From positions 68,758,001 through 68,822,000 of the forward strand of contig NC_043003.1 in assembly GCF_006345805.1 (NCBI RefSeq): 64,000 nt of DNA, written 5' to 3'. Origin of the DNA: Octopus sinensis. Lineage: Eukaryota. This document shows, in pieces, positions 1 to 64,000 of the stretch. The position numbers were made by a program, and so were the translations under genes. How positions within the stretch are numbered: position 1 is the stretch's first letter; every line of letters begins with the position of its first letter. The notes beneath the pieces are model-generated. The model saw only the letters and a program-made list of their open reading frames with translations, did no database searches and had not been told where the DNA came from.

Positions 1-407
1 AGATAGAGAAAGAGAGAGAGAGAGAGAGAGAGATTTAGAGGTAATACTAAATGAGTCCCCTTTATAAATTGTATAGAATGAATAGTTACAATTGGTAAAG
101 CATAGTTGGTTCCTGTACTGATTACAGTGTAATCAATAAATAAATGGACAGAACATCTGAGAATCAGTCCGCAAACATGTTCTGACAATACAGTTCGTTC
201 GACAACTATTTGATATGTATAGGTTTGTAGAATATATTTGCTACTCTGATCAAACAAATACATATACACACACACACATACATACATACACACACGCGCA
301 GACACACACACACACACAACACACATATATATATATACATGTATAATAATGTTTAAGCATATATATATACATACACGCACATACATAAAAACTGAAGCAG
401 AGAGATG

Positions 408-447
<40 letters not shown>

Positions 448-545
448 GTGTGTTTTGTGTGTGTGATGTGTACAAATGAACGTATGACTGCTTCTTTTAA
501 CTTTAGAGCTCCACGTGGATTATCACCGTTCAATCTGCTTCCAGT

Positions 546-950
546 ATACTCTTTACTCTTTTACTTGTTTCAGTCATTTGACTGCGGCCATGCCGGAGCA
601 CCGCCTTTAGTCGAACAAATCGACCCCGGGACATATTCTTTGTAAGCCTCGTATTTATTCTAACGGTCTCTTTTGCCGAACCGCTAGATGACGGGGACGT
701 AAACACACCTGCATCGGTTGTCAAACAATGCTAGGGGGACAAACACAGACACACAAACATACACACACATACATATAAAAATATACATATATACGACAGG
801 CTTCTTTCAGTTTCCGTTTACCAAATCCACTCACAAAGCATCGCGAGGTTATAGTAGAAGACACTTGCCCAAGATGCCACGCGGTGGGACTGAACCCGGA
901 ACCATGTGGTTGGTAAGCAAGCTACTTACCACACAGCCACCCCTGCGCCT
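546..950 (-). mobile_element. tRNA-derived SINE, family A (full length)
   Basis: Minus strand starts AGGCGCAGGGGTGGCTGTGTGGTAAG (A-box-like) and has GGTTCAGTCCC (B-box-like), CTTGGGCAAGTGTCTTCT core, internal (TA)/(TG) tract and a GACTGAAACAAGTAAAAGAGTAAAGAGTA tail; more than 12 related copies in window. Confidence 0.9.
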
Positions 951-1325
951 GGTAGTTAGGCAAATATGTTTAGGAGTAGTGTTTTCGTTTCGATCTCTGC
1001 ATTGGAACTTCGAAGTGCATTCGGGGGTTTAACTAAAACGGATCTTCAAGGAACACTTTATTGCATCATGTTACATAGAACTAATATCTGGAGTTGGATA
1101 AATTGCGAAACAGAGGAAGGTAAAGTGGAACGAAGAAACAAAGATAGGGGAAAGAGAAAAGTTAATAAAGGACAAAAAAAGAGAAACAGGGATGGGGAAA
1201 ATAGAAAAACAAGGTGAGATTGTAATTTGAGAAAGGAATAAAGAAAGGAAGCAAGGAAAAAGAAAACAGGACAACAATAAGGAGTAAATGAAAAAATAGT
1301 AAACAGTAAGAAATGATGTTCTATA

Positions 1326-1486
1326 TTAAAGAGACGAGGAATTATGTACATTATTTACATTTGACGGATATTTGTCCTTATCTTGTTTGTTAACACAACG
1401 TTTCGGCTGATGCACCCTCCAGCCTCCATCGGGTGTCTTGGGGAAATTTCGAAACTGGGTTCTCATTCCTAAGGTATTTTTCGATG

Positions 1487-1552
<66 letters not shown>

Positions 1553-1853
1553 TCACCGTCTGGAATCGAACTCAGAATCTTGGGGTTAGTAGCCCGCGCT
1601 GTTAACCACCACGGTCATATGGTGTAATGGTTAAGAGGTCGAGTTACTAACCCCGAGAATCCGAGTTCGATTCCAGGCTTGAATAATAATAAAAATAATA
1701 ACATCGAAAAATACCTAAGGAATGAGAACCCAGGTTCAAAACTTTCCCAAGAGACCTGATGAAGGCTAGAGAGTATATCAGCCGAAACGTTGTGTTAACA
1801 ACAAAGAAGATGGTGGAAACTATTTGTCAAATGTAAATAATGTAAATAATATA
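1326..1853. mobile_element. Palindromic non-autonomous element: two head-to-head copies of [tRNA-like head - (AAT)n - hammerhead ribozyme - 3' tail]
   Basis: Arms of about 230-290 bp inverted about CATATG (~1617-1622); each arm has A/B boxes (TGGTGTAATGG, GTTCGATTC), (AAT)n and a CTGATGA..GAAAC motif; 3 more copies in window. Confidence 0.85.
1751..1796 (+). ncRNA. Minimal type I hammerhead ribozyme
   Basis: CTGATGA 1756-1762, extra A, stem II GGCT(A/G)/CAGCC, GAAA 1784-1787, palindromic AACGTT stem III; family consensus stem I GACAC/GTGTT. Confidence 0.75.
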
Positions 1854-2739
1854 AATAAGTAAGAAATGATATTTAAGCAAAAATACGTGAAAATGAATAT
1901 ATTAATTAGCAGCTTGTGAGTGGATTTGGTAGACGGAAACTGAAAGAAGCCCATCGTATATATATATATATCTGAAGCTTCTCACTTTCAACACTCATGA
2001 TTCTCGTACCGACTATTTCTTTTCGAGTTTGTATATCCAAATGCAGGGTGGCACTTTATTAGTATCCGACTTGCTGTCCTTAGTGATAGACAGGAAACGT
2101 AGCCGAGATTCGGGATACTAAAGTTTTTCGACAGTCAACATATTATTTAAAACAGCGCGTGTGTGCGCGAAGGTATGTACTTTAGAGAGAGAACATAGAG
2201 TGAGATTGAAATAAAAAAAGCAAAGAGATAAAAAGCGACAGTGATCTCCAGACAAAATAAACATGTAGTGTATTTCTTTTCCTCTTCATTCTTTCCATTT
2301 TCACATATAACATCTTAAAGCTTCTTTATAGAATCAAATGATTAAATCAATACGGCATACCTTATCTCTACATAGTTCCTTACTTAAATCAACTGCAAAC
2401 GTGTTTGTTTTGTTTCTTATTTTGTTTGTTTTTGTTTAGCTAACATATTAGATTTCTTTATTGGTTCTGTTTATCTAGCTGAAGTGAACAGAGAGCAGAT
2501 TGTATGAATATCTTACCTAAATGTGATAAATTCTCTCTCTATCCAGATTAATATTTATATCTCATTCGTCTTTACACAAAGAACGGTCAACGTAAGGTGA
2601 CGAGGAAGTTTCTAACAGGGACACTTTAGCTACTGAAAATACGAACCAAATCTTCCTTAAATCACAATTTCCTGTCTTATAAGCTGCTTAGAAACTATTA
2701 TTTATACATGGCTCTGTCCTCTCGTCATCATCATCATCA

Positions 2740-2980
2740 ACAACCACTGGACTCATAGGGCCAGTTGTCTTGTTTCTATGGAGTATGAATAACCGAGATC
2801 ATTGAATTCCTTCTGAAGGAGATGCTGGTCCGTCACCGGCTTAGTCATGTATAGCTGACAGAACTGAGGCAACGGAAAATGAAGTGTCTTGCTCACGACG
2901 CACTGCTCGGTCAGAGATTCGAAACCATGACCGCTAGATCGTCAGTATAATACACTAACTAATCCGCAAAGCGACGCTCA
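2740..2980 (-). mobile_element. Degenerate tRNA-derived SINE related to family D
   Basis: Plus strand GAAGTGTCTTGCTCA and GATTCGAAACC are the reverse of the TGAGCAAGACACTT core and B-box. Confidence 0.6.
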
Positions 2981-3057
2981 TTCTCGGCACATGGTGGAAA
3001 TACGGAATCGTCATGGCTAGAACGACGTTGACCATATATTTGCTCAATATCAACAAT

Positions 3058-3213
3058 GCAGGCATGGTTGTGTGGTCATAAGTTTGCTTATCAACCACGG
3101 GATTCCGAGTTCAGTCCCACTGCTTGGAATCTCGGGAAAGTGTCTTGTAATATGATCTCGAACCAACCAAAGATTTGTGACTTGATTTGGTAGACGTAAA
3201 CTGAAAGAAACCC

Positions 3214-3259
<46 letters not shown>

Positions 3260-3525
3260 CCAACACACACGCACAAAACCATATACTCACGCGTGTGTGT
3301 GTCAGTGTGTGTGTCTGTGTTTGTGTGTGTATCTGTGTTTCCCCCTTCCACAGATTGATAACCAGTATAGGTGTGTTTACGTCTCTGTAACCAAGCGTGT
3401 CGTTAAAAGGGAAGATATAATAAATACAAAGTTCTACAAAGGGGAAGTACTGGGAGCGATTCGTAAGACTAAAATTCCACAGCATGGCCGCACTCTAATC
3501 AGTCAAACATGTAAAAGAAAAGAAC
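3058..3525 (+). mobile_element. SINE family A
   Basis: GCAGGCATGGTTGTGTGGTC head, GATTTGGTAGACGTAAACTGAAAGAA, internal (TA)n, CAGCATGGCCGCA tail. Confidence 0.85.
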
Positions 3526-5014
3526 GTTACAGCAGGCGCCTTTTGAGTAACATTGGAGAAATTGATGATCTGTATTTTTTCTCTCTTTTTCATCTTAGGC
3601 TGTCTATGGAGAATTAGAGTAAATAGCTTTCTTTTATTCCTCACTAAGTTTTATCACCTTCAGTAAGAGAGCAGGAGTATCGGATCTTTTCTATATGGCT
3701 GTTTAAATATTTGGTGTATTGACGTAATTTTCCATGCTGAAACTCAGGAGAGAATTCACTTTTTCCAGAAATTTATGTTTTAAAAGTTACAGAGGTTTAA
3801 AATTAAATCATTTTCACCCAGTCAGAAAACAGGATTTGGAAGTTGTCATTTCAGGTATGATGGCAACTGTTGTCAACAGTAAACAAATGAAATATTGGAG
3901 GAATTCTGCTTTATGCACGCCATATAACCCCTCATAATTATTTTACATTTTGGGGGATTTTCAGAACATTTTCGCGAATTTGTATTCTATACATGAGAAT
4001 TCATACGATTATGCAAACATGTAAAACTATTTGGGGGTACGTGATTCAAAACCTATTATTTTCAGCACATCTCACAAACACACTATACCACGTATTTTAA
4101 TCATTTAATAAACGAAAAATGACCACGTGTATTAACAGCTTAGTAACAGATTAGATTTTTACTATGGAAACACGTACCTATATGTTTGTGGCTTTCTATT
4201 CGCTAAAATATCCCTAAATTTGTAAAATGTAAAGGCTATTAACTCTTTATCTCTTGATTTATTACGAAAATGTCAATGATTACTTTAAAAACTACACCAA
4301 ACACAAAATATGAAATCAAATTGGAATAAAATTTGAAGAAATTGAAAAGTGGCAGCAAAACGGAAATGATCCGAAATATTCTCTCAATAAAACATAATAA
4401 AACATACCACAAGCTGTTTGATAAGATTAACATAGGCTGAGGGTTAAGGTTTTAAATTACAACACAACAAAGTTTCATATAACGATACATGCTACGAAAC
4501 ATTTAAGAAAGATATAGAAACGTGATGTGAATTTATACAATCGCCTTGTCAATATATATTCACGCCAATCTAACAAAATTACGATACATACAACATAGCA
4601 TGAAAGCTTATACCTAAGCTGTAAACACAGAACATATATGTGTAGTACTCACGAGATTCAATCTCCAGACGCTACTGCCTGGCAGTAAAGAGAAACTCAA
4701 TTATTAAAATATTATTATATTGTTATTCAGCAGCTTTATTTTATCAATATGCCGATGATAATTAAACAATGTTTTCCTTTCAAATTGCTATGTATTATTT
4801 TAAAACCGTATTGTTCAGATAATCATTATCATTTTGATACACATCACAGGATATCTTACAGATGCTGGTTTTCAAAGAATCTAGAAAATGAATTTCAAAA
4901 ACCCTACCAAGAATCCGTCGATTGCTGACTTCGAACGGTTCACGGTTTGCTGCGATGGTCATTAATTTTCAATGTACCTAAGCAATAAAGATATATATAT
5001 ATATTATATATATA

Positions 5015-5059
<45 letters not shown>

Positions 5060-5076
5060 GAGAGAGAGAGAGAGCA

Positions 5077-5450
5077 ATAAGAAAATGGAGGGGATCAATA
5101 GGTGGTTCATCAACTTTTAGACATTATATTATGTCAATTTATTATTTATTTTCAAAAATGACAATTACAAGAATCTACATACATATATAACATATTATGC
5201 TTTACATATAAAATATATTAATATATAAAGATACCCGTAATTATTAAAATATATCATGCAGGAATATAAATTGTGAAAATATCTTACAGCTGTTTCAGCC
5301 AAGAGGCAAAAATACCTCATTCTACCTTTATTGCTCCAGTAGACTGAAGTAATAAGTAGATGAAATTGAGGTACTTGTGTGTTTCTCTAGGCTTCGTCAG
5401 AGATTTTATAAAGTACTTAAGGTTAAGTTATAAATAAATAGATACACATT
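5077..5450 (-). mobile_element. Penelope-like pLTR fragment carrying a hammerhead, between microsatellites
   Basis: Contains the HHR at 5281-5404; flanked by (TA)n/(GA)n; terminus ATAAGAAAATGGAGG shared with 50115-50129. Confidence 0.6.
5281..5404 (-). ncRNA. Type I hammerhead ribozyme with very long stem II
   Basis: Minus strand: ATCT-CTGACGA-AGCCTAGAG...CTCTTGGCT-GAAA-CAGCTGTA^-AGAT; stem I ATCT/AGAT, palindromic stem III ACAGCTGT, GUA site. Confidence 0.8.
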
Positions 5451-5497
5451 TACATACTTATACATATACATATGCATACATATATAAATATACATAA

Positions 5498-5545
<48 letters not shown>

Positions 5546-6175
5546 TTAAATGTACATACATATTTACATTTATAAGCATAAACAATAATCAATTATTATT
5601 AATAATATTAGATGCATTATATTATTCATATTAGATAAAATATTAACAAAGGTATGAAGAAGTAATAAGAATAGTAATTTTGTATTCTATAAGATATATA
5701 TATATATAGAGAGAGAGAGAGAGGGGGTGAGGGGGAATGAAGGACACAGAAAATCATTGTGGTTAACCAATCGGATTCTGCAACGAATTAAGTTTGTATG
5801 TAGAGACCCCACTTTATACACATACATAAATACACAGAAGCACAAGTTGATATTCCCATACATGCATTCATTCATTCATTCATACATACGTATTCCATAT
5901 TTCTCTCTGGATATTATCCAGGAACTGATTTTATTGCAAGCACTTAACTATTTTCAGAAGAATGAAAATACGATAATCTAATGTGTTAATAGTTTATATA
6001 TCACTTGCCGAGAACCATGTAAGGTGAAGCAGTTCTAGATGAGACGGAAACTGCATCGTTTCGGATTTCAAACGTGACTGCCAATTCAATATACAGTTTA
6101 GTTCTTTCTCGCTTAGCAACGTCAGACATTTTGAACCATTAATCTGATTCAGTAAAGTAGTTGACTATGGAGGAT

Positions 6176-6178
6176 GAC

Positions 6179-6231
<53 letters not shown>

Positions 6232-6297
6232 CGATGATGATGATGATGATGATGATGACGACACCGATGATGATGATGACGACGACGACAACGATGT

Positions 6298-6334
<37 letters not shown>

Positions 6335-6356
6335 AAACATCATCATCATCATCATA
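6176..6356. repeat. (GAT)n/(CAT)n trinucleotide microsatellite
   Basis: Direct reading; explains the poly-D/M/I ORFs. Confidence 0.95.
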
Positions 6357-9169
6357 AGGCGAAGGTAGTGGCTGTGGTGGTGACGGTGATTATGATGATA
6401 ATGTTCATCATCGTCATTATCGTCGTCATCATCATCATCATTTACCTCTTGCTACTCCTCCTTCTCTTCGCCCTCCACCCAATGTCATCTTCGTGCTTTT
6501 GTTCTGAAGACCGTAATTTGTTTCCTTGTTTTTCTAATTATTTTTAATCAACCACACACGCATTTTCCTATTATCACTTTTCCGTTTTCACATTTTTCAA
6601 CGAAATGAAGTTACTTGAAAGCAACTTCTCAATATAAAAATATTTGCTTTCAATTATTTATGATTTAACAGTTCTTTTTCCATAATAAACTTGTTACATA
6701 ATCTCTACAGTAGAAATTGACATGTTTTCTTAATAATGATAGCTTCATTGTATTTCCTTCCAATATTTCCTACACTTTATAGGCTTTCGGTTTTAGAAAC
6801 TGATTAACGACTTTACTTTTGAAAGCAATTTTTATATATGAAAATATTCATTTATCGAAGCATAGCTGTTAAATTTTGTGGATATTAAGATATAAAATTT
6901 TAATGCTATATTCGTTAAAATTTTATGTCTTCTAATAAATCTGCACATTATTAGAGTTAAGTTTTAAATATGTATCTATTATTTTTACAGATTCACCTAA
7001 AACGAATGAATAACGGTTACGTGAGGCGTGTCTAGATTTACTATTTTAAATTTTTATGTATAGCATCATAAAATGTTATAAAATCTGATAGATCATTGCT
7101 CATACATCTCTTACATTTAATCCTAACATTTCAAATAGGGAGTACTTTGAATTAATTACTTCAAATGTAAATTATTTTGAAAGTTTTCGTTTTATTACAA
7201 CGATTACTTCAACTTTTCTCCAGTGGATAAAGAAGAAATTTTGTTGCTGATTTCAAAATGGTTTCGGTTTTTCAGCAATGCTTATAACATTTAACTTTAG
7301 AAAGTTTTAATATTTTACATAATTATAGTTGAAACATTATATATTTTTCTTAATATTTATCCAGTTCATTGGCATTTAATCATTTAACTAGAGTGCCTCC
7401 TATCCGTTCTGCTATGTTTGTGGCACTTTTACAACTAAAACACAACAAACTCTCACAGCGAATGTTATAAAAATATACCAGATAAAACTGGATTATCCCT
7501 TTGATGATCTTGACAACATGCATTAACTGTCATCTAAAATTTTCATCGTTGTTCTAACCATCGTAGCCTTAAAAAATAATAGAAATATTTACAAGGTCCC
7601 ACAATTTTCCTAATAAAAATTCAAAAGTAGCTAACATGTGGCCGAACTATAAATGAAATAATTCCGATGGAATTTGAATGACCTGTTAAAGGTTAATCAT
7701 CATGCTTTATTCATCTCACCAACATCTACCAATTACATTTGATTATACTAGCATTTCTATCAATAAAAGCAAGAAGATCTCTCTTGCCTTCATAGGCAAA
7801 TAAAAAGCTTAAATAGAAAAAAAAAACTGTTTCATGATGTTTGTTCCTCATTGATGTGTGGAATTCTCATTGAAATACAGCTGAGTTAAACTTCATTCTA
7901 AATATATCATTCATTCTGTTCGAGAAAATGATTTCTATATGCTATGTGTGCTTCTATTAACTATTGAAGTAAACATAATTCTTAAAACCACCAATTGGTA
8001 CCCACTGACACGTAAGGTCTAGACTAGAAATATGAACGAATTGTTCTCTAGACATTCACATTTCCAAGTAACATGGTATCGTCGCCGTGATTATGAAGAC
8101 AAATAATTGTGATAACATAATACCAAACTAAATTTGAAAGTTGATATGTTCTCGGTAAACGATAAAAATGAACGAATCACTGAATGGATAAAATCTTATT
8201 ATCTGTCAGTCATTACATTGATGCGAAGATAGATGAAGACAAATATATACTTAACACGAATAGATTTTATGTCAATCGAAAGAAAAAAACACGAACGAGA
8301 GGAGTATCAATTTACGTTATTTGATTCTCTCTGGAGGAAGGTCATAGTAAGAAGGACGTGTCGAAATTAGGATTAGGTATATTTATTTTACTAAATTTCT
8401 TATTAACATACAGAATATATAGTTTTAAATATCCTCGTATTCCTAAAAAGGAACAAAACTTTCAGATGTAATTGTCTGGGAAGTAACTGCATTAAAGCCT
8501 AGACTATGTTTACTCCTATAACACTGAGCAACAAAAAAATAATTGCAATGCTATTTAAACTTTTTCAGTTGATTTAAGGTAATTTTAGGCGCCTGAATCC
8601 GAACCTGACATCGGTTTTCAGACAGCACGTGTAGTTTTTACTTATTCACAGCATCAGATTTTCCAACCAACTGATAATATTGACAAAGTAGTAGGCTATT
8701 TGCTTTCAATTTTCATTCATATACTCATCGTTAAAACAAAAATAAGTGATGATATAAGCAAATGTAAGCTACCTGTTAAATTGCCACACAAGATGAGAAT
8801 TTATTTTACTTTGTTATCACTGTAATTATAGCAAAGTTCTCCTCACAGTAGGCTATTGATATTAGGCTATAGTAAGCCACTCAGACTCCCTTTTCTTGAT
8901 AACTGCTAGTACTGTTAAAATAAAGTACATAAAATAAGAGACCCGGGTTATATGAAAAGTAGTTTAATAGTAAGATTAGTCATTTATTAAAGTGATCCAT
9001 GTTTGAAATTTAAAGATGGGAAAATTTGCTTCGTGATAGCCATAGCTTCAATATATTCTATAATAATTTCAATGATGATTTTTGAGAAATACATTTTGAT
9101 GTTTTACAGTAACATTTACTGTTGATTAATTTCATATTTTAGTTTATTTTGTGAATGACTTTTTGAAAG

Positions 9170-9360
9170 CTTATAAGCAACTTGGGGCATGAATGTCTAA
9201 AAATTCATTTTCTCCGCTCTCATCTTGATTTTTTTTCCATCCAATATGGGTGATGTAAGCGATGAGCATGGTCAACGATTTCATCACGAAATCAAAGTGC
9301 CAGAAAGCCGCTACAGTGGCAGACTTACACTAAACATGCTAACGGGCTACTGTTCGTTTT
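9170..9360 (+). pseudogene. Chapaev3-like transposase C-terminal remnant
   Basis: FFPSNMGDVSDEHGQRFHHEIKVPESRYSGR...MLTGYC resembles the family motif FFPxNxGxVSDExGERFHQxIxxxExRYxG. Confidence 0.75.
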
Positions 9361-9713
9361 TAAAGCGAGGCACGAACACGCAGCATAAGAGTAAAAGAAG
9401 ACTCCAAAGCTATTTTGAAAAACATAAAGTCAATATCTACTTTGCACTTTTTTTTGTGTTTTATTGGTTTTAGAGCTATTTGTCCACCTAGTTGCTGTTG
9501 TTCTTATACTAAATAACAGTAAATTACGCTTAACATAACATTCACTTTATTTGTCATGAATTTTCGCATTATTGTAATTTTCATAGCAGTATAATAATGA
9601 TAGCGCAAAAACGTGACCTGCTACAGCAAAAGTGATTGCAGATTCGGAATCAGTGCTTCCAAATTACCTATGAGCAATATTTCGTCTAATAGTAGTAAAG
9701 CTTTTGTTACCTA

Positions 9714-9884
9714 GGCGCAGGAGTGGCTCTGTGGTAAGTAGCTTGCTTACCAACCACATGATTCTGGGGTCAGTCCCACTGCGTGGCACCTTGGGCAAGT
9801 GTCTTCTACTATAGCCTCGTGCCGACCAAAACCTTGTGAGTGGATTTGGTAGACGGAAACTGAAAGAAGCTCGTTGTATATGTG

Positions 9885-9925
<41 letters not shown>

Positions 9926-10028
9926 CACGTGATCACGTGACCGACCAGGCTATGAGATGTTACTACACAATGCGCTTCGCATTGTTTTAGCCTTCAAATG
10001 ACGCCACCCCTCTAGCTAATTGAGCAGG

Positions 10029-10068
<40 letters not shown>

Positions 10069-10136
10069 GTGGCTATACCATACCGGATCTATTTTTAGTA
10101 CTAGAGTCGACCACATAGTGGTTACTCTCTCATATT

Positions 10137-10195
<59 letters not shown>

Positions 10196-10497
10196 CATAA
10201 ATATGAGAGAGTAACCACTATGTGGTCGACTCTAGTACTATATTTATATATATATATATATATATATATGTTTGTGTGTGTGTATCAGTGTTTGTCCCCA
10301 CCTAACATCGCTTCATAACAGATGCTGGTGTGTTTAGGTCCCCGTAACTTAGCGGTTCGGCAAAAGAGACCGAAAGAATAAGTATTAGGCTTACAAAGAA
10401 TAAGTCCTGGGGTCGATTTGATTGACTAAAGGCGGTGCTCTAGCATGGCCGCAGTCAAATCACTGAAACGAATGAAAGAGTAAAAGAGTAAAAGAGT
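9714..10497 (+). mobile_element. SINE family A with nested insertions in its (TA)n
   Basis: GGCGCAGGAGTGGCTCTGTGGTAAG head; (AAAGAGTA)n tail; foreign pieces at 9921-10032 and 10066-10240. Confidence 0.9.
9921..10032 (-). mobile_element. 3' fragment of SINE family C
   Basis: CACGTGATCACGTGACCGACCAG...GCATTGTTTTAGCCTTC matches 16158-16255. Confidence 0.8.
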
Positions 10498-10529
10498 AGT
10501 GTAATTGGCCGTGATTTGGCCACCGATGG

Positions 10530-10645
10530 AGCAATTTGAAAATAGAATGTCTTGCTCAAAAATACAACACAGCCTGGTACGACAATCGAACTAACTACCT
10601 CAAGATTGTGAGCCCGATGCTTTAATCACTGAGGTATGTGCCTCC
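10530..10645 (-). mobile_element. tRNA-SINE 5' fragment (family D-like)
   Basis: TGTCTTGCTCAA core and AATCGAACT B-box, both in reverse. Confidence 0.55.
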
Positions 10646-10720
10646 CCACCCACACACACAAATACGCACACACACACATACACACACGCGCACGCACACA
10701 CATACACTCGCACACATATA

Positions 10721-11274
10721 AAGGGTCCGATGGGTAAATTGTCGCCATTTTATATTTTTGATTTCGTGCATGCGCATTGTTTGTTTTTGATTTTGTCAAC
10801 TATACAGTATAGTATCTACCATACAGTATAGTAGGGTAAGTTGGGCACCGTTTGTGAGGAAAACAGCACCATGACGCAATTCAGTCTTCCAGAAATTTGG
10901 AAACGATTTTCTGTACTGCTTAGCATTCACGCAGGAAGCTCCAATACAAACATTTCAGAATGTTTGGGTGTCAATCTGAGAACATGCACCGAAAGTGATA
11001 AAAATCAAACATCCAGTCAACATCATGTTGTTTAGAGTGGTCACTAGTGGTGGTGACCATATGCCTACATTAATCTTCCCCTACGGCCTCAGACTCAACA
11101 CAGAGGCCCACGTCAAGTGCCTATACAACACAAGCAGGAGAACCACATCACCTCTAACATCTTTCCACCTAACTCCCCAGACTGCAACCCCCTTGATTAC
11201 TATGTGTGATGCGCAGTTGAGCGAGAGACCAACAAAACTCCTTGTAACACCAAAGATGAACTGAAGACAAGGGT

Positions 11275-11280
<6 letters not shown>
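10721..11280 (+). mobile_element. Internally deleted Tc1/mariner-superfamily element, maT (DD37D)-like
   Basis: KHPVNIMLFRVVTSGGDHMP..FPYGLRLNTE and PPNSPDCNPLDYYV motifs; TA-rich flanks. Confidence 0.7.
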
Positions 11281-11315
<35 letters not shown>

Positions 11316-11319
<4 letters not shown>

Positions 11320-11625
11320 TTAATTTTAATTTTTTAAATGTTTCAGCTGCAAAACTGCGGTCCTACTCGAGCACTACCATTGAGTGAGCTACACCATTAT
11401 TTGGAACCTTTTCTAATATGTGGCATTTGGTCAATGAGGGAGTTTGATGCTGCTGCCCTCATCCGTGTTTCTTGCCGTGAGGTAGGCTCGTCGGGAACCC
11501 GTAACAGAAAGAGATCCAGTTTTATTTTAAAGACATTTACATCCACACCATGCATGTCTCTCAGGCATTTTGGAAGGATATCAAAGATCTGTGGGCCCTT
11601 GAAACCTTGTTCATTCCGATTACGA
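11316..11625 (-). mobile_element. 5'-truncated non-LTR retrotransposon (CR1/L2 group) 3' end
   Basis: GPQIFDILPKCLRDMHGVDVNVFKIKLDLFLLRVPDEPT..RAAASNSL ORF2 C-terminus, then short 3' UTR and A-rich tail. Confidence 0.8.
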
Positions 11626-11882
11626 ATGTTTAATAATTGAATGCTGTGAGTTAAAACCACAATTTTTTTTTCCTTCTTTTCAACATTTGTCTATTTATCA
11701 GCGAAGTCTGATATGAAATAATCTTTTGTTTTACTGCCATGTGACTTTTAGCCAATACTGTATATAGTCGTAGATCATGTTTGTCTACGTTGTAGACAGG
11801 AGAGTAACGTACATATCTTTACAGCCCATACATTTGCTCAAACATATGTGCACACATAGACATATACGTGTGTGTGTGTGTG

Positions 11883-11915
<33 letters not shown>

Positions 11916-11916
11916 T

Positions 11917-11960
<44 letters not shown>

Positions 11961-12369
11961 ATGTGTGAGAACTCTAGTTTTCTCATTTGTTAATATAATT
12001 TCGGCCGCACAATTATACCAGACACCATCTGTCCTCCTGACATTCGAAGTGTGTTTGCTCATACAAAATTTGGCGGTTAGTTTTGCTTTTTTTTCTCTCC
12101 AGGCGAAGACAGTAATATATATAATACAAGCATTGCAATAGGGACTTCAACTTCGTTAAGTTAGCACATTGTATCAAAGTTTAATATTTGCAACTCATTA
12201 ATATTTTTCCTCGGCTTATCACTCCATATTCAAGCATTCCACCCAGATATAGAGTTTAGAAAGTGACTAGAATACTGACTACGATACTAGAAATTATCAC
12301 CCCGAGTGTATTATAAAATAAAAACGGTTCCCAAGCGTATCCTAATCAAGATATATTATACAATTCTTC

Positions 12370-12570
12370 CTAAGTTTGGCACAAGGTCAGTAATTTTAAG
12401 AGGGGTGGGTGAAGTCGATTAGATTGGTTCTTCATTTAGGAGCCTGAAATGGTGGAAGGTAAAAGTGACCTAGCTTCGACAAGATTTGAACGTAGAGCAT
12501 CACGAACTGGAAATAAAGCCGGTAAGTATTTTGCCGACGTGCAAACAATACTCACAGCACGCCGCCTTAA
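12370..12570 (-). mobile_element. Degenerate SINE family B
   Basis: Diverged match to the adjacent family B copy (TTGGCACAAGG..GATTTGAAC..CGCCGCCTT). Confidence 0.6.
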
Positions 12571-12574
12571 CATA

Positions 12575-13375
12575 TATTGGTCTCAAACTCTGACACTATG
12601 ACAGTAATTTCTGGGGAAAGGCTAAACCGATTACATCGTCCCCGGTCCGCAATTGGTACTTATTTTATCGACTGTGAAAGGATAAACAGCAAAGTCGATC
12701 TCGGCGGAATTTGAACTCAGGACGTAGTGACAGACGAAATACTGCTAAGCATTTTGCCCGGTGTGCTAACGATTCTTATTTCTTTATTACGCACAATGGG
12801 CTAAACATAGAGGGTATAAACAAGGACAAATTGATTAAGTCGATTACATCGACCGCAGTGCGTAACTGGTACTTATTTAATCGAACCCGAAAGGTTGAAA
12901 GTCAAGGTGGACCTTGGCGGAATGTGAACTCAGAACGTAATGGCAGACTAAATACCTATTTCTCTACTACCCACAAGGGGCTAAACACAGAGGGGACAAA
13001 CAGGGACAGACAAACGGATTCAGTCGATTACATCGACCCCAGTGCGTAACTGGTACTTAATTTATCGACTCCGAAAGGATGAAAGGCAAAGTCGACCTCG
13101 GCGGAATTTAAATTTAGAACGTAGCGGCAGACTAAATGCCTATTTCTTTACTACCCACAAGGGGCTAAACACAGAGGGGGCAAACAAGGAAAGACAAACG
13201 GATTAAGTCGATTACATCGACACCAGTGCGGAACTGGTACTTATTTAATCGACCCCGAAAGGATGAAAGGCAAAGTCGACCTCGGCGGAATTTGAACTCA
13301 GAACGTAACGGCAGACTAAATACTGCTAAGCATTTCGCCCGGTGCGCTAACGTTTCTGTCAGCTCACCGCCTTCG
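12575..13375 (-). mobile_element. SINE family B (Deu/Nin-like core) with tandem ~183-bp internal units
   Basis: Head GGCGGTGAGCTGACAGAAACGTTAGC; core GTCGACTTTGCCTTTCATCCTTTCGGGGTCGAT-AA-TAAGTACCAG repeated about 4 times. Confidence 0.85.
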
Positions 13376-13781
13376 CCTTAGCATAATACTAAACAACGAT
13401 AGGCTGAATTGTGTTTTCGACATCTTATTTTGTTTAAACACACACTCCTTTAGTCAAATCCTCAACGTAAATACAATTGTTCATTATTGTGTAAAATATG
13501 ACGAATTATAGATTTTATTCTTCTCAGAATAAAACTATGACACTTTAAGTGTAGAAGGAGTAGTAGTATAATCATTGATTTTTCTGTTTTGGTAGAGCAT
13601 GTAGCTTCGTTCTAAACAATTTTTCGTGATGATGGTCAACAAGCCGTTGGGAAAGAAGATGGAGCAGTGTAGTTAGGCGTCGGGGAAGTGGAGAGCTTTC
13701 AGCTACTCACTTATTCGTTCATTTTTACATCATTTTTAAAACATTTTCTTCATTTATGATTTTATGAAAAGAAACTATATG

Positions 13782-13900
13782 TGAAGGCGTGTGGCTTAGT
13801 TGATAAGGGATTACGCTCATAGCCGTTATATCGTGGGATCGATCCCGGATCTAGCGGCGTATTGTCTTCTTGAGCAAAACACTTCATTTCACGTTCTTCT
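13782..13900 (+). mobile_element. SINE family D 5' part
   Basis: TGAAGGCGTGTGGCTTAGTTG head; CTTGAGCAAAACACTT core. Confidence 0.7.
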
Positions 13901-14112
13901 ACTGATGCATGGAAAGCGGCTAATCAAAGACCTGCGTGCCTTGTCGCCTAAGATTTGTGCTCTGACCTTGTAAATCTCTCAACAACAACGAGTACCCAAA
14001 CAGACCTGAGTGATGTAAAGGTGTCATCCGCAAGGAGTAAGGAATCACCCAAAAATGGTGGATGTAAAGACTTGCTGTTACAGCAAATCACCCGCCCTAC
14101 CCTATACTCCTG

Positions 14113-15527
14113 TTAATATCTGGTTGGCCCTTCTTTAGCTTCAATTACCGCTTTTATACGGTTAGGCATTGAATCAGCTAGTTTCTTGCAGGTGTTAGGC
14201 ACAGTTTTACTCCATTTTCTTCTCAACATTTGGTACAAATGCTCTTTATTTTTAATTGTTATGTTCCTGATAGCTTCACCAAGAGTTCCCTATAGGTGTT
14301 CGATCGGATTTAGATCGGGGCTTTGAACTGGCCAGTCCTCGGGAACAATATCCTGGATCTCAAACCATCGACGATTATTCTTTGCTGTATGACATGGAGT
14401 GTTGTCCCGTTGAACGATCACACTGTTTTTCGACACTCCAGGATGCAATTTAGCAATTGATGGCTCTAACACATCCGGTAACATAGGAACATACGAAGCT
14501 GAATTCATCCTCCCTGACATAAAAACAATTCTTCGGTTCCTGTGGCAGACATACAGGATGATACTATGATAGAACCACCCCTATGCTTTACGATTCGTAT
14601 CAGACTTTCAGCCTTAAATGTTTCCCCAACTCTGCGACGCACAAAAGTTGCCCCAGATGTACTGAAAACCTGGGTAAAAACAGGAAAAATAATATTAGCA
14701 TTATGTTGGATATTTTTGTATATATTTTGGCCAACAAACCAATTGCATTAAGTTTATATATTGATTGAATACATGTACTATCTTATCTCATAGTTACGTT
14801 CATCAGACCATATGACTTTCGACCATTGCTCACTGGTCCAATTTGAGTGATTTTTGGCCCACTGAAGACGCTTTTCCAAATTCACTTTCGGACCGTACTC
14901 TACAACCCTTCTTCTAATAGTACTGGTTGATATTTGTGAATTATTTGCCTCGTTGAGGTCCGCAGAGAGCTCCGACGATGTTTTTCTCCTGTTTCTGAGC
15001 GGATGATGGATGATGGATCTGTCATGATCTGTCATGACGATGTGATGTAACCTTTTTTCTAACTGTTCTTTGTATTGTCTTCAGATCTTTTGTTTCTCCC
15101 AAGTGTTTGAGAGGCGTTTGCATCGCACATCGAGAAAATTTCTTTTTCTCAGCAATTTGCCTTTCAGACATTCCATCTTCGTGATGAGATACAATTTGAC
15201 CTCACTCACACACACTCAACTCCTTTGTTTTAGATATTTTAGATATTTTAATGTTTATTAACGGAATCAACACCGTATTTTAGCATAAAACTCTGAAATA
15301 ATCAAGGAAACAAAAGTAGGTTTCGACGTTGATCTTACTCATAATTGGTTGCATATATACAGTACAGTAAAAAAGCGGTAATTAATGTTAAAAGAGGGTC
15401 GACCAGATATTAAAACTAATGTATATTGTGAAATATACCATAATCTACGATGTGCTCAAGTTTCATTAACATTGAGGTAGCAGAACTCCCAAATATTGGG
15501 GTGGCCTAATACGTTTGGCCAAGGCTA
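14113..15527 (-). mobile_element. Tc1-family (DD34E) transposon with a decayed, intron-containing transposase
   Basis: RLQWAKNHSNWTSEQWSKVIWSDE; VKHRGGS; QRDN-(34 aa)-E ending SPDLNPIEH; terminus at 15527 followed by TA. Confidence 0.9.
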
Positions 15528-15724
15528 TATATATATAATCCACTTATATATGATACATATATATAGCTATCATATATATATATAGGTAACAGTTAGTAGA
15601 GTTTAATGCCTCTAACGGAAAACTGAATCCAAAAGTCACTTCTGGTTATTACCTGGGTAGGTACAGTTTTATGTAAAGTTGTACGGTAGCAGGTGGTCCT
15701 GTTGGTTTCTCCTACATACATACA

Positions 15725-15763
<39 letters not shown>

Positions 15764-15792
15764 CATATATAATATATACATATATATACATA

Positions 15793-16126
15793 TTGATTGA
15801 TTGATTGATTGATTTTTAGTTTCAGCTCATGAGCTGTGGCCATGCTGGGGCACCGCCATTTGGTGTTGCTACATGGTTTTACTTCATTTGGTGCATGAGA
15901 GAGTTCGATGCAGCCGCCCTCATCTGCACCTCCTGCCGTGAAGTTGGTTCATCTGGGACACCTGACAGGAAGAGATCCAGTTTCATTTTAAAGACATCTG
16001 CATCCACCCCATGCAGGTCTCTCAGGTTCTTCGGGAGGATATTGAAGAGCTGTGGGCCTCGGAAGCCCAGGCTATCACAGTATCTTGTCCTACATCTTGA
16101 TGGCAAATTTGGAGTCCTAGGCACAT
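15793..16126 (-). mobile_element. 5'-truncated non-LTR retrotransposon (CR1/L2 group) 3' end with (TCAA)n tail
   Basis: GPQLFNILPKNLRDLHGVDADVFKMKLDLFLSGVPDEPT..RAAASNSL; paralogue of 11316-11625; inserted in (TA)n. Confidence 0.85.
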
Positions 16127-16157
16127 TATATATATATATACATATATATATATGTAT

Positions 16158-16431
16158 CACGTGATCACGTGACCGACCAGACCATCAGATGTTGTTACAC
16201 ATCGCTGGACATAATTCGTTCGCATTGTTTTAGCCTTCGAATGACGCCACCCCGCTGAAAGAGTGAGAGAAAGAGTGGTGAAAGAGTACAGCAGGGATCA
16301 CCCTCCCTGCCGGAGCATCGTGGAGCTTTTAGGTGTTTTCGCTCAATAAACACTCACGACGCCCGGTCTAGGAATCGAAACCGCGATCCTGCGACTGCGA
16401 GTCCGCTGCCCTAACCACTAGGCCATTGCGC

Positions 16432-16437
<6 letters not shown>
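16158..16437 (-). mobile_element. SINE family C (tRNA-derived)
   Basis: Minus head GGCGCAATGGCCTAGTGGTTAGGGCAGCGGACTCGCAGTCGCAGGATCGCGGTTTCGATTCC with A/B boxes; CACGTGAT-type tail. Confidence 0.85.
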
Positions 16438-16513
<76 letters not shown>

Positions 16514-16606
16514 CATATATATACATATATATACATATATATATACATATATATATATATACATGTATATATATATATACATACATATATATATAATATA
16601 GATATA

Positions 16607-16656
<50 letters not shown>

Positions 16657-16663
16657 TATATAT

Positions 16664-16705
<42 letters not shown>

Positions 16706-16810
16706 GTATATAGATATATGTGCGTGTATGTATGTATTTGTGAATGTATGTATACATGTATGCATATATGTATACATGTATGTATGCATGCATGCTTGCA
16801 TGTATGTATG
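16437..16810. repeat. (CA)n/(TA)n/(TATG)n compound microsatellite
   Basis: Direct reading. Confidence 0.95.
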
Positions 16811-18039
16811 TGTAGACTAATCGATAATGTTGATGATCATACTGAGGACGACCTGAAGCTTGACGATATGATGGTGTTGACGATGACCACGACGACGATG
16901 ATAATGATGAAGGCGATGATGCTGAAGACAGCCACGGTGATGATCTCGATGAAGATGATGAAGGAAACGAGTTGGAGATGGATAATTTATCAATCATCAA
17001 TTTAATGATCACAACATTAAATATTTTAACAGTAGCTTCACCGTTTGTCTCTGTGCAGATGTCATCTGTGAATAATTTATGATCTAAAGAATTGTAATTT
17101 TCCTGTACCTACATTTTTACTTTATTAACCTTCGATTTATTGGTTCTTTCCTCACTACATTGATATTTACGGTCATGTTTATGTTTTGTTGTGGTCTAAT
17201 AAAACGGAAAAATGTCTGCGGTTCCGTTTCTGTTAAAATAATTGTTAAAATAATAGTTAAAATAATACTAAACATTGAATAAATTGTCTGTTCCTCAGCG
17301 CATAACTATTTCTTAACGTTTTAATGCAAAATGTTTTAAATACGTCTAACCTGAGTGGCACATTAATGCAGAAAGGTGATTGGCAGAAAATCTGCGTGAT
17401 TCCGTGGTTTATGTAACCCCACTATCCCACTGTGTGTGCATGTATGTACCAGCATATCTCCGTAATTGTGTTGGCGTGTGTGTGAGAGCGTGGGATGTTT
17501 GTGGGGGTATTTATATTAAACAAGGACCCACTACCAGGAAACTTTAAATGAAATATCCCCCTAGGTTCCCGACTCTCAATTTCCAATTGGCCGAACGACC
17601 TGCATTGAACTAGTGATCGGTTCGTTGGAAAGTATTTGCCAAGGACGCTATCGTTCACAAAATTGTGATATAAAATTAAAAAGTAATAATAAATAAACTT
17701 TAAATAACTGCAGATGACACTGTGTTGGCAATTTGCAGCTTTCCGAATTTTCCGTTCTAAAAAAAAATATGAAAAAAATTAAGAAATTAACAAAATTCAT
17801 AGCAATATAAAAATGAATAGCATAATGAATTGACATCTCTTAATTAAACTTCAGAATAATTTACTGGCTGTCAGAATAGTTATGGAGATTTCTATAAAAA
17901 GTATGTTCCATTTATTTTGCCAACTCGTCTCGCTAAATTTGACCTTGGGAGTATGACAATCTATAAGGAAAGGTTTCTTTTACAGAAAACTAGGTTATTT
18001 GTATATTATATTCATCCTGATTTAAATATCTAAAGTACT

Positions 18040-18622
<583 letters not shown>

Positions 18623-18961
18623 TGCTACAGCTGTAATCAGAAGCAAGGACTCTGTCAAGTAATGTGCTTGCTGCCTTTTTCAGTCAAATGTAATTTGGGT
18701 TGGGTTCAGATTTTCGACGGTTAGAAAGAAGAGGTTAATTCAATAGCAATTATGTTTATTTAATGTTCTTATTTTCCAATAAGAAAGAGACTTCAGTGTT
18801 TGTCACTCACTGCCATTTTCTAACACCACGCTGCCGGATGTTCTGTTCAATTTATATGCCAAATGATGACAACATTCAAGGAGCTAATAAAATGTAATAT
18901 ATGTTTTATTGTATTTTATTAAGAAAGATTTGTTTTTTCCATTCGAAAATGGTTACAGATA

Positions 18962-20183
18962 TTGGGTTGTCCGGAAAGGTCGTGCCGATATTTAAAGGAA
19001 AGAAAAAGGTCAATCAATACTTGTCATTACATATTCAATCAACCAAATATGAACCATTTTGTTACACAATGCGTCTCCATCTTTCCTTTAACTTGCAAAT
19101 ACCTTCTTCCCAGAATTAAGGTGGTTTCATGGCAGGGAATTCATCAAGGTATCGTTTTATGTCATCCAAGGAACTGAAATTTTTACAATTAAAACTATTC
19201 TGCAGAGACCTGAATAAGTGGAAATCCGAAGGAGCAATATTTGGTGAATATGGAGATGGGTTTACACATCACAGCCGAACTTCAGCAATTTTTGTCTGTT
19301 TCCCAAAGAAACATGCGGTATTGCATTAACATGTTGGAAACAACAACCTTCCTGTTAGCCAGTTCTGGACGTTTCTCTTGAATTACTACTTTTAACTAGT
19401 CCAGTTGTGTGTAGAATTTCTCAGAATGAATTGTCTGGTTACTTGGGAGAAGCTCATAATACGGAATTCCTTTCCAATCTCACCAGACACAAAGCAAGAC
19501 TTTGTTAGGATGATGACCCACTTTTGGGGTGGCCAAGGGTGCCTCATGTCGCTTACTCCAGGATCGCATTCACTGAACATCTCAGCAGATAATCCATTTC
19601 TCATAACCTGACACAATTTGCTTTAAAAAAAGGCGCGTTTTCATTCCGTTTATAAAGCGAATCACAGATGGAAATGCGATCCAAAAGGTTTTTCTCACTC
19701 AACTCATGTGGTACCCAAACATCGTAGCGATTTGTGTACCCAAGCTTTACCAGGTCCTCATAAACGATGGATTTTGATAGGTTAAGGCTTTCTGCCTCAA
19801 TGTGTGTTATTCTTAATTAATGACTTGATTTGGTCATCATCTGTAGTGGATGGTCTGCCTGATCGCTCTTTATCAATAAGCTACAATCTCCAGCTAGGAA
19901 CCTTGCGAACCACTTCCGTACACTTATTTCGGATAAAGAAACATCATCGTGAACTGCGCATATTTCTTTGGTTGCTTGTGAGGAAAGCCTCAAGTGCCAA
20001 AAATGAACTTTCTTATCTTCCATTTTAAATGGTTACAGAATTAACACAGGTTATAGGAAGATAGCTTAAGCTGTGCTCTAAATGGAGGTGTAGTCAAATC
20101 CTATTTTATAGACTCAACCATGTTCTAAAATAAGTCGAAGTGTAAGCTACTATAAATCGGCACGAACTTTCCGGACAACCCAA
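18962..20183 (-). mobile_element. Near full-length mariner transposon, decayed transposase
   Basis: TIRs TTGGGTTGTCCGGAAAG(G/T)TCGTGCCGAT at both ends with TA TSD; MEDKKVHF start, WVPHELSE and PYSPNIAPSDFHLF motifs; 1222 bp. Confidence 0.95.
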
Positions 20184-21013
20184 TATATTTGAAGATACAA
20201 AAGCTGTTCAAGAAACTGGATTCTAAGATAGAAAATAAACACTACCTCTTCATTAATAAAATACATTTGATATGTCGAGGTTATTCCAAACTGGTGGACA
20301 ATTGCTTTCAATTTAAACCGATATCGAAAGTTATATTTCGCTTAATTAACAAACTTTGCGCCAGTGTCTAAACGTGTGAAAAGTGGTCTTAGTGTATAAA
20401 AGAAACCGACCTTAACGCTTCTAACTCATACAAAAGAATCCTCACAGACGGAAAATTGATCGTTTCTGTCACGTGCGTTAGATTCATTTACAAACCACCA
20501 ATCATTATCACAACAGAGAAAAGTCATCTTGAATCATCACTTCGGAATAAACTTTCCAATGCAACGCCGTTCACTCGTACTTTTGATGAATTTTGCTATG
20601 CATGATCGAAACCTCATTTACGATGCTAAATCTATAAAGCAGTCATTGTTCTCCAAAAGGATTTATTTTTCTCTCAGACGACCTAATAGTTATTTTTCAG
20701 GTTTCGTAGTGTTTGGACACATAAATATACTGCAGGGGATTGTAAATTGTTCTTTTTCGTTGTTTCGTTTCATGACAGACATTTGTGTTTCTAACACGTT
20801 TCTATGAAATGCATCGATCTATTATTTGGAATATAACTTCAACTAATTACGTGAATGATTAGACACGATGGATTATTATAGATAGTAATGTGTATAAACT
20901 AACGTCGGTTATTTTGTATGATGAAGATAATAATGAGAAATGTGGACAAGACCTAGTAATTATCATGCTATTGACTGACCAAATAAAATTTTGCTCCATT
21001 TAAACAAGAGGTA

Positions 21014-21549
21014 AGGCGGAGAGCTGGCAGAAACGTTAGCACGCCTGCGAAATGCTTAGCGGTATTTCGTCTGCCGTTACGTTCTGAGTTTAAATTCCGC
21101 GGAGGTCGACTTTGCCTTTCATCCTTTCGGGGTCGATAAATTAAGTATCAGTTACGCACTGGAGTCTATTAAATAAGTACCAGTTACGCACTGGGGTCGA
21201 TATAATCGACTTAATCCGTTTGTCTGTCCTTGTTTGTCCAATCTGTGTTTAGCCCCTTGTGAGTAGTAAAGAAATAGAAATAGGTATTTCGTCTGCCGCT
21301 ACGTTCTGAGTTCAAATTCTGCCGAGGTCGACTTTGCCTTTCATCCTTTCGGGGTCGTTTAAATAAGTACCAGTTATGCACTGGGGTCGATTAAATAAGT
21401 ACCAGTTACGCACTGGGGTCGATATAATCGACTTAATCCATTTGTCTGTCCTTGTTTGTTCCATCTGTGTTTAGCCACTTGTGGGTAGTAAAGAAATAGG
21501 TATTTCATCTGCCGCTACGTTCTGGGTACAAATTCTGCCGAGGTCGACC
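21014..21549 (+). mobile_element. SINE family B with tandem internal units
   Basis: GGCGGAGAGCTGGCAGAAACGTTAGC head; about 2.3 core+tail units. Confidence 0.9.
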
Positions 21550-21629
21550 ATATTAAGGTATCTTATGAACAAATACTTTTCGCTCCTTAATACTATTTAC
21601 TTTTTTTTCAGATACACTATCAGTTATCT

Positions 21630-22030
21630 TTTATCACTTACTTATTTCAGTCATTAAACTGCGGCCATGCGGGGGCACATTTTTGAAGAATTTTGGTCGA
21701 ACAAACTGCCCCCAGTATTTATTTCCCTAAAGTCTGATACTTATCCTATCGAAATCTTTTGCTGAACTGCTAAGTTACGGGGACGTAAATACATCAATGC
21801 CGGTTGTCAAGCGGTGATGGAGGGTAAACATAGACACAAGAACACACATACTCATATGTATATACGGCAAGCTCCATTCAGTTTTCGTCTGCCAAATCTC
21901 CAAATCCACACAGAAGCTTTTGGTCGATCCGAAGCTATAGCAGAACACACTTACCTAAGGTGCCACGCTAAACCTAGAAGCTTGTGGTAGGGGAAAAAAA
22001 TTTCTTACCACCCAGCCACGGTTGCACCTG
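21630..22030 (-). mobile_element. SINE family A (diverged)
   Basis: TTTCAGTCATTAAACTGCGGCCATGC tail and CTAAGTTACGGGGACGTAAA body. Confidence 0.85.
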
Positions 22031-22699
22031 CAATATGTCCCGCTTTTCTAATGCAGAAGGTTGTGGTTCAGAGAAGATTTCGATGCTCTTTGTAACATGT
22101 CGACCAACAGCACACACGCATATATTTTTTGTTTCCGTTTTTGTTTTTGCTTTTCCTTTTTTGTTCACGTCACTTAATTCCAAAGCGTGTTAGCTTGTCT
22201 AGCCTATTTATTAGAAACATAAGTACCAGATTTTCTTGGATGAGATATCTGCCATAGTCAAGTGCTTTCACCAGAGAATAGTCATTCGCCTGTCACTCAA
22301 ATGACACTACTAATAAATTTAATTATTGGCAGTATTTAATTTAGATGTAAAAAATAAATTACTGTCACCTGAAGAAAATGAAACGTGCCAAGTTAATTTT
22401 TAATAATATGCTATTAAAAATAACTAATTATCTGAATCTGTTAACAGCGAGTTATAATTGCCATAAAATTATTAGGAGTTGTATAGATTATAACTCATAC
22501 GCATTGCAACCTACCATGATACAGGCATGGATGTGTGGTTTGGATTTTTGGGTTTCAACTTCTTAATTCTAGATTCAATCTAATTATCTGGCACCTTGGG
22601 CATGTGTAGCACTCTAGCACTGATATGTCCAATTATAAATAATTATTTATGATTGAAATTTATTACAAATATTTGCAAATCCGACAGTTATATACACCG

Positions 22700-23574
22700 C
22701 TGATATATTTCCAACATTTCACCATAGGTAATAAGAATATTAACTCTAGCGTTGATAGTAAAGGTAATGGTAGCTTGTAGGCTAGCAATTAATGATGGGT
22801 TTAAGCGAAGATCACATTAGTTTTAGATATCATAAAGATAATTTCGTTCAATAAATCCGGGGGAAATTGAGGTAGGTTGGGTTAGTTAAACTATTTAAGA
22901 TTCACATGCCCATTTCTCTCTCGATAGGAAATGTTCTCTATTTTACGATAATTCGTTTGGAATTAAATATTGCATCCTGGAATAGTTTACACAGCTATGG
23001 AATCATAAAGTGGAGTTGATACTTATGGGATTATATATTTTAAAGTTATGGGAGAAAAGTTCAGTCTCTACCATGATGAGATACGTATCTGTTAGATACG
23101 TACACATAACGAGCAGTGCTAGCAGTTGATAAATATATTCCAAGAGTTATATGTAGAGATTACAATAGACAAAGTCTAATTATAATAAATGTCTTAGCTA
23201 TATCAACAGATTTAGGTCATGATAAGTGCCGTTTTCATGTAGAACACAGACTCTGCAATATTAACAAACATTTTCTCTGTTACTCAATAATTTGTAAATA
23301 TTCAATAACGTTGGTAAGCACATATGCAGAATATCTCCTAATGAAGAATGCTTTAACCATACTTCTCATTTTTACAATTTTATTTTACTAACCTCAACCT
23401 AACTCAATTTCCTGTGGATTTTTTGAACGAAAATATCTTTATGATATTTAAAACTAATATGATCTTCGCATAAACCCATCATTAATTGCTAGCCTGCAAG
23501 CTACCATTTCCTTTACAATCAGCGATAGAGTTCATGTTCTTATTAGCTATGGTGAAATGTTGGAAATATATCAG
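22700..23574. repeat. ~190-bp imperfect inverted repeat (22700-22890 / 23383-23574)
   Basis: CTGATATATTTCCAACATTTCACCATAG... versus ...CTATGGTGAAATGTTGGAAATATATCAG. Confidence 0.85.
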
Positions 23575-24952
23575 TCTCAAGGAGTGCTTGGAGACACAGA
23601 CACTAGGCATGATTGATAAGTCTGCCGAATTATGGTTGGAACTAAACTGTTAGCTGCTCACATTTAAATACCACGCATACTAAATGATATTATATGTATA
23701 ATCCGTCATAAAATAAGACGCCGTACCACTTCAGAATTCGGATATGTCTAGGAAATAAATGATGATTTTATTATAATATTAACAACTATAAAATCAGCTG
23801 GTCCATTATTTTGTTGAAGACGCTGATAACTACATTGAAAAAGCCCAGTGGGTGTGATCTCTTGTGGCCGGAAAAGTAAAATATTCTGTAATTTTGAATA
23901 AAATTTCGGATTTGGAATCCTGCAGATAATTCCATTGCGATTTATTGAGGATTTTCTATGAATTAACTTAACTAACTTACTTCCTACTTAATATAATTTT
24001 ATTATACTGAAACCAAAACAAATACAGTCGTTAATTCATGGACACTGAAACTGCGTAACCTTAAGCCGCCTCATTTGCCTACGTGCATTCTGTAGATATG
24101 TTAGCAATTACATAGAAATATTTTACTTTCGCGTATATATAATCATATAGTTAATTACCCACTTTCTCCCACCCCATCATACTCAGTATTCCTAAAGGAA
24201 AATTTACTGTTATGTTGCTGAACAAGAATTTTCGTGAACCAAGGGCATTCTGCCATTTTGAAACAAATCAAATGAGCCGAGTCAAAACTCTGCAAATCAT
24301 GTGGTACTGGAATAACAAGCGCTCACCTACAAGTAAAGAGGCCAAACCTGGCCTTTTTTAGCGAGTGCATGTCAGACTTTTTCAAACTTATGAGTGGATT
24401 TGTGTGAAGTAGTTTGATGTAGATGAACCAATAGATCCTGGAGACAAGGATCTCGAAATTCACGGTTCTTTGTATTTAAAATTGGTGAAACATACCTGGA
24501 AAAATATCCTTCAATCGAGGAAAGGTGCTTGTTGAAGATCAAAGGCTCTCAGAAAAGATCGATGGTTGCAGAGAAAGTGTGATACAATGTCAGTCACTAA
24601 TGTAAATATACGGAAATAGTTGTTTGTTCATGGATCTTTGACATCGCAATGTGCGAGCGGTAGCTATAGAACTGTAGAGACAACCCTGTAATTTCGTGAA
24701 TAAATCGAACCTCTAGTGATGAGATTTGTTCAGATCAGTTGACTGCGTACGATAAAACTGACGAAAGAAATGGTTTTGACTCTGTTGGTATTGCAGTTTC
24801 TGAGTTCTAGTTAAAAACGGCATTTATCATGACCTAAATCTATAGATATAGCTAAGACATTTATTATAATTAAACTTTGTCTGTTGTAATCTCTAAATAT
24901 AACTCTTGAAATATAATTATCAACTGCTAGCAGTGCTCGATATATGTACGTA
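23097..24952. repeat. ~170-bp imperfect inverted repeat (23097-23268 / 24783-24952)
   Basis: Direct comparison; near-identical peptides in ORFs 23116+ and 24811-. Confidence 0.85.
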
Positions 24953-26092
24953 TTCTTTAACCCATGCAACGTCACAAAACCACACAACTGCTTCTCGAAA
25001 TTCAGTACAAGGCCTTCTACATTTAAACCATTTGTCATCTTTTTACTTCTTCTTCTCTCCCCCGCCCCACTCTCTGTCTCTCAGGCATACCAAGTTGCTC
25101 TCAATATCTCATACGTTACCGTTCAACCTAAACAAATCTAGTTATAATCATGTATTTCTTTCGAAAAAGAATTCTTATACAATCAATCAAAAAATCTAAT
25201 TTATATCCGCATGCATTGTGACTGTGAGAAATTTCTACGTTTTTTCACTGTTGGCTAACGCATCGAAAGCTAAAATTACTAATCGCTTTAGATTGCATAC
25301 ATCTTCATTTAAATTTTCAATTCTAAATCATTTTTTATATAAGTGGACTATAAATTGTTGACTAGATTATGCACCGACATGCACTCAACACTTTGTAACA
25401 GATGCGTGTGTGGTTTTGTATAGCGATGCGAATTTGTATAAAGTGATATAAAATATATTTTTGTGATATGAGTTTGTAAACTGGAGACAAATCTCTAGTG
25501 ACATATTACTCCCGTACAATTTAAACCATTCGAGAAATATTATATGATGCAATTAATATCAGTCTAAAACTAGAAACGATATTGACAAAATCTTTGAATA
25601 CATTATCGAAGATGGGCACAGTTTCTTGGCGGCTAAAAATCAATAAAGACGGAAAAGTGTATATATATCAAAACATGAGTATATCAGAAGCAGAAGAGTG
25701 ACTCAAAGGCCATGAGTTTCGTGTGTTAGCACTTATCATCGTCAAATCGGTTCTTCGCTCCTATTTTGATGAGCTCTGTCGACAAACTCGAATGTCGCCA
25801 TGGATAATTATCCAACATCATACCCCCAATCATGTATCTTGTGTTGAACATTCACAAATTTCTTTCAGCTATTATTCATCAACAGTCTTTCACTCCCAAG
25901 CGCAATCCAAACACATCGAAATCCCATGTATAGAATCACGAAACCCCAGATCCTCAGATCTGTTTGACAACGAATACGAGAAAGTTCTCCAAAAAAAGAT
26001 AACAAGATAACCCAAGTTAACAAAAAACTTAGTAGATCTATGAAGAAAAGAGTAAAGTTCATTTTATTAGAATATTAAAAAATAATAAATTA

Positions 26093-26470
26093 AACCACAT
26101 GGTTCCGGGTTCAGTCCCGCTGCCTGGCACTTTGGGCAAGTGTCTTCTACTATAGCCTCGGGCCGACCATAGCCTTGTGAGTGGATTTGGCACACGGAAA
26201 CTGAAACAAACCCGTCATATATATGTATATATATATGTGTATGTGTGTGTATATGTTTGTGTGTCTGTGTTAATTCTCCCACCACCACCATCCCTTGACA
26301 ACCGATGCTAGTGTGTTTACGTACCCGTAACTTGGCGGTTTCGGCAAAAGAGACCGATAGAATAAGTACTAGGCTTACAAAGAATGAGTCCTGGGGTCAA
26401 TTTGCTCGACTAAAGGCGGTGCCCGAGCATGGCCACAGTCAAGACTGAAACAAGTAAAGCAGTAAGCTGA
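26093..26470 (+). mobile_element. SINE family A (5'-truncated)
   Basis: ACCACATGGTTCCGGGTTCAGTCCC...GGCGGTGCCCGAGCATGGCCACAGTCAAGACTGAAAC. Confidence 0.9.
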
Positions 26471-27536
26471 ATAGAATTACCAGTGAAGTCATTCTTCATC
26501 TTTTTTTAAATATGTGTGAATGTATGCAGACAGATATATAGATACATACATACATATTTCAATAAGAGATATGTGTAGATATTGTTTTAACTTAGGGTCG
26601 TATTTTTTGTCTGATCTTACATATATGATTTTTGAACACTTCTCATACAAAGACAGTTTACCCACTTTCCATCAGTGACCGAAAGGAAATTTAAAAACTG
26701 AATATGTTTTAGCCCAATTACACAGAAGTTGGGCCTTTCAAAATCATCTGAAAAAATAGAATTAGATATATCGTAGCTTTACCAGTTTCCAACTACGGTA
26801 CAATGTGACAAATATTGGGAAAGACTACTGCTGACGATATGGACCAGTTCGTCTCTGATACCTTATTTTAGAAATGTTGGAAGACTCCAATGTCATTTAC
26901 AATTAGATCATCTTAAATATCGCATTTAAATACCAAATGCCAATGTTCAATGCTCTACAGATTTCGTTATTAATGGAAACTAATTCACAGAACCATATTA
27001 CTAACCAGTAAATAGATATTTACAAATTGTTATTTAAAGAGCTGGAGCAAAGTTTCAAACTGCGAAGTTTGAAATATTTTAAATTGCTCAAAATTATTAT
27101 TTCCAAATTAAGTTATATTTCTGTTACAATCCAATTTGGTCTTTGCTGCTCTTAACTCAAATTTCAAGAGAAAGATATCGAAATTAATGCGGAGAAACTC
27201 TCAAAAATTATGCTATGTAAATTCAGAATAATATGATAGTGTAACATTTTATTTTTTACTCTTTTATTTAACCACTCAACAGTAATAACAGAATATTACA
27301 CCAGTGAAATAAATTAAAATATTTCTTTCAATAAATTTTCCTTAAAATGCAATTTTGCTTGAACAATTTAATTCGCTTAAATTCCCCGTGTTGAGTAACA
27401 TAATAGATTAAAAGAAATAATCTACAGTAACAAAACAAAGAAGCTACTCTCATAAATAAAGAGCACGGGTGCAGAAAAATAAAATAATAACTTCTCTGTG
27501 AAAAACCGAGATAAAATAATTCCACTAAAGAGAAGA

Positions 27537-27881
27537 TTAAAACAAACAACCAGAGGTTTGCAGAGTCATTGCTCTGTAATACGGTTTAAGACTAACGATG
27601 CATTGTATGTGTATTAGAACATACAAGCACAATGTATATGTAGAATAAAATTTGAATGTGTTGTGTATTATTGATTCGTTAGATTTTACAGATTTTTCTG
27701 GAAACACATTTCGATATGCTGTTCCATTCTTCCAGGGCTGCTGCGTTTTATTATTATTCCTTTCAATGTTAATCCATTGTGCACAATGTTTCAACTGAAT
27801 CCTTTTGTACCAAATTTTGTCCCAACATGTTTGAATCACAATTGATGTTGTCATTTTGTATTTTCCTTCTTTTTGAGTCCA
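27537..27881 (-). CDS. Candidate host terminal exon (unassigned)
   Basis: Polypyrimidine acceptor TTTTCTTTTTATTATTTAG before 27881; open in phase 0 (114 aa) or phase 1 (36 aa to stop at 27769); minus-strand AATAAA near 27250; no recognised homology. Confidence 0.25.
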   Translation of the reverse strand, partial: WTQKEGKYKMTTSIVIQTCWDKIWYKRIQLKHCAQWINIERNNNKTQQPWKNGTAYRNVFPEKSVKSNESIIHNTFKFYSTYTLCLYVLIHIQCIVSLKPYYRAMTLQTSGCLF

Positions 27882-28610
27882 CTAAATAATAAAAAGAAAA
27901 TATATACAACCGAAAGAAAAAATTATTGTAAGACCGATATTTGCTTGAAAATTAGAATGGCGATGTTCTTATAAAACGTCTGTGTTCACTAACTTTATCA
28001 GAAAATATCACATCAATAAGTAAAAAAGATATTCTAGACGTGAAAGAAAGATTTGAAAATATATCAGAGGCGTCATACAAGATCAGACACTGCGTAAAGT
28101 GTGTGATTTATTTTGAAGGAAATTAGTTATTTGAAATAAATATCACAACATTTTAGAGAGAAATCGACACATTATCTGAAAATCCGGCATCAACAGTATA
28201 CTTCAACATAATGGGAAAAATATGGAACAGAAGTATTCAGTACAATCAATGGGCACATTTGGTTAGAAGAAAGAGAAATAGTAAGAAATAGTTTACACAG
28301 GAATATACCAATATAGCTAATGCAGTTACAAAGAAGAGATTGCTAGCGAGTGGGATTCTCCGTCAATTGACAGTTTCCAATTACTGGCCGCAATAGCTAA
28401 TCATTATTTATGTATTTATTCGTGATAGCATTCAATGAATTAGTAAACGTATCAGAAATAGCACTCGACCTGTAATTGTTGTGAAACAATACAGATTTCC
28501 AAAATGAAGAACACCAGCAATCAAACGCCTCACTTATATCTATACTCCATAGAAAGGGAAAGCGTGTGGATTACTGATTAGGTTATTCAGTGAATGGTAT
28601 GCGCTTCTAG

Positions 28611-28935
28611 TGAAGGCGCGTCGTTCATGGTCAGGGTATTCGGTTCAAGATTGTAAGGTCGTGAGTTCGATATCCGGTAGTGCGTTGTGTTTTGGGAAAA
28701 TACGCTTTATTTCACGTCGTTGCAGTTCACTTAACTGGCAAAAATGAGTTGTACTTGTATTTCAAAGGCACGGCTTTGTCACATTCTATGTCACACTGAA
28801 TTTCCATGAGAACTACATTAAGTGCACGCGTGTTCGTGGAGTGCTCAGCCACTTGCACGCTAACTTCATGAGCAGGCTCCTCCGTTGATCGGATCAACTG
28901 GAACCCTCGTCTTTGTAACCAGCGGACTGCCAGTT
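28611..28935 (+). mobile_element. SINE family D (tRNA head, V/Meta-type core)
   Basis: Matches 51739-52060 along its length; GAGTTCGAT B-box. Confidence 0.85.
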
Positions 28936-29684
28936 CAATTCCTCAACTAGGTGGAGTGTTTCATCCCCTATTTCTCGTAGCCCTTTTTTCAAATATTTTT
29001 AATTCCTTGGAGTGAAGATAAAGAAAGAAAATTTCGAAATCAACAACAGCGAGAAAACAAGAAGCAACAATAGGATACGAGAAAGAGAATGTAGCTTGTA
29101 AGAGGATGCTGTCTGAGATTGATCAAAGTCGACAGGAAAAAGTAATACTCCAACCAATAAACTTCCCTCTCATATGACACATACAGCCATGGGCCTATTT
29201 AGTTGGGCATATTCACCACTCTACCCCAACTTTTAGCAAATATTCTGGGAAGTAGTACCTGATTATCTAAATGTTCTTTCTTTTCTAAGAAAAACTAAAA
29301 ACATCAGTGTGGGATTTAGTCGAAAATGAAAATAACGATCGTTAGTCCTTTCAGTCGTGGCAACGTCACCAGAGAAGTAAAGCAAAACCTTCCCATACCC
29401 AAGGAGAGCTGCGGGGTAATCTTTACGATGGGTGTGGCCATCAGTTGGATCCGTCCTACACGTAACAACAATCTTTCTACGAATATCTAAAAGTCACAAA
29501 CACTTAGACACAATACCTTCAGAACGGTTTTATCACTTGGAGCTGCTCCGTTCTAGTACAACCACAATAGCGCTTTCTGGATACTTTTTGGAAATTCTTC
29601 GGGGAGAGACCAGTTGATTCATGTGGATCTTGTCGAAGATGATGTTAAGCATGGATTATACTTCGTTTTTCTTCTTTCTTTGGG

Positions 29685-30009
29685 ATCCGTAATCCATTAG
29701 ATGCATGCACCGCCAGGGACTACCATCGGGTAACATCTCAAAACCGCAGTGTACGCAACCAACTCAATGTTTCTCTCAAATATTTCCTGAATCCTTTGTA
29801 TCAGGGAATCCATTCCAATCTCTCATCTGAGGAATTTTTAGATCAACAGTATGAAAACCTTTTCACCAATGGGATCCAAACACTACAACACGGATGGAAG
29901 ATGTGTGTGGACCGCAAGAGGGATTATGTTGAAAAATAAACCTCATTTGGTTACATTCAATGAGAGCTAATCTTGGGCAGCCTAAAAACTTTTCAGCCGA
30001 TCCTCGTAT
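29685..30009 (+). mobile_element. mariner-derived fragment (3' end and TIR)
   Basis: GIQTLQHGWKMCVDRKRDYVEK* mariner C-terminus followed by AACTTTTCAGCCGATCCTCG-TA. Confidence 0.7.
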
Positions 30010-30160
30010 ATCATCTTCATCACTTCACAGGCTTATACAGGATAGGATGCTTATAAGCTCCTTGATTTTTCTATGGGTTGTGCGGTAAGTGTTTTATGTC
30101 CCCAAAAGAGAACCATACCTGCTCTCCTTATCTCTCTCTCTCTTTCTCTCTCTCTCTCTT

Positions 30161-30196
<36 letters not shown>

Positions 30197-30704
30197 TATC
30201 TGCTTGTGTTGTTGTTATATTGTTGTCTCTAGGTTTATTGTCTTACTGGAAGAAGTTCGGTCTCCTGCTGCTGGTGATTTTGCAAACTTCTGTTTCATAT
30301 TTCAATGTTCTTGTTTCTGTTATTCTTGCTGTTGCTGTTGTTATTATAGTTGTTGCTCTTGCTTTTGCAAATGGTATTGCTGATATCATTTTTTCATTCC
30401 TAATACGTCTGTAGTATTGCAAAAGACGACTTCACTCCCAAAACGTTATCCAAACTTCTTCTCTTGCTGATTACCTTCACTATTCTCCTCATCGCCGACA
30501 AAGAAGATACCATTCCGATTTTTTTTCTTTTTCGTTTTTATGATTCAAAATAAACTTTCTGCCAAGATTATGGATCTGGTCAACTAAGAAGCAACGCAAA
30601 GCAATTAAATTAACACAGACTTCTAAGGAAGAAAACAACGGACACACTAAGAGAGTCTAAAAGATTATTTAGCAAGATAAACAAGAACAATAATAATATT
30701 TTCT

Positions 30705-30910
30705 AATTTTGGCACACGCCAGGCAAAATTAGGGGTAGAGGAGGTTAGTGGATTTACATGATCGATACTTTAATTCTATCGACCAAGAAAGAATGAAGAG
30801 CAGAGTTGGCCTCGGTGGGATTTCAGTCCAGAATGTAAAGTGCCGGAACATAGATATATTTCTCAGCATTTTCTCCTTTCCACTAACTGTTCTGCCAATA
30901 TCGCTGCCCC
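30705..30910 (-). mobile_element. Degenerate SINE family B
   Basis: TATCGACCAAGAAAGAATGAAGAGCAGAGTTGGCCTCGG is the diverged reverse core. Confidence 0.6.
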
Positions 30911-30929
30911 AATAATAATAATAATAATA

Positions 30930-30997
<68 letters not shown>

Positions 30998-31142
30998 AAG
31001 GAGATTGCGACTGTTGTCGAATGAACAATATTTCAACACTTAGTATGTGTTACACAAGTTCAAAATAATCTTAATCTACTTCATTTTGGTAATAGTTAAG
31101 GATTGATAACAATCGCATTCTTCTTATTGTTACTTTATCTTA

Positions 31143-31193
<51 letters not shown>

Positions 31194-32392
31194 GACATCA
31201 GTTATGAAAATTATGATGGTGGTGGTGACGATCATACAGAAACAATTTAATGTTATTGAAAAATATAAAACTTTCCTGACTCATAGAGAACAAATAAAGC
31301 ACCAGAGACTAAAATAGTTTCAAGAAAGTGAAAATGTTAAATGTTTTTTGTGTTGTTGTTGTTCTTACTTTACATCTGCTACTAAGTGTTACTGTATGGA
31401 GGGTCAGTTGTTGTTTTATGAACATAAACGTGTGAGATAAACAGAGTTACGTAATGGAAATGGATAGATTGAAATCGGTGTGAAAAATAATTTTAAATTG
31501 TCTTTATATTCGAAAAATGTAGTAAATGTTGATAATCTAAATTTAAGATTCCCAAATGTATTTTTTGCCTCAGGCACTTGGAATGAAAATAAATCAAAAT
31601 CAATGAAGAATTTGCTCGATATAAATGGAATTGAAAATAAATTGATTCAGCGATTTTAAACATATTTCGTATTGTATACAACATCATTTACATATTCTTC
31701 TAAATAGGGGAGAGAAAAAAATCACTTTGTGATGCAGATTGAATATTTGATAGTTTTGTTAGAAAGATTATTCGCATTTCATAGTTTGTACAAGAAACGA
31801 ACTCCCCGGCAAAAGTTATTACATTTCGCAATGTCTCCTATATTTATATTCTTTGTGTTCTACTTGAGAAAAATGTAGGAACGTGATAATTTTGTAGGAT
31901 ATTGGAAAATCTATTTCCTAATTTCCTAATAACTGAGAAGTTATGTTCTGTGAGATTTAGATTGGATGATCCTATCATGACTGAAATTGAGGTCAGTAAG
32001 CTTGGACCGTATCACTTGTTTTGTTACTGTTCTCTGTGGACAAAGGTTATATACCAATGTGTTGTTATTACATACTGTAGAGAGGAGGCAACGGCCAATT
32101 TCTTTTTTCTAATATCTGTTATAAGACTTTTACTAGTCTTTGGTATGTGACCATGATGAGGTTCCACCTTCAAAGAACTAGGCCAATCATAACTGCAATA
32201 ATAATTTTTGCCACCAATGTATCGTACATCAAGTTATATTCATTAAAAAAACTATTATCCATACCATGATGCAACGATTAGCGTTGGTAAACACGTCGTT
32301 AGACAACAATGCTCATACTTTTCACAGATAACACACATTCTAAAGATCAAATTTAACTTACAAAGTATTAGGTTAGTTTAACATCATTTGAA

Positions 32393-32607
32393 AGCGGCGA
32401 GCTGGCAGAAACGTTAGCACGCCGGGCGAAATGCTTAGCGGTATTTCGTCTGTCTTTACGTTCTCAATTCAAATTGTGCCATGGTCGACTTTGCTTTTCA
32501 TCCTTTCGATTTCGATAAATTAACTACCAGTTGCGTACTAGGGTCGATCTAATCGACTTGTCCCTTCCCCCAAAGATTTCGAGCCTTGAGCCTAGAGTGG
32601 AAAAGAG
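32393..32607 (+). mobile_element. SINE family B monomer with probable 14-bp TSD
   Basis: Single core; flanked by TTTAACATCATTTG / TTTCATATCATTTG. Confidence 0.85.
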
Positions 32608-35017
32608 TTTCATATCATTTGCCCCATCGTTTGCGATGCGAGTTTCTTAACTCCATAGCGTTTACCATAGAAATGCGTTAGGAATTTTAAATAATTTTGT
32701 GAGTATAGTTCTTTATTGAATTTATTTGATGGAGAAATAACAGTTTGTGGCAATTTTCAGGCCTCTCAAGATTAATGGGAGAAATAAGAGAAGAAAAACA
32801 GATACTTGAAAAATAGTGGTGTCCTTTAAAACCATCTAAATCTAGATGGCGGTGTTAAATTGTGTGGGAGATCAATTGAAGAACAGATGCGATTCCTCAG
32901 GCACAGATACATTCTACCATCTTTCTCTCACAAGGCTTTGGTTGCTTGAAAGCAATGGAAGAAGACAAGGTATCGTGAAGTGAAATTTATCCATGGTGTT
33001 GGGAAACGAATGGCTTTATCACACATATTTGCTTTGTAAGGATGTTTCAATTGGATTTTATGGATTACAATAAAGGAGATAAAAGTGATTGTTGAAAGAC
33101 ATAGACACGCGTTTCCAACAAGAAATAATTTAGAATAGTTACTGCTTTGCATATTATATGAGTGATAATAGATTAGCACAAGCCAAAGTGTTAGTGGTAT
33201 GAGAAAGGGATACATTACTGTAATTTGGAAGCAGAAACAGTTGGAAAACATTGAAATTAAATAGTTTTATGATGGCCCAAATGGTTTATGAGTATATGAA
33301 TTGACTACATATTTGAAAAAATCTTGTATGTGAGGAAATGGCTGCGTGTTAGTATGTCAATCGTCTCCATACTTAGTGTTTCTTCTCACACTTCTAGTTC
33401 CCTTCCCGTTCATATGTAACTAGCGCCTGACTTCGCTGTCAATACAACGTTGAACAATTGTATTTTACTTTTTTTTTTACTTTTTGCTTACTCGCCACTC
33501 AAAGCCTGGCTACCAATGCCGATGTTTTCAGCTTTTATTGCTTTCCTTTGACTCTAAACATTTTAACTCCTCTTATTTTTCAATCTCGATCACTCCAACT
33601 TTGTTAAAAATCTCCTCGTAAGCAATCTTTTTCCTTCTTATTTTGTTATCCTTTAATTTTCCTTCACTCCCTTACCTCTCTCTATTCTCTTTCTCTCTCC
33701 TCATTTTAATATCTCTTGTTTTTAACTCAGCTTACATAATTATTCTTCGTTCTTACCTTTATTTCTCTATACTCACACTGCCTCACTCTCTATTACTACC
33801 TAGTTATCTTTCTCCTTTTAAGTCCAACTCTGGCGCCAATCTATAGCTTTCAAATATTCTTCTGTCACTCTTATCCTCTCTTTCAATATGTCTTTCTATC
33901 CCCAGCTTTTCCTTTGCCTTCCTTCTCCCTCCGTCTCTCTCTCTCTCCCTCTCTCTCTAGTTTTGTTACATATTTTCTCTTCCCTTTAGTTCTGCCTTTT
34001 CTTCCTAGAATTTCCTCTATAAATGTAATACTTTCAACCCCTCTTTTACCTCTCTGCTCCCTATTCTCTTTAACTCTCCCTGTCCCTCTCGTCTTTTTTT
34101 TTATTGTTACTGCGAAATTGATGCTATTATTTTCTCTGCATTTCAAACATCTCTTAATATTCCTAGTGATACAAATAAGTCTTCCCTTCTACTTATTCGC
34201 ACATCATGGATATCGCGCCACTTGATCACAGGCCTGCCTAATCAGGACTAACTCAAAGTTAAACAACAAGAAATTACGCGAAGCAAGACCTAGAAATACC
34301 AGTGATATCTTACATCATTCCTGTATGTATGTCTATCTTCTAAACAGCTGCACGTAGCGAATCTCAAATCTTTCTACAAATCTTTTTATCTTCTATTAAA
34401 TACACCAACACCGGTTGTCAAGCGTTGGTTAGGAACAAACTGACTCGAAGACACACACGCAGGTAATGGCGGAAGCAAGTAAAAATAAACGACAGATACT
34501 TTCCACTGTTTATTTATTGCACCTCATTCTTTGCTTTCTTTTTGTCTAATGTATTTCACTCTCTAACTATAATTGACTTCTTTGTTTACATTCCATTATT
34601 AATTGACATTCAACCTTTACACTTAGCGTTCATATTTGTAAATCAGTTAGAACTTTTAATTACTTTGCAATTTAACTTTACAATTGAATTCCTACTTAAA
34701 GTCAGGTTTCTTTAATTACTTGATAACTTACGATTCTTTTGATTCTATTATTAATATTTTTATCAATAACGCCACAGTAAATTTGTACAAGACATGTAAC
34801 TAGCTCTGGTGGCTAGTCATAAGCAAACTCTAAGGCAGGAGAATCAAATGAGAAGTGGTGCAAATTAACAGTATCAGGAATGCAGCTCATAGCATACTAC
34901 AAACTGAACATAAATGTTAGTCTTGCCTTAAACAAAATGCTATCAGATAAGTAGTTTATCGTCGACTGGAAACCCTGATGAACGACGGTATAGGCTTCAA
35001 ATATTAACAGGTATTCT

Positions 35018-35395
35018 AAGGCGGTGAGCTGGCAGAATCGTTAGTACATCGGGCGAAATGCTTAGCGACATTTCGTCTACCGCTACGTTCTGAGTTCAAA
35101 TTTCGCCGAGGTCGACTTTGCCTTTCATCTTTTCGGGGTCGATTAAATAAGTACCAGTTATGCACTGAGGTCGATATAATCTACTTAATCCGTTTGTCTG
35201 TCCTTGTTTGTCCTCTCTGTGTTTAGCCCCTTGTGTGTAGTAAAGAAATAGATATTTCGTCCGTCTTTGCGTTCTGAATTCAAATTCTGCTTTTCATTAT
35301 TTCGGGGTTAATAAATTAAGTGCCATTTGATCATTGGGGTTGATGTAATCGACTTATCTGGACTTGCTAGCCTTATGTCAATTTTTGAAATCAAT
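35018..35395 (+). mobile_element. SINE family B dimeric copy
   Basis: GGCGGTGAGCTGGCAGAATCGTTAG head and two core units. Confidence 0.85.
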
Positions 35396-35760
35396 ATTAG
35401 TAGGAAGCTTACACATGAAATTTCATGACAAGACAAAACAAGCGAGATTTGGACCTTACACATAAGACTCTTCAAGCGGGAGTCAACCAGCAGGAAATCT
35501 AGGGTTAGATTAAGGACGAAGTGGTAGGATCATATCCATAGTTTCAGTAAGCCAAGCTGGAGAATCCAGTCGGAAATTCTAATGACGCTCACTTCTGATA
35601 GGGCCCTAAGGAGGAGATGCGTGAGGACTCGACCCACATGACCTTCCCAGGAATATTGGGTGGAGAACTGGATGGATATAGGAAACAGCGGAAATAGGTT
35701 GTAGCTAAATACCAATGTTCGAACGATTCTGCTATCGATTCTGCCGCACATGACTATCAC

Positions 35761-36043
35761 TCAGTCGACTACGACAACGAGTGTTCCACGGAAATTAACG
35801 TGCTCGTAGCTGAACACTCCACACACAGGCGTACGCTTAACGTATCTCTCATGGAGATTCAACGTAACACAGAATCCGACAAGGCTGGCCCCTTTGAGAT
35901 ATAGGTATAAATTTTTGCCAGCTGAATGAACCGAAGCAACGTGAAATTAAGAATATTGTTCAAGGACACAACGAAACATCGATTATCGAACACACGACCT
36001 GACGATTGTGAAACGCATACACTAACCACTAAGCAACGCGTCC
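35761..36043 (-). mobile_element. SINE family D
   Basis: Reverse match to 51739-52060 (GACAAGGCTGGCCCTTTGA, CAAGGACACAACG). Confidence 0.8.
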
Positions 36044-36469
36044 TATATGACTGTTCCTAAAATAGATTCAAGTTTCCAATTTGCAGAAAAAGGTTTAGTT
36101 GATTAACACCAGCATTTGATTTGCATTTTATTAAAAGGAGAATTCTGTTATTTTTTTTTTTAATACTTTACATGTTATAACACAGGCTGAAATATAATGG
36201 GAAGCCTAATTAAAACAATTTCGATATCAATACCATTTAATAACTGATTAGTAATAATTTATGATTTAGTGAGATGGTAAGAAAGTTAGACATTCGGGGT
36301 AGACAATATTCGATAATATCGATCCAGTAAATTGAAGATTTTATCAGCCTTTAAAGAAAGCCACCTATCGTAAATTACTAAAATCAATAATGCGATACTT
36401 CTAACTGTGCATTTTATAGGTGCTTGCATTCCCTCCCACCTTAAAAAAGAAGAAGCAGTATCAGTAGCA

Positions 36470-36685
36470 GCAGTAGCAGATGAAGAAGAAGAAGAAGATG
36501 ATGATGATGATGATGAGGAGGAGGAGGAGGAGGAGGAGGAGGAGGATGACGATGATGATGATGATAGTGATGAACATGAACAAGAACAAAAAGATAATAA
36601 AGAAGAAAGAAGAGCAACAACAACAACAACTTCAATAACAAGAACAGCAAGAATAAGAACAAGAAAATGAAGAACAAAAAATGAA

Positions 36686-36723
<38 letters not shown>

Positions 36724-36820
36724 CGACGACGACGAAAAACAACAACAACAACAACATGAACAAGAAGATGATGATGATGAAGAACAACAACAACAACAAG
36801 GTGAAGAAGATGGTGATGAA
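36470..36820. repeat. Compound (GAA)/(GAT)/(GAG)/(AAC) microsatellite
   Basis: Direct reading. Confidence 0.9.
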
Positions 36821-37323
36821 TGCCCTAAATCTTTTGGGTCTCATGGCTTCTGATCTTAATTCATTGGAAGCGTTAACATGTGTAAAGATGAACTACAGAA
36901 AATATTCTGTTCAATACCACAGATATGCTTGTCAGTTGTTTGACCATAACTAGTTGAACGCTTCCCTTGGTGGGTGACGATATGTGCTTATCTGACCAAA
37001 AGCAGAAGTAGTGGGAGGTATTCTTTGAAGTTTCGACAATTCACCTCTGAGAACATGGATGGTTCGTTTACCATCCTTAAACAAACCTTATTCAGGAGTC
37101 TTTCCAATAGGATGGGCTACTCGGCTTGAAAAAAATTCTGACTGGGCGGCACCTGCAAGGTCAAGCGCTGTTCACCTTGATATGAGATCGCCATGTCACG
37201 CATATGTGGTTGTGATGCATGTTTCTGGCGAACCGTTATCAGACAGGTTGTCAAAATGGATGAATTGGGCCTCGTATATTTTACCCCAGCGTCACTTTTA
37301 CGCCATGCATTGTTCTCTCACCC

Positions 37324-37385
37324 AATAATAATAAAAACAATAATAATAATAATAATAATAATTATTATTATTATTATTATTATTA

Positions 37386-37426
<41 letters not shown>

Positions 37427-37486
37427 ACTACTACTACTATTACTACTACTACTAATAATAATAATAATGATAATAATAACAATAAC
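37324..37486. repeat. (AAT)n/(ATT)n/(ACT)n microsatellite
   Basis: Direct reading. Confidence 0.95.
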
Positions 37487-38160
37487 TGTAAAATTACATC
37501 ATAAGGAAAATGTTCACAATTCTTATTCGTTTTATAGAAGATCAATACAATGTTAGGACATATTTGCAATCAGTTAGCCTGGTACAGGATTTGCTTTGTC
37601 TTGCTCGAACAATAGTTTTAGAAATCAACCAACGCTTATGTTAGCAGAATGTACAGCCTACAACGGCGCCAACAGAGTTAGACTTATATATATGAAAGAT
37701 TGTGTAATGCTGCATGTAATTTCGTACGTAATTGAATGCTCTCTTATAGGAAAAAACTTCGATTGAATCAAAACAGTTGCACACAGTTAAATAGGTGAGG
37801 AGAAATGTGGGTTTCAAAAGAAAAACCATCGAGGATAGGGGAGGATAGGGTGAACCAGAGCGCCAAACGGAGTAGCTTGTGGTCAACATCACCATCAAAC
37901 CTGGAGAGGTAGTAGGCACTTTGATGTTATGCCTTTATCGAAAAGGACCATGATGACGCACGGAATTCCGATCTGAAAATTCTTGGCTGATGACCAGGAA
38001 CGTTGAAAGGTTCAGACGGAGTTTCTTCATATGATGATCTTTTAGTGTTCATTGGATACGGATTTTGATTGATTGACTGATTGACCGAAAAGAATAATTT
38101 CAGTATGTATGAATGTAGAGATATGCGTCACTGTGTGTGTGAGTGAGTGTGTGTGTGTGT

Positions 38161-38201
<41 letters not shown>

Positions 38202-38539
38202 ATACATGAGTTCATATTTACGAACATGCAGGTATTAACTCAACGCCCGTTTCACGTCACTTGCGTTGTTTAATCATATTTCGAATAGAACTATCTGCTG
38301 TGTCTTGTCATGGAGAAAGTTTCACACACACCACACACACACACACATACAGAGGCACACACACTCACCCACAAATATACACACGCTCACACACACTTCA
38401 CGCACACATATATTCTTTTATTCTTTTACTTTACATCTGTTACTCACATCTTTCTGTTCTTTTACTTTACTAAAAAGATGTATTGTTTGCAAGATATCTT
38501 TGCATTTTTTCTTACATCTTTTTATTCTTTCACTAACAT

Positions 38540-38744
38540 CTTGTACTTGTTTCAGACATTTGACTGCGGCCGTGCAGGTGCATCGCCTTGGAGAGTTTTT
38601 AGTCGAGCAAACCGACCCTAGGACTTTGTAATCCTATTACTTATTCCATCGGTCTATTTCGCCGAATCACTATATTACGGGGACGTAACCATATCAATAC
38701 CGGTTGTCAAGAGCTGATGAGGACAAACAGACAAAAAGACAAAT

Positions 38745-38777
<33 letters not shown>

Positions 38778-38957
38778 CATATATATTATATATATACGAT
38801 GGGCTTCTTTCAGTTTTCGTCTATTAAACCAACTCACCAGGCTTTTGCGGCCTGACGATATAGGAGAAGAACTTGCTCAAGGTGCCACGCAGGGAGACTG
38901 AACCCGGAACCATGTCGTTGGCAAGCAAGCTTCTTACCACACAGCTAGGCCCGCGCA
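38540..38957 (-). mobile_element. SINE family A
   Basis: Reverse match to the family A consensus. Confidence 0.85.
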
Positions 38958-39500
38958 AACATACATACATTTATGTGTGTGTGTATACAATGGTGAAACT
39001 GATCCATCACTCCTGAATTGTGGACCAGTTGGCTCGACTGTCCATGACTTTCAGGTGTTTTAGCACTGAGCGCGTTCAAGGAGCAATCTCCACCACACCA
39101 AATCACAGCCTACAGACTAATACACCCTGCGTGTACGTTGGCTATGTGTGGTCGATAATGGTATTTCTATATGGGTGTGTGTGTAGCTGTATGCGTGCGT
39201 ATATGTGTGTTTGTGTATTTCTGCATTTGTGTGTGTTTATGCGTTTATACATGCGTCCATCTCTCTCTCCCTATATATGTAAATATACACGGGTACGTGT
39301 GTGTGTGTGCTGGTGGGTTTATGTGTGTGTGTATGTGTGTGTGTGTGTGCAATATACACAAACAAACATCGAGGTTTCAGCACAGTTTCTATCTACCAAG
39401 TCACTTGCCCACGTCCTACGGTTGGGCTGAAACCGAAACCGCATGGTTGGGGTCCGCTACCCTAAACACTGGGCCATTGCACCTCCACACATACATATAC

Positions 39501-39560
<60 letters not shown>

Positions 39561-40464
39561 CGTACATACACACACACACAGAGACAAAGATACATCCATA
39601 CATACATACATACGTACATGCATTCTTTTATACATATATACATACACACACATACGTTTGTATGTATGATTTTCTCAAGTGCAGAATATAAACCCGTCAC
39701 TAAAAATTAGCAAGACAGATCTTGGTTTGTGTTTGGGAATGTGTGTGCATGTATGCGCGCGCGTATGTGTGTGTGTGTGTGAATGTGAATGTGTTTGGAA
39801 GACTTTGATGTATGTGTACGTGCGTAGACAAACGCTCATCCATGTGTACTTCATGTGTGCACACATATGTGTGTGTGTGTGTGTGCTTTTGTGTGTGTCT
39901 GTATATGTTTGTACTCATGTAGTTGGTATTCATGCTTCTCTATTACACAAGTGTGTGCGTATGTATGTATGTATGTATGTATGTATGTATGTATGTATGT
40001 ATGTATACTTGCATATATGTATATATAGATGCATACGTGAATGTCAAAACGTACGTTTGCATGTATGTATGTATGTATGATGTGTGTAAGGTTTTCTTTC
40101 GAACTTATTTAAAATGTTTCCGATGCAGAATTTAAGCCGGTGACGACAAAGCTGACAAGATAACTCTTGAGGATTGCCAATTGGTGAATTTGCGTGTGCT
40201 TATTGGTAGGTTCTTCAATAACTAATCTGCTGTCATGTAGTTGGTGTTGAAGTCATTTTAGTACACCAGTATGTGTATGTATGTGTATGTATGTGTACGC
40301 ACGTGTGGGTGTGTGTTACGTGTGTGTATTCGTCTTCTGTCTTTCACTAGAATTCATGTTCTTATGTGTATACCTTTGTACGCCATGTGACCGAATGGTT
40401 GTTTGTATGTATTCATTCCAAGACCTTAAGTAGAGATTCTCTAAAATGCTTTATAAATTTGGTG

Positions 40465-40864
40465 TGGAACCTTGGGTAAGTATCTTCTACTAAAGCCTCG
40501 GCTCGGCCGAAACCTAGTCAGCGGATTTGGTATACGGAAACTAAAAGAAGCCCGTTATATACATATGTCAGTATCGTTGTTTGTCGCCTTCCTTCCCTAT
40601 TGACAACTGATGTAGATGTGTTTAGGTTCCTGTATTCTTCAAAGGGGTGCCCCAGCATGGCCGTAGCCTAATAACTGAAACAAGAAAATAATTTTTAAAA
40701 TAATTGGAAGGCACATGTGCAGCTGTATGAAAGAGGTTTGCGTCACAAATGTATGGTTCTGGGTTCAGTCCCACTGCGTGACGCCTTGGACAAGCGTCCA
40801 CTATTACACTATTATACCCACGGGTCGACTAAAATCGTGTGAGTTGAAACTAAAAGAAGCCTGT

Positions 40865-40913
<49 letters not shown>

Positions 40914-41190
40914 ACACATATTATATGTGCCTTTGAGTGTGTGTGTGTGTGTGAGTTTGTCCCCCACCACCACTTGACAAGATATGTTGGTGTATTAACG
41001 TCCCCGTAACCTATCGGTGAGGCAGAAGCTGGTGACAGAATAAATACCTGGTTTGAAACAACAAGCGCAGCCTTGGACAATTTTTAGTACGTAGTAGTTC
41101 GGCAGAAGTGATCGATTTATTCGACTAAAATTCTTCAAGGCTGTGCCCCAGCATGGCCAGAGTCTAATGACCGAAACAATTAAAAGATGA
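40465..41190 (+). mobile_element. Two tandem diverged SINE family A copies (40465-40690, 40709-41190)
   Basis: Two CCCAGCATGGCC..A(A/T)(A/G)AC(T/C)GAAAC tails and bodies. Confidence 0.8.
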
Positions 41191-41399
41191 AACATCACTA
41201 ATCGATTGTAATCAGTTTGCTTTCACTTGATTTGAAAATCCGACCATGTTGTTGCGTAACACATTGCACTTATGATAAAACATACAAACGTAAATCTATG
41301 GAACGGCCGTAAGAGATGAAATGTATGTTGATAGTTCTTCAAGGGTATTTCATGGCTGTATGCACATATGTGTCTGTATATTTGAAAGTATGTGTGTTT

Positions 41400-41629
41400 C
41401 TTCTATTTGTTTCAGTCATTTGACTGCGACCATGCAAGGGCACCGCCTCTAGTCGAACAAAACCCCAGGACTTCTTCTTTGTAAGCCTAGTAGTTATTCT
41501 ATCGTTCCTTAGGTCGAACCGCTACGTTAGACAGCAACATCGCTACGTAAACACAAGAATTTCTGTTGTCAAGCGATGGCGGGGGACAAACATAGACGCA
41601 CAAACATATTGTGTGTGTGTGTGTTTATG

Positions 41630-41667
<38 letters not shown>

Positions 41668-41867
41668 CATATATCGTATCAGGACAATTGTTCCCCAAGG
41701 ACAATTCCGCACCGATGACAACAACCTCCTATGACAATTAGTCCCCTTGGTTAATCACGACCCTCTCCAATATATTAAGAAGTTTTAAATCACCATCTAT
41801 TGTCCTATGGGGTAATTGTCCTAGTGGTGTGGGGTTGTTATTGTGTATGGTGGGGAAAATGCCCTTG

Positions 41868-41908
<41 letters not shown>

Positions 41909-41919
41909 TATATATATAT

Positions 41920-41980
<61 letters not shown>

Positions 41981-42013
41981 AATATATATATATATAGATA
42001 TATATATATATAT

Positions 42014-42082
<69 letters not shown>

Positions 42083-42280
42083 TATATATAATATATATAT
42101 ATATATATACATATATATTCGACCGGCTTCTTTCAGTTGCCGTCTACCAAATCCACCCACAAGAGTTTGGACGGCTCGAGTCTATAGTAGAAGACATTCG
42201 CGAAAAGTGCAACGCAGTGGCTTGGACGCGGAACCGTGTAATTGGTAGGCAAGCGACTTACCACACAGCCACTCCTGCGT
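41400..42280 (-). mobile_element. SINE family A with expanded (TA)n and a nested small element
   Basis: Tail at 41400-41450, head ending CCACACAGCCACTCCTGCG at ~42280. Confidence 0.85.
41680..41870. mobile_element. Small MITE-like element with iterated GACAAT motifs
   Basis: Four GACAA(T) motifs on the left, inverted ATTGTC motifs on the right; inside (TA)n. Confidence 0.5.
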
Positions 42281-42414
42281 GTGTATTATAATTTATTTTT
42301 ACTTTTTTATTTTTTGTAAAAAGGCGCATTTTTCTTGTTCAGTCACATAGCGTAGAAACCAGGGCCAGTGTATTTCAATATATGTGTGGTTCTGTGTGTG
42401 TGTATTCATATATT

Positions 42415-42905
<491 letters not shown>

Positions 42906-43552
42906 ACACACACACACACACACATACACAAACACATGCACATATATAAACACACACATATATAGATACTCATATATGTGTGTTTGTGATTTGTAACTAT
43001 ATTTCTCACCCCACCACCGCTTGACAACGGTTGTTGGTTTGTATACATCATATGTAACTTAACTGTTTAGAAAAGAGGAAACCGGCCGAAAATAAGTGCC
43101 AGACTTAACAAAGAAGCAAAGACATTAATACTCGGGTCGCTTTTTTCAATTAAACCTTTTCATTGCGATGCCCCAGCATAGCCGCATTCATATAACCGAA
43201 ATACGGGAAAACATGTGCATTAGATAAATCGGTGAACTGGAAGGGTTCATTCACTTTAAAAAGGATGAGAGAGGTTGAAGCAGATACATAAAGCAGTAGG
43301 GGGCAAGTCAGTTTTAAATATAAACATTCAGAAATTTTCCTTCCATGAGACCCCAAAATATTAAAATATGCAAAAATATGCATATATTTGCATCTCTGGG
43401 CATTTATGAATTATATTTACATGAATTTTATCGAACGAAGATAATTATATTTGCATCGGTTTTCCTTTTAGGTGAAAATAATTATATTTACACGTATTGT
43501 GTTTTATAGGTACGTATATGTGTGCATGTATGTATATATGTATATATATATA

Positions 43553-43598
<46 letters not shown>

Positions 43599-43615
43599 AA
43601 TATTTATATATATAT

Positions 43616-43701
<86 letters not shown>

Positions 43702-43719
43702 GTATATATATCTACATAT

Positions 43720-43752
<33 letters not shown>

Positions 43753-44214
43753 CATATGTAGAAAGAGACGGAAACTAATCATCATATACCAATTCTGTTT
43801 ATCCTGAAGGCTTTTACTATTCCATCTATTTATTTATTCATTCATTCACGTTAACAGCGAGTAACCTTTATGCAAGTCACCACTAATCAATTAATTTTTT
43901 CCTGTCTTTCTTGAAACAATAAATAAATATAACTTACTCTTTTCACAGCGGTTAGGAAAATGAAATGGTGAACTTTGTCAGGCTGCTTTTCTCTTCTTCC
44001 CACAAAGTGTAGACAACGTGGTTTACTCATAGTGTCAATTTTTTTACCGTGAAGCTCAATTTGTAGGTTATTTTATATTTTAACATATGTATAAAGGAAA
44101 ACTGTATCAGTATAAAACTTATTGATTGCTACATATTGTCAATGATTTCACAATTGAACAAATCAGAGAAGGACATTTTAATTCTATCCAGAGCTTATTT
44201 ACAAACATATATAA

Positions 44215-45090
44215 GTTACTATTCCGGTTAAAGATGAAAAATCTACCACCTAGGAAAAGATAAAGAACTTTGAAATGGATCTCTTCGATCTCACCATTTC
44301 ATAATCACAACGATAAAATAGAATTACCCACAAAATAGAATTGCCCTTTTATATCAAGCCTAAATATCAAATCAAGTATTTTTAACGTTTGTGATCATCA
44401 AATTTAACCACTCTGACGAAAATTGTGTTACATACCGCGGTGAAATTTGCTAAGAACTATTTGCAATAGAGGACGATAGCGATATAATTAAAATAACACA
44501 TATAATTAAAACAACAACATCACTAACGGTATTCGCTCGTAGATTTATAATTTTCAAATGCCATTAATATCATAAACGTACAATGAAAACAGGTTGCCAG
44601 TAATAGACAGACTATTGACTGCGCTTTTAGACTTTAGTCTTTAAAAATCATAGACACTAACCTTACTACTGTAGACTTCCATTACTTTAGACTAGATTTT
44701 ACAAGCTGTTTGCAAAACCTCTCAAGAAACCAAGCGAAACACGCTCCTTCATTAACATGTACGTTATGCAAACTCGATCCCGCAGCATCAGAAAAGGACT
44801 CTGAATCTTGTCGGAAATAAAAAAAAAATTGAGAAGCCTTATCCCTGCTAAAATAAACTTTACTAGCAAGCAGATTCAAGGCAAGAAGATGGATTGGCTA
44901 CCACACTACGCGCAACAGACAAATATGAGGCACCATAATATTACATGATTTATTCTACCACTTTTCCCCAATTTAATGTATATATAACTCTAATAGACAA
45001 AAGCTTCCCTCCTCACAAGATATAAAATCATTTTAAAAGGAAGGTTCTTAAAATTTGCTAAGGCTGCCAAATAATCAGAATTTGCACGCG
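44215..45090 (+). pseudogene. Highly decayed Penelope-like reverse transcriptase remnant
   Basis: KNFEMDLFDL (~44265) and TLIDKSFPPH..FKRKVLKIC (~44990-45060) resemble PLE motifs FExDLxxL and LIDKHFPPxH..IFNRxxxKISY. Confidence 0.45.
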
Positions 45091-45803
45091 CTCATCAAAG
45101 ACAGCGAATTCAAACATTCATTATCAAGGAAGCTCTAATTTATGCGGAACAAGACATTTCCTGTCGAAAACGGACAGCGGACTCACAACTACTTCGTAAA
45201 TATAACAGAATACAAATTAACGGACAATGAAAGAACGGAGTTATGGGCTAGTCATCTATTTCGTTAATTAACTTTATGAGATACTCCTAAAATATTCACA
45301 TACATTCGATTAACAGACTTCATTTTCATATTTCAATTATTTTCACGTCGTCTTTGGTTATGAAGGATATTTTAATGGCACGAGCTAAAGCGCTATTCAC
45401 TAAAACGATATTTGCATCAGAAGGCTTTGATTTATGTCACAAAACCTCCTCCAACACACCGATATATGTACGTATGTATGTATGCAATAAATTTATTGAT
45501 CAACAGCAAGGAGTTCAATATAAGATATACAGAGCAATATACACATTTATAAACAACGATTTGATGTCTAAAAGGAATAGTGATATCACAGTAAATAAAT
45601 CATATATCACTTTCTCGCTGTAAAGGTAGAGAGGTATGACTCATTTACTGCAAGCGAGTCCGTTGTTGTGATGATGTTTCATTATAAATTGCTGTTTGCA
45701 CACGTTTAAAGGCGCATATACAAGCATGTTTCAATGTTTCAATATGTAAACATCTGTACATGTATAAACGTGTAAATATATAGGCATAGACACGTATATA
45801 TAT

Positions 45804-45837
<34 letters not shown>

Positions 45838-46175
45838 AACATAGATAAATACATCCATATACACACACACGTATGTATGCATAATCACAATAGATGTCAC
45901 TTTACTCTGTAAATTGTTTTAAGAGTTGATAGTTTACAGAACTAACACACAACACTATTTCGTCACGGACCCCTCTTCCTCTTTCTTGAATATACACACA
46001 CACACATATATATATATATATAATATATATAATATATATATATATATATACACATACATATATGTGTGTATATATATATGTACATATATATATATATACA
46101 TATATACATATATATACATATATATATACTTATATATACATACATATACATATATATGCATATATACATACATAT

Positions 46176-46221
<46 letters not shown>

Positions 46222-47010
46222 TATATATATGTATGTATGCATGTATATGTACGCATGTATGTATGTGTGTATTTATGCACCAGTGCGGGAAAGTATGTTT
46301 ATCTAACAAAAGCAGAGCTTTTAAATAGCTCTTATGCGGCTCTAAACTAACCGGCTTTAACACAGAGTCATAAATGTCACGGTCAATTAAACCCATGTTT
46401 GTAATGCTGAACAGTAGCCTCTGTTAGTGGTTGCTCTACTTCCTAGAAATAGCCGCCAAAACTGTTTCATTTTAACTCTACTGTCGTTCGTCAAAAAGGC
46501 TACTGTAGATAATATAGTCATTCATAATCTAAACATGTATTTGTAATGGCTAGAACGAATTTCTTAAGTCAAAATCATTTTTCATCTGAGAAACACAGAG
46601 ACTAACGTACAGTAGCATAAAACTGTCCTACCTACATAAAACAGGTTCAAACTTAAGAAATTACATATTTATAACAGTTTCGTTGAAAATTTCCAATGAT
46701 CAGTGGGCATGTGTTTAATATGCTTTCTTTTATTGCATTTATTTATTTTCTTGGGACATAGAGAATAGTCACTCTTTGAAATACTAAAATTACTGGTTTC
46801 ATGGTACAATTTGAATTAGATCCTCTGAAGCATTTGATCTATGTAAACATAATGCAATAGTATTTCGCTGTGGAACTTTTGGTGTTCAACGTCCACTTCT
46901 GCTTGGTACACCCACTACAGACGATCAAAATGGCAACAATGGTGAAACGTAATTAGGGAACAAATTACCTTGGGAATGAACAGTATCTTGTGCTTCTTAT
47001 TTGAATATAT

Positions 47011-47190
47011 GTGGAAGCATGGCTTAGAGGTTAGAGCAGCGGACTCGCAGTCGAGGGACAGTGGGTTCGAATCTCAGACCAGGTGACGTGTGTGTTTATG
47101 AGTGAAACATCTAAGTTCCACGCGGCTCCGCCAGAAGGAAATGGCCAACTTCTGCTGACTCTTTCGCCACACTCTTTCCTCCTGTGTCTA
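47011..47190 (+). mobile_element. SINE family C-related 5' part
   Basis: TGGCTTAGAGGTTAGAGCAGCGGACTCGCAGTCG..GGTTCGAATC. Confidence 0.75.
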
Positions 47191-47214
47191 GTAGCTTGGT
47201 ACCAGTGATGTCAC

Positions 47215-47355
47215 AACTCATTTCTACAACTGAGTGGAATGGACCAGCGTAAAATAAAATGTCTTACTCAAGAACACAACACATAGCCCGGTCTCGAACT
47301 CAGTAACTCATGATTGCGAGCCTGATTCTCTAACCATTGAGCCATGCACCTTCAA
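47215..47355 (-). mobile_element. tRNA-SINE fragment (family D-like)
   Basis: TGTCTTACTCAAGAACACAAC core; CTAACCATTGAGCCATGCACCTTC is the reversed head. Confidence 0.7.
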
Positions 47356-47370
47356 CCATAAACACACACA

Positions 47371-47527
<157 letters not shown>

Positions 47528-48547
47528 TTATATTTATATGTGTGTATGCGCATATGTATATATATGTATATATTATATACACTCACACGAACACGCAGAC
47601 ATACACACACACACACACACATAGATATACATAACAATGAGTGTTTGTGCGTACGTGTGCATGAAAAGTGAAGAACTAAAGTTTACCAATAAGTCGATAT
47701 TCGGTGACAAGAATCACAAGAAAGAAAGAGATATACGAGTAGAGGTATGACGAATGATAATATTGCAAAGAAGACGAATGAAGGCAGAAGCTAGAAAAAT
47801 ATATAGTGTGGCTCAAAAAAAAAACGAGTAAAAGAATAGCTAAAGTGATACAAAAAAGAAAATGTTGACCAAACAAAAATAAAGAGATTAGTTGCTGGAA
47901 ATATATCTACGGTTGTTGTTGTCTGATATATTGAAGTATCAACACGAGAATGAATGTAAATATTAAAAATAGATTGAAAGGCAACAATAATTAAAGCATC
48001 CAACAAGAATACGTTCCCAAATAATATTTACTGCTTCAGTCTTGTAGATATATGAATATTGTTTGCCAATTCCATAATACTAAATATTTCTTATCAGAGT
48101 GTCTTTCACGTGGTAAAGTCAATAACTGCTGTCAAAACCGTAAAATCCGATTATCTATCTGTATGAAAAACAGCTCCATATCTTGGTGGAATTTTGAACA
48201 ATCTAAAAAAATCATAATAAACACTTCAAAGGCAAGATATATCTTACATCTATACTGTTTCCTCTGCTTCAGTGAGAGCTCAGACAACTTTCTTACTAAG
48301 TCGTGGTCTATACTGTTGTACGCTCATGGTCAAAACTTATTATGCAGTCTACTGCTGGAGAACCCCAAGACCCTCTATTTGTTTTACCAATTTCACATAG
48401 TTGATTCCTTATTGGCCACAATTACTGGAACATGTAAGCTGAGTAAGGAAAGATACAACCCTCAAAATATGACTAATTTATAACAGAACTTCAGAGAATT
48501 GAACTTTTATTCTTACGCTTTCAAATGTTAAACGTTGAAAGTGTATA

Positions 48548-48660
48548 TTATTTACATTTGACGGATATTTGTCCTCATCTTGTTTGTCGTTAGCACAACG
48601 TTTCGGCTGATATACCTTCCAGCCTTCATCAGTGACCTGAATAACAACAACAACAACAAC

Positions 48661-48732
<72 letters not shown>

Positions 48733-48951
48733 AATAATAATAACAACAACAACAACTACAACATCGAAAAGTACCTTAGGAATGAAAACCCAGGTTCGAA
48801 ATTTTCCCAAGAAACCTGATGAAAGCTGGAGGGTATATCAGCCGAAACGTTATGTTAACAACAAACATGATGAGGGAAAATATCTGTCGAATGAAATAAT
48901 GTACATAATGTACATAAGACCTCATCCCTTATATATAGAACTGTGTTGAAA
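48548..48951. mobile_element. Hammerhead palindromic element, copy 2
   Basis: Inverted 3' part 48548-48632 joined at CTGATGA to a plus copy truncated just after the tRNA head; HHR cores at 48626-48632(-) and 48816-48822(+). Confidence 0.85.
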
Positions 48952-50018
48952 GTATAGATCCTCAACAAGCAGCAGTACATGATATAATATTCCTTCCAGT
49001 AGTCAGCATGACATTCAAAGGAGAGTGAAACATTCATGTTATATCTTCCACAAATTTTTAGGAATGCAGACGATAAAATACTTTTGACTTTCATGTTTGT
49101 TCATGAAATCAAGGGACTTATTTTATCCTTTTAAACACACCTTACTTATTTGCTGATCATATCAATTACATATTATTCTATCATACATATTATTCTATCA
49201 GGATAGCGACCAAAATCAAACATCAGCCTTAAATAAATGGCGAAATTAACCGCATTATTCAAACAGATAATTGCGATTAAAAGAAACTTCCATCAATGCA
49301 GTGTTGATTACTTGTTTTCTTGTTCAGTATATATCTTTGCACATGGGAACGTACCCCACGAGAGGTTTTTTTTACCGAGCTCCCTTCTTTTTGTTTCCTT
49401 CTCTCTCCCCTCAGTCTCTCCTGTATTTTCATTTCCTACCAAACGAGAGACTATGTCCCAAGCGTTATACCTTTATTTTATGATATTTAATACGTAACTT
49501 TTCTTCTTTCTTTGAGTTCCATCCTAATAATATTAAATTTGAACATCCCTAATACGTTCATGATATTTTGTTGTGGCATTTGCTTTGATATACACACCTA
49601 CAGGTGTGTGCGTATGCGTGTGCGTGCGCATGCGCGCGTAAGTGTATATGTCATGCACATACTCAACCAGATCATTTACAATTTTTGAAACAATATACTG
49701 ACATTTTTTTTATTAAAGACCAAAAGTGCTTGTATGTCAAAACAGTAATAAATGTTTCCTGACGGCTATGTTTCTGCAAGTGATACTGTGATATTTAAAT
49801 ATATAAACAAATATAACATTTCACCGTGGTTATAAACAATAAAAGCCCAGCGGATGAAGCAAGTGAACGAATACAAATGGAAGATAAAACCAAAATGTAA
49901 CACGAAGAACATTAAAAGAAAACTTATCCATTTTTGTGTAGTTAGAGGAGATTTTTTTCTACTGACATTTTTTAAAGTTTAGCCGACATGAGCGTAATGG
50001 TGTGTGCGTATACAGACA

Positions 50019-50119
<101 letters not shown>

Positions 50120-50800
50120 AAAATGGAGGAGAAATGTAGTGGATACTTAGGTAATTTTAATACAGATAAGATTCAGGATGTAAAGGAAGCGAATAAACAA
50201 TAGAAATAAATTTTTCAATCCGACCATTAGGTTCAGATCATCACCATTCAAGCGATGTTAGATGTAAAATAACCACACATCATGTCCGAATCTCGTCAGG
50301 GAGTGATGTTTACTTTCTGCTGATATATATGGGCGGTGAAGATTGATAGCTAGATAAGTAGACTAATACATAGACAGACCGACAAATAGAAATACACAAC
50401 TGATCATACATGTACATAAGCACGCACACGCACGCACCCCCACACAAGCACACATACACAAACACACAAACACACACAATGTGTATGAGTATGAACAGGT
50501 ATATCTGTATGACAATTTGTATAGATATCATTATATCTATACCTATATATACATTAATAAACATGGCTTCTAGATCTAAACCAGTGAGTCTCAACCAGAT
50601 GTACTCTAGATGTTCTCATTGCAAGAAACAACTAGATTTTCTTTATATAATGCTTAACTTATTCAAGAACAGTTTTTTGACAGTGAGCAATGTTCCCTCA
50701 AAGAGTGGTACTGAAAACCTAAACAAATGAATGAGTGAAAAGCAAAACAGGAATTTTCACATAAATGTTTATGAAAATGATTTTTAAACATCGAAATGTT

Positions 50801-51207
50801 AGGCGCAGGCGTAGCTGTGTGTTAGGAAGCTTGTTTGCCAACCACATCGTTCAGATTTCAGTACCACCTTCGGCAAATATCTTCTACTATAGCCTCGGGT
50901 CGATCAAAGCCTTGTGATTGGATTTGGTAGACAGAAACTGAAAGAAGCCCGTCATATATATGTGTGTGTGTCATATATATGTGTGTGTGAGAGTGTCTAT
51001 GTGTGTGTCTTCTGTTTGTCTTTGTCTTACCCACTACCGGTGCTGGCGTATTTACGCCCCCGTAAAATAGCAGTTCGACAGAAGTGATCGATAGAATAAG
51101 TACCAAGCTTGAAAAAAGTAAGTACTGGGGTTGCTTCACTCGACTAAAAAATGTTTAAGGTGGTGCCCCAGCATGGCCGCAGTCTAATGACTGAAACAAG
51201 CAAAAGA
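50801..51207 (+). mobile_element. SINE family A
   Basis: AGGCGCAGGCGTAGCTGTGT head to GCAGTCTAATGACTGAAAC tail. Confidence 0.9.
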
Positions 51208-51324
51208 AGTGAAACAATGAAATACAAAATGAGAATTTCCAAAGAATCCATAGAAAAGCATTTTAAACATGGAATCGTTATGCGGGGTTCCACTAGAAAG
51301 AAATAGTAATCCGACACTCCTACA

Positions 51325-51516
51325 TTTAAGAGACGAGGAATTATTTACATTATTTAATTTATTTACATTTGACGGATATTTGTCCTCATCTTTCTTATTG
51401 TTAACACAATCTTTCGGCTGATATACACTCCAGCCTTCATCAGGCGTCTTGGGGAAAATTTCTAATCTGGGTTCTCATTCCTAACGTATTTTTCAATGTT
51501 ATTCCACACAGTGACT

Positions 51517-51574
<58 letters not shown>

Positions 51575-51641
51575 TAATAATAATAATAATAATAATAATA
51601 ACATTGAAAAATACCTTAGGAATGAGAACCCAGGTTCAAAA
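51325..51641. mobile_element. Hammerhead palindromic element, copy 3
   Basis: Minus arm with GACGC-CTGATGA-AGGCTG..CAGCC-GAAA (core 51437-51443); plus arm (AAT)n..GAGAACCCAGGTTC. Confidence 0.85.
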
Positions 51642-51738
51642 TGGAAATGATGAAAATATAGGGATCAAACAGTTCCATAGCTAAAAAATAAATCGATGAA
51701 AACAACTGATATAAACTAACACTGTAGATGTTGATGTC

Positions 51739-52060
51739 GAAGGCGCGTGGCTTAGTGGTTAGGGAATTCGGCTCACAATTCTAAGGTCGTGAGTTCAATT
51801 CCCGGTGACGTGTTGTATCCCTGAGCAAGACACTTTATTTCATGTTGCTCCACTCCACTCAGCTGGCAAAAATGAATTGTACCTGCATTCCAAAGAGGCC
51901 AGCCTTGTCACACTCTCTGTCACGCTGAATCTGCTTGAGAACTACGTTAAGGGTACACGTATCTCTGGATTGCTCAGCTACTTGCACATTAACTTCACAA
52001 GCAAGCTTTTCCGTTGATCGTATCAGCTGGGACACTCGTCGTAACCGACGGAGTGCTCCT
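51739..52060 (+). mobile_element. SINE family D (best preserved copy)
   Basis: GAAGGCGCGTGGCTTAGTGGTTAGG A-box, GAGTTCAATTCC B-box, CCTGAGCAAGACACTT core. Confidence 0.9.
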
Positions 52061-53274
52061 TTTTTTTTAGCTATTGAAAGTAAATAAATTATGCAGTTTA
52101 TTCTCAGTCAAAAGAAAATATTTCAGATTGCATGAAACCTTACGACTTCGTTGCTTTTCCTGCAAGTTGTTTTTTGCATCTATTTAGTTTTTTTATAAAC
52201 CCATACATTTGCAATTACTTTCATACACGCGTATAGAAAAATGTAGACGCGTACACATGCACACATACAGGGTTGCACATACGTACACACACACATGTAT
52301 GTGTTTGAGTGTGTATGTGGGGGATGGGGGGTTTAGCGTGTGTATATTCTGGATGCTAAAAGCTTCTCGTTATACTACAAACGTGTATAAAAGACACTAA
52401 TATATTATCACACTTAAATATTCAGTCCCGCTTTCTCTCTCTCCTCTCGCTCTCGCTCTCTCACCCACACGCACCTTCCCGCTCTCTCTATCTCTATCTA
52501 TCTCTTTTCATAAATACACATCGCTCCCCTCTGTCACATTCCTTGGCATTCTCTTTCTTTAATCTCACTACTTTCCTCTATTACCTCCCTTGTACCTGCC
52601 CCTCTCTCTCTCTCTAGTTCTTTCCTCAATCCCTCCGCTCCCCAACTCTCTCTGATCCTTCTTTCTTGGTTTGACCGCCGCTCGCACAACACCTTTTTTC
52701 CTGTCCCCTGACTCTCACCTATGTTTGTTGCCTTAAGGCTTCCACTTCACACGCCAGCTTAACTCAACTTGTCCCTTTAGGCGAAAGACACCTGTTGTTC
52801 TTGTTAGCATTTGTAATCGTGTAACATTTTCTCCGTTTATTCGTTATTTGTCCGTGTTGTCAAACATATTAGCCCGCTTTCTTCCAAAAATTGAATGCCC
52901 TTAGCTTAGATTTTTGGGGCTTACTAATTTTGAACATTCTCAAACTGTAGTGATAACTGGAAGCTTGACTGATGAATAGAAAGCTACGAATGTTCCGTCC
53001 TGATTATTTCGTATCCGTCTTTGTATTTTTTTTATTGTTGTCCGTTACGTTCCCGTTTCGTTATATATATATATAATATATATATATATAAAGTAGGTGG
53101 CTAGATGAGATTCAAGACCAAAATAGAAATAATTCACAATCACTAAAATGCGACGAAGGGGGAAGGGATCACGAGCATTGCTAGAAATAGCAGTCAAAGA
53201 ACTCTTTGGCCACAAAAGCAATGTGCTTACTTCTAGCACTCTGCACACTTTTTCAACGCATTTAGTACATTATT

Positions 53275-53507
53275 CTTTTATTCATTTATTTGTTTTAGTC
53301 ATCTGACTGCGGCAAAGCTGGAGCACCGCCTTTAGTCGAGCAAATTGACCCCAGAACTTATTCTCTGTTAACCTAGTACTTATTCTATCGGATTGTTTTG
53401 CCAAATCGCTAAGTTACGGGGACGTAAAAACACCATCATCGGCTGTCAAGCGATGTTGGGTGTAAAAACACAGACACGCAAACACACACACACATGCGTA
53501 TACATAT

Positions 53508-53540
<33 letters not shown>

Positions 53541-53704
53541 CGTCGGTCTTCTTTCCGTTTCCGTCTACCAAATCCACTCACAAGGCTTTGGTCAGCCCGA
53601 GGCTATAGTAGAAGACACTTGCCCTACGTTCCCCGCAGTGGGACTGAACCCAGAACCATATGGTTGGTAAGCAAGCTACGTACCACGCACACACTCCTGC
53701 GCAT
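53275..53704 (-). mobile_element. SINE family A (full length)
   Basis: Reverse match to 546-950 and 9714-10497. Confidence 0.9.
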
Positions 53705-54215
53705 ATAGAATCTATACCTAATATGATCACAAACAGAATCATGTTTAGGAGTGTGTGTTAAAGCATATATACATCTGTGTAAGATTACGCGTGTATATGT
53801 GTGCGCTTGCGCGTGCGTGTGTGCGTGCCCACATCTGTGTGTGTGAGTGGAGGGCAGGGTGAGTTTCAGTGCTATATCCGAAGTTCCCTGGAACTTACAG
53901 AGCTGTCAATTTACACTGGTTTCCCGGTTCCCGGGTTTATAGAAACACCAACCAGTACAGAATTCTGTATTAATTATGCCCAGTGCAGGATTGCTATCAC
54001 GCGCATCAAACCTCTTCTAAGAGCAGAAACGAAATGTGTATAAACACAGCCATCATTATTGTTTCACCAATTTATTTATTTAGTTCGTTTATGTTCGTAG
54101 AATCGTGGTCGGTGCATTACGCTGGATTCACTTCTTACAGCAGATAATTGACATTCCTCTAGCGCTCTTTGGTTATACATTCTAATACGTTTACTATGTA
54201 CACCCATACAGGAAA

Positions 54216-54276
<61 letters not shown>

Positions 54277-54574
54277 CATTACAGATATAGGGTAAAGAAT
54301 TATTAACTTTAATAATTAATAAATATTACCAAGTAGTTTCGGTATGGAAACAGAACCATTATCGGTAGAAACTTTTACAAAAAAATTTTTATATGTAATT
54401 ATAAATATAATTAAGGGTTTAGCAACATGTTTATTCACCACATACCGAAAATTTAGAAGTAGCAGCCAAAGACAGCTAATTCTTTTCACTACAGACATGA
54501 CAGCACAGGTAACAATATTTGTAGCTCACATAGGCGAGTTAAAAATATTACTATATATATATATATATATACAT

Positions 54575-55285
54575 ACAACTAATGTAGGATAAAATTTTTT
54601 CGAAAAAAATTTTAGCAATGGCCAGCATATCAAATAATACTTTTAAAGGTTAAATTTATAAATAACTTACAAAATAAGGGCAAAAGAAAAATTCTAGTGC
54701 CAAATATGCCGAAAAAAAGACAAAATTGTCCATAACCATTATAATTTATGCGTCTCGAAACAAACCGATAGAAATTTTGGCGTTTGACTTTTTCTTTTGC
54801 CCTTATTTTGTAAGTTACTTACAAATTTAACCTTTAAAGGTATATTTTGATATGCTGGCAATTGATAAAATTTTTTTTAGGAAACATTTTATCCAACATT
54901 AGTTGTAAATTTAATAGTGTTCACTTCCGGATTCTCTCAATCTGTGAAAGTTTCTAGATCGAATCACACGTGTCTCGAGATGTGCCGAAGATTTTCTATT
55001 TTGGATATATTTGGGGTACTTAGGTCTGCTCAGGGCCTTAGTGCTTGCTTTTTCCATGGGTATGAGTAAGTATTCCATTTATGTCTTACGTATTTATCGC
55101 TGAAGAGGGGAAGATTCTTATGAATTAACACCGAAATTGGGACCAATACGGTAATAACGGATTTTTTAGAAATTTCTATCGGCATGTTTCGAGACGCATA
55201 AATTATAATGGTTCTTGACAATTTTGTCTTTTTTTCGGCATATTTGGCATTAGAATTTTTCTTTTGCCCTTATTTGGTAAGTTAT
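54575..55285. mobile_element. Non-coding HHR element: 467-bp terminally redundant unit plus inverted copy
   Basis: TTTTTCTTTTGCCCTTATTT.GTAAGTTA at 54789 and 55256; inverted copy at 54575-54777; (TA)n flanks. Confidence 0.75.
55094..55154 (+). ncRNA. Type I hammerhead ribozyme with complete stem III
   Basis: TTATCG-CTGAAGA-GGGG..CACC-GAAA-TTGG GA CCAA-TA^-CGGTAA; 6-bp stem I, ATTGG/CCAAT stem III, AUA site. Confidence 0.8.
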
Positions 55286-55993
55286 ATATATATATAATTA
55301 GAGGTTATGTTAACCTCAAGAAGGGATGATTTCATCCAATGAAATACTGGTTCAATACTTAGTATTTTGAGGGAATGAATTTTCTTAAAATAAAATTTAT
55401 ACATATAAAAATATATAGTTTCTATTCATTTAAAAGAAAAAAATGGAGACAGGGCAGTTAATAAATGCTTATTATAAACAGTAAATTGGTCATCTTTCTA
55501 TTGATACTCAATAAATATTAAGTTTACATTTATGCGATATGAGCATAATATCAGCAGAGGAATAAAAAGATGTACCATTGGATGCTGTATGTGTATGTTT
55601 GTGAATTCATTTTAGTAGACTCCAAATTCCCCATAGGAGGGGATTGTCACAACAAGACACACACCAGGCATTCCAAACAGGTGAGCCCCATCCTATGCCC
55701 GGGTCAAAGCATAGAAAGTAATCCCCGATATCAGCAGCGATGCCCGACAGCTTATGCTGGTTTGCTCCAGCCGCCTCATTCTGGTTCCGTTCCCCTTTGA
55801 CCAACGCTGAATTCATTCATCCGTCTCCACAAACACTCTCCAAGTTTTCCTATCTTTAATAAACTCTCTTTCCATTCTCTCTCCAACACTTCTAACCACC
55901 AAATCTTTCCTCACTCCATCTATGTATATTTATGTATGTGTATATACATATATATATATATATATATAATATATATATATATACATTATATAA

Positions 55994-56039
<46 letters not shown>

Positions 56040-56209
56040 AATATTAGGAATAAATCCAAATTTACAGGGAAAAAATCAGATTTAGGATTAAATCGATTTT
56101 ATAGTAAAATATTATAAAATATTATTCGAGACAAAACCACTATTTTGCAAAACAAACAAGGAAAGACTTAATCAATACATAAAATTTTAATAAATAGTCA
56201 AAAAAACCG

Positions 56210-56252
56210 CCACTACAATCGTTTCTTGTCTTGATCGACAATCTTCAGGTGG
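56210..56252 (-). ncRNA. Minimal type I hammerhead ribozyme
   Basis: CCAC-CTGAAGA-TTGTC GATCAA GACAA-GAAAC GATT GTA^-GTGG. Confidence 0.75.
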
Positions 56253-56308
56253 ACTTCCAATATTCAGTGTCAATTATGAAGTTCATAATTGACACTGAAT
56301 TATTGGAA

Positions 56309-56353
56309 GTCACCTGAAGATTGTCGATCAAGACAAGAAACGATTGTAGTGGC
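56309..56353 (+). ncRNA. Minimal type I hammerhead ribozyme
   Basis: GTCAC-CTGAAGA-TTGTC GATCAA GACAA-GAAAC GATT GTA^-GTGGC. Confidence 0.75.
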
Positions 56354-56441
56354 GGTTTTTTTGACTATTTATTAAAATTTTATGTATTGATTAAGTCTTT
56401 CCTTGTTTGTTTTGCAAAATAGTGGTTTTGTCTCGAATAAT

Positions 56442-56472
<31 letters not shown>

Positions 56473-56916
56473 TCATATATAAGCAGAGCAAATTAAAACA
56501 ATGCTCCTCGCATGGAACCTGACAGGAGCGTTGCCAAACACTTATTGCACAGGCCCTAAAAAGCATTGGTTTTCATCGAACCTTGGCTCAAATTGCGAGC
56601 ATAACGAATGACCTCATTCGCTCATATACCATAATACATCCGCACATGAAATTATTACAGAAAACATTTAAAGAGGGGGTGGAGGGACAAAAGGATGGAC
56701 AAGAAAAAAAAACTAATGACTCCATAGAATCCGAGAGGGGGGTGTCAGGGTAAAGCTGAAAGAGAGAGCAGTAAAACAAATACGAGTGTGAGTCCAATAA
56801 CAATGCCAAAGAATGAAATGCAAAATGGGAATTTCCAAAGAAATATCCATAGGAATCCATTTTAAAAATCGAATTGTTACGCGGGGATCCACTAGAAAAA
56901 AATAGTAATCAAATAG

Positions 56917-57313
56917 ATCTATATTTAATAGATGAGGAATTATGTACATTGTTTACATTTGACGGATATTTGTTCTCATCTTTGTTGTTGACAGAACGTT
57001 TCGGCTGATATACCCTCCAGCCTTCATCAAATGTCTTGGGGAAATTTCGAACCTGGGTTCTCAATCCTAAGGTATTTTTCGATGTTGTTGTTGTTATTAT
57101 TATTATTATTATTATCATTATTATTTTTATTATCATTATTATTTTTATTATCATTATTATCATTGTTGTTGTTGTTGTTGTTGTTGTTATTATTCAGGTC
57201 GCTGCCTGGAATCGAAGTTGGAATCTTGGGGTTAGTGACCCCCGCTCTTAACCACTACGAAACGTTTTGTTAACAACAGGGCAAATATCCGTTGAATGTA
57301 AATAATGTAAATA
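56917..57313 (-). mobile_element. Hammerhead palindromic element, copy 4 (with tRNA head)
   Basis: Minus: GTAGTGGTTAAGAGCG..CTTCGATTCCAGGC head, (AAT)n, TTGATGA..GAAACG; short inverted 3' piece at 57259-57313. Confidence 0.85.
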
Positions 57314-58527
57314 TTGATCATTAAAGTATCACTGTGAGAAAGAAAAACCTACTATATAGTGAAATACGAATGTGCTTTCGCGTGTTTTCTGTTTAAACAA
57401 TAAGTTTAAACAATATTTCAGTCGATTCTTTAGACACCCTTCGAAAAAATTTGATTGAGGGTTAAAGGTGGAAATAGAGAGTGGAAGACGAGATGCCTAC
57501 AGTAAAGGAAAGTCGTATAGAATGGGTTTCGAGCAAAGATCATGTTGAAAGAAATAATAAGAGAAATATTTTTAATAAAAAATATTAAACTGTTCAAGGT
57601 CTTAATATCGTTTTCGATTCAGCCATTTTTGGGTTTATACACACACACATATACATATATATACATGTATTTATATGTGTATGTGTCTGTGTATGTGTAT
57701 GTATATGTACATTTACGCACACATATATGTGTATCTATATATATATATATATACGTATATATATGTATATATACATATATATATATATACATTTTATACA
57801 TACATATATATATATACATATGTGTGTGGGGTCGAGTGTGTGGGGGCTGTACATATATATATGAAGAGAAAGAAATATGTAGATATATAAACAGATAGAC
57901 AAATAAGTAGACAGATAGAAAGAGGGAGAAGGATAAAACTCACTTGTATATCATTGTATGAAAGATAAATATAAGAATGATATTATTTGCAACCCAAGTT
58001 AATAAAATATATTGAGAAAATACACAAGATGATAAAAAATAAGAATACAGATGAATATAATTCATAAGCGAATCTAGTGTTTCAAAGTATATTTAGCATT
58101 TTTTTCTTTTCGTAGAAAGAATCGGAGATTATTAATTTAAAACCTTTGATCTGTTGTCTTGTTGATTCACAAAAAAATCTAAATCAAAGCAAAGAAATTT
58201 TCTGTTGCATACACAAAAGGCGCTTGGAAGGCAATATTTCCTGTTTAAAAAGACCTCCAAATCTTCATGCATGTCTTTCATATCTGTTCAACCGTGTCTA
58301 AAGCATGAATAGCTTAAAAGACAATAGATGAACCATTTTGGCGCCAGCTTCATTGATAGTAATGTTCCCTACAATCGTTTCCAATATGGCAACTCGTACG
58401 ACGCTACCTACGTGCCCGTCTCCAACACCACTATGAAACCAGCAATGCTATAGCCATCGACAGCGTTGCTACTGTGGCATTTACTATCATCACTATTTTA
58501 TCTTGTCTCTCTTAATCGAAATTATTA

Positions 58528-58582
<55 letters not shown>

Positions 58583-58757
58583 GTTTTGGTGTTTATATTA
58601 GAGACGAAGCTGTCGATGAAGTTGATATATGCATAGATTTATGACGCCTTTGATTGCAAAGATGGAAACTAGTGCCAAAACGATGGCAACAATAATATGA
58701 GGACCAATGTACATATATACAAACGTATGTATACATATGTAAGCAGAACATATATAA

Positions 58758-58809
<52 letters not shown>

Positions 58810-59230
58810 TTGTGTGTGCGTGCGCGCGTGTGTATGTGGGTGTGTGTAACTTTATACATAAATATAGATAATTACACAGAAAGATAGATGCATTTATAAT
58901 TTTTAATATTTTTATGCAATTATAAATTCATATTTATACATATATATGTGCGTATATATATATGCGTGCGTGTGTGTGTGTGTGCGTGTGTGAGTGTGTG
59001 TATGCATGTGCATGTCCGTTTGTGTGTTTGTGTGTGTGTGTGCGTGTGCGTGTGTGTGTGTGTCTATGTATGTATGTCTATTGAAGAATTCAGATTTATG
59101 CTATGGAAAGATGAAATATTCAGATGTTGTTTTATTAACTTTGCTTTTTGTATATCGTTGATCTAATGGAAAATGAGATCCTTTCACCAACAAAAGTTAT
59201 GGCCATATATAACTTGCAAGTGAGCCGAAC

Positions 59231-59273
<43 letters not shown>

Positions 59274-59290
59274 CAGATAGATAGATAGAC

Positions 59291-59378
<88 letters not shown>
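59231..59378. repeat. (GATA)n microsatellite
   Basis: Direct reading. Confidence 0.95.
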
Positions 59379-59380
<2 letters not shown>

Positions 59381-59912
59381 ACAGGCAGATGAAAATAGAT
59401 ACGCGAAATTCCATATCCTATTCAAAACCTATTCAAATCTTCACCACTTATTCTTAAAACAATGGCAATTAAGTACATAGCAATGCTAGGTAAAACAGAC
59501 ACGTCCATAAAATCCTATTACTATTCCAAGATTACAATAGTTAATTATCAATGACGCGATGCGATTCCTCTCTAAAAAGTGACTGTATAATTATCAGTTC
59601 AATTTTAAGATGCTCAACGTAAATATAAGGAAGAACCATGTTATTAAGTGACTAAGTGTTTTATTCATAGCTGCACGGATTCTTTAAAACACTTTATAGT
59701 CTAAATGCGTGCAACGTCATTTACAAACAATCGACAACGCAGTTTGAAGTATTGATTTTTTTATATAAATAAAATTAAGCAGTAGCTGCGTGATAAGAAA
59801 TATGCTTGCCAAACATATGGTCCCGGGTTCTGCCTACTGCGTGACAACATGAGCAGGTGTCTACAACTGTGACCTCGAACCGACCAAAAGATTGCGGGTT
59901 GAAGAAGCCCTT

Positions 59913-59958
<46 letters not shown>

Positions 59959-59962
<4 letters not shown>

Positions 59963-61097
59963 TGTGTTCAACAAAATATTGGAAACACCGGTTTCTTTTC
60001 AGGTATCATCAGAAAAAAGGTAATTAAAATTCATTAAAATGACAGATCTATCGGACTTCCAAACAGGTCAAATTGTTGGTGTTCGTATGGTAGGCGCTAG
60101 CGTAAAGAAAACACCCGAAATGGTTGGTGTATCAACAAGTACTATCTCGAACGTAATGATAGACTTTGAGAAAGAGGGAAAAACCTCCTTGTCGGAACAA
60201 AACTCCGGAAGAAAACCAAAACTTTCAGGTAGGGACCTCGGATTCCTACGCGAATTGTTAGAGGGGATCACAAAAGTACAGCTCCCAAAATTACTGCAGA
60301 GCTTAATGCCCACCTAGGGAACCCTGTTTCCACAAAAGCTGTTCGCCGAAAGCTGCACAAATCCGGATTTCACGGGAGAGATTCAATCAGAAAACCGCTA
60401 CTTTCAAAAACAAACGTTGCAAATAGTTTATAGTGGAGTAAAAACCTACACAATTGATCCCTAGAGCGGTTTAGAAATGTTTTTTTCTCGGAAGAGTCAT
60501 CCTTTACCTTATTTCCGACCACCAGCCAAGTATACATGTTGAAACAGCCAAAAGAAGCAAATGATCCAGACTGACTTCTTCAAACTGTTAAACATGGAGG
60601 AAGATCTGTGATGATCTGGAAGAGGGCTATATATTAGAAATCCGCCGGCCCAATGGTTTTCTTCCATGAAAGAATTAATAGTCAAGATTATTTAAGCATT
60701 TTATCTGATCAACTTCATCCTACTGTTTGCGGAACTGTTTCCGGAGGGAAACACATCTTTCAGGATGATAATGCCCCAATTCACAAAGCTAAATTTGATA
60801 CTTAATGGCATGAGCAACAATCTACTGAAGTTGAACATCCTATCTGAACACCACAGTCCCGAGATTTCAACATTTATGGTGCATTTTAGAAAAACAAGTA
60901 AGAAGTTGATATCCTCCACAATCATCACTACAAGAACTGGAGACTGTTTTAACTGAAGAATGAACAAAAATACCATTGGAAACAATTCAAACTATGTACG
61001 AGTCCATACCTCATAGAATTCAAGCTGCAATTACTGCCAAAGACGGTCCTACCAAATATCAAAATTAATTTGTTTGAAATTTGAAGGTGTTTCCATT
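59959..61097 (+). mobile_element. Tc1-family transposon, decayed transposase (60039-~61068)
   Basis: MTDLSDFQTGQIVG N-terminus, FSEESSF, TVKHGG, FQDDNAPIH, GPTKY end; TIR piece GGAAACACC/GGTGTTTCC. Confidence 0.9.
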
Positions 61098-61654
61098 CGC
61101 CATGATTGACCGCTAGCTACTAAAGCCTTCTTTTTTTATTCTCTCTGTTTATTTTCTCGTGTTCCTTTCAGTTGAGGAGCGTAGACTAGAAACGTAAAAT
61201 ACTTTCTCACCTTCCCCTGCGTTAAACTAACACACCTGTTTGTTATTTACACACCTGTCTTCGTCTTTTGTAGTTTGTAAATTCTAACTATATATATATA
61301 GGCAACAAGTGAAACATTTTTTTTGCCCATGACACTACATGGACCCTAAGTAAGGCATGTGTGAAATTTGAATGCAATTGGTTGTGTAGTTCTGAAGTTT
61401 TAGGGATTTAAATAAAAAAAAGAAAATTTTTATTCAAAATATTGAAGCTAAGGATAAAATTTAAAATAAAATATTTAGATTTAGAAATAGGAGGGTAGTG
61501 TAGTTCGCTTGAAGCATTCTGTATTGTTTGTAATCAATAAAGTTTTGAATGGTATAACAATGCACTATAATATAGACAATGGGCTATATACCTGTAGTAA
61601 TTTTGTCATCCATAGTCTGATATGATATTTCGGAATAATATTCCTTCTTCAGGT

Positions 61655-62150
61655 CGCTTCCAAGGTATATTGAAAACCAACGGGTATTCTGGATCCATCG
61701 CAATTCAGATTAAGTACCCAAGACGACCAAAGAAGAGAAGGGCTAGACATACAACTAGCCCCTCCGGCCCCTCTCTGAGAGGACACCTCACTAAGAAACG
61801 AACAAGGGACAACATTCAATGTACCCTAACAAACTGTCCCGTCCGCGACACATATTTGTGTCAACGGGTTAATGTTGTGTATAGAATACAATGTAACAAA
61901 TGCAAGAAGTTCTATGTGGGTAGCACAACAAGACCGTTATACGTCCGCATCAAAGAACATCTGAACACGAGAGCCTCCTCCTTCAGAAAATATCTAGACA
62001 GATTCCGAAATACGACAAAAACATAACAGTCACAATTGAGGCCAATAGAAGAAATTTGGGTAATTTAAGAATTAAGGAAGCTATACTCATACACACTCTA
62101 GGACCCCAAATTAACAACAGGCTAGAGGTTGGTAATCAGTATATTATTTA
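61655..62150 (+). pseudogene. Penelope GIY-YIG endonuclease (frameshifted)
   Basis: C..CP...C..NVVYRIQCNKCKKFYVGSTTRPLYVRIKEH, then in another frame LRIKEAILIHTLGPQINNR. Confidence 0.9.
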
Positions 62151-62446
62151 GATACGTCTGGATGTGTGTAGGTTCATTTTTGATAATATTCTGATCTGTA
62201 GCTTATAACAAAAAAAACAATAGAAGAGAAGAGAAAAAAGGAAACTGCACGTATAATACGTAACTTAGGAGCAGCGCTACGGATGTACCAGCACACACGA
62301 GATTGAGACATGCTCGACCTCACACACTTCTCATGAGGAATTCCGGAAGGAGCATCGTGAGACCACTGCTGAGACGCTTCCAAAAAAATGAAAATAAAAA
62401 GGAAAAGCCGTTGGAAAACCGATTATAGCAGCGATTCCATCTAAGA

Positions 62447-62483
62447 ATATCTGAAGAAGGAATATTATTCTGAAATATCATAT
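62447..62483 (+). ncRNA. Minimal type I hammerhead in Penelope pLTR
   Basis: ATAT-CTGAAGA-A-GGAAT ATT ATTC(T/C)-GAAA-TATC^-ATAT; the inverted copy at 61617-61652 has the perfect GGAAT/ATTCC stem. Confidence 0.75.
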
Positions 62484-63157
62484 CAGACTATGGATGACTA
62501 AATTACAACAGGTATGTAGCCCATTGTCTGTATTATAGTGCATTGTTATACCATTCAAATCTTTTTAGATTTAGAAAATATTAGCTTTTATTAAAACTAA
62601 AACTTTTATTATAAGTTATTACTTCTATTAGTTATTGCTTGTTATTTCTATTAAAAATTTTAAATAACTCAATTAAAATATTTTTTGCATGTTAAAAAAT
62701 TCATTTTTTTAATTAGTAATTAATAATTAAAAAATTGAAAATAGGTTACAAAAATAATTGTAGTACATAATTAGTTACTACAATAAATAGGATAATACAA
62801 AATTTAGTCATATATTACAGTAAAATCTACTTATAACAAGAAATTCACAGTAAAAGTTGCTTGAGTTATTGCCAACGCTTCACATTTTAGTATTGACCCA
62901 ATGCCTATTAATTTATATAATGGATTTGCCTACCATATATACTGTTCTACTTTGCATAAAATTTTAGTTATATTGGTATTTGTGGCTGTCATTTTTTTTA
63001 GTATTCTAGTGTGTCAGTATTTTAACAAAATGATGGCAACTTTTTTAATTATAATATTACTTTGTAAATTAAAATCAAATAATTTTTAATATTTAAATTT
63101 TATCCATAGCTGCAATATTTTAGGAGGGTAGGTTGCAATATTTTAAGTAAAAATTTT

Positions 63158-63245
63158 CTTGTTCTGTACTTTACCAGATGTAATAACTTGTCCCGAACTT
63201 TTCCAAGTGTAATGACTTGCCCTGTACTTTTCTAAGTTTATAGTC
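63158..63245. repeat. Three imperfect tandem copies of a 29-bp unit
   Basis: CTTGTTCTGTACTTTACCAGATGTAATAA / CTTGTCCCGAACTTTTCCAAGTGTAATGA / CTTGCCCTGTACTTTTCTAAGTTTATAGT. Confidence 0.7.
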
Positions 63246-64000
63246 TTAAGAATGTTATGTTTCATGCTCGCATTTTTCTATGTAATCTATGTTTTTTTTC
63301 GAAGCTATGTTATTATGTTAATTAATAATGTGTGAAATGTGTCAATTAGCGGTGTCATTGATAATTTTTTTCCTTACCTCGATGAAGCCGGTGAAATATT
63401 AAAAGTCGCCTTATAGAACTATATCCTTAAAAAAGGATAGAACTATATTTAACTCACAGCTTTTTTCCTTTAAAACTTCATTGCATGAGAGTGATACTAT
63501 GAAATTCCTCGTACTGAACCTTATCATTTCAGCTTAATTAAAAGATAGTTTCTTTTTTAAAAAAATAGAGTTAATTGTACTTAAATTCAATTTTTTGCCT
63601 TAATTTTATTTTTTTCCTGATATTTTACTTCACAGTCTGTTTGATACGAAGTTTTGTTGCATGGATCAAAACTATGAAATTCTTCATGCCTTCTTCTATC
63701 ATTGAAGCTAAGATAAATATATTTTGCTTATAAAATAGAAAAGCTGTTTGGATCTAAACTTGATTGGAGGCGTTACCTACTTTCCTACAACGTTGCTAAA
63801 ATTTTGATGTAAAACTTTTTTTCTACTGTACCAAATCTCAATTTGGTTATGCCAAAATGTAGCTAGGCACCAGTCCTCCTCAAAAGTAGTAATACTTTTC
63901 AATTTGGTTAAGAATCGAATTAACGAGAAGTTCTGAAAGATGCTGCGTGTCAGTAAATTGCGGCCTTAAGAATATCATTCAACTACTACTGTACTTACTT

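What the first reader, a model, noticed from the sequence alone, without database searches (positions are those of the whole stretch)
1326..1853. tRNA-promoter plus hammerhead ribozyme element that always occurs as a palindrome: candidate Penelope-mobilised 'ribozyme SINE'
Seen: a non-coding unit made of a tRNA-like head (A-box TGGYGTARTGG, anticodon-like arm GGG-CTACTAA-CCC, B-box GTTCGATTC), (AAT)n, a minimal type I hammerhead (consensus GACAC-CTGATGA-A-GGCTG..CAGCC-GAAA-CGTT^GTGTT) and an AATGTAAATAATGTA 3' end. All four copies (1326-1853, 48548-48951, 51325-51641, 56917-57313) have a head-to-head inverted partial copy, with different breakpoints. Established: minimal HHRs with palindromic stem III and inverted 5' pLTRs are hallmarks of Penelope-like elements, while tRNA heads define LINE-dependent SINEs. 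Inference: a Pol III-transcribed, self-cleaving non-autonomous element that uses Penelope RT/GIY-YIG rather than a LINE. I cannot tell from here whether it is already catalogued.
Basis: partly seen in the sequence, partly recalled or inferred. Interest (0 to 1): 0.88.

Follow-up and report, generated by a model that had tools for sequence, protein, structure and literature searches.

The report
tRNA-headed Penelope parasite inserting in pairs
This short, protein-free jumping element joins a tRNA-derived front end to a hammerhead-ribozyme-shaped end and mostly lands as two head-to-head copies inside one target duplication, the footprint of Penelope retrotransposons, so it likely borrows Penelope enzymes instead of the LINE enzymes that such elements normally use.

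Summary
The element is real and genome-wide (rough estimate 15,000-20,000 copies): a tRNA-derived head, an (AAT)n spacer, a 152-nt body holding a minimal type I hammerhead, and an optional 33-nt tail. It is not always palindromic: 61 of 85 sampled loci are inverted. In 43 of 50 two-armed loci exactly one arm has the tail, and one 10-16 bp target duplication often encloses the pair. This is the known Penelope insertion footprint. A true Penelope remnant in the same window shows it too; three other repeats rarely do (0/47, 2/137, 5/116). Best reading: a tRNA-headed non-autonomous Penelope-type element whose arms are likely two cDNAs primed from staggered nicks. The ribozyme cut does not define the copies, so the integrated RNA was uncut. 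Not shown: the partner Penelope (searched, not found), Pol III transcription, cleavage. Schistosome Sm/Sj-alpha is a precedent for a Pol III promoter plus hammerhead; I found no paper on a tRNA-headed element with this footprint (Repbase/Dfam not searchable). The scan noted this family before on other DNA. New variant of a known kind.

The parts
1305..1317 (.). copy 1, left target-site duplication (13 bp, exact)
1318..1488 (-). copy 1, left arm: body with hammerhead motif (two core changes) and the 33-nt tail at the outer end
1489..1547 (-). copy 1, left arm: (AAT)n spacer
1548..1612 (-). copy 1, left arm: tRNA-derived head, 5'-truncated in the A box
1613..1680 (+). copy 1, right arm: tRNA-derived head with A and B boxes
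1681..1699 (+). copy 1, right arm: short (AAT)n spacer
1700..1857 (+). copy 1, right arm: body ending at the short 3' end (no tail)
1751..1796 (+). minimal type I hammerhead motif of the right arm (core intact; one mismatch each in stems I and II; predicted cut after 1791)
1858..1870 (.). copy 1, right target-site duplication
48534..48545 (.). copy 2, left target-site duplication (12 bp, one mismatch with the right one)
48546..48632 (-). copy 2, left arm: body positions 57-145, short end
48633..48944 (+). copy 2, right arm: last few head letters, (AAT/AAC)n spacer, body and tail
48945..48956 (.). copy 2, right target-site duplication
51318..51642 (.). copy 3: minus arm (body and tail, 51318-51500) and plus arm (spacer, body 1-43); no target duplication found
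56915..57321 (.). copy 4: minus arm (tail, body, spacer, head from position 11) and plus arm (body 84-157, short end); no target duplication found; shares left flank with copy 3

Best explanation
[quoted passage not shown] Shown: the anatomy, two preferred 3' ends 33 nt apart, one tail per pair, one 10-16 bp duplication around the pair, copies that run through the ribozyme cut site. Inferred: the endonuclease nicks both target strands about 12 bp apart; each nick primes reverse transcription inside an uncut RNA, one at the long (tail) start and one at the short start; the two cDNAs grow towards each other and are joined at variable points, often through the small self-complementary tip at the 5' end of the head; single-armed copies are events in which one arm was lost or never made. 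Palindromic copies would then carry two outward-facing promoters and seed new rounds. The hammerhead is inherited from the Penelope terminal repeat and kept in the source lineage, but its cut is not needed for insertion.
For: One tail per pair in 43 of 50 two-armed loci, 28 of 32 in the two sets not selected for a tail. 3' ends are bimodal: 57 of 135 arms end at body 145-164 and 68 at 180-185. Direct repeats of 8 or more letters at the ends in 21 of 55 loci against 1.7% in shuffled pairings; 23 of 43 one-tail pairs pass a strict anchored test, 10-16 bp, median 13. The same footprint is seen in the Penelope remnant at window 61488-62563 and in its family, with ends near 145 and 190 of the query. 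Control repeats are head-to-head in 0 of 47, 2 of 137 and 5 of 116 loci against 6 of 12 clusters for this element. The footprint is described for Penelope elements (PMC3846280, PMC8557442, passages). An Anolis Penelope protein cuts and extends both strands, starts at two internal sites that define the tail, and uses uncut RNA (PMC11167929, parts 1-2). Either arm can be the longer one and both keep their own 3' end. Arms of one locus differ at the non-CpG subfamily site N7 in 6 of 30 loci, more than the one or so that decay of a single template would give (my arithmetic). Head: 50 of 73 letters with a genomic tRNA-Arg(TCT), z 8.1, best of 15 distinct tRNAs; no run of four T on the sense strand. 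The only common non-CpG variants inside the ribozyme lie at N7 and in loop II, the free positions (two sites only).
Against: No Penelope family sharing the 3' end was found in any Penelope locus fetched (blastn; nhmmer over 253 and 90 loci); the searches score only the top 150 candidates, so the list of families is incomplete. Arms of one locus agree at subfamily sites more than chance (24 of 30, p 0.004; 33 of 39, p 0.0006) and are slightly closer than arms of different loci (8.1% against 9.5%), which also fits copying from one template. 24 of 85 loci are single-armed, and among the loci lacking a second body arm only 2 showed a candidate duplication right at the 5' boundary. RNA-seq reads of a related organism showed no strand bias and no pile-up of ends, and 75% ran on into unlike sequence, so only embedding in longer transcripts is seen. 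The head no longer folds as a tRNA by Rfam or ARAGORN. Core positions decay as fast as the loop in inserted copies (6.2% against 7.1%).
Confidence: 0.7

Rival explanations
1. Penelope enzymes are used, but the second arm is a fold-back or self-primed copy of one template (the reading given for rotifer Penelope palindromes, self-priming on an antisense template), with later deletions.
For: A fixed self-complementary tip and an inverted 5' leader of up to about 25 nt precede many complete heads; 8 of 60 leaders are 22-25 nt and two loci are full palindromes across the head. Subfamily concordance within loci is above chance and 11 rare variants are shared, 3.8% against a null mean of 1.4% (null maximum 3.9%). 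PMC3846280 (passages) argues for self-priming.
Against: 6 of 30 loci are discordant at N7. The truncated arm can be either the tailed or the untailed one, and a tailed arm often holds sequence missing from the other arm. Both loop polarities occur with the tail on a given side. Both outer ends coincide with the two preferred 3' ends and abut the duplication.
Confidence: 0.25
2. The tRNA head is a passenger: the unit is a solo Penelope terminal repeat that once captured a tRNA fragment and is copied from read-through Pol II transcripts, so it is not a SINE in the promoter sense.
For: Penelope terminal repeats can carry unrelated DNA in trans (PMC3846280, passages). RNA reads are unstranded here and mostly run into host sequence. 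No Pol III data.
Against: Full-length arms begin at or just before tRNA position 1 and extend past 25 nt upstream in only 6 of 60; A and B boxes sit at tRNA spacing; no four-T run inside; shared flanks next to the element were rare, 7 pairs among 170 flanks, unlike read-through transduction.
Confidence: 0.15
3. It is a retrozyme like Sm-alpha: multimeric transcripts self-cleave to monomers or circles that are reverse transcribed.
For: Type I hammerhead in a short non-coding repeat; Sm/Sj-alpha pair a Pol III promoter with a hammerhead (PMC6765202, passages); animal retrozymes are linked to Penelope elements (10.64898/2026.07.22.740005, part 1 of 5).
Against: No head-to-tail array of full units in 85 loci; unit ends are not at the cut site; only 4 of 34 internal 5' breakpoints lie within six letters after it; the ribozyme is of the minimal, not the canonical, type.
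Confidence: 0.05
4. It is an ordinary LINE-dependent SINE whose inversions come from L1-style twin priming or later rearrangement.
For: tRNA head and target duplications are SINE features; the genome is rich in SINEs.
Against: Both arms hold the same 3' region, unlike L1 twin priming (recalled: the two parts do not overlap); there is no poly(A) or simple-repeat 3' end; other repeats of the genome almost never show the layout; no LINE protein match next to the 85 loci with the one LINE protein tried.
Confidence: 0.04

Closest known systems
Insertion units of endonuclease-bearing Penelope-like elements (Adineta Pen2a, PMC3846280; overview PMC8557442; Anolis Poseidon PAc, PMC11167929)
   Same: Inverted 5'-truncated second copy, 30-40 nt tail on one end only, target duplication around the whole unit, palindrome at the junction, hammerhead upstream of two internal start sites.
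   Different: No ORF; about 300 nt; a tRNA-derived head with A and B boxes replaces the coding part and the Pol II-type promoter.
Minimal hammerheads of metazoan Penelope terminal repeats (PMC4209133)
   Same: Short stem I (5 bp), longer stem II (6 bp), a single unpaired base between positions 9 and 10.1, two-base palindromic stem III; that paper also notes pairs on opposite strands 100-700 bp apart.
   Different: There tied to Penelope ORFs or unexplained solo copies; in the two parts read, no tRNA head is mentioned.
Schistosome Sm-alpha and Sj-alpha SINE-like elements (seen through the review PMC6765202; primary papers not read)
   Same: Pol III-type promoter followed by a hammerhead in a short non-coding retroposon.
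   Different: Those are often tandem and cleave multimers to monomers; this one is dispersed, head-to-head, has a minimal ribozyme, and is integrated uncut with a one-sided tail.
Non-autonomous Penelope derivatives: Chlamys/MRC1 (PMC8557442) and animal non-LTR retrozymes (PMC7229834; 10.64898/2026.07.22.740005)
   Same: Non-coding elements thought to use Penelope enzymes through a shared 3' end.
   Different: Head-to-tail multimers without a tRNA head (no 'tRNA' in the bioRxiv text); here no arrays.
tRNA-derived SINEs, including the octopus OK, OR1 and OR2 families (titles and one passage only, PMC4758252; composition rule in PMC5786205)
   Same: tRNA head, short, high copy number, target duplications.
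   Different: Those take their 3' end from a LINE; whether this family equals one of the 1994 families could not be tested (paper and sequences not held).
Helenus and Ajax (PMC10886601, abstract start and passages)
   Same: Small-RNA-derived sequence inside a non-autonomous element of a class other than LINE-dependent SINEs.
   Different: They are LTR-type elements; no Penelope link.

Membership tests
Penelope-like element insertion unit | hammerhead motif near the 3' end (minimal type I) | tested here: met
   Core and stems in the majority sequence; 55 of 124 arms intact; stems I and II in the predicted fold; Rfam gives no hit
Penelope-like element insertion unit | 30-40 nt tail on one end only; two 3' start sites | tested here: met
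   43 of 50 two-armed loci; bimodal ends
Penelope-like element insertion unit | inverted 5'-truncated copy inside one target duplication | tested here: met
   61 of 85 inverted; duplications in 21 of 55 and 23 of 43
Penelope-like element (autonomous) | ORF for reverse transcriptase and GIY-YIG endonuclease | tested here: not met
   About 300 nt; no Penelope protein match at the element in 85 loci
non-autonomous Penelope derivative | 3' end shared with an autonomous Penelope family | tested here: inconclusive
   No match in the Penelope loci fetched; the families of the genome could not be listed in full
tRNA-derived SINE | 5' head derived from a tRNA, with A and B boxes | tested here: met
   50 of 73 letters with a genomic tRNA-Arg(TCT), z 8.1, best of 15 distinct tRNAs, not all isotypes sampled
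tRNA-derived SINE | transcription by RNA polymerase III | not testable with these tools
   Only fragmented, apparently unstranded RNA-seq was available; no four-T run inside
tRNA-derived SINE | 3' end from a LINE, ending in poly(A) or a simple repeat | tested here: not met
   Ends are two fixed internal sites with no repeat tail; a LINE partner was probed with one LINE protein only
non-LTR retrozyme / Sm-alpha type | head-to-tail arrays with unit ends set by the ribozyme cut | tested here: not met
   No arrays of full units in 85 loci; copies run through the cut
non-LTR retrozyme / Sm-alpha type | self-cleavage and circular RNA | not testable with these tools
   Needs bench work; no pile-up of read ends, which such libraries would hardly show

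The most novel reading that the evidence does not exclude
A true SINE class carried by Penelope enzymes, in which the ribozyme's palindromic stem III works mainly as an RNA dimerisation signal: it loads two RNAs onto a dimeric Penelope protein so that both target strands are primed, which would explain the head-to-head insertions of Penelope elements in general; each palindromic insertion then rebuilds two outward-facing Pol III promoters.
Probability: 0.2. Interest if true: 0.85.

Novelty: new variant of a known kind. Interest (0 to 1): 0.65.

Why it matters
SINEs are described as depending on LINEs (PMC5786205, abstract). A tRNA-headed element with the Penelope footprint would extend SINE-style parasitism to a third retroelement class, and repeat libraries would misfile it. 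It also reduces the Penelope cis-signal to under 200 nt and supplies thousands of natural insertions with subfamily markers, which makes an open question testable: how Penelope's inverted, one-tailed insertions arise (called undefined in PMC8557442). The paired arms would also form long RNA hairpins in host transcripts (inference, not tested).

Tried and rejected
Partner search: GIY-YIG family and five Penelope protein queries in the own genome plus fetched stretches gave several Penelope families, those with a recognisable 3' end carrying their own different hammerhead-like motif; none matched the body (blastn; nhmmer; best stray hit E 0.007, antisense, AT-rich). A search for non-family flanks upstream of the ribozyme was not run, so that route is open. 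A tail-anchored pattern (135 hits, 100 listed) showed no common continuation beyond a few A/T letters. Rfam on the window was swamped by microsatellite-driven miRNA models. My first structural hammerhead scan returned nothing and was rewritten. Sequencing runs: no RNA holder listed (no evidence either way); 20 rows in 13 studies and six organism labels hold half or more of 22 words, but I laid only X1, X15, X22, X23; the planned cross-species lay gave no result. More A>G and T>C sites in the RNA runs than in the contig runs were not taken as editing: other organism, no matched DNA. A tail-to-body stem of 9 bp is predicted but weak (z -1.6). A monomer ribozyme fold is only moderately above shuffles (z -1.9), and the dimer fold was not the active form, so folding says nothing on activity. 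Long-read palindrome artefact rejected: arms differ by 8% and carry duplications. One recalled Pfam accession was not in the library. The primary Sm-alpha paper was not held.

Full report
Setting. The window lies in G000, a 2.72-Gb animal genome. The taxon is most likely an octopus; this is inferred from recalled repeat features and from earlier scan notes, and no call of mine tested it.

Observation. The four loci are there, each with two head-to-head arms. The majority of up to 30 top genomic hits gives a 76-nt head, an (AAT/AAC)n spacer and a 152-nt body, with an optional 33-nt tail. The body holds a minimal type I hammerhead: 5-bp stem I, one unpaired base before a 6-bp stem II, and a two-base palindromic stem III, the form described for Penelope terminal repeats (PMC4209133, parts 1-2 of 4). 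Rfam and ARAGORN do not call it or the head. None of the five window arms that span the ribozyme matches the family form fully; 55 of 124 such arms in all samples keep core and stems, and core decay (6.2%) is like loop decay (7.1%). Copy 1 sits in an exact 13-bp duplication and copy 2 in a 12-bp one; copies 3 and 4 have none and share about 100 nt of flank, so they may descend from one event.

Abundance. In 80 evenly spaced 10-kb stretches (799,800 bases) the search gave 8 clusters, which I read as 5 clear insertions and one doubtful; 4 of the 5 are inverted. That scales to roughly 17,000-20,000 loci with a wide margin (about 5,000-45,000; my arithmetic). The 135 hits of a tail pattern with a three-letter anchor point to several thousand exact tails, which agrees. 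Arms are 91-94% identical to the majority, so the burst is not recent. Runs under six organism labels hold half or more of the sampled words; I laid only two labels.

Architecture. Three searches with different parts of the unit gave 90 loci; I dropped 3 self-hits and 2 duplicates, leaving 85. These are top-scoring hits, not a random sample. 61 are inverted and 24 single-armed, so 'always' fails; insertions into the spacer can split an arm, so the inverted share may be somewhat higher. 50 have two body arms; 43 of these have exactly one tail, 3 have two and 4 none. 3' ends cluster at body 145-164 and 180-185. Repeats of 8 or more letters join the two outer ends in 21 of 55 loci against 1.7% of shuffled pairings; a strict test finds 10-16 bp duplications in 23 of 43 one-tail pairs, with the tail abutting the duplication. 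The pair is therefore one insertion event. Three other repeats of the window are head-to-head in 0 of 47, 2 of 137 and 5 of 116 loci, against 6 of 12 clusters (4 of them the window's own) for this body. A true Penelope remnant at 61488-62563 (GIY-YIG, E 9e-6) has its own hammerhead-like motif, inverted arms, one tail and a 14-bp duplication, and its family shows the same two ends.

Head. 28 of 29 loci found with the head alone carry the body, so it is not a chance neighbour. Among 15 distinct tRNAs from the genome (30 loci; not all isotypes) it is closest to tRNA-Arg(TCT), 50 of 73 letters, z 8.1. The sense strand has no run of four T. Of 60 heads complete at the 5' end, 44 are preceded by three or more letters of an inverted copy of the head around a fixed two-base loop; 8 leaders are 22-25 nt, 2 are 33-39 nt, and 4 (two loci) span the whole head. 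This fits a start up to about 25 nt upstream inside a palindromic source copy, or short fold-back synthesis; the data do not decide.

Mechanism. A purified Anolis Penelope protein cuts and extends both target strands, starts at two internal RNA sites that bound the tail, is predicted to be a dimer, and uses uncut RNA; its ribozyme cleaves only with protein (PMC11167929, parts 1-2 of 4). The element's features map onto this one for one. Copies run through the cut site, and only 4 of 34 internal 5' breakpoints lie just after it. On one template or two: arms of a locus agree at subfamily sites above chance (24 of 30 and 33 of 39) and are a little closer than arms of different loci (8.1% against 9.5%), but 6 of 30 disagree at the non-CpG site N7. 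I favour two RNAs from the same active pool (about 0.55), with fold-back from one template as the main rival (PMC3846280, passages); gene conversion could blur either. The two common non-CpG variants in the ribozyme fall on free positions, a weak sign that the source lineage kept the motif. RNA-seq of organism D shows the element in both orientations, 75% of reads running into unlike sequence, with no pile-up of ends: embedding in longer transcripts, nothing on Pol III or cleavage.

Partner. Several Penelope families are present, some with intact 775-781 aa frames. None shares the body. The searches score only the top 150 candidates, so the partner may be rare, old or unsampled. Penelope use therefore rests on the footprint, not on a shared sequence.

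Known and new. The footprint is known (PMC3846280, PMC8557442, passages), as are non-autonomous Penelope derivatives (PMC8557442, passages; 10.64898/2026.07.22.740005, part 1 of 5 and passages; PMC7229834, passages) and a Pol III promoter with a hammerhead (Sm/Sj-alpha, through PMC6765202, passages; primary papers not read). I found no description of a tRNA-headed element with the one-tailed inverted footprint in the listings of nine literature searches or in term look-ups in PMC13282606, PMC5786205, PMC4758252 and PMC10886601 (passages). No supplements were read; Repbase, Dfam, SINEBase, the 1994 octopus SINE paper and most subscription journals were out of reach, so the sequence may be catalogued as a plain SINE. 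Earlier agents of this scan reached a similar reading on other DNA; I had stated mine first and took from them the arm-concordance test and the rotifer paper.

Verdict. Real; works like a Penelope insertion unit; has a SINE's head but fails the LINE-tail criterion and the retrozyme criteria. New variant of a known kind; interest 0.65.

Noticed in passing
window 61488-62563: Penelope remnant (GIY-YIG end, own hammerhead-like motif at 61652 minus and 62451 plus) with inverted arms, one tail and a 14-bp duplication (61474-61487, 62564-62577); a different family, used as comparator.
   Followed up: yes
window 51212-51311 and 56808-56910: Copies 3 and 4 share about 100 nt of left flank at 85%; one weak further match in L145. 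Local duplication or a rare repeat.
   Followed up: partly
window 56109-56454, 54574-54907, 10101-10235: Other near-perfect or decayed palindromes unrelated to this family (97% and 77% for the first two); possibly other fold-back or Penelope-type insertions.
   Followed up: no
window 51738-51960: A different tRNA-headed SINE right after copy 3; 47 loci in 864 kb, never head-to-head; used as control.
   Followed up: partly
L061-L068: Young Penelope family with intact 780-781 aa frames, an upstream overlapping frame of up to 479 aa, and a hammerhead-like 3' motif with non-standard core positions 3 and 8.
   Followed up: partly
L213-L242: Abundant Penelope-related family whose hammerhead-like 3' motif has an extra helix inside stem II.
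   Followed up: no
L294, L297, L375: A Penelope family whose 3' region has a short motif resembling part of this element's tail; no wider similarity, probably chance.
   Followed up: partly
L025, L021, L093: Other repeats have inserted into the element, mostly into the (AAT)n spacer, splitting arms by 400-600 nt.
   Followed up: partly
listing; Letters right after the tail end are strongly biased to T then A, and duplications start with A or T in 23 of 23; target preference or microhomology with the template.
   Followed up: partly

Follow-up and report, generated by a model that had tools for sequence, protein, structure and literature searches.

A hammerhead motif with a 97-nt stem II in a dispersed, probably Penelope-derived repeat of Octopus sinensis

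A hammerhead ribozyme whose stem II forms a long folded arm poses two questions, namely what kind of element it belongs to and whether the arm has a function of its own. Such a motif lies on the minus strand of the 64,000-nucleotide stretch of the Octopus sinensis genome analysed here (contig NC_043003.1, positions 68,758,001 to 68,822,000; hereafter the window). A family that has many copies and whose large arm can be removed offers a direct handle on what hammerheads do for Penelope-like elements.

The hammerhead motif and its extended stem II

The first-pass annotation of this DNA had reported a minus-strand hammerhead with an intact core at positions 5281..5404 of the window, and this is borne out by our analysis. 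The core has the form CUGANGA ... GAAA ... UH with an A15.1-U16.1 pair and consists of CUGACGA (C3-A9) at 5394..5400 and GAAA (G12-A15.1) at 5293..5296, neither of which contains a variant among the 40 of 67 variant rows listed for the copies described below. Three helices surround the core and helix I is open, as is characteristic of type I hammerheads. Stem I comprises 4 bp, formed by ATCT (5404-5401, pair probability 0.63-0.69) and AGAT (5284-5281), exactly as originally proposed. The palindromic stem III was also read correctly: ACAGCUGU at 5293-5286 is an exact 8-nt palindrome, in keeping with the palindromic helix III of Penelope-type hammerheads, and forms either 2 bp with an AGCU loop in the monomer or an 8-bp self-complementary duplex between two copies (5286..5293). 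The GUA triplet ends at A5285, and the predicted cleavage site, which from the hammerhead consensus we take to lie after A17, falls between 5285 and 5284. Stem II starts from a 4-bp base, and its pair next to the core is A10.1-U11.1, without a bulge after A9, rather than the usual G10.1-C11.1; since a Penelope-linked motif from shrimp has the same A-U arrangement, the octopus motif is still compatible with the variant group that has a small helix III.

What sets this motif apart is stem II itself, which occupies 97 nt (5297..5393) and contains six helices with 34 bp, whereas the descriptor of Penelope-type hammerheads allows helix II only 3-7 bp and a loop of 3-10 nt. Large natural insertions in other hammerhead stems are known, the discontinuous mammalian motif being one example. 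All the nested helices that had been named in the arm exist when the 34 pairs are checked singly, with three small corrections: the distal helix CTTCAGT/ACTGGAG has 6 bp and a 4-nt loop rather than 7 bp, because a seventh pair would leave a loop of 2 nt; the AGTACCTCA/TGAGGTATT helix is longer than described, reaching 10 bp; and the TCTAC/GTAGA helix faces competition from a shifted register (pair probabilities of about 0.4 vs 0.55). The proximal part of the arm (H1-H3, 18 bp) pairs 5393-5367 with 5297-5319, and the distal part (H4-H6, 16 bp) pairs 5360-5344 with 5321-5339 around the loop at 5343-5340. Folded alone, the arm reaches -32.7 kcal/mol, compared with -17.5 +/- 3.0 kcal/mol in 1000 shuffled sequences (z -5.0), none of which folded as well; a 201-nt region folds with z -3.45 (1 of 200 shuffles), and the opposite strand of the arm folds too (z -3.9). 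The longest unbroken helix of the arm measures 10 bp and its distal hairpin of 67 nt contains 26 pairs; none of the miRNA families compared with the arm matched it.

It had been suggested that the motif may escape standard searches on account of its arm. Rfam produced no match at the gathering score anywhere in the 64-kb window and no hammerhead among the 12 matches at E<=10 in 4500-6000, so the motif is indeed missed; arm length, however, is not established as the reason, because at the gathering score Rfam also misses nine further hammerhead-like motifs of the window, which have only 14-26 nt between the core halves and show that short arms are the norm here. A loose hammerhead descriptor produced 4 matches in the real window and none in 100 shuffled windows. 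A second long-arm candidate at +35999 was rejected as chance-like (z 0.22), and the presence of such a match in the real window means that the descriptor alone is no proof; only the motif at 5281..5404 has an exact palindrome among the four matches.

In the minimum free energy (MFE) structure of the monomer, the CUG of the core is bound, with a probability of 0.83, to the CAG of stem III, and the active fold lies 4.9 kcal/mol higher, with a probability of 0.0002. The homoduplex of the palindrome contributes -11.1 kcal/mol, such that, as a rough sum, two open chains joined by the duplex reach -76.5 kcal/mol vs -74.0 kcal/mol for two MFE monomers. The motif is thus predicted by these folding models to be inactive as a monomer and active as a palindrome-paired dimer. 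The same logic, off as a monomer and on as a dimer, has been described for Penelope hammerheads (PMC4209133, PMC6765202).

A dispersed repeat family and the variation among its copies

The motif is located near the 5' end of a dispersed repeat of about 360 bp, similar to a solo pseudo-LTR (5075..5436, minus strand, ends approximate). Neither this setting nor the predicted need for a dimer had been noted in the first-pass annotation. The stretch was present in 20 of the 24 sequencing runs listed, from 10 studies with four organism labels (best share 0.42). For 4 of these 24 runs, one per organism label, contigs were compared over 366 bases (5075-5440) at 80% likeness, which yielded 1275, 1901, 662 and 33 matching contigs, respectively. 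Up to 84 different contigs carry the same alternative letter at one place, which identifies a high-copy repeat; the ratio of summed depth to single-contig depth suggests hundreds of copies, a measure that is no true copy number. The family is therefore multi-copy and heterogeneous in sequence, as are Penelope-type hammerhead families, and it is represented once in the 64-kb window. The arm is shared among the copies: 11 of the 32 listed contigs span it completely, six of these without gaps and with 14-31 other letters, and 4 of the 32 cover the complete ribozyme, both strands of stem I included.

Loose contig ends turn into microsatellite-like sequence at 5076 (22 contigs of run X3) and at 5436 (15 contigs of run X3), and it is these ends that delimit the unit of about 360 bp. 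In the window, the repeat is flanked at its 3' end by a (TC)n/(TA)n microsatellite (4991..5074) and at its 5' end by TA/TG-rich microsatellite sequence (5437..5542). The 3' microsatellite is bracketed by two occurrences of TTATTGCT on the minus strand (5079-5072 and 4987-4980), which resemble a short duplication. Among the 15 joints listed, four connect opposite strands, each in one contig and all in X3, and none is head-to-tail, although a microsatellite between units would hide such a joint.

Some copies depart from the window copy in the arm or in the linker. Copies in which the arm is different or shortened are indicated by the joints 5303-5409 and 5305-5386. Loose ends at 5300 in runs X1 and X10 keep the 3' half of the core and then continue into different sequence (at least 98 nt in X10), which suggests a second subfamily with other sequence in place of the arm past 5300 but with the 3' core retained; the X1 and X10 ends differ from one another at several letters beside the base of stem II. 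Several joints within 5143-5282 come from copies in which the linker that separates the ribozyme from the 3' block of the repeat is shortened or replaced, and one such copy, in X8 (37 letters), retains an acceptor-like end.

The majority letters of the family outline a candidate intron of 107 nt downstream of the ribozyme (5153..5259, minus strand), with a GTATGT donor at 5259-5254 and a TTTTAG acceptor ending at 5153. The relevant letters are strongly preferred among copies (5258 T, 96-98%; 5254 T, 90-97%; 5154 A, 99%; 5152 T, 98-100%), and the window copy has lost both donor and acceptor. Another word resembling a donor, GTAAG from 5287 onwards, extends over the predicted cut site into the 3' strand of stem I (5281..5284). 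A donor and an acceptor of this strength are expected by chance in 135 nt of the same composition with P of about 0.10 and 0.21, respectively, no spliced contig or joint was seen in the four runs compared, X10 included, and the X10 contigs at 5143 contain the unspliced acceptor. With such chance levels and no spliced contig, the intron is a candidate only; it would fit the 5'UTR intron known from some Penelope pseudo-LTRs, examples of which are the D. virilis Penelope and Chlamys-3 (PMC8557442, PMC2377424). The depth of X10 relative to the DNA runs is reduced over 5153-5256 and upstream of 5387 (X10/X3 ratio 0.04-0.23 and 0.12-0.17, the latter for the first two bins, vs 0.6-2.3 in the flanking parts). 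This pattern would match the candidate intron together with a transcription start inside the arm, and we treat it as a lead rather than evidence because X10 provides 33 contigs, each with a single depth value, and none of them bridges the gap. None of the runs among the rows listed is recorded as RNA, and the RNA nature of X10 is a guess. Contig ends at 5287/5288 occur in a DNA run as well and are uninformative on cleavage.

Further downstream lies a conserved 3' block (5075..5143, minus strand) with two overlapping ATGs (5124 and 5110). Its part 5075-5134 is free of variants among the rows listed, and the summed DNA depth is highest at 5088-5126. By analogy with the Anolis element described in PMC11167929, the block is a candidate for either the start of an ORF or the region in which reverse transcription starts.

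Variation within the ribozyme was assessed from the 40 listed rows of the 67 (12 X3 places lie outside them), the columns of which cannot be phased. Changes in the arm were counted if they reached at least 3% in at least two DNA runs, which gave 14 common changes and left out rows 5318, 5390 and 5391 (two pair-breaking and one pair-keeping). The covariation that had been suggested as a check of the arm did not appear: none of the 14 common changes among these 40 rows is two-sided. In the same rows, two changes keep a pair (5312, G.U to G-C; 5332, U-A to U.G), one creates a pair (5333), five break pairs and six others fall on unpaired positions; the wobble-type changes fit the minus strand. The five pair-breaking changes compare with 7.7 expected (P 0.08), and all of them are in the distal helices, among them 5354 U>A, which disrupts helix H5 in about 80% of the depth. 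In the rows listed, only 1 of 36 proximal paired positions varies, its pair being kept, compared with 6 of 32 distal ones and with 6 of 29 unpaired positions (proximal vs unpaired, Fisher P 0.04, post hoc). With proximal pairs nearly constant and breaks confined to the distal helices, the arm appears to be held at its base and loose at its tip.

The surroundings of the core are similarly quiet, with no row in 5283-5305 or 5392-5403 among the 40 of 67 listed. For the 27 nt of the core, none of the 34 listed X3 places is affected vs about 2.5 expected by our own arithmetic, a difference that is weak when taken alone. Stem I is weakened in many copies: 5282 A>U breaks one of its pairs in 36-45% of the DNA depth and 5404 A>C breaks the outer pair in 21-30%. 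The window copy has the minority letter at 12 places among the rows listed, four of which touch the splice-like signals.

Nature of the repeat and of its arm

The repeat is most likely a solo pseudo-LTR or a short non-autonomous derivative of a Penelope-like retrotransposon. With the Penelope hammerheads described by Cervera and De la Pena in 2014 (PMC4209133), the octopus motif shares the type I arrangement, the CUGANGA/GAAA core, the 4-bp helix I and the palindromic helix III, and with their elements the dispersed solo copies and AT-rich flanks. Among the motifs shown in that study, the one from the shrimp Marsupenaeus japonicus has the identical AGCC/GGCU base of stem II, the A-U closing pair and A17, the Drosophila willistoni motif has the AGCU loop in common, and Saccoglossus is among the examples of a small palindromic helix III in Fig. 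S3 (PMC4209133). Furthermore, the microsatellite flanks, the four opposite-strand joints and the deepest cover at the 3' end fit insertion of the Penelope type, the majority-letter donor and acceptor count in favour of a pseudo-LTR, and the octopus genome is home to Penelope-like elements encoding a reverse transcriptase (RT) plus a GIY-YIG endonuclease and carrying other hammerheads, which we likewise count for a Penelope origin. Against such an origin, no RT or GIY-YIG domain was found near the repeat in any of the 192 frames of at least 58 aa, and the window copy has no adjacent ORF for RT plus GIY-YIG. On balance, membership of a Penelope element is likely.

The difference from the published set concerns stem II. 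By our own reading of Fig. S3, stem II has at most 23 nt in the 56 Penelope-type motifs collected there, the published descriptor allows 7 bp and a 10-nt loop for helix II, i.e., 24 nt, and cephalopods are absent from the set (PMC4209133), whereas the octopus stem II has 97 nt in six helices. In the literature searched, composed mostly of papers outside subscription journals, neither an octopus hammerhead family nor a Penelope-type stem II of this size is reported. The closest paper, Lunse et al. 2017 (RNA Biol), may contain such motifs in its alignments and supplements. We regard the octopus motif as structurally new within a known ribozyme class: it would be a Penelope hammerhead of the dimer type, and its stem II is about four times as long as in the described examples read here. 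Descriptor searches that stop at a stem II of about 24 nt can overlook whole families of this kind, and animal hammerheads may thus be undercounted.

Comparison with better-characterized systems reveals further parallels and differences. The candidate intron of the octopus repeat lies downstream of the ribozyme, whereas in D. virilis the 5' strand of helix I marks the end of the intron (PMC4209133). In Anolis Poseidon (PAc), the hammerhead is likewise off alone, the 3' boundary of the element is shortly downstream and the targets are AT-rich (PMC11167929), traits that the octopus repeat shares, the off state by prediction; the PAc ORF starts within stem II and the cut falls 26 nt after the start codon, unlike in the octopus repeat, where the first candidate ATGs are located about 160-175 nt downstream of the cut. 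According to the same study, the Anolis Penelope hammerhead cuts only with the protein of the element, and reverse transcription begins in a stem-loop downstream of the hammerhead (PMC11167929). More generally, the hammerheads of Penelope-like elements are described as cutting poorly in vitro, one of them needing the protein of its element, and insertion as proceeding in vitro without any need for cutting (PMC4209133, PMC11167929). Metazoan non-LTR retrozymes (PMC7229834; bioRxiv 10.64898/2026.07.22.740005) resemble the octopus repeat in being short, non-coding, of similar length and of type I with a weak helix III; the octopus repeat differs from them in its long stem II and in that the canonical contacts between loop 1 and loop 2 are not recognisable. 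Type I hammerheads of mycoviruses (PMC13725137) also have a helix II longer than usual and no clear loop-loop contact; their 'long helix II' has 6-8 bp, however, and with a long helix III they work as monomers.

Weighing these observations, we assign a probability of about 0.55 to the reading in which the motif is a type I hammerhead of the Penelope-like-element class, carried by a solo pseudo-LTR or short non-autonomous repeat, with an arm that is a tolerated extension of loop II. Counting against this reading are the lack of two-sided changes among the 14 common ones in the arm, the disruption of H5 in most of the depth, the weakened stem I of many copies and the A-U pair at 10.1-11.1. The near-constancy of the proximal 18 bp and of the 5' strand 5356-5393 among the rows listed would also be expected of an arm at work, one that docks the RT-endonuclease or a host protein and thereby switches the ribozyme on, or that forms part of an internal promoter, or both; a transcription start inside stem II would then leave only the downstream pseudo-LTR of an element to yield the complete ribozyme. 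The protein-dependent cutting and the downstream stem-loop start of reverse transcription in Anolis (PMC11167929) provide a precedent, Penelope promoters are described as internal to the pseudo-LTR (PMC2377424), and the apparent exchange of the arm beyond 5300 in a second subfamily, with the 3' core kept, points in the same direction. Putative protein binding by the arm is plausible in itself, yet the distal tip tolerates common pair-breaking changes and the nine other motifs of the window manage with 14-26 nt, so that we consider a working arm possible but rather unlikely. An arm retained as a substrate for A-to-I editing by ADAR or for small RNAs is far less probable still. Hyper-editing is very high in octopus and lizard Penelope elements are heavily edited (PMC5625713), and the distal hairpin with its 26 pairs would suit such a role, but the longest unbroken helix has only 10 bp, the arm matches no miRNA family, and incidental editing would be no proof of the arm being retained for this purpose. 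The arm has a single common A-to-G change on the minus strand, at 5332; this change occurs in each of the three DNA-type runs, at 24-38%, and is thus genomic rather than due to editing, leaving the suggestion of A-to-I editing made in the first-pass annotation unsupported.

Two other explanations concern the repeat as a whole. It could be the monomer of a non-LTR retrozyme, the tandem arrays of which would be cut into circles of about 360 nt compacted by the arm: the unit size is similar to that of the retrozymes of mussel and axolotl (about 300-390 bp; PMC7229834), the repeat is non-coding and of type I, and solo monomers are common among retrozymes, which themselves appear to derive from pseudo-LTRs (bioRxiv 10.64898/2026.07.22.740005). 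On the other hand, no head-to-tail joint was found among the 15 listed, with the reservation on microsatellites noted above, the window has a single copy, and the splice-like signals and opposite-strand joints suit a pseudo-LTR better; we regard this origin as improbable. The sceptical view that there is no ribozyme at all, but a chance core around a fold-back inverted repeat in a DNA element, can invoke the folding of the opposite strand and the one chance-like descriptor match in the real window. It would have to account for the full core, the exact palindrome, stems I and II in register, the 0 of 100 shuffled windows, the close resemblance to published Penelope hammerheads (PMC4209133) and wobble-type changes that fit the minus strand, and we give it hardly any credence.

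In the preferred reading, a Penelope-class hammerhead with a tolerated arm, the long stem II would already have been present in the mobile parent and amplified along with it. A lone RNA copy would switch the ribozyme off by mispairing the core CUG with the CAG of stem III, and two copies, in a tandem element or in two transcripts, would join through the 8-nt palindrome into a double hammerhead that cuts after A5285, possibly aided by the protein of the element. The arm most likely has no function to perform by itself; folding back is all that is asked of it, so that stem II stays closed at its base, which is why the proximal 18 bp would be held while the tip drifts. The window copy, single and with its splice signals lost, is probably dormant. 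Should the arm be dispensable, the family would be a natural example of loop II tolerance, of modest importance.

In a bolder scenario, loop II of the hammerhead would have been turned into a regulatory module in an octopus Penelope-type lineage. The arm of 97 nt would then be a putative dock that makes the ribozyme dependent on the RT-endonuclease and at the same time the site of an internal transcription start; transcripts from the upstream pseudo-LTR, lacking the CUGANGA half, would escape cutting, and the downstream pseudo-LTR would yield a full, protein-gated ribozyme. With the donor-like word lying over the cut site, a transcript would be either cut or spliced, and exchangeable arms of the subfamilies would decide which protein activates which ribozyme. 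That all these parts hold jointly seems to us a long shot.

Other contents of the window and searches for relatives

The window is AT-rich and full of microsatellites. None of its 192 frames has a host-gene domain above the Pfam cut-off, and Pfam finds only remnants of transposases and of GIY-YIG endonucleases. The former belong to the Tc1/mariner group and are located at -15080-14293, -20032-19820 and +60233-60430 (DDE_3, HTH_Tnp_Tc3_2, HTH_48). The latter define a Penelope-like remnant at 61616-62475: its GIY-YIG frame (+61616-62023; PF01541, E 9e-6) resembles three longer proteins, two from Octopus bimaculoides and one with an RT domain. The resemblance to proteins that combine RT and GIY-YIG extends to 62260, and a minimal hammerhead is found at +62451 with an inverted second copy at -61652.

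This remnant is enclosed by one of the three inverted pairs that six of the nine short-armed motifs form. In a further inverted pair (-56248-56214 and +56314-56348), stem II measures 16 nt, the 8 nt of stem III are nearly palindromic and the triplet is GUA. Four minimal motifs have a stem II of 21 nt (+1756-1787, -48632-48601, +48816-48847 and -51443-51412), three of them with an AACGTT palindrome after the core, and the copies at 48601 and 48816 are an inverted pair. A single hammerhead-like motif at +55100-55136 has a stem II region of 26 nt and an AATT palindrome.

Searches for relatives of the octopus motif outside the genome were unproductive. The core pattern has no match in prokaryote genomes; the 18-nt core pattern matched 8 loci in viral contigs and the 21-position pattern 26 loci in metagenome contigs, with similarity beyond the pattern in none of them. 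In five of the 26 metagenome loci, a word similar to CUGANGA occurs no more than 300 nt upstream, which we take as chance, and two viral loci matching the long-arm pattern have no hammerhead fold and look coding. Two metagenome contigs (L018 and L024), which come from different data sets, are identical over 105 letters that surround the 18-nt pattern; immediately upstream lies a tandem unit of about 30 nt, and the contigs are unrelated to the octopus motif.

Closer to the ribozyme, CTGTAAGATAT, the 11 letters around the cut site, recurs on the minus strand at about 4862-4851, some 430 nt downstream. This second CTGTAAGATAT lies inside a 75-codon frame starting at 4962, has no core upstream and is possibly due to chance. 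About 750 nt upstream of the ribozyme, a long (GAT)n-type repeat (6161-6547) opens a poly-Asp frame that is probably non-coding.
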